Origin: an uncultured virus (IMG/VR IMGVR_UViG_3300025109_000005) | Taxonomy: Duplodnaviria; Heunggongvirae; Uroviricota; Caudoviricetes | DNA length: 20,000 nt | Reading direction: 5' to 3' (one strand) | IMG/VR virus record: IMGVR_UViG_3300025109_000005 | Shown: positions 1 to 20,000 of the stretch, in pieces | Layout: each line of letters opens with the position of its first letter | Position numbering within the stretch: the first letter of the stretch is position 1 | Translations under genes and position numbers: made by a program | The notes under the pieces: generated by a model | Told to the model about the DNA's origin: nothing | Databases searched by the model: none | The model's input: only the letters and a program-made list of their open reading frames with translations

Positions 1-24
1 AAACCACGTCGTCAAGATTCTTAC

Positions 25-53
25 TTGACAGGCTGGCAGCATCGCTATAGTTT
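25..53 (+). promoter_or_regulatory. sigma70-type promoter for the helicase operon
   Basis: TTGACA (25-30), 17 nt, TAGTTT (48-53); purine-rich AAGGGG before ATG 77. Confidence 0.6.
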
Positions 54-76
54 CAGAGGGACCGCAAGGGGGTTCG

Positions 77-1966
77 ATGATCTGGCGACAGCCACACTAT
101 GTCTACCGCGTTCCCGCGAGCGCCGTCAGCATCGACTTGGATACCGTAGAGCACACTGTCCCGGGTGCCCTGGTCTACGCCTACTGGAACCAACGACGCT
201 ATCGACTGCGCCAGATGTCTCCCGACGAGAGAGTCGCTGTCTCCGAGTACGAAATCCTGGCACCCCTGCACGGAGCGTGGCTCGTCGAGTCGACGCTCGC
301 TCACCACCAGCTGCCCTACACTGCCATCGGCAAGGACGTAGAGGGTATCTCGTTCTGGAGTAACGTCGCAGAGGACCGAGCTGCGCTCGAGCAAGATGGA
401 CGCAACCGTGTCAACGACCTGATCTCCCGGGGAATCATCCGACCCCATGTCGCGGACATTCTCACGCCCTACCAGGCGATGTCCGTGAGCTGGGCGGTGA
501 GTCGTCCCTGGGTGTTCAACGTGTGGCCGTGCGGATCGGGCAAGACTCTTGGCGCCATCGTCGCCTCTTTCACGCGCACTGGCCCGACCCTCGTGCTCAG
601 TCCAGCTAAGGCACGGCATGTCTGGTGGTCCCAGGTGCAGGAATATAGCACGATCACGCCGTTCCGTGTACGTCCGCAGGGAGAAAGAAAAGAAGATGAC
701 GAGACTCTCGACAGCTACCTGCGCCGCATGGGCTCGTTGGCCTTTGTCGTGGTGGGTGGAGAAGCTGTCGGTTTGTACATCGATGAGATCAAGCGAGTGG
801 CGCCAACGGTTCTCATTCTCGATGAACTCCACACGCACGGGAGTCGCAAGCGGTGGCAGGCCATCCACAAGGAAGATGGCACCGTGGACTTCGAGAAGAA
901 GCGGACGAGCAAGAACAACGTGACCCGTGCTGCCCATGTCATGGAGGTTGCGAACATGGACGGCATCAACCTGCGCGTCGGCCTGACAGCCACGCCCCTG
1001 GACGACGGCAGGCCGCGCAGACTGTGGAGTCAGCTGGACCTGCTCACCCCGGGTGGCTTCAGCCACAGCTTCAGCAAGTTCGCGTTCCGTCACTGTGATG
1101 CCGCGCCAGGACAGTATGGGGGCTTCGACGACCGGGGCAGCAGCAACCTCGACGAGCTCCGGTCACGGTGCAGCTTCTTCACGCACGAGGTTCCCTATAG
1201 CGAGAGTCACGCCGCGCTCCCTGATACCCGGGTGCAGGTCGTCTACTTGGACCGCTCAGAACTGAACGGGGCAGGTCGGTTCAGCGACGAGCAGACATTC
1301 AAGCAGGCGTTCAAGTCTCTGTCGAAGGAGACCAAGTTCAACTATGTCGCTCGAGAGCGTATGATCGAAGCGAGGCTCGCAGAAGCCTGCAGTCGAAAGC
1401 GGGGGTTCGTCATCGACGAGGTGAAGCAAGGCGTGCGTGGTGGTGGCAAGGTGGCAGTGTTCACAGCAAGGCGTAACGAGGCCGAGGTGTGGGCGCACAA
1501 GATCAAGAAGTCTCTCACCGAAGGCGACGAGAAGCTCGCGGACATCACGGTGTGGACAGCTCACGGAGGTGTCTCCGAGACCGAGCGAGATCGCATCACC
1601 GATGCGTACCGAGACCACTCTGGTCCTTGCGTGCTCGTGGCGACAGGGCAGAGCGTAGGCACAGGTGTTGATGGACTTCAGACCACAGACGTTGCCATCT
1701 TCGCGATGCTGCCGTGGAAGCCCGGTGATTTTACGCAGTGGAAGGGTCGGTTCGACCGACTCGGAGGAAACCCGACGCTGTTGAAGGTCATCGTTGCGAC
1801 CGGCACTTACGACGAGCGGGTGGTAGGGATTCTCGTGGAGAAGTTCGGACCCATCGAGCAGTTCCTCCAGGCAGATGAGTTGGAGGGCCTGGACACCAAG
1901 CTGCTCGGCATTGCTGACAAGGACGCCATGGTCAACAGCATTGTCAGCAGACTGGAGGCACTGTGA
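77..1966 (+). CDS. SNF2-like superfamily 2 helicase
   Basis: Motif I PCGSGKT, motif II LILDELH, motif III LTATP, LWSQL, motif V GTGVDGLQ, motif VI QWKGRFDRLG; 629 aa. Confidence 0.9.
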   Translation: MIWRQPHYVYRVPASAVSIDLDTVEHTVPGALVYAYWNQRRYRLRQMSPDERVAVSEYEILAPLHGAWLVESTLAHHQLPYTAIGKDVEGISFWSNVAEDRAALEQDGRNRVNDLISRGIIRPHVADILTPYQAMSVSWAVSRPWVFNVWPCGSGKTLGAIVASFTRTGPTLVLSPAKARHVWWSQVQEYSTITPFRVRPQGERKEDDETLDSYLRRMGSLAFVVVGGEAVGLYIDEIKRVAPTVLILDELHTHGSRKRWQAIHKEDGTVDFEKKRTSKNNVTRAAHVMEVANMDGINLRVGLTATPLDDGRPRRLWSQLDLLTPGGFSHSFSKFAFRHCDAAPGQYGGFDDRGSSNLDELRSRCSFFTHEVPYSESHAALPDTRVQVVYLDRSELNGAGRFSDEQTFKQAFKSLSKETKFNYVARERMIEARLAEACSRKRGFVIDEVKQGVRGGGKVAVFTARRNEAEVWAHKIKKSLTEGDEKLADITVWTAHGGVSETERDRITDAYRDHSGPCVLVATGQSVGTGVDGLQTTDVAIFAMLPWKPGDFTQWKGRFDRLGGNPTLLKVIVATGTYDERVVGILVEKFGPIEQFLQADELEGLDTKLLGIADKDAMVNSIVSRLEAL

Positions 1967-2652
1967 AGCCTGCGAAGAAGCCGAGCTACGATATACGTCA
2001 ATGTCCGTTGACTGTTGTTCGCGATCTTTGTGAGCGGTTTCATGGGTACAAGAGCGCAGGAAGTAACGCAACGTATTGTTTTGCCGTCTACGAAAATGAC
2101 TGCGCAATAGCCGGCTATATCTGGTCGCCTCCGCCACCCGGTGCGGCACGCTCAGTGTGCCCTGAAGCGCCTCATGGTGTCTTGGCGTTGTCTCGTATGG
2201 TCGCTGTTCCCCGAGAAGAAAGACAGCTAAACCATATCAGTAAACCTTTGCGTCGTCAGATGCGGACCTTGATTGATCGTGGTCGTTGGCCCGTGTTGAT
2301 CACCTACCACGATGAGGGTCAAGGTCACACAGGCCACGTCTATAAGTGTTCTGGCTGGAAGCCGACTACACGTAATCGTCGACCGGTGTACGAGACTGTC
2401 GAGGGTAAGCGCGCGTCTTCTTACAGTAACGGCAAACATGGTAAGCGCAAACTGAGCCGAGTCGGCTGGACCTATGTACAACGATGGGAGCATTGGTCAT
2501 GTGCGCAAGGAACTGCGGCAGAGCACATCAAGCGCAGCGGTTGGGTGCGAGTACCCATACCCGGAAAGACATGGAAGTCGGGAAACCCTGCACACAGGTA
2601 TGAGTTCAAGCCAAAACAACTAACGAGCGCACCGGTAGTTAGGAGATCTAGC
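1963..2652 (+). CDS. Mom-like GNAT-fold DNA modification domain (N-terminal part of ORF 1963-3639, no stop before the nuclease)
   Basis: GTGA overlap with helicase stop; RFHGY, LALSRMV, LITYHDEGQGHTGHVYKCSGW resemble the Mom-family HY / ELxR / ISYAD..GHxGxIYxAxNW pattern; lower GC than flanks. Confidence 0.7.
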
Positions 2653-3639
2653 ATGACGGAAAAGCTAATCGACGCAGGGCGAAGCCTCCGTGGATGGAGT
2701 CGGGTCGGCAACTTCTTCAAGTGCCCGCAGCTGTACTCCTATGACCAGCACCTGCACATCGACCTGATACCTGCGAGCGCACTCACGCGAGGTTCGATGG
2801 GTCATGTCATGCAGGCGCACCAGCATGCCATCTGGGGTGCGCGGCAAGGGAGCGTGCTGGTCGACGGGGTGAAGCACACGGACTCACGAGACTTTCTCGA
2901 GCCCGCTGAAGCGATGTCTGTCTGGTGCGACCAGTACGGTGGAGACGAGCACTTCGACAGGATGCTCGACACGTTCGACAACTACATCATGCAGTACCCC
3001 GACCCGCCTGGACGCATCGTTGCTGTCGAGACTTCGGTGACTGCCGTGATCGGTACGCGTGAAGGGCAGTGGGGTCTATGGGTGGTTCATCCTGACGTAG
3101 GCGATCTCGACCAGCCGGTCACATCCGTTCCAGGCATCGACGGAGTCGTCATCGAGATCACGCCGCTCAACATGCCGGGCCATGACAGGCACGACTGCCC
3201 GATCTACCTGACTCGACGCATGGACCTGGTGGTCGAAGACCGCATGGGGCGCATCGCCATCTGGGACCACAAGCACCAAGCTAATGTTCAACCTAACCGA
3301 AGCGTAGATGCCTACGCCATCGACGGTGGATTCGCTGCATTCCGCATCATGGGCAGGCAGCTGTATGGTCGCAACTTCGGTGGGCTGCTGCTCAACCTGA
3401 TTCAGACCCAACCCTCTTGGAAGGTCGCTCGTCGAAGCGTGCCACCTACACCGCATCGGGACAGTCACTTCTGCGACATGCTCTGGCGCGCCGAGCACAG
3501 TCTCGCACAACTCGAGGCGAGCAATCTCGACCCGTGGATGTGGCCCAAGGCGATGAATGAAACGGCCTGCTATGGGCGCTACGGCGCCTGCTCGGCCATC
3601 AAGCTCTGTTTCTTCGGAGAGAGAGGAAAAGTCTGTTGA
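2653..3639 (+). CDS. Cas4/AddB-like PD-(D/E)XK exonuclease with probable 4-Cys Fe-S staple (C-terminal part of ORF 1963-3639; own start at 2653)
   Basis: AGGAG (2641-2645) 7 nt before ATG 2653; WSR..FFKCPQ, RGSMGH, VAVE, MDLVV..IWDHK, terminal CYGRYGACSAIKLC. Confidence 0.8.
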   Translation: MTEKLIDAGRSLRGWSRVGNFFKCPQLYSYDQHLHIDLIPASALTRGSMGHVMQAHQHAIWGARQGSVLVDGVKHTDSRDFLEPAEAMSVWCDQYGGDEHFDRMLDTFDNYIMQYPDPPGRIVAVETSVTAVIGTREGQWGLWVVHPDVGDLDQPVTSVPGIDGVVIEITPLNMPGHDRHDCPIYLTRRMDLVVEDRMGRIAIWDHKHQANVQPNRSVDAYAIDGGFAAFRIMGRQLYGRNFGGLLLNLIQTQPSWKVARRSVPPTPHRDSHFCDMLWRAEHSLAQLEASNLDPWMWPKAMNETACYGRYGACSAIKLCFFGERGKVC

Positions 3640-3664
3640 CCCGCTGGGTCGCATCGGATAGTGT
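3636..3664 (+). promoter_or_regulatory. sigma70-type promoter upstream of the Sak4-like gene
   Basis: TTGACC (3636-3641), 17 nt, TAGTGT (3659-3664). Confidence 0.5.
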
Positions 3665-3690
3665 CTCTATAGTTTGACTGGAGAACCAAC

Positions 3691-4656
3691 ATGGAAAGCC
3701 CCGTAATGATCTGTGTGTACGGGAAGCCGAAGAGGGGTAAGACCTCCGACGCTCTCGCTGCATTCCCGAATGCCCTGTTTATCGGCGTACCGAGTGCCAT
3801 TAGCCTCGTTGCGCAGAATGAGCTCGGGTTCACACCCGCTCTTCACACGCATCCTCCGCAGACGCTTGACGCCCTGGTACAGGTGCTCAAGGAACTTCAC
3901 GAGAGCGGAGCCGCCAAGAACTACGGTGCCATCGTCATTGACGACGCCAGCCACATCTGTCGACAGAGCATGCTCTTCTGGCAGGCGAATGCACCTCGAG
4001 GACGGTCGGGTAAGCCTGACCGCTTCTACCAGTACCAGCAGCTCAACGTGCACCTGCTCACGCTCAGCTCCATGAGCCGGCACCTGGGCTGTCACCTCCT
4101 CATGACCTTTCACGAGAGAGCACCGGGACACAACGCCGATGGTGCATTCTGCCCCGGCGGTCCCGACGTACCCAGCCGCAACCAGGTAGAGATGTTGCCG
4201 TCGTGGTGCGACATGAGCCTCCGCACGCTGATCGACCCGACGTACCCAGATCCGTGGTTCCAGGCGATCTATTCGTGCAACCCCTCTGATCCCGACTGGA
4301 TCACAGGTGACCGCACAGGTGTCTGTTCGAGCAGGACCCCTGCGAACATCCGAGAAATCCTGCGCGCGAGTCAGTCCGGCTACGAGCTCTCTCGCCTCGC
4401 CGGACTCGAGTGGCAAGAGGATGTTGCCAACCGAGTTGCCAACGGGCTACAGGATGGTGAGGATCTTCGCGGGCTGCTTCAGCAAATCGCAGCCGGACAC
4501 TCGGGCGACCCGCGCCACCTGCGGTGGGCCTGTCAGGACGGCATTGCTCGCGGAGTCCTCTCTCGACGCCTCAACCGAGGCTTGTTCGATTTCACTCTCG
4601 AGGAGTCATCCTCAAAACCCGGCGGCAATCTGCCACCACCCCCACCAACCCCCTAA
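3691..4656 (+). CDS. Sak4-like / AAA_24 P-loop ATPase (putative single-strand annealing recombinase)
   Basis: Walker A VYGKPKRGKT, Walker B IVIDD, LLMTFHER; lies between exonuclease and SSB-like gene; GGAG RBS. Confidence 0.8.
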   Translation: MESPVMICVYGKPKRGKTSDALAAFPNALFIGVPSAISLVAQNELGFTPALHTHPPQTLDALVQVLKELHESGAAKNYGAIVIDDASHICRQSMLFWQANAPRGRSGKPDRFYQYQQLNVHLLTLSSMSRHLGCHLLMTFHERAPGHNADGAFCPGGPDVPSRNQVEMLPSWCDMSLRTLIDPTYPDPWFQAIYSCNPSDPDWITGDRTGVCSSRTPANIREILRASQSGYELSRLAGLEWQEDVANRVANGLQDGEDLRGLLQQIAAGHSGDPRHLRWACQDGIARGVLSRRLNRGLFDFTLEESSSKPGGNLPPPPPTP

Positions 4657-4670
4657 GGGACTAAACCATC

Positions 4671-5318
4671 ATGGCAACTTTCCAAATCCCCGGTGAAATC
4701 ATCACCTCTGTCACCGCTCTCGGTGGCGGTGCGCCCCCGTCCGGCTACTACGCCGCAAAGATCGAGAAGATCGAACCTCACCCGTCGCGCGCCACGGCTC
4801 GTCGGATGACCCTGTCGTTCCAGGGCTTCTCCTGCACTGACTGGCTGAACACCCCCTACGATGTCGAAGGGAAGGCTATCGCCGGTCTCAACGAGAAGCA
4901 GGTTCGCGGCATGGTTGCTGCGATCAAGAGTGTCTTCCTGTCCGCTGGGTACACCAACGAACAGATGTCTCAGGGAATCAGCGACGACTGGCTGATCGAC
5001 AAGAGCGTCTGGCTCGAGTGGCATGCCGCCAAGGATTTGGGGGCCACCTACGGAAAGATCGACCGATACCTCACACAGGTTTCCTTCGACACTTTCCAGG
5101 CCGACGGATCCAAGCCGGCAGTTGCAGGAGCTGACGCTGTCAGTTCAAGCAGTGCCTCTGCAGCCGTTCCACCTGCGGTCGCTGCTGCAACACCGGCTCC
5201 GGCAGCTACTGTGGCTCCGGCTCCTGTTCCTGCACCTTCCAATGGTGCCTCTCAGACGACGATTGGTGGGGCTGTTCTGCCTCCTCCGCCCGTCGGCGCG
5301 CAGGGCCTGACCCAGTAG
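4671..5318 (+). CDS. Putative phage single-stranded DNA-binding protein (DUF669-like) with Ala/Pro-rich tail
   Basis: PPSGYYAAKIEKIE N-terminal motif, low-complexity tail, position directly after Sak4-like gene. Confidence 0.6.
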   Translation: MATFQIPGEIITSVTALGGGAPPSGYYAAKIEKIEPHPSRATARRMTLSFQGFSCTDWLNTPYDVEGKAIAGLNEKQVRGMVAAIKSVFLSAGYTNEQMSQGISDDWLIDKSVWLEWHAAKDLGATYGKIDRYLTQVSFDTFQADGSKPAVAGADAVSSSSASAAVPPAVAAATPAPAATVAPAPVPAPSNGASQTTIGGAVLPPPPVGAQGLTQ

Positions 5319-5324
5319 TTGTCA

Positions 5325-5370
5325 GGGGGTGGCCTCGACACCGGCACGTCGAGGTCATCCCCACCCTTTC
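5325..5370 (+). terminator. 15-bp stem-loop (terminator, attenuator or processing site) between SSB and polymerase
   Basis: GGGGGTGGCCTCGAC (5325-5339) pairs with GTCGAGGTCATCCCC (5348-5362) with 2 GU pairs and an 8-nt loop; short pyrimidine tail ACCCTTTC. Confidence 0.6.
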
Positions 5371-5381
5371 TCCGGTGCAGT

Positions 5382-8087
5382 TTGACTTTCAATCCCCAAG
5401 AACACGGCGCAAAGTGCGAGGTGTGTCCGCTCGGACCTCGTGGCTGCTTCAACGATGAGGACTGGCGCCCTGTCGGTCCAGAGATTCATGAAGGTGCCAC
5501 AGTTCTCGCTGTCGGAGAGAGTCCGTCGCACGAGGACACCCACCACCAGCGTCCTTTCATGGGTCGAGGCGCATCAGAGTGGGCGACAGCGCTGGCTGTG
5601 ATCTGCAAGAGTCGGCCCGACATCGACCTCACCAACGTCATTGCGTGCAAGCCTCCTGGTCAGGCCAGTGGTGCCTGGACACGGATGACGCGGAAGCTCG
5701 ACCGACTGAACAAGTCTCGACAGAGCAAGGGGCAACAGCCTCACCCTCACCCGATGACCTGTTGCCTGCCGCACTTGCACAGTCTGGCTGCCAAGTACGA
5801 GAACATCATCACGCTTGGTCGTATCGCGACACTCGCCCTGACTGGGCAGAACAAGAGCATCTTCTCTGTTCGCGGCGGCCCTATCTACGTCGATGAAGAC
5901 TGGCAGACTTCCGGGGAGGGCCGGCGCGTCTTTCCCACCGTGCACCCGGACTACATTACTCGAGCGCCGTCCTGGCGCAGTGTCCTGCACGCAGACCTGG
6001 GTAAGGCGTTTCGCTGGTTCACCGGAGCACTCAAGTGGACAGACCCAGACATTCTCTGGCGTCCATCGCCCGATGATCTACGCACCTTTCTTGCGCAGCC
6101 TGCACCCTACTGGGCATACGATGTGGAGACTGATGGAGTCGAGCCATTGGAGTGCGGGCTGCGCACCATCGCCATTGCCATCCCTGACCTGGATAGCAAG
6201 GGCCGAGTCGTCAAGGGTGGCCGGTCTGTTGCCCAGAACAGTTATGCCGTGGGCATCACGCTCCAGTCTGTGCGAGGCGCTCGGTGGCTCTGCCCCGAAG
6301 ACGAAGCCGAGATCAAGGACATCCTGTGCAAGGCGTTCACCGACGGGCGCACCTGGGTGGGGCACAACGCGGGTAGCTTCGACCGGATGGTCATCGAGAA
6401 CCACCTCGGTGTCACCCCCGCGCCTCTCGTCGATACCCTCTTCTCCACGCGGTTCCGTGCGCCAGACCTACCGAAGGGGCTGAAGACAATCGGATCCATC
6501 CTGACAGACGTGGAGCGGTGGGAATCCACAGAGAAAGGCGCAAGCATCTCGACAGGCACCACCGATGACGACGAGCTCCTCCGATACAACTGCATCGACA
6601 CCGTAGTCAACGCGCGCATCCTGCCCCCGCTCATCGAAGCGACAGACTTCAACGGTGCCTTCAGACAGCTGCCCGCGTGGGCGCGGCCTGCAAGCTGGCC
6701 CGACAAGCCCTGGAACCTACACCAGGTCGACCATGCCACCCAGGACATGTGCGTGCAGATGCACAAGGCAGGTGTCTGGATTGACCAGACTCGTCGTCGT
6801 CAACTCGAGGACCACTACACGGTCTTGGTGGGTCAACGTCAGAAGTGGCTCATCGATGAAGCCCGGGGATGGACGCAGACGTTCAACAACCCGGGTAGCG
6901 GGGACCAGGTACGCAACCTGCTCTACGACATCTGGTCACTGGGCATCCCTCCACAAATCGATGCGCGTGAGTTCTACACCGAGACGGGTCTCCCAGGAAC
7001 GGGGGATGCAGTCATCCGAGCGCACCTCGCTGCAGACAATGTCACTGCGAATCAAGCGACGTGGCTCAAGCAGCTGCGTGTGTATCGGCGGGAAAAGAAC
7101 AAGATCCTGGGCACTGTGCTCATCCCCATGCGCAGACGAGATGCAGACCCCGTGAAGGGCATCGTGTTCGAGGACGGTCGTGTCCGCAGCAACTGGAACG
7201 CACACGTCACCAGTGTGGGCAGGCTCAGCTCCAGTGGTCCGAACCTACAAAACATCGGCAACCGCAAGGGTCAGGCTCCGCTCAAGAGCATCTTCTCCGC
7301 ACCTCCTGGTCGAATGTTCATCGGGGCGGATCTGGACCAGGCCCACTTGAGAATCACCGCATGCTACTGGCGCATCCCGATGCTCCTCGAGTGCTTCGCC
7401 AGCGGACAGGACCCACACAACACGCTGGCGTGGAGCGTGTTCGGCGACAAGTTCAAGAGCGCAGACGGCTGGGGCCCAGACGGATTCAGCCTTCACCGCA
7501 AGCCCCCGGGCGGCCAGGCCAAGTCCATGCGCGACATCATCAAGACGTTCAGGTACGCATCCATCTACTGGGCGTCTCCCGCAACGGTCTGGCAGGTGCT
7601 CACTTCGACGGAGACGGATGAGGGCGATCTCCCCTACCTGGGATTCAGTCTGCGAGATGTTCGGTTCATCCACGATGCGTGGCTCGAGGCAGAGCCCGAA
7701 TGGATGAAGGCATGGCAGTCAATGCTCAAGCTCTACCGCCAACAGGGATTCATGGACGAGCCTGTGTTCGGCAGACGGTCGGGCCCCCTGAGCGATGGCA
7801 AGAAGAACGAAGTGGTCAACTACCCGATATTGAGTGCCGAGTCTGCCGTCATGCGGATTGCCGAGCAGCGTCTGATCGAGCAGTTCCCCTATGGATTCGC
7901 AGGACCCGGCACGGGACTCATCCACCAGTGCCACGACAGCGTTGCCATCGAAGTGCCCGACGAGGGAGAGCATCAGCTCGAGCAGTGGCGCAAGCTCGTC
8001 GAGCAGTGCATGACCGTCGAGGTTCCCGGGTGGGTGGTCACCATGACTTCCGAGGCCGCAGTCGGTAAGACTCTGAAGGAGGTCTGA
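5382..8087 (+). CDS. Family A DNA polymerase with N-terminal family-4 uracil-DNA glycosylase domain and 3'-5' exonuclease (SPO1-type architecture); start uncertain (TTG 5382 preferred over 5319)
   Basis: UDG: CEVCPL, GESPS..ED..RPFMG, TNVIACKPP, ITLG, PTVHP. Exo I YDVETDG, Exo II GHNAGSFD, Exo III YNCID. Pol: GRLSSSGPNLQNI, motif A ADLDQAHLR, motif B RDIIKTFRYASIYW, motif C CHDS. Confidence 0.93.
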   Translation: MTFNPQEHGAKCEVCPLGPRGCFNDEDWRPVGPEIHEGATVLAVGESPSHEDTHHQRPFMGRGASEWATALAVICKSRPDIDLTNVIACKPPGQASGAWTRMTRKLDRLNKSRQSKGQQPHPHPMTCCLPHLHSLAAKYENIITLGRIATLALTGQNKSIFSVRGGPIYVDEDWQTSGEGRRVFPTVHPDYITRAPSWRSVLHADLGKAFRWFTGALKWTDPDILWRPSPDDLRTFLAQPAPYWAYDVETDGVEPLECGLRTIAIAIPDLDSKGRVVKGGRSVAQNSYAVGITLQSVRGARWLCPEDEAEIKDILCKAFTDGRTWVGHNAGSFDRMVIENHLGVTPAPLVDTLFSTRFRAPDLPKGLKTIGSILTDVERWESTEKGASISTGTTDDDELLRYNCIDTVVNARILPPLIEATDFNGAFRQLPAWARPASWPDKPWNLHQVDHATQDMCVQMHKAGVWIDQTRRRQLEDHYTVLVGQRQKWLIDEARGWTQTFNNPGSGDQVRNLLYDIWSLGIPPQIDAREFYTETGLPGTGDAVIRAHLAADNVTANQATWLKQLRVYRREKNKILGTVLIPMRRRDADPVKGIVFEDGRVRSNWNAHVTSVGRLSSSGPNLQNIGNRKGQAPLKSIFSAPPGRMFIGADLDQAHLRITACYWRIPMLLECFASGQDPHNTLAWSVFGDKFKSADGWGPDGFSLHRKPPGGQAKSMRDIIKTFRYASIYWASPATVWQVLTSTETDEGDLPYLGFSLRDVRFIHDAWLEAEPEWMKAWQSMLKLYRQQGFMDEPVFGRRSGPLSDGKKNEVVNYPILSAESAVMRIAEQRLIEQFPYGFAGPGTGLIHQCHDSVAIEVPDEGEHQLEQWRKLVEQCMTVEVPGWVVTMTSEAAVGKTLKEV

Positions 8088-8509
8088 TGACAACCGCACG
8101 CTGGTTCCTGGCACACAGCAAGAGCTGTCCGGTCGAGCACATCGATACCTGGGCCAAGGCACTCACCCCAGCACTCACCTCACCGGGGTGGGATGCGCAG
8201 GTCACCTCGGCTCGAGACGACTATGAGCTCCGCGCGCGAGCAATGGGTGGGTGGCACCGCTGGTGCCAGGACGTGCCGAGGGGTGTGCGGTGGGATGGTA
8301 CGCCACTCTTCCACGGCATCATCATTCCCGAAGGACCCATCGTCGGTCGAGCGACAGACAGTCTGATTCGTGGGTTCCTCGATGCGGGTAAACATGTCTT
8401 TGCGTGGGAGCCCAGCACAGGCAGATTCCACGCTGTCAGCGGATTAAAGGAGCTCGGGCTCGACAACTGGAAGCAGTGGTCGAAAATCGTGTTGACTTCT
8501 ATATCTTGA
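8087..8509 (+). CDS. Hypothetical protein, possibly a degenerate nucleoside 2-deoxyribosyltransferase-like fold
   Basis: TGATG coupling to polymerase with AGGAGG RBS; N-terminal WFLAHS and C-terminal VGRATDSLIRGFLDAGKHVF resemble NDT YLAxP ... GxGTxxExxxAxxxGKPV. Confidence 0.55.
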   Translation: MTTARWFLAHSKSCPVEHIDTWAKALTPALTSPGWDAQVTSARDDYELRARAMGGWHRWCQDVPRGVRWDGTPLFHGIIIPEGPIVGRATDSLIRGFLDAGKHVFAWEPSTGRFHAVSGLKELGLDNWKQWSKIVLTSIS

Positions 8510-8520
8510 ATCGTTACCAT
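8492..8520 (+). promoter_or_regulatory. sigma70-type promoter upstream of the Rad50-like gene
   Basis: TTGACT (8492-8497), 17 nt, TACCAT (8515-8520); AGGAG RBS before ATG 8541. Confidence 0.6.
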
Positions 8521-8540
8521 CAGGGAATACAGGAGCAGTC

Positions 8541-10466
8541 ATGGCAAAGAAACAAATCCCCCTCCACGTTCAACAGATCAAGTCCAACCTCAAGAGCATC
8601 GACGGCGAGGCCTGGCATGTCGATCTCGGAGACAAGACACTCATCGTCGGGCCGAACGGCAGTCACAAGTCTGCCATCGCCCAGTCTCTCGAGCTGGCAG
8701 TCAGTGGTGCCGCAGACGACATCGTCGGACGCACTGCCGTGAAGTCAGGAGACACCCTGCTTTCGACAGCTCACGAGGATGCTCTCTGGATCCAGGCGAA
8801 CCTCTCCAACGGGGAGATCTCCTCTTTCAAAGTACAGAGAGAGGACGAGAAAGTCAAGCGCCCGGCTCATGTCAGCAACAGCACGGCTGTCCTTCCCCTG
8901 CGGGATGTGAAGGCCGCACTGGCGGGCTCGACGTCCACGGCCATGCGTGCCTTCTTCACGTGGGCCTGCGCCGACATCAGTGAGGATGCGTTCATCGTCG
9001 AGTCGTCTCCAGCCGTGAACATCACCTCGTCGCAGGATGTGCAGGAGGCTCTCGACGCCTACGAGATCTACTCGCGTCACCGCAAGGACAGCCCTGCTGA
9101 CCGACTGCTCTCGCTGTACCAGTACACGGGTGAGCAGGTACGGAGTCGGTCAGGCAAGATCAAGGCGCTCGAGGCGAGAACCGTCGTCCTGCAGCATACG
9201 CTCTTCGATAGCTGTCCTTCCGACGAGGACATCGATGGAGCCAAGCAGCAACTGGTGCGCGCCGCGAGCGCGAACAGTGCGCCCACCCAGGAGATCGAAG
9301 CCGCAGAGGATGCGGTCCGTCTGTGGACCGAGCGAGTCAGGAGTCTGGACGCATCTCTCGTCTCCGACTCCATGGCGAACTGCGCGAACTCCATTCTCAC
9401 GACAGCGACATTCGAGCACCTGCAGAGTTGTCCTATCTGTGCCTCCCCGGTTGGATTGGAGCACCTGCGCGCATGTCAGAGCCACTACAGCGGACAGGCG
9501 GACGCAGAGACCGAGGCCATCAGCGGAGACATCGAGACTGCCAACGAGAACCTCGTGGCATGGAAGACACACCTGGAGAAGCTGCGTAGCCAGTCTGCCG
9601 TCGATAGCAGCTCGGTCATTCGTGCTGCCAACGAGTTGACCGACATGGTCGCCAATCGGAAGCAGTGGGATGAGTTCTCCCAGTGCCGTGAAGACGTCAA
9701 CGCACTTGAGGTAGAAGTCGACAGCTTCGGTCGAGCGAAGAAGGGCGTCGAGGTCATCATCAAAGACGTCCTCGCACAGCACACGATGTCATTCGTGGAG
9801 TCGGTGAACCGGTTCCTGCCCAAGGGGTACGTCTTCGACATGACCGTGCACCCGAAGCTGTCGGTGGGTCTGGTTCGTAACGGTGCTCTGCACACTGCCC
9901 TGAGCGGTGCCGAGTGGGTGACTGTGACGGCTGCCATCGCCATGGTCGCATCCTCTTCGATGGATGCCGAGCTTCGGGTCATCGTGCTCGAGGACCGTGC
10001 GCTCGACCCCGACACACTGCGCGGCCTGCTCAAGACGTTCAGTGCGTTCAATGGTCAGGTCGTCATCACCAGCGTGACCAAGCCGAAGGGTCGCCCCTTC
10101 AAGGCCTGGAAGGTCATCGACCTGTACAAGGCTCCGCTGTGCGATGCTCCAATAATCAGCGCTGCTCCCGAACCTGACGCTGCCCCAGAGCCCGAAGCAG
10201 AGCCCGAAGCAGAGCTCCCCCCTGCGCCACCGACGGAGCCCGTGGTGGTCAAGCGGCGCAAGCGGTCAGCCATCAAGGCACCCTCCTCGAGGAAGATCCT
10301 CAAGGGCTTGGGCTACACCGACGCTGACCTGGACGTCATGACGCCAGATACTGCGGTGAGCATCATCAAGGAGGGGCTGCTCGCCAAGGACGTGGACACG
10401 CACTCGGACGGCACGGTCACCGTGATCCTACGCCCGAACGTACACCAGCTTCCTCGCCTCCAGTGA
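8541..10466 (+). CDS. Rad50/SbcC-like SMC-type ABC ATPase with zinc hook and C-terminal extension
   Basis: Walker A-like GPNGSHKS, long helical region with central CPIC, signature LSGAE, Walker B/D-loop VIVLEDRALD, QVVITS; PE/AE-rich linker then small C-terminal domain. Confidence 0.8.
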   Translation: MAKKQIPLHVQQIKSNLKSIDGEAWHVDLGDKTLIVGPNGSHKSAIAQSLELAVSGAADDIVGRTAVKSGDTLLSTAHEDALWIQANLSNGEISSFKVQREDEKVKRPAHVSNSTAVLPLRDVKAALAGSTSTAMRAFFTWACADISEDAFIVESSPAVNITSSQDVQEALDAYEIYSRHRKDSPADRLLSLYQYTGEQVRSRSGKIKALEARTVVLQHTLFDSCPSDEDIDGAKQQLVRAASANSAPTQEIEAAEDAVRLWTERVRSLDASLVSDSMANCANSILTTATFEHLQSCPICASPVGLEHLRACQSHYSGQADAETEAISGDIETANENLVAWKTHLEKLRSQSAVDSSSVIRAANELTDMVANRKQWDEFSQCREDVNALEVEVDSFGRAKKGVEVIIKDVLAQHTMSFVESVNRFLPKGYVFDMTVHPKLSVGLVRNGALHTALSGAEWVTVTAAIAMVASSSMDAELRVIVLEDRALDPDTLRGLLKTFSAFNGQVVITSVTKPKGRPFKAWKVIDLYKAPLCDAPIISAAPEPDAAPEPEAEPEAELPPAPPTEPVVVKRRKRSAIKAPSSRKILKGLGYTDADLDVMTPDTAVSIIKEGLLAKDVDTHSDGTVTVILRPNVHQLPRLQ

Positions 10467-10687
10467 TTTGCCCGCAATGCAGCGAGAAGACGATAGTGTC
10501 CAACACGAGGACTCGACAGAGTATCGAGTCGCGGAAACACAGAATCATTCGAGAGGCGTACAGATTGATGCGCGGGTACGACAACTGGGTCGTCAGGCGA
10601 AGGCGGTGCTCACAGTGCGACTGGTCGGGAGTGACCATCGAGCTGTTGACCAACGATTTCAGACGAGGATGGTTTCGCCGTGACTGA
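10463..10687 (+). CDS. Stand-alone NrdR-type zinc-ribbon protein (no ATP cone)
   Basis: MICPQC..TIVSNTR ... VVRRRRCSQC..GVTIE mirrors NrdR MxCPxC..TxVxDSR..IRRRRxCxxC.RFTTxE; GTGA overlap. Confidence 0.75.
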   Translation: MICPQCSEKTIVSNTRTRQSIESRKHRIIREAYRLMRGYDNWVVRRRRCSQCDWSGVTIELLTNDFRRGWFRRD

Positions 10688-10857
10688 CTGGGACGTACTT
10701 CACAGCAGCATGTTCAGGCCTTCGCCCACCAACCCCATCAAGCTGGTGCGCCTGACCACAATCTCAGAAAAATGAACCGACTCGTGTCCGCGTTGGCAAC
10801 TTCGGATCGTTCTTACACACAGAGAGATACGTTCAACCCCATCCCTTTGGAGACATT

Positions 10858-11334
10858 GTGGAAACCTCAACCATCATCAACAACTACCCCCTGTCCCCCG
10901 AAGCCATCGAGGCCCTCGTCGCTGACGCAAGGCACTCGAATCAAGCAGTTCACGAGAGCTTTCTCGTGCACTACGCACAGCAGGAGACCCCCAGCGAGAT
11001 CAACAATCATGTCCTCGCCCACTTCCAGAGCGACAAGCGCAAGCGCGAGCAGCAGCGAGACCTCGATGAGATCCGCCACTACCTCTCGATACCACCTACT
11101 CAGCGCCTGAGTCTCATGGTCGAGAGTTGGGCCGAGTTCTTGACGGACCATGGGGATGACGAAGACGCTTCGCTCATCAAGTTCCTCGAAGACATCGCAT
11201 TGCTACTCTACGCCGATGACGGGGAAACAGCGCTACTCCTGGCGTACCATGGCGCTGAGTTGCTGGACGGGAACCTCCCCGACGACCTGGACATCGAGCA
11301 CAGCCGCTTCTGGTCCGACGTGGAGAAGTCATGA
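10858..11334 (+). CDS. Hypothetical acidic protein (158 aa)
   Basis: GGAG before GTG start; codon usage like neighbours; ATGA overlap with next ORF. Confidence 0.7.
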   Translation: METSTIINNYPLSPEAIEALVADARHSNQAVHESFLVHYAQQETPSEINNHVLAHFQSDKRKREQQRDLDEIRHYLSIPPTQRLSLMVESWAEFLTDHGDDEDASLIKFLEDIALLLYADDGETALLLAYHGAELLDGNLPDDLDIEHSRFWSDVEKS

Positions 11335-11621
11335 CACCAGCCACTCCCATCTTCTTCTGGTTCCTGTGCAACCGACCCGGCGCTGTCTGGGTAGGTACGC
11401 AGGAGACCTGGGACTGGTGGCTCAGCGAGGAGGGCGGGGCATGCGAGCAGCCGCACCTGCTTCATGAAGGTGTCCTGTGTAACTTCGCAGGCAGAGCCGT
11501 CGAGTGGCACCAGTGGTGGCCTCGAGACGAGGAGGGCTCGTGGCCTGTAGCGCACACCTGTCGAGACCTTGCACAGGTTCTCGGGTGCCCTACTCCGAGC
11601 GTTTCCGGTCGAGCTCCTTGA
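11331..11621 (+). CDS. Hypothetical Trp/Cys-rich protein (96 aa)
   Basis: ATGA overlap with upstream ORF, GGAG RBS. Confidence 0.5.
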   Translation: MTPATPIFFWFLCNRPGAVWVGTQETWDWWLSEEGGACEQPHLLHEGVLCNFAGRAVEWHQWWPRDEEGSWPVAHTCRDLAQVLGCPTPSVSGRAP

Positions 11622-11634
11622 GCCCCTCGTCCAG

Positions 11635-11663
11635 TTTACACGCTTCGCTGGAAGAGATACAGT
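11635..11663 (+). promoter_or_regulatory. sigma70-type promoter
   Basis: TTTACA (11635-11640), 17 nt, TACAGT (11658-11663); AAGGAGG RBS before ATG 11712. Confidence 0.5.
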
Positions 11664-11711
11664 TGACATGGGTACTGCCCACTCACACTGACACCTCCAA
11701 AGGAGGCTGAT

Positions 11712-12398
11712 ATGCCCGTCTCTCTTCCCCGCTTGCAGCAGTCACAGGTTGCTGCTGCCGTCAACCGCTCACGAGCCCAGGCCATCAAGGTCACCACGGC
11801 TGAAGCCATCACCGCGAACGACATCATCGTCGCCACCAGCTGTAGCGCTACTGGTCTCATGACTGTCAGCAAGGCCGACGCGGATTCCCTGACACTGTGT
11901 CGCGGACCCTTCTTCATCGCAGACTACACCGCTGCGTCTGGTGTCACCACCGACCTGGCGATTCCCTGGAAGGTCATCACTGGAGTCGACACCAGCGCTG
12001 CTTCTCAGGTCGGAGATCCTGTCTGGCTCAGCACCACTGCAGGCGCCTATGTCGTTTCAGTTATCCCAGCAGCTACAGCAACGAGTAATGATTTTGCGCT
12101 CGCGGTCAAGATTGGGCGCGTGCTCGTTGTTGGTGGTACTGGTGTTGGTGTGGTCATGCTCGAGCCGGGTATGGCTAACGGCGCCCCACTCGTCGGTCGC
12201 GTGACTCTGGACACCAGTGGGTCAACGACAGTTGATGGGTTTACCGCGGAGCTTGACGGCTCCCCCGTAGTCGTCAACTCAGGTAACGCCGGGAGTATCG
12301 ACGCCAGCGACTGTAACGCAGCAATCGCCAGTGGAACGCTGACAATCAGAAGCACCACCGGCATCACTACCGTAGCCACCTACATGATTCACTCGTAG
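11712..12398 (+). CDS. Putative virion protein (capsid decoration/cement or head-fibre-like)
   Basis: Ala/Thr/Gly/Val-rich beta-type sequence with KADAD, GVDTS..VGDPVWLSTTAG, KIGRV, recalling DUF2190-like capsid cement proteins; strong RBS. Confidence 0.55.
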   Translation: MPVSLPRLQQSQVAAAVNRSRAQAIKVTTAEAITANDIIVATSCSATGLMTVSKADADSLTLCRGPFFIADYTAASGVTTDLAIPWKVITGVDTSAASQVGDPVWLSTTAGAYVVSVIPAATATSNDFALAVKIGRVLVVGGTGVGVVMLEPGMANGAPLVGRVTLDTSGSTTVDGFTAELDGSPVVVNSGNAGSIDASDCNAAIASGTLTIRSTTGITTVATYMIHS

Positions 12399-12406
12399 GC
12401 ATCTCG

Positions 12407-12448
12407 CACCTCGGCGTCCGCCAGCAAATCCACCAGGACGCCGGGGTG
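12407..12448 (+). terminator. GC-rich stem-loop 3' of the decoration-like gene
   Basis: CACCTCGGCGTCC pairs with GGACGCCGGGGTG (13 bp, one GU); no U-tract. Confidence 0.4.
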
Positions 12449-12590
12449 TCTGCGCCGAGGCACTCACGCCTATGTGAAATCGACTCGCGTGCAGTGGTAA
12501 TGAGAGCCCGAACAGGATAGACTTCAGAGGCTGCGGCATCACTGTCTCAGCCCCGGTAGTTTGACTAATCCCACCCCCGGAGGTGTTGCT

Positions 12591-14633
12591 ATGCCTGACT
12601 CGGCAGTCGGCTCGAGGACCAGCCTCGATCTGCTGCAGGGAGTTCGCTCGCGTCTACAACAAGCGTCACGTGGTGACATCGCCGCCATCTGGTCGGACCT
12701 CCAAGAAGTCGAGGTGCTCGAACAGCTCTCGGCGGAGTGGGGGGATGCACTACGCGCAGAGTTCACGGTCATCGAGTCGATACCCGGTTGCGCCCAGCGG
12801 ACCCGTACCCTGGTACGTTCCGTCGAACGTCTCGTCGAAGAGAACCGTAGTCGCCAGATTCGGGCGCAGATGGCTCAGCTCGAGCAGCAGATCTCTGTGG
12901 TCACGTCGCTCTCGGCAGAGCTCGATGTGCCGCCCGCAGTTGTCCCTGCTCCATGCCTCGCCCAGCTTCACGTCCCCTCTGGTTACCGGGTCAACGCTCG
13001 TGGTGTGTTCCGCGTGCGCCCCACCGAAGAGGGAGAGATCAGCGAGACCGTCATCGCACCTGCCCCCATCTTCCTGTCCAGGCGCTCACACGATGTGTTG
13101 ACGGGTGAGTCCAAGCGTGAGGTGGTATGGCATGGTGCCAGTGGTTGGTGCTCTCGAGTGGTCGACCGTCGCACCATCATGGACGCGCGCAAGATCATCG
13201 AGCTGACCGACTTCGATGCGCCCATCAACTCCAACGTCACCTCTGCCGTGGTCGCCTACCTGGCGGACTTCGAGGCAGAGAACGCCCACAGGCTTCCTGC
13301 CACCCTGTCGTCCTCGCGCATGGGCTGGCTACCTGACGGCTCGTTCCTGTTGCACGACAGGCACTACACCCAGGACGAGAGCGTCGGCTATGCCCTGACG
13401 CCTCCACCTGGTCACGAGAAGGCAGCGAGTGGTTGGTGTGCGTCCGGTGAGTGGGAGAAGTGGCAGGAAGCTGTCGAGCTCGTGAAGGACTATCCCTACA
13501 TGATGGTCTCCATCTACGCGAGCTGTGCGGCTCCGCTGCTCGAGGTGCTGGGGGTGCAGGGCTTCGTCCTCGACTTCTCTGGTGAGACCAGTGGCGGTAA
13601 GACCACCGCACTCAGGCTCGCAGCCAGTGTGTGGGGCAAGGCAGCAGACACCTACCCGACTGCAATCTACGGCTGGGATGCGACCAAGGTATGGATCGAG
13701 CGAACCGCTGGGTTCCTGCACAACCTGCCACTCATCCTCGACGAGACCAAGCGGGCCAAGCATCCAAGCGTCGTGCGCGATGTCATCTATGACTTCGTCC
13801 AGGGACAGGGTCGAGGCCGTGGCTCGGTCGATGGAACCCGACAGACCCATAGCTGGCGCAGCATCCTCATCTCCAGCGGTGAGGGCGCAGCCACCAGCTT
13901 CAGCCAGGACGCAGGAACGCGCGCTCGAGTCATCAGCCTGCGCGGCAAGCCGCTGGGCAACGATGCCGTCGTCGGCGGACAGATCAGTGAGGACGTGCAG
14001 ACCATCCTCGCTCGGCACCATGGACACCTCGGTCGGATGGTGGTCGAGTACCTGGTGAGCAACCAGCAGAACTACGAGACGTTCATCGAGGTGTTCCGCA
14101 AGACCAGGGACCACTACGCCAAGTCGGCAGGCAATGCTGTGGCGCGTCGACAGTCCTCGCACATGGCCGTGCTCGAGGTGGCCGCCAGCATCGCACACTC
14201 GCTGGGGTTGCCTCGTCCAGACGTCGACCCGTTCATGTGTCTGATCGAGTCAGCAGAGAGGGCAGGTCGAGATGCCGACCGTCCGCTCGCTGCCATGCAG
14301 GACGTGGTCTCATGGTGCGCAGTCAACCAGACGAAGTTCTGGGGACGTCACAACAAGCGGTCTGACAACACCACTGTCGCTCCGCACAACGGTTGGGCTG
14401 GTGCGTGGCCTGGCTCGACGAACTGGAGTGAGGTCGGCCTGACCAGCACAGAGCTCCGACGCATCCTACGAACCCACGAGTACGACTTCTCCGAGATCGT
14501 GGACCGCTGGGTCGAGCGCAAGTGGCTCAGGGTAGGCGGGAGCAGGACGACCAGGCCGCTTCGTATCGATGGGATGCAGGTGCGCTGCTACTGTCTGCGA
14601 CGAGACGTGGTCGAGATGCTCATAGAAGACTGA
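12591..14633 (+). CDS. DUF927-domain AAA+ replicative helicase/initiator (Cch / SaPI Rep-like)
   Basis: GGAGGT RBS before ATG 12591; RMGW, Walker A GETSGGKTT, SVWG, Walker B LILDE, GQGRGR, WRSILISSGE, GTRAR, HHGHLG, C-terminal RIDG..RCY winged-helix-like end; no primase domain recognised. Confidence 0.85.
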   Translation: MPDSAVGSRTSLDLLQGVRSRLQQASRGDIAAIWSDLQEVEVLEQLSAEWGDALRAEFTVIESIPGCAQRTRTLVRSVERLVEENRSRQIRAQMAQLEQQISVVTSLSAELDVPPAVVPAPCLAQLHVPSGYRVNARGVFRVRPTEEGEISETVIAPAPIFLSRRSHDVLTGESKREVVWHGASGWCSRVVDRRTIMDARKIIELTDFDAPINSNVTSAVVAYLADFEAENAHRLPATLSSSRMGWLPDGSFLLHDRHYTQDESVGYALTPPPGHEKAASGWCASGEWEKWQEAVELVKDYPYMMVSIYASCAAPLLEVLGVQGFVLDFSGETSGGKTTALRLAASVWGKAADTYPTAIYGWDATKVWIERTAGFLHNLPLILDETKRAKHPSVVRDVIYDFVQGQGRGRGSVDGTRQTHSWRSILISSGEGAATSFSQDAGTRARVISLRGKPLGNDAVVGGQISEDVQTILARHHGHLGRMVVEYLVSNQQNYETFIEVFRKTRDHYAKSAGNAVARRQSSHMAVLEVAASIAHSLGLPRPDVDPFMCLIESAERAGRDADRPLAAMQDVVSWCAVNQTKFWGRHNKRSDNTTVAPHNGWAGAWPGSTNWSEVGLTSTELRRILRTHEYDFSEIVDRWVERKWLRVGGSRTTRPLRIDGMQVRCYCLRRDVVEMLIED

Positions 14634-14635
14634 CG

Positions 14636-14905
14636 CTACGCCTCGAGACCGAGCATCAACGAGGCCGTGCGCCACTTCGACTCCAGCGAATCATCGGTAG
14701 CTATCAGTGCATCGAGGTCATCGTCGGTCAGGTCGTCAACCGTAGTCCAGGCAAGGTCGACCTCCGACTGCTGCAGGAGCAACTCGGTCACCGCCGCACC
14801 GTAGATGATGCCTGCACACAACGTCTCTGCGAAGTAGTCTGCGTCTGCGAATGGTCCAACAGTGTTCACGGTGGGTCTCCAGGTTGCGAGGTAGGGTCGC
14901 TTCAC
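14636..14905 (-). CDS. Hypothetical acidic protein (89 aa), last gene of leftward block
   Basis: Converges tail-to-tail on the DUF927 stop; protein-like composition. Confidence 0.55.
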   Translation of the reverse strand: MKRPYLATWRPTVNTVGPFADADYFAETLCAGIIYGAAVTELLLQQSEVDLAWTTVDDLTDDDLDALIATDDSLESKWRTASLMLGLEA

Positions 14906-15068
14906 ACAGCTTCCCTGACGATGCCTCGCCTCACCGATCCAGTTGTTGTGCAGATCATGGACAGGCGCGGAACACAGAGCTGATGAAATCCTGCACGACG
15001 TGTCGTACTCGAGGAGAGCAGACTTGCGGCTGGATGCCGCGGTTGGAGATCAGCTCGCGCCTGAGGGA

Positions 15069-15197
15069 TTAGAAGATTGCAACATAATAGATGTAGAGGA
15101 CGAACAGTTGAAAGGTGACCACGAGTACTCTCGTCACCATATCGGTAACAGGGTCATCGATGAAGTTCATGTCGTTGTTCGGGTCTCGAATCTTCAT
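15069..15197 (-). CDS. 42-aa putative membrane peptide
   Basis: Read by hand: MKIRDPNNDMNFIDDPVTDMVTRVLVVTFQLFVLYIYYVAIF; GAGGAG RBS, TAATG overlap with upstream gene. Confidence 0.55.
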   Translation of the reverse strand: MKIRDPNNDMNFIDDPVTDMVTRVLVVTFQLFVLYIYYVAIF

Positions 15198-15328
15198 TAC
15201 TTACTCCTCGTGAATCGGCGCCAGTCGTGGGTACCACAGGCGCACTTGGTTGTGGGTTGTCTCGAGTCGGGAGCCAGAGCCCCGCACCCATTGCACACGT
15301 AGATGATCATCACTGCCTCAGGGTTCAT
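15197..15328 (-). CDS. 43-aa zinc-ribbon microprotein
   Basis: MNPEAVMIIYVCNGCG...KCACG; ATGA overlap. Confidence 0.5.
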   Translation of the reverse strand: MNPEAVMIIYVCNGCGALAPDSRQPTTKCACGTHDWRRFTRSK

Positions 15329-15396
15329 CGTAAGCCTCGTTCGTTCAGCCACTCGTGGCTGTGGCAACGCCTGCACACATGGATGGTCATCCACAT
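15325..15396 (-). CDS. 23-aa CxxC micro-ORF
   Basis: MWMTIHVCRRCHSHEWLNERGLR; GGAGG RBS, TGATG and ATGA coupling at either end. Confidence 0.35.
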   Translation of the reverse strand: MWMTIHVCRRCHSHEWLNERGLR

Positions 15397-15608
15397 CACG
15401 CGCCTCCTGCTTCGTGGCAGTCGCGGCACTGCACCTCGTCCTCTGTCCACGATGGGTCGCCCCACTCGTCGATGTCCACAGCGTCGAAGTCGAGGCCGCA
15501 CTCTCCGCACCATAGGGTGAGCTCACCGAAGAGGTAGTGCCTCTGCTGAGCGGGAGTCATGCTCGCCGTGACCCTCTGGACCTCGTAGTACTCGTCGGAG
15601 TGTCTCAT
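15396..15608 (-). CDS. 70-aa CxxC...CxxC zinc-finger protein
   Basis: CGEC...CRDC; ATGA overlap with upstream gene. Confidence 0.6.
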   Translation of the reverse strand: MRHSDEYYEVQRVTASMTPAQQRHYLFGELTLWCGECGLDFDAVDIDEWGDPSWTEDEVQCRDCHEAGGA

Positions 15609-15859
15609 CCTTCACATCCCTCGAGGCGCGCGACCAGGAGGTGAGTCGGCAGCAGCCATGAGAGGTGCTCGATGTTCCAGCCTGCCTCCCACATTTCGTC
15701 GCAGTGGTTGTCGAGGAGGTGGTCCAGCGCCTCGGCGATGCGACCATCCACCATGTCCGCGAACATGAACGTAATCACAGTGCGTGGGATCAACCGCCCA
15801 GGGGAGGCGCTGTGCTCCTCGATGATTGCAGTCCACTGGACAACCGGAAGGCGCTTCAT
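15605..15859 (-). CDS. Hypothetical protein (84 aa)
   Basis: GAGGAGG RBS, ATGA overlaps at both ends. Confidence 0.65.
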   Translation of the reverse strand: MKRLPVVQWTAIIEEHSASPGRLIPRTVITFMFADMVDGRIAEALDHLLDNHCDEMWEAGWNIEHLSWLLPTHLLVARLEGCEG

Positions 15860-16155
15860 GATGCCTCCTCGAGTTCATCCCTGGACTCGATGTTGATGTC
15901 GGAACTACACGTACCGACGATTGCGTGGGTTTCATTCCATGACCAGACCTCTGCTGTGTTGCGCGGGTCGGCTCCTCCGAACGTCGGGAGGTTGTCCCAC
16001 GGCCCCACGCTCGGGTGGTCAGCCCTCATCAGGTCGAACAGTTCTCGCAGCGAGCTGACGAGGGGACTCACGCCATCGCACACGACCGTGGTGTTCTCGC
16101 GACCGTCTCTGACGACCACATCCCCTATGTTGATTTCATTCCAGTGCCTGATCAT
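15856..16155 (-). CDS. Hypothetical protein (99 aa, start MIRHWNE)
   Basis: AGGAGG RBS upstream of ATG 16155. Confidence 0.65.
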   Translation of the reverse strand: MIRHWNEINIGDVVVRDGRENTTVVCDGVSPLVSSLRELFDLMRADHPSVGPWDNLPTFGGADPRNTAEVWSWNETHAIVGTCSSDINIESRDELEEAS

Positions 16156-16219
16156 GCTGTCCTCCTGTAGATAAGAACGATTCGAGTGTGAGAAAGCGGA
16201 CACGAGTCCGTGAGAAAGT

Positions 16220-16726
16220 TCAAGTGGGGCGGATGGGCATGATGATAGCGAGGGTGCCACCGTCACCGCGTACCAGCAGTGGGCCCGAGGGCTTGCTGCC
16301 CTGCATCAGCGTGTTGCTCCCCGTGAACCTCCGTGCCACCTCGAGGTAGACAGGGTTCAGTTGCCAGCCCGTCGACAGGTGAAGGTGTTCACCCTCGCGC
16401 CCGACCACAGAGACCTCGCTCAGAGGCTCTTGCGGCATGACCTGCTCGATAGTGGGGCCGCCGCTGACGTCGTGCTCCTCCTCACCCACGTCGATGGGTC
16501 CGAACAGCATCCGACCATCGGAGGCGTAGACGTCGCCGCTGTCGCTCTTGACGACGAGGGCTTGGTCCAGGCTCACGGGTCCGAACTTGGCGCGTTTGGG
16601 CCCGAAGACCGCGAAGTCCGTAGAGTATGCGTGGTACTCTCGTGCGGCAACGATGCCTTCGGTGAGAGCAGTCAGGTTCTTGTGGAGCGCCGAAGCAGCG
16701 CGCTTGATCTTGGGGTCGGTAGTCAT
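16220..16726 (-). CDS. Truncated DNA polymerase III beta-clamp-like protein (168 aa)
   Basis: YASDGRML resembles DnaN VATDGHRL; LNPVYL...SGPLLV...LAIIMPIR resembles the DnaN C-terminus FNxxYL...SPxLI...YLIMPMR. Confidence 0.6.
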   Translation of the reverse strand: MTTDPKIKRAASALHKNLTALTEGIVAAREYHAYSTDFAVFGPKRAKFGPVSLDQALVVKSDSGDVYASDGRMLFGPIDVGEEEHDVSGGPTIEQVMPQEPLSEVSVVGREGEHLHLSTGWQLNPVYLEVARRFTGSNTLMQGSKPSGPLLVRGDGGTLAIIMPIRPT

Positions 16727-16727
16727 G

Positions 16728-16853
16728 TCAGTCTCCGGGGGTCTGGAAGTTGCCTTGTGGGTCAGGGATGTAGCAGTCGGAACACAGGTACTCGCTGTCG
16801 CACGTCTCGCACTCAGTGGCAGGTCCAGCGTGTCGATAGGTGAGGGTGGTCAT
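16728..16853 (-). CDS. 41-aa CxxC...CxxC microprotein, first gene of leftward block
   Basis: Read by hand: MTTLTYRHAGPATECETCDSEYLCSDCYIPDPQGNFQTPGD; AAGGGGGAG RBS. Confidence 0.55.
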   Translation of the reverse strand: MTTLTYRHAGPATECETCDSEYLCSDCYIPDPQGNFQTPGD

Positions 16854-16891
16854 GTCGGCTCCCCTTGTGTGTCTGTCTGGGTGGTGTAGAG

Positions 16892-16920
16892 TTTATACCG
16901 TGTTGGAAATCAGGTGGCAA
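16892..16920 (-). promoter_or_regulatory. Leftward sigma70-type promoter
   Basis: Minus strand TTGCCA (16920-16915), 17 nt, TATAAA (16897-16892), with an AT-rich UP-like tract upstream. Confidence 0.65.
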
Positions 16921-17026
16921 GTAAAAAATGAGGGGTCAAAAGTGATACGCGTTGACGTGTCAAATAATAAGCGGACAAAATCTGTCCGACTTGGCCCAAA
17001 GTCCAGGGCAAACCTGACTTATGACG

Positions 17027-17425
17027 TGGTACACCTGGCGGTATCATGGTGTACCAGTCGAAAAGCCAAGGAAGAACCTGGGTTATCACCCGTTGAACCT
17101 ACCCTGCGTGTGACCCGAAGTGGTACCGCCCCGATCTAGGTAGAACCTGGGTTATCGGGCGGTGGTACACCTGGTACACCATTTTTACAGTACATAGACG
17201 TATATGAGAGAACTGCTTGCGGTTGGGGGTCTACTAATTTCATCCGTGTTGGTATCGTATCTGTTTGTACTCACTCCAAGCCTACTACAACCGTGAGCGC
17301 TGACCCTATGACCTGTTCTCAGAGGTGTACCAAGTGTACCAAGTGTACCAGTGATTTAATTGCTTCCTGATCCCAGTGCTTTAGAGTGTGACCGCAGACG
17401 GAATGTCGGGTCACAGGTGGTACCA
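17027..17425. repeat. Convergent octamer iteron array, putative replication origin
   Basis: TGGTACAC at 17027, 17163, 17172; reverse complement GTGTACCA at 17049, 17325, 17334, 17343; TGGTACC at 17121 and TGGTACCA at 17418; 15-bp direct repeat AGAACCTGGGTTATC at 17073 and 17142; no convincing ORF. Confidence 0.75.
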
Positions 17426-17449
17426 GTGTTTTCGTGTTAATATATCGAC

Positions 17450-17989
17450 ATGTCAGACGAAATAATCGACATGACGGACGAGGTGTCACCGCTGTCCCAG
17501 CCGCTTGAGCTGGTTCCGAGTACGACCGTGGAGCCGACGGAGCCAGAAGTGGTCGGTATGATCATCGAAGAGGCGCAGTTTGCGAGCGAGATCGAACGTC
17601 AGGCTGCTGCGATCCGTCTCCTCGAGGCAGGATATACGATCCGTGTGGTTGCCAGGAAATTAAGTATGCGGCCTTCAACGCTCTGGAGGTGGGCCCAGAG
17701 CGAGGATGCACGCGATGCGATGGAGAAAGGGCGTCAATTACGCGCACAAAAGATCGGCCAGGAGCTTGAACACGCAGCCGAGTGCGCAATTACGACATTA
17801 ATTGACGTGTCTGCAGACGATGCAGTTAATCCGAGGGACCGAGTGCGCGCCTCGGAGGCGATATTAGACCGGTGCGGCATGGCAAATGTCGCAAATAACG
17901 ACATTAACACTGTCGCTGTCGCTGTTGACATCGACTTTGACGAGCGATTGGCCAGGATAGTGGCCGGATCGCGCCCGCAGGAGAAATAA
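17450..17989 (+). CDS. HTH protein, terminase small subunit-like
   Basis: HTH QAAAIRLLEAGYTIRVVARKLSMRPSTLWRW followed by AITTL...DRVRASEAILDRCG, a pattern typical of TerS-like phage proteins. Confidence 0.65.
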   Translation: MSDEIIDMTDEVSPLSQPLELVPSTTVEPTEPEVVGMIIEEAQFASEIERQAAAIRLLEAGYTIRVVARKLSMRPSTLWRWAQSEDARDAMEKGRQLRAQKIGQELEHAAECAITTLIDVSADDAVNPRDRVRASEAILDRCGMANVANNDINTVAVAVDIDFDERLARIVAGSRPQEK

Positions 17990-18267
17990 TGCACGGATCC
18001 TGTCCCCCCGGCGCACACGATGCGCTAATTAATGCGCGCATGGACGCCGGACACCCGGATTTCACCGGTCCGACCCTCATTATCGCGAAGAAACAGGCGA
18101 TGGAGGGGCCAGAGGCCGAGTCTGCGCCCCAGGAAGCCGGTAAAAGCGCCGATCAGCTCCGGCAGATGGCCTCAGACCTCCTCGAGACTGCCGCAGAGCA
18201 GTCAGCACGCGCTGACGAGCTCAATGCGCTGGCTGATTCGCTTGATCAGCCCCAGCACGCCGAGTAG
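17989..18267 (+). CDS. Hypothetical protein with C-terminal coiled coil (92 aa)
   Basis: TAATG coupling, AGGAG RBS. Confidence 0.6.
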   Translation: MHGSCPPGAHDALINARMDAGHPDFTGPTLIIAKKQAMEGPEAESAPQEAGKSADQLRQMASDLLETAAEQSARADELNALADSLDQPQHAE

Positions 18268-18271
18268 TACA

Positions 18272-18327
18272 GAGAAAACGGCGCCCCGCCGACTCGCACA
18301 AGGGGTAAAGGCGAACCTGCGGGGCGC
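18272..18327 (-). terminator. Stem-loop between convergent genes, probable terminator of the leftward block
   Basis: GCGCCCCGC (18281-18289) / GCGGGGCGC (18319-18327) with inner TCGC/GCGA pair; followed by GTTTTCT on the minus strand. Confidence 0.55.
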
Positions 18328-18382
18328 ACGAGTAGTTTGACTGGTCCAATCCCCGGACCACCACCAATCTACTCTGGCGTTA

Positions 18383-18787
18383 TCATGCTGTCAAGCGTAC
18401 CAACGTCCCGTCGAGCACACCCCGGAGTACCGCCCGGACTTCGTCCATGTCTACCCGGAAGACCAGGTCGTCCGACTCGGCCTGGAGGCGCTCGGCTGTC
18501 TCGAGTGCGCTGGTTAGCGCCCGGCGCTCCGACTGGTCCGCCGCACCGTAGTGCTCCCGGCGATCCCGGCTCACCCGGAGCGCATCGTGCGCGTCGTAGA
18601 CGTCCGCCCGGTCCGTGTACCGGCGGTACTCGTACCTGTCGAGCTGGGTGTAGATGAGGTCATCCGTGTCGGTGATGATCTCGTTGACCCTGTTGTCGTC
18701 GTCGTACTGGTGCTCGTGGCGCACCATCTCTTCGGCCTGACTGACGAGCCAGCTAAGGGTATCGAGTGGGACGGTTACTTCTCGCAT
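18383..18787 (-). CDS. Hypothetical helical protein (134 aa, start MREVTV)
   Basis: AAGGGGAG RBS before ATG 18787. Confidence 0.65.
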   Translation of the reverse strand: MREVTVPLDTLSWLVSQAEEMVRHEHQYDDDNRVNEIITDTDDLIYTQLDRYEYRRYTDRADVYDAHDALRVSRDRREHYGAADQSERRALTSALETAERLQAESDDLVFRVDMDEVRAVLRGVLDGTLVRLTA

Positions 18788-18848
18788 GCTTGCTCCCCTT
18801 GATTGAGCGTACGAACCCGACTTCACGCCGGGGCGCTCTGATTTAATG

Positions 18849-19100
18849 TTAATGAGTCTTGAGGCCGGAGTCAAGCCAACTGGCGGGGTAATCCGCCGGC
18901 TCTGCATAGCGCCACCGGAGTACCGTGAGCCCGGCAGCGTTTGACAGCCACCCGGGCACGTCCTGGTCGTTGAGATCTGCGGGAACCGAGCGCCATTCTT
19001 CCCGTGTTGGCGCTGACCACTTACCGGTCATGACGTATCGGGAGTACGGGCTCATGGCTACCCGGCTCAGGTTAAATGTGACAATTACGTCTCTCATCAC
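18849..19100 (-). CDS. Hypothetical protein (83 aa)
   Basis: GTGA overlap with upstream gene stop. Confidence 0.55.
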   Translation of the reverse strand: MMRDVIVTFNLSRVAMSPYSRYVMTGKWSAPTREEWRSVPADLNDQDVPGWLSNAAGLTVLRWRYAEPADYPASWLDSGLKTH

Positions 19101-19621
19101 TCTTCCCCGAACTCGGCGTGGTACTCGGCGTAGGCGTCCAGCACGTCCTGCCGCACCGCATCCACGTCATCGTGGCTCTCGTACGTGCGCTCGCTGCTGG
19201 CTTCCCAGTCGCTGCCGTCCCAGGCGATGCAGCCCGCCCCCACGCTGCGGATGCGGGTCGTCAGGGGCAGGGCATCGAGCGCCTCCCTGGAGGGGTCGTG
19301 GTAGTAGAGCCGCCGTCCGTCCGCGAGGACGAGCCAGACGTGCTCCAGGCTGTACTTGTCGATGGCGCGTAGCGCACCGCTCAGAGGCGCGATGCCGATG
19401 TGATCGAGGAAGCTCTTGATCGTGTTCACGGGGCAGGGCATGTGGCCCTCCTTGTAGCAGTTGGGGTTGCCGTACTCCCCGCACTCGGGGCACTCGGGGC
19501 AGGTGCAGGCGCTGTCTGGGTCGGGGTGGTCGGGCCACCCCCGGCAGACCGCGCACTCGGGGTCATCGTCGTAGGGGGTGCCGCTGCACCCCGCCGGATA
19601 GGACCATCCGAAGTTACTCAT
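19097..19621 (-). CDS. Hypothetical protein with N-terminal Cys-rich zinc-binding region (174 aa, start MSNFGW)
   Basis: CAVC...CTCPECPECG...C; GGGGAG RBS, ATGA overlap. Confidence 0.7.
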   Translation of the reverse strand: MSNFGWSYPAGCSGTPYDDDPECAVCRGWPDHPDPDSACTCPECPECGEYGNPNCYKEGHMPCPVNTIKSFLDHIGIAPLSGALRAIDKYSLEHVWLVLADGRRLYYHDPSREALDALPLTTRIRSVGAGCIAWDGSDWEASSERTYESHDDVDAVRQDVLDAYAEYHAEFGEE

Positions 19622-19869
19622 ACCCACTCCCCATCGGTTTCCTTGTTGGTGTGTGTTGCGCTGTCTGCGATCCACTCGGTGTCGTCCAGAGCTGCGCTGG
19701 AACCGGCGCAGTCGTCGTGGTCGATGATGAATTCATCGGAGTCTGACCAGTCTTGTCCGTTATTCATCCAATCCAGTGCGCGTTCCTTCGCCTCATCCTC
19801 CGACGATGCCACGACGGTGACCTCATTTACTGCGGTACGTGTGCGGGTTATTGTGACCACGAATTCCAT
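19618..19869 (-). CDS. Small acidic phage protein, DpnD/PcfM-like (83 aa)
   Basis: FVVTITRT...VTVVASSEDEAKERA pattern; AAGGGGAG RBS. Confidence 0.6.
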   Translation of the reverse strand: MEFVVTITRTRTAVNEVTVVASSEDEAKERALDWMNNGQDWSDSDEFIIDHDDCAGSSAALDDTEWIADSATHTNKETDGEWV

Positions 19870-19894
19870 GGCGGCTCCCCTTGTTGGTGTATTC

Positions 19895-19923
19895 AATCTA
19901 TACCGTGTTGGTTGTTCGTGCAA
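19895..19923 (-). promoter_or_regulatory. Leftward sigma70-type promoter
   Basis: Minus strand TTGCAC (19923-19918), 17 nt, TAGATT (19900-19895), AT-rich upstream. Confidence 0.65.
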
Positions 19924-20000
19924 GTTTTATTCGCTTGGCTACCGGTCCGGCGGGCCTCCGGTCCGGTCCGGCTGGCCTGCCGGCGCGCACAGCTCACCGG

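Follow-up and report, generated by a model that had tools for sequence, protein, structure and literature searches.

Read-through of a Mom-like gene into a Cas4/AddB-like exonuclease gene in an uncultured tailed phage, a probable by-product of cassette insertion

In the operon of a marine tailed phage, a Mom-like anti-restriction gene has recently entered a variable slot between the genes for a helicase and an exonuclease. The operon lies in a 20,000-nucleotide stretch of an uncultured virus (Caudoviricetes; IMG/VR record IMGVR_UViG_3300025109_000005), referred to here as the window. The frame of the inserted cassette is free of stops and is continuous with the ATG of the exonuclease gene; the Mom-like gene reads on into the nuclease because it is without a stop codon of its own. 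The fusion is real and lineage specific and is most likely a by-product. The literature searched gave no description of a Mom-like domain joined to a Cas4/AddB-like exonuclease, and Mom-nuclease fusions as such are already known.

Results

Gene context and junction. The window carries a phage replication/recombination operon, which also includes genes for DNA polymerase A, an SbcC/SMC-like ATPase, and a DUF927 primase/helicase (features around the junction are listed in Table 1). The ORF of interest encodes 558 amino acids (1963 to 3639, plus strand), and its GTG start overlaps the TGA of the helicase gene (GTGA, 1963 to 1966). Over positions 2580 to 2660 its frame is free of stops, and the other two frames contain three stops each (2621, 2636, and 2654; 2601, 2640, and 2649). 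The AGGAGA motif is followed by an in-frame ATG at 2653 to 2655, which is codon 231. The ORF has 15 in-frame ATGs, of which this one showed the strongest anti-Shine-Dalgarno (anti-SD) pairing, at -7.3 kcal/mol (second strongest, -6.5), as computed against an anti-SD 9-mer. An identical 328-residue nuclease begins at the same ATG in two 99%-identical sibling phages (L002 and L003), and the ATG at 2653 is the nuclease's own start. Coordinates, frame, and sibling starts all agree with the initial annotation in its description of a single 558-codon ORF with AGGAG and an in-frame ATG at the start of the nuclease. As judged from sequence, two products, a fusion and a free nuclease, are plausible.

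No sense-strand sigma-70 promoter or terminator was found at 1800 to 3800, no Rfam match was found, and no canonical slippery heptamer for a programmed frameshift releasing free Mom was seen by eye. Complex prediction for the Mom-like part (amino acids 1 to 217) with the nuclease gave no answer (scores, 0.00 and 0.02; mark, 0.32).

Table 1. Features of the helicase-exonuclease slot and its surroundings (window coordinates)
Feature	Position	Strand	Basis or remark
SNF2/SF2-type helicase, anchoring the slot on its upstream side	77..1966	+	Pfam Helicase_C and SNF2-rel; phrog_62 (E = 9e-42)
Polymorphic cassette, missing or swapped in sibling phages	1961..2649	+	L002/L003 matches, contig joints, GC3
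Mom-like GNAT domain, amino acids 1 to 215	1963..2607	+	GTG start; SD-like GGAGG upstream, pairing -9.3 kcal/mol
Linker, 15 codons, without a stop	2608..2652	+	Coil in the model; most homologues finish near the linker start
SD-like AGGAGA for the internal start, cassette borne	2641..2646	+	Sequence, SD pairing
Cas4/AddB-like PD-(D/E)XK exonuclease, 328 amino acids	2653..3639	+	Own ATG; phrog_1218, fold matches, cysteines
Sak4-like single-stranded DNA annealing ATPase	3691..4656	+	phrog_124 (E = 8e-12), Pfam AAA_24

Mom-like domain. Amino acids 1 to 215 matched the Pfam family Mom (PF25680) with 38.8 bits (gathering cutoff, 27.1) and phrog_1384 (E = 1e-14). The AF2 model of this part (pLDDT, 94) had the Mu Mom structure 8bv8 as its top fold match (Foldseek E = 5e-10), and the VIA alignment to 8bv8 gave a Z of 16.4 and an rmsd of 2.7 over 170 aligned residues (next match, Z of 12.4). 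The earlier reading of the N-terminal part as Mom/GNAT-like is supported by these matches. Mu Mom residues H58, R111, D149, and Y159 align with H27, R78, D117, and Y127, and the latter four show no variation across 121 sequences. In a weak profile alignment to Mu Mom (probability, 7%), S124 and R151 fall opposite L89 and G119, both of them nearly invariant within this Mom-like subfamily, and Y59 aligns with G28, with Y29 one column away. Both S124 and R151 are reported to be essential in Mu Mom (PMC13219725), and equivalents of the two seem, on the alignment, to be absent. The domain is named Mom-like, with its chemistry a prediction only, because the alignment to Mu Mom is weak. The Mom-like query had 792 matches. 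Sequence searches of the PDB returned nothing useful for either domain, and the cultured phages searched yielded one weak Mom-like match and no fusion.

The likeness to Mu Mom thus consists of the GNAT fold, the four matched active-site residues, and the status of a phage accessory gene. Identity to Mu Mom is only about 15%, and the two proteins seem to differ at the S124/R151 positions as given above. Mu Mom lies in a late operon with Com, whereas the Mom-like gene of the window lies in a replication/recombination operon and, unlike Mu Mom, reads on into a nuclease. Mu Mom is described as carrying out a Gly-tRNA-dependent modification of adenine N6 and as a dimer (PMC13219725).

Exonuclease domain. 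Amino acids 231 to 558 matched phrog_1218 (exonuclease) with an E of 3e-8 and PF12705 with an E of 0.005, the latter under the Pfam cutoff. Fold matches included ACE1 (Cas4 family), AdnA, RecE, SSO0001, and AddB, and both domains of the ORF were modeled with pLDDT within 94 to 95. Four cysteines, one N terminal and three C terminal as in Cas4/AddB-like Fe-S exonucleases (C24, C306, C313, and C319 in the 328-residue protein; C254, C536, C543, and C549 in the fusion) are invariant in 88 sequences, in which E126 is also invariant and D191 and D205-H-K207 are at least 90% conserved. The phrog_1218 match, the cysteines, and the fold matches sustain the earlier Cas4/AddB-like assignment. The PD-(D/E)XK core and the 1+3 invariant cysteines are shared with phage Cas4-like/AddB-like PF12705 exonucleases (PMC5704561); the window differs in an optional N-terminal Mom-like extension present in one allele, the nuclease being standalone in all other relatives examined. 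No CRISPR link of the Cas4-like nuclease was seen in the window. With a Sak4-like gene as its neighbor, the nuclease belongs to the core recombination genes and is not a restriction enzyme, and the Sak4-like ATPase is likely its partner.

The slot and its cassette. The sibling phages L002 and L003 match the window up to 1960 to 1966 and again from 2650, with 99% identity on either side, and between 1966 and 2650 they hold a 66-codon ORF with ATGA overlaps. In run X11, a contig joins the helicase straight to the nuclease (joint 1957>2651; empty slot), and in run X7 the Mom allele occurs together with a Mom-free one (joint 1960>2650). Near-identical phages carry three slot alleles, namely, Mom, the 66-codon ORF, and empty. 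Among 93 nuclease loci examined, 87 had both anchors (helicase and nuclease); the gap was at most 60 bp in 30 of these, intermediate in 1, and filled in 56. Cargo fell into 20 DNA groups, with a Dam methylase and a nucleoside-deoxyribosyltransferase-like gene among it. The window's allele is the only one among the 20 groups whose slot gene runs in frame into the nuclease, and Mom is missing beside the nuclease in 83 of the 87 loci and in the 99%-identical siblings.

The Mom part had been called AT richer than its surroundings. The GC content of 0.475 over 1981 to 2100 was reproduced, although that stretch is among the most AT-rich, and the whole Mom part has a GC content of 0.54, versus 0.60 to 0.61 in its neighbors. 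GC at third codon positions (GC3) was 0.52 in the Mom part and 0.74 pooled over four neighboring genes (Fisher P = 5.5e-11). Copies of the cassette diverge by 0 to 5 differences in about 690 bp (1 in L023 and 5 in X12). Since siblings with 99% identity hold another gene or none, the Mom-like gene was recently inserted between helicase and nuclease, as the initial annotation had proposed.

The 66-codon allele of L002 has a weak SD before the nuclease (-3.0) plus the ATGA overlap. No stop overlaps the ATG at 2653 in the Mom allele, so production of free nuclease would depend on the SD carried by the cassette. No target duplication was found at the cassette (longest shared string, 7 bp), and no meaningful repeats were found at its ends. 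Candidates for the stop loss are an indel near 2613 to 2616, a substitution at codon 219, and a crossover; with a single base altered in the A-run near 2613 to 2616, or with codon 219 substituted, the Mom frame would end at a length typical of homologues.

Independent copies of the junction. The copies compared were assembled contigs from 4 of 22 listed runs (X6, X7, X11, and X12). One contig of X6 was identical to the window over 1700 to 2771, with no skipping joint listed; one of X7 was identical over 1931 to 2679, ending 26 bases downstream of the A of the ATG; and one of X12 covered 1991 to 2678 with no gap and with five substitutions, four of them being D105N and three silent changes. The fifth X12 substitution could in principle create a stop. 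X11 covers the cassette only to 2348. The same read-through was present in L001 and L023. A lost stop or frameshift before 2653, which had been named as a point to check, was thus found in none of the contigs of X6, X7, L001, and L023, and every sampled copy of the Mom allele reads through, in X12 save for the fifth substitution. The junction is no assembly error, because independent assemblies reproduce the stop-free join. The 558-residue protein is present in four source collections, and the 90% protein cluster (n = 10) comprised three members of 558 residues, six of 328, one fragment, and none with Mom only. Runs carrying the allele are dated 2015 to 2025; all sampled words were also found in five further runs, which may be the source of the window.

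Relatives of the Mom-like gene. In two relatives located via the Mom search (L050 and L051), a 54%-identical Mom-like gene occupies this slot, ends at a stop of its own, and is set apart by a spacer from the separate nuclease gene; the anchors are 52 to 54% identical to those of the window. In a test with 22 rows, the window was grouped with L050/L051 in 0% of 200 bootstrap trees, and a single clade had a p-AU of 0.16; a tree with 94 rows, built in quick mode, had weak support. The favored view is that Mom entered the slot separately in the window and in L050/L051, one clade not being rejected at that p-AU. No second protein spanning both halves was found in 101 matches, in which coverage of the 558-residue query was at most 59% for any other protein. 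A profile search of representatives (best 150 of 491, with 7 of the longer matches scanned) showed nuclease-like parts N terminal to Mom. Another 7 longer Mom matches, from a search for longer proteins, contained no other Mom-exonuclease fusion; that search is weak, as it missed L020 and L021 products existing as DNA.

After the WxSG motif, homologues have tails of 12 to 42 amino acids (median, 16.5), compared to 27 to M231 in the window, and tails of at least 27 were found in 10 of 118 homologues. After removal of duplicates and of four loci that were open, broken, or truncated, 35 distinct Mom-like loci had a complete 3' end, and 5 of these ran on for at least 60 codons, i.e., the window and 4 of the 34 others. 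The downstream partners were a Gam-like/phrog_10477 gene (L021), DnaE (L022, in which Mom itself has a frameshift), a small ORF (L045), and a small repressor-like ORF (L063). All four have an in-frame ATG near the join, with a strong SD only in L045. Further fusion partners were Gam-like (P0087) and a methyltransferase (MTase) plus SbcC-like (P0232). Of 32 distinct loci, 5 have direct repeats of 22 to 91 bp on either side of the cassette, the window not among them; in L045 the SD is doubled by the repeat, and the Mom frame continues across the second copy. Read-through in the subfamily (4/34) was not significantly higher than in other slot cargo (0/18; Fisher P = 0.29).

Discussion

The fusion is best explained, with fairly good confidence, as a tolerated by-product of a stop-less cassette with an unfixed 3' end and not as a selected architecture. 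It looks like a by-product because related phages keep both genes separate. The cassette is stop free and in frame, and translation coupled to the helicase gene through the GTGA overlap and the SD is therefore expected to produce the 558-residue Mom-exonuclease chain. Internal initiation at the ancestral ATG (2653), helped by the SD at 2641, would still yield the normal 328-residue exonuclease, and the two domains would most likely act independently across the short 15-residue coil. By analogy with Mu Mom, the Mom-like part may acylate phage DNA bases and so block host restriction, its precise chemistry being uncertain. The exonuclease, to go by its gene context and the usual working of such modules, would resect ends for Sak4-type annealing.

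It had been suggested that the fusion could tether modification to resected or recombining DNA. On that account the fusion is adaptive, the modifier is brought to resected or recombining ends so that new phage DNA is marked first, and the internal start keeps a free nuclease available. Read-through in every sampled copy of the allele, the intact appearance of both domains (predicted folds with pLDDT of 94 to 95), the silence of three of the five known substitutions in the Mom part, and the DNA-metabolism roles of several other partners (DnaE, Gam-like, and MTase plus SbcC-like) are in its favor. The suggestion fared poorly against the relatives: L050 and L051 carry both as separate genes, the fusion was found in a single lineage, the subfamily reads through into whatever lies downstream, and the partners may just be replication-module neighbors. 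Conservation of the linker cannot be shown. Selected tethering is accordingly considered unlikely. That all sampled allele copies are fused fits a young allele and also fits selection; fixation says little because the allele is so young. A bolder version, given a similarly low probability, would have the 558-residue protein made and favored, with a divergent Mom-like enzyme, lacking S124/R151 equivalents and perhaps making a different base modification, tethered to an Fe-S exonuclease and marking processed ends; the fusion would then have been caught at birth, with empty and otherwise filled slots still present beside it in ocean samples, and the mobile cassette would repeatedly fuse to replication/recombination genes.

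Read-through might instead weaken a toxic modifier, e.g., through a hindered dimer, with Mom a muted passenger and only the 328-residue nuclease of importance. Mu Mom is reported to be toxic to Escherichia coli and to act as a dimer (PMC7261163; PMC13219725), and broken copies occur in the subfamily (L022, L048, and L057). Where alleles co-occur, the Mom contig had a depth of 12 versus 50 to 53 (X7) and of 12 versus 30 to 35 (X11) on flanking contigs, a depth that does not equal a share of genomes. Such dampening or decay is rather improbable, given that the window protein keeps all 36 invariant columns of the subfamily alignment (by definition of that alignment), that a frameshift was seen in no copy, and that X6 has one contig with the Mom allele across 1700 to 2771 and no listed skipping joint.

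Protection paired with restriction in one chain, modifying self and cutting foreign DNA, had also been considered. It has a printed precedent in the protect-and-cut proposal for jumbo-phage Mom fused to REase-fold endonucleases (PMC7824862), and the nuclease here does have a PD-(D/E)XK fold. The proposal is contradicted by the standing of the nuclease as a core gene that adjoins the Sak4-like gene, by its matches to Cas4, AdnA, AddB, and RecE exonucleases and not to restriction endonucleases, and by its inheritance, as modifier and nuclease are not inherited as one unit (Mom free in 83/87 loci and unfused in L050/L051); a single-chain restriction-modification unit is thus very improbable. An assembly or sequencing artifact that erased a stop, for which one base in the A-run or at codon 219 would suffice, is barely credible given the undisturbed X6, X7, and gap-free X12 contigs, the agreement of L001 and L023, and the occurrence of the protein in four source collections.

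The initial annotation knew of no description of this architecture. Fusions of Mom with REase-fold nucleases are in print (PMC7824862); these, too, link a Mom-like domain to a nuclease within a single polypeptide, theirs being an endonuclease and the present one an exonuclease, and no other fusion with this type of exonuclease was found among the matches examined. Homing-nuclease-Mom fusions (HNH, LAGLIDADG-like, and EndoVII) likewise combine the two in one chain, and in those checked the nuclease-like part is mostly N terminal and moves with Mom. In the window, Mom forms the N-terminal part, the nuclease belongs to the resident core genes and has a start of its own, and only one allele has the join.

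A functional tether would couple DNA hypermodification with recombination, a connection that was not found described in the literature searched, nor was Mom joined to a Cas4/AddB-like recombination exonuclease. The finding also points to a large Mom-like subfamily with an apparently altered active site. Under the preferred reading as a by-product, the locus would provide a clean natural example of how a phage domain fusion originates; fused, alternative, and empty alleles occur in near-identical genomes and unfused relatives are available, so that each step can be compared.

Active site and gene arrangement of the Mom-like subfamily

A weak profile alignment suggests that the Mom-like subfamily, which comprised 792 hits, has no counterparts of S124 and R151, two residues essential in phage Mu Mom. 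A C-terminal extension motif was invariant across the subfamily alignment (A1), including the window's Mom-like domain. The modification installed by these proteins may differ from that of Mu Mom. At locus L027, a second Mom gene, of the canonical kind (PF25680, 187 bits), lay directly behind the divergent Mom-like gene.

Mom-like genes joined to other domains

At locus L021 and in protein P0087, a Mom-like gene ran in frame into a Gam-like/phrog_10477 gene, which kept its own ATG. These were two different Mom-like genes, which were not grouped together in a weakly supported quick-mode tree. Mom-like domains were also joined to domains of the HNH, LAGLIDADG-like, or EndoVII-like type; such fusions may offer a means of mobility. 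The window's DNA polymerase A carried an N-terminal uracil-DNA-glycosylase-family domain, an arrangement already known among phage DNA polymerases.

Features of the window and of related loci (L) and proteins (P)
Feature	Source	Coordinates
Mom-like domain	Window	1963-2607
DNA polymerase A	Window	5319-8087
Mom-like/Gam-like run	L021	4001-5239
	P0087	
Mom-like joined to HNH, LAGLIDADG-like, or EndoVII-like	L020	3227-4639
	P0091, P0092, P0094, P0097, P0321, P0326	
Second Mom gene	L027	3479-4453
Dam methylase and nucleoside-2-deoxyribosyltransferase-like genes	L134	3495-3983
	L082	2624-3043
	L005	

Flanking repeats and the helicase-nuclease slot

Exact direct repeats of 22 to 91 bp flanked the Mom-like gene on both sides in L025, L027/L028/L030, L033 (a short contig, where the repeat may be an assembly effect), L045, and L051. 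The repeats were copies of the upstream gene's end or of the next gene's ribosome-binding site, and they suggest insertion with target duplication.

A TATAG-containing spacer immediately 5' of the nuclease start was common to L011, L050, and L051 and absent from the window; it is possibly a phage promoter travelling with slot cassettes. Dam methylase and nucleoside-2-deoxyribosyltransferase-like genes also occurred in the slot between helicase and nuclease. This slot is a hot spot for DNA modification and nucleotide cargo in the phage group.

Follow-up and report, generated by a model that had tools for sequence, protein, structure and literature searches.

An uncultured phage with a genome of ∼70 kb has a replicative DNA polymerase (P0001) that lacks both the Glu gate and the Gln849 minor-groove contact (Klenow numbering), which are usually taken as fixed in family A polymerases. 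In their place it carries His676 and Leu838, which with Glu841 form a strict switch across the family, together with Val633 as a soft fourth site. This amounts to a second, internally consistent solution that hundreds of phage polymerases carry and that arose on several occasions without recorded intermediates. No description of a His-Leu-Glu switch was found in the literature searched.

The window analyzed is a stretch of 20,000 nucleotides from an uncultured Caudoviricetes virus (IMG/VR record IMGVR_UViG_3300025109_000005). The polA gene lies on its plus strand at 5319..8087 and encodes a fusion of UDG-like, 3'-5' exonuclease and family A polymerase domains of 922 aa, to which an identical protein exists in the database. 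Its TTG start directly adjoins the stop of the upstream ORF; given that residues 1-21 have pLDDT values below 50 in the AlphaFold2 model, the true start is uncertain. Pfam profiles PF00476 (89.9 bits, cut-off 34.3) and PF03167 (43.5 bits, cut-off 24.3) were matched, PF01612 scored 18.9 bits, below its cut-off of 23.6, and phrog_17 of PHROGs was matched with an E value of 1.5e-73. The polymerase domain (residues 524-919; 6888..8075, plus strand) was delimited by Pfam, AlphaFold2 and Foldseek. For the model as a whole, pLDDT was 89.1 and pTM 0.84, and Foldseek aligned it with Klenow, Taq and Bst at an E value of 1e-25 and target TM-scores of 0.74-0.81. Both the profile match and the Klenow-like fold place P0001 in family A, as do the Asp residues of motifs A and C and the motif B pattern R-x3-K-x3-[FYL]-x3-Y, which includes Y746 and Y750. 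D671, D873, R738 and K742 were invariant among 52 diverse relatives, and R635 of GRLSS is also invariant. Two hallmarks of the family are absent, namely the Glu gate (Klenow E710; position A2 in Czernecki 2023) and TGR with the minor-groove Gln (Q849).

The exonuclease domain (6105..6599, plus strand; Pfam, PHROGs) has the DEDDy pattern, with D268 and E270 in Exo I (D-x-E), N350 and D355 in Exo II (N-x4-D) and Y423 and D427 in Exo III (Y-x3-D); D268, E270, D355, Y423 and D427 were invariant in the same 52 relatives. The UDG-like domain (residues 59-219; 5493..5975, plus strand) was assigned from Pfam, PDB chains and the family consensus, and phmmer matched it to the family-4 UDG chains 1l9g, 1vk2, 4zbx and 1ui0 (E values of 3e-8 to 2e-6). 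Judged by its retained GE-S-P (GE-x-P), P-F-x-G and H-P motifs, it is a putative family-4 UDG, and four cysteines (C33, C36, C110 and C149) are kept in this part of the protein. P0001 thus has the family-4 UDG, exonuclease and polymerase domains that define a UDG-PolA fusion.

The motif coordinates reported in an earlier note on this DNA were all verified on the sequence, and all lie on the plus strand. Motif A, D-L-D-Q-A-H-L-R, spans 7329..7352, with D671 encoded by gat at 7329-7331 and H676 by CAC at 7344-7346. Motif B (the O helix), R-DII-K-TFR-Y-ASI-Y-W (R738-W751), occupies 7530..7571. Helix Q, N-YPI-L-SAE (N834-E841), is found at 7818..7841, the codons of L838 and E841 being 7830-7832 and 7839-7841, and motif C, H-D-S (H872-D873-S874), at 7932..7940, where catalytic D873 is followed by a Ser at the position of Klenow E883. 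When P0001 was aligned with PDB chains by phmmer, ADLDQAHLRI lay over Klenow ADYSQIELRI and VGRLSS over TGRLSS. This superposition of the two motifs A makes His676 the equivalent of the steric-gate Glu710, with no Glu at that position, just as the earlier note had proposed; V633 (7215..7217, plus strand) falls at the Thr of TGR (Klenow T-G-R668). In motif B, Y746 corresponds to Klenow F762, Y750 to Y766 and W751 to G767. For helix Q, the family profile runs N-f-P-i-l-a-a-e over Klenow N-a-P-m-q-g-t-a, equating L838 with Q849 and E841 with A852; this stretch of the alignment scores only 1.6 bits, and the equivalence is backed by 153 family members with the canonical Glu and Gln in those columns. 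N834 and R635 retain Klenow N845 and R668. The differences from Klenow at these sites are therefore E710 to His, Q849 to Leu, A852 to Glu, Thr of TGR to Val, E883 to Ser and F762 to Tyr. E841, V633 and the Ser at Klenow E883 had not been flagged before.

P0001 and the 119 homologues nearest to it (identity of 56% or more) all have H676, L838, E841, Y746, Y750 and S874, each in 120 of 120 sequences. None of the 119 homologues retains the Glu or the Gln, and the Tyr already pointed out at Klenow 762 is constant. A broader sample of 366 family proteins contained 364 with all three positions (676, 838 and 841); 211 were H-L/I-E, 153 were E/D-Q-A/G/S/C/N, two were truncated and none was mixed. The suspected co-occurrence of His at 710 and Leu at 849 thus holds with 0 exceptions in 364 proteins. 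Similarly, 168 IMG/VR loci divided into 80 with [V/P]HLE, 73 with [T/S]EQ[G/A/S] and 15 incomplete, again with no mixed form. A mutual-information scan gave 0.95 for columns 841, 676 and 838 and 0.89 for column 633, the next column reaching 0.78; within the UDG and exonuclease halves, values stayed at or below 0.39 throughout. At residue 633, His-type rows had V (64), P (16), I (6) or N (2) and Glu-type rows T (35), S (15) or G (2), with one THLE and three MEQA exceptions among the 366 family proteins. With this switch, the active site offers a ready example of strong epistasis.

From the triple put forward in the earlier note, His and Leu at Klenow 710 and 849 are upheld, the third partner proves to be E841 rather than Trp at 767, and V633 joins as the soft fourth. 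As a candidate pocket member W751 was rejected: it occurs in only 83 of the 120 close sequences (A in 21, G in 15, K in 1), changes ∼20 times on the family tree and is also present in Glu-type sisters.

The same conservation bears on whether the unusual pocket might be a sequencing error, a one-off decay or the mark of an inactive polymerase. The only point for this is that E883 is missing as well (HDS), yet Glu-type sisters and N4-like polymerases likewise have HDS or HDA. With the triad kept in 120 of 120 close homologues and in 211 family proteins, with invariant catalytic and exonuclease residues, and with no second polymerase seen in the scanned ORFs of the window, the tail of the G001 record and the relative G002, error or decay has practically no chance of being correct and is ruled out by the conservation of the triad; what is supported is a rewiring of one pocket under selection, as first suggested. 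Motif C HDS was likewise discarded as a member of the switch, since it is common to the Glu-type sisters, and the Ser at Klenow E883 is a family-wide feature.

The Glu/His switch arose about four times, on a family tree that is unrooted, so that gains and reversions are indistinguishable. The family was covered through the best 150 of 361 representatives at E values up to 1e-30. With FastTree (363 rows), four state changes were needed, all forced by starred branches; with IQ-TREE (82 rows), four were needed, at least three of them forced. A single His-type clade was rejected by the AU test (lnL lower by 113, p 0.0032), for which the His-type group had been defined after the first tree was seen. 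An independent-pairs test gave p 0.25 and, having just 3-4 pairs, was unable to reach significance. The nested His-type groups are Glu-like at the nearby discriminating columns 680, 682, 689, 703 and 821, which argues against transfer of a large segment; for one of these groups, P0178, no context was found in IMG/VR.

In canonical Pol I, Glu710 and Gln849 are joined through a water. Ternary complexes of KlenTaq are described in which one water hydrogen bonds to E615, N750, Q754 and O2 of the incoming base and in which the terminal pair is sensed by Q754 together with R573 (PMC6125688), and the Bst counterparts Q797, R615, E658 and D830 are described as close together (PMC10520511). This water network and the proximity of the Bst residues indicate that the coupled residues line one pocket. 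Here, His676 occupies the gate position in place of Glu710, and Glu841, one helix turn past the Gln position, would provide a carboxylate from the opposite wall and probably hydrogen bonds to the imidazole of His676. Leu838 would pack on the His676 ring, with the Thr of TGR usually replaced by Val or Pro. By analogy with the His gates of families D and C, the imidazole may still block the 2'-OH of an rNTP. There the His adjoins the C2' of the nucleotide being added and keeps rNTPs out, according to mutagenesis of PolD, whose H931 steric gate gives ∼2300-fold discrimination that is abolished by H931A (PMC7708050), and to modeling of Pol III alpha, where H760 is the modeled family C gate (PMC8485763). 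The family D and C gates sit in unrelated folds, and any likeness to the His gate of P0001 would be functional only. On balance, the His-Leu-Glu pocket probably forms the sugar gate and minor-groove sensor in a different way, which would make P0001 a dNTP-selective proofreading replicase for ordinary DNA. Should the His gate act like those of families C and D, this would be a clean convergence across polymerase folds; should it act otherwise, these phages would have an unusual replication chemistry. The switch also offers a natural template to test for engineers who mutate the same gate toward XNA and RNA polymerases. Loss of Gln849 takes away a direct contact with the template base in the minor groove and may not be neutral, since it could alter the fidelity of the enzyme or the templates it tolerates.

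The earlier note had favored altered sugar or base specificity. On such a reading, the rewired pocket would change the substrate chemistry, with rNTPs, a modified dNTP or sugars modified at 2' being tolerated or preferred, or modified templates being copied. H784 of T7 RNA polymerase, in the same region, takes part in ribose recognition and counts for such a change. The gate and the water-sharing Gln both change, and both touch the sugar/minor-groove side of the nascent pair (PMC6125688); moreover, the fused UDG retains its family-4 motifs, and other UDG-PolAs are described from phages with T-modified DNA (PMC13697223; PMC10201439). A Mom-like domain is encoded in the window (1961-2649), and a DNA methyltransferase was found in the G001 tail.

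Nevertheless, no pointer to altered chemistry was found in the genomes. In the complete 70-kb His-type relative G002, of which 65 of 73 ORFs were scanned with Pfam, no Pfam-detectable nucleotide-metabolism or base-modification gene was found, and no dNTP-modifying, thymidylate-synthase-like, PurZ, RNR or queuosine-type gene; a PHROGs scan of 14 ORFs included seven head or packaging ORFs that it alone covered, so that all ORFs were scanned but one of 1410 aa that extends over two loci. Nor were nucleotide-modification genes found in 23 window ORFs or in 18 ORFs of the G001 tail, the latter scanned by PHROGs only; the window and G001 together represent ∼41 kb of the phage's own genome (estimated 52% complete). 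Since the majority of ORFs in these phages fall into no known family, a modification pathway could go unrecognized. The Mom-like neighbor was rejected as the reason for the pocket because it is a strain-variable insert: ∼196 b stand in its place in a strain that is 99% identical and has the same polymerase, it is absent from five complete relatives, and it is complete in just one further locus of 130 matching its ORF.

Helicase, nuclease, Sak4-like, SbcC-like and flanking small genes are common to Glu-type and His-type phages. With this replication module shared and about four flips among kin, it is difficult to envisage that the DNA chemistry changed at every flip. A DUF927 primase-helicase was found at 40 of 86 His-type versus 0 of 76 Glu-type loci, a difference that is confounded by lineage because close kin of the window dominate the His-type sample. 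No covariation with the switch was seen in the UDG-domain columns, and a His gate is proposed (family C) or proven (family D) to exclude rNTPs (PMC8485763, PMC7708050). Altered substrate chemistry is therefore considered unlikely, and it is rather more doubtful that the His-Leu-Glu pocket specifically accepts ribo- or 2'-modified nucleotides or copies minor-groove-altered DNA. If such altered rules did apply, the nucleotide chemistry of replication would be relaxed or unusual in a large group of uncultured aquatic phages, and each of the recurrent Glu/His flips would signal a change in that chemistry.

The switch could instead tune fidelity or lesion handling, the loss of Gln849 making it easier to extend beyond mismatches or beyond abasic sites that the fused UDG would create. 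Consistent with this, a hydrogen bond is described between Q754/Q849 and the template base in the terminal pair (PMC6125688, PMC10520511), SP15-like UDG-PolAs are reported to excise dU ahead of the fork and to bypass the abasic site (PMC13697223), and the UDG motifs are kept in P0001. However, Glu-type sisters carry the same UDG domain and motifs, so the presence of a UDG fails to explain the switch, and neither the UDG half nor the exonuclease half has a column that varies together with it. Such tuning is accordingly regarded as improbable, and a dNTP-selective replicase for ordinary DNA remains the preferred reading.

The His-type polymerases belong to a large group of uncultured phages. A megablast search with the window gave no match, and the closest phage records reached no better than ∼22-27% identity over most of P0001. 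In a host search of 185,579 species genomes, the only two matches were contigs from a single Myxococcaceae MAG. Since they probably are phage contigs that were binned with it, no host is claimed.

The nearest comparison is provided by the Glu/Gln-type sisters within the same uncultured UDG-PolA family (for example P0173, P0187 and P0206). They share the UDG-exonuclease-polymerase architecture at 33-45% identity to P0001, mostly have Tyr at Klenow 762, have an HD[S/A/Q] motif C and are likewise flanked by helicase, PD-(D/E)XK nuclease, Sak4-like and SbcC-like genes, but they have T/S-E-Q-A/G where P0001 has V-H-L-E. The N4-like UDG-PolAs (cluster #17; Czernecki et al. 2023, PMC10201439) also combine a family-4 UDG-like domain with exonuclease and PolA, and their motif C lacks the Glu (HDA). 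Identity to P0001 is ∼40% over the motif A region, and tblastn similarity to N4-like phages is confined to ∼90 residues around it. The Glu gate and S-G-R are present in two N4-like enzymes, in contrast to the His gate of P0001, and the group is described with Phe at B3 and with the UDG catalytic residues lost (PMC10201439), whereas P0001 has Tyr746 and keeps GE/PF/HP; it thus falls outside cluster #17. P0001 is not a DpoZ (2-aminoadenine polymerase) either, having Y750 rather than Phe at B4 (Czernecki 2023, PMC10201439), and no adenylosuccinate-synthetase-like match was found in the window, the G001 tail or G002. Across the 19 PolA clusters surveyed in 2023, the key residues are described as strictly conserved, with only one TGR exception (PMC10201439).

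The SPO1-like and SP15-like UDG-PolAs (Missoury et al. 2026, PMC13697223) resemble P0001 in the fusion of a motif-conserving UDG to a replicative PolA, and the UDG of YerA41 and phiLo is reported to be active and to scan the template ahead of the fork (PMC13697223). These enzymes are described with an E710-type gate and Phe, two large inserts and a C-terminal domain (∼1100-1300 aa), in phages with T-hypermodified DNA (PMC13697223). P0001 has the His gate and a length of 922 aa, compared with 1306 aa for YerA41 (PMC13697223), and no thymidine-modification genes were found in the scanned ORFs. Bacterial Pol I (Klenow, KlenTaq and Bst) has the same fold, catalytic Asp pair and motif B R/K/Y, to which P0001 adds the UDG domain.

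Genes for phage replication form a module on the + strand of the window (G+C ∼60%): a SNF2-type helicase (77-1966), a fusion of a Mom-like domain with a PD-(D/E)XK-type nuclease (1963-3639), a Sak4-like AAA_24 protein (3691-4656), a conserved 215-aa protein of unassigned family (4671-5318), the polymerase (5319-8087), a 140-aa protein (8087-8509), an SbcC-like ATPase (8541-10466) and a DUF927 primase-helicase (12561-14633). Within the 922-aa polymerase translation, Pfam assigned a UDG-superfamily domain (residues 59-219), a 3'-5' exonuclease (residues 263-390, a weak match) and DNA_pol_A (residues 524-919). The AlphaFold2 model was confident (pLDDT 89.1, pTM 0.84) and gave target TM-scores of 0.74-0.81 on the Klenow, KlenTaq and Bst structures. 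The ORF begins with TTG immediately past the stop codon of the upstream gene (window 5319-5381), residues 1-21 have pLDDT <50, and the homologue consensus starts ∼20 residues further in; the true start may lie downstream of the TTG.

The motif coordinates of the earlier note were all correct: D671 lies at 7329 and the CAC codon of the gate His at 7344, motif B occupies 7530-7571, N834-E841 occupies 7818-7841, and H-D-S lies at 7932. A phmmer search against all PDB chains paired A-D-L-D-Q-A-H-L-R-I with Klenow A-D-Y-S-Q-I-E-L-R-I and V-G-R-L-S-S with Klenow T-G-R-L-S-S, and a 120-homologue profile paired N-f-P-i-l-a-a-e with Klenow N-a-P-m-q-g-t-a, with a weak score over this stretch. Klenow E710, Q849, A852, the T of TGR, F762, G767 and E883 correspond to H676, L838, E841, V633, Y746, W751 and S874, respectively. 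Hereafter, His-type enzymes are those with H676, L/I838 and E841, and Glu-type enzymes have E/D, Q and a small residue in the same columns. In these columns the Glu-type rows match canonical Pol I residue for residue, which independently fixes the equivalences.

A search of 5.8 billion proteins with the polymerase half returned 518 relatives, the best 120 being at least 61% identical over that half. When the window's protein and 119 homologues were aligned, H676, L838, E841, Y746 and S874 were each present in 120/120 rows, and the W751 column contained W 83, A 21, G 15 and K 1. The catalytic Asp pair, R738, K742 and R635, as well as exonuclease residues D268, E270, D355, Y423 and D427, were invariant across 52 sequences with identities as low as 28%. 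The rewired gate pocket is thus neither decay, in agreement with the earlier note, nor a sequencing error; Tyr at Klenow position 762 is likewise as noted. Ser, Ala or Gln at the E883 position is characteristic of the family (of the best 150 listed, 78 have Ser, 44 Ala, 11 Gln and two Glu); motif C without Glu also occurs in two N4-like polymerases (H-D-A).

HMMER, run exhaustively over 1.84 billion cluster representatives, identified 361 at E up to 1e-30, and the best 150 of these were analysed. In their family HMM alignment the gate column contained H 95, E 54 and D 1, the Q849 column contained L 88, I 5 and Q 55, and no H-Q or E-L combination was observed among these 150. A mutual-information scan of 144 near-complete rows revealed two additional coupled columns. 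Position 841 was E in 90/90 His-type rows and in 0/54 Glu-type rows (A 36, G 15, then C, S and N), and position 633 was V/P/I/N in His-type versus T/S/G in Glu-type rows. Among 366 family proteins, a count that holds the window's own protein twice, the triad was H-L/I-E in 211, E/D-Q-small in 153, truncated in 2 and mixed in 0; exceptions at position 633 comprised one THLE, three MEQA, two NHLE and one NEQG. Across 168 IMG/VR loci, 80 were [V/P]HLE, 73 were [T/S]EQ[G/A/S], 15 were incomplete and 0 were mixed. No column of the UDG/exonuclease half co-varied with this switch (maximum 0.39 versus 0.95). The earlier interpretation thus stands in part: homologues share the joint change at Klenow positions 710 and 849, whereas G767, also placed in the altered pocket, does not belong to it. 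W751 varies, is also found in Glu-type rows and changed state freely (12 times on a 144-row tree and 20 times on a 363-row tree), which rules it out as a member of the switch.

The recurrence of the switch was assessed on unrooted trees built after the trait columns had been taken out. FastTree gave four changes of state with 144 rows (three forced by starred branches) and four with 363 rows (all four forced), and IQ-TREE (LG+G4, quick) gave four with 82 rows (three forced), the branch supports from FastTree and the quick search being optimistic. An AU test rejected the best tree uniting all His-type rows (lnL lower by 113, p 0.0032), the His-type group having been defined after sight of the first tree; an independent-pairs test gave p 0.25, with only 3-4 pairs placing significance out of reach. 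Three small His-type groups are nested in a Glu-type clade (P0264; P0233/P0183/P0138/P0226; and P0248/P0178/P0213 with P0270-P0273). These groups resemble their Glu-type neighbours at the discriminating columns 680, 682, 689, 703 and 821 near the gate, which makes recombination of a large segment unlikely; repeated coordinated substitution is the simpler reading.

Published structures suggest how the positions may be connected. In KlenTaq ternary complexes, as described in the portion of PMC6125688 consulted, one water forms hydrogen bonds with E615, N750, Q754 and O2 of the incoming base, and the terminal base pair is read at N3 or O2 by Q754 and R573; an excerpt of a Bst polymerase review places Q797, R615, E658 and D830 close together in electrostatic interaction (PMC10520511). 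These contacts place the coupled residues in a single pocket, beneath both the sugar and the minor-groove edge of the nascent pair. Compared with canonical enzymes, His-type enzymes retain N834 and R635, have Leu in place of Gln, lack the TGR Thr hydroxyl and carry the carboxylate on helix Q, one turn past the former Gln, instead of on the motif A β-strand. Here, Glu841 would fix the imidazole of His676 in a His-Glu pair, Leu838 and Val633 would pack on the ring, and the ring would block the 2'-OH. Histidine gates have been described elsewhere: H931 of family D PolD provides ∼2300-fold discrimination that is lost in H931A and possibly also binds the 3'-OH (PMC7708050, in part), and the modelled gate of Pol III α is a histidine (PMC8485763, in part). 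We infer a His-Glu contact and retained selectivity in His-type enzymes; most likely, with moderate confidence, the altered pocket works as a His-based gate of equivalent function.

Altered sugar, base or fidelity properties of the His-type enzyme, the first two suggested by the earlier note, are live alternatives. An unrecognised modification pathway may exist, since most genes of these phages are without a known family. Set against this, a Pfam scan covering 65/73 ORFs of G002, a complete His-type relative, found no nucleotide-metabolism or base-modification family, nor was one found in the window ORFs or the tail of the related record G001. The Mom-like domain (PF25680, phrog_1384; window 1961-2649), fused in frame to the nuclease N-terminus in ORF 1963-3639, is an insert that differs at strain level: in L005, a 99%-identical strain, ∼196 b stand in its place between colinear flanks, and five complete relatives match the nuclease part only, without it. 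Locus L076 carries the whole fusion at 52% identity. Furthermore, His-type and Glu-type loci have the same neighbours, namely the Sak4-like (72/86 and 51/76, respectively), SbcC-like (59/86 and 50/76), nuclease (63/86 and 38/76), helicase (55/86 and 39/76) and small upstream (60/86 and 37/76) genes. The DUF927 primase-helicase cluster was present at 40/86 His-type versus 0/76 Glu-type loci, probably a lineage effect, the His-type sample being mostly close kin.

In the August 2025 collection, phage records reached no more than ∼22-27% identity over most of the polymerase. N4-like polymerases match only ∼90 residues around motif A (∼40% identity) and, unlike the window's enzyme, have a Glu gate and S-G-R and lack the UDG catalytic motifs (PMC10201439, in part); the best full-length match, virus Rctr197k, has E and Q in place of His and Leu. 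The sections of Czernecki et al. 2023 consulted describe 19 clusters of PolA whose key residues are strictly conserved, call the gate position A2, record T to A in cluster 14 as the sole TGR exception and regard UDG-PolAs outside the N4-like cluster as too few for classification (PMC10201439). A His gate is mentioned neither there nor in the parts consulted of Missoury et al. (PMC13697223), and full-text literature searches turned up no case of His, natural or engineered, at this position of a family A polymerase. The feature thus appears to be a variant of the family A active site that has gone undescribed, and it is widespread among uncultured phages.

Many polymerase homologues (including P0112, P0106, P0119, P0220, P0171, P0304, P0312, P0370 and others) are 1200-1700 aa long with HNH, LAGLIDADG or intein-splicing Pfam domains, and the alignment of P0112 is interrupted inside motif B, which suggests that active-site motifs have acquired inteins or homing endonucleases. 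G001 (36,966 b, estimated 52% complete) has 96% of the window's sampled words in common and, beyond the window region, encodes a DNA methyltransferase, portal, large terminase and major head protein. Complete genomes of relatives are 70-74 kb; that of G002 is 70,080 b, with a polymerase 65% identical to the window's. Downstream of its structural genes, G002 26087-38659 (L085:7087-19659) is a 4190-aa ORF without a Pfam match, flanked by further large ORFs (1021 and 1410 aa). The window's DUF927 protein (12561-14633) has a Cch-type HTH domain. One cluster of five Glu-type loci has a tyrosine integrase (PF00589; L094 16013-17116) close to the polymerase, a small HTH_3 protein being frequent at His-type loci instead (35 loci), and the two lineages may differ in lifestyle. 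Among 185,579 species genomes only two matches were obtained, contigs of 70,027 and 28,763 b (L179 and L180) from one Myxococcaceae MAG; these may be binned phage contigs and not prophages, the first being as long as an entire phage genome.
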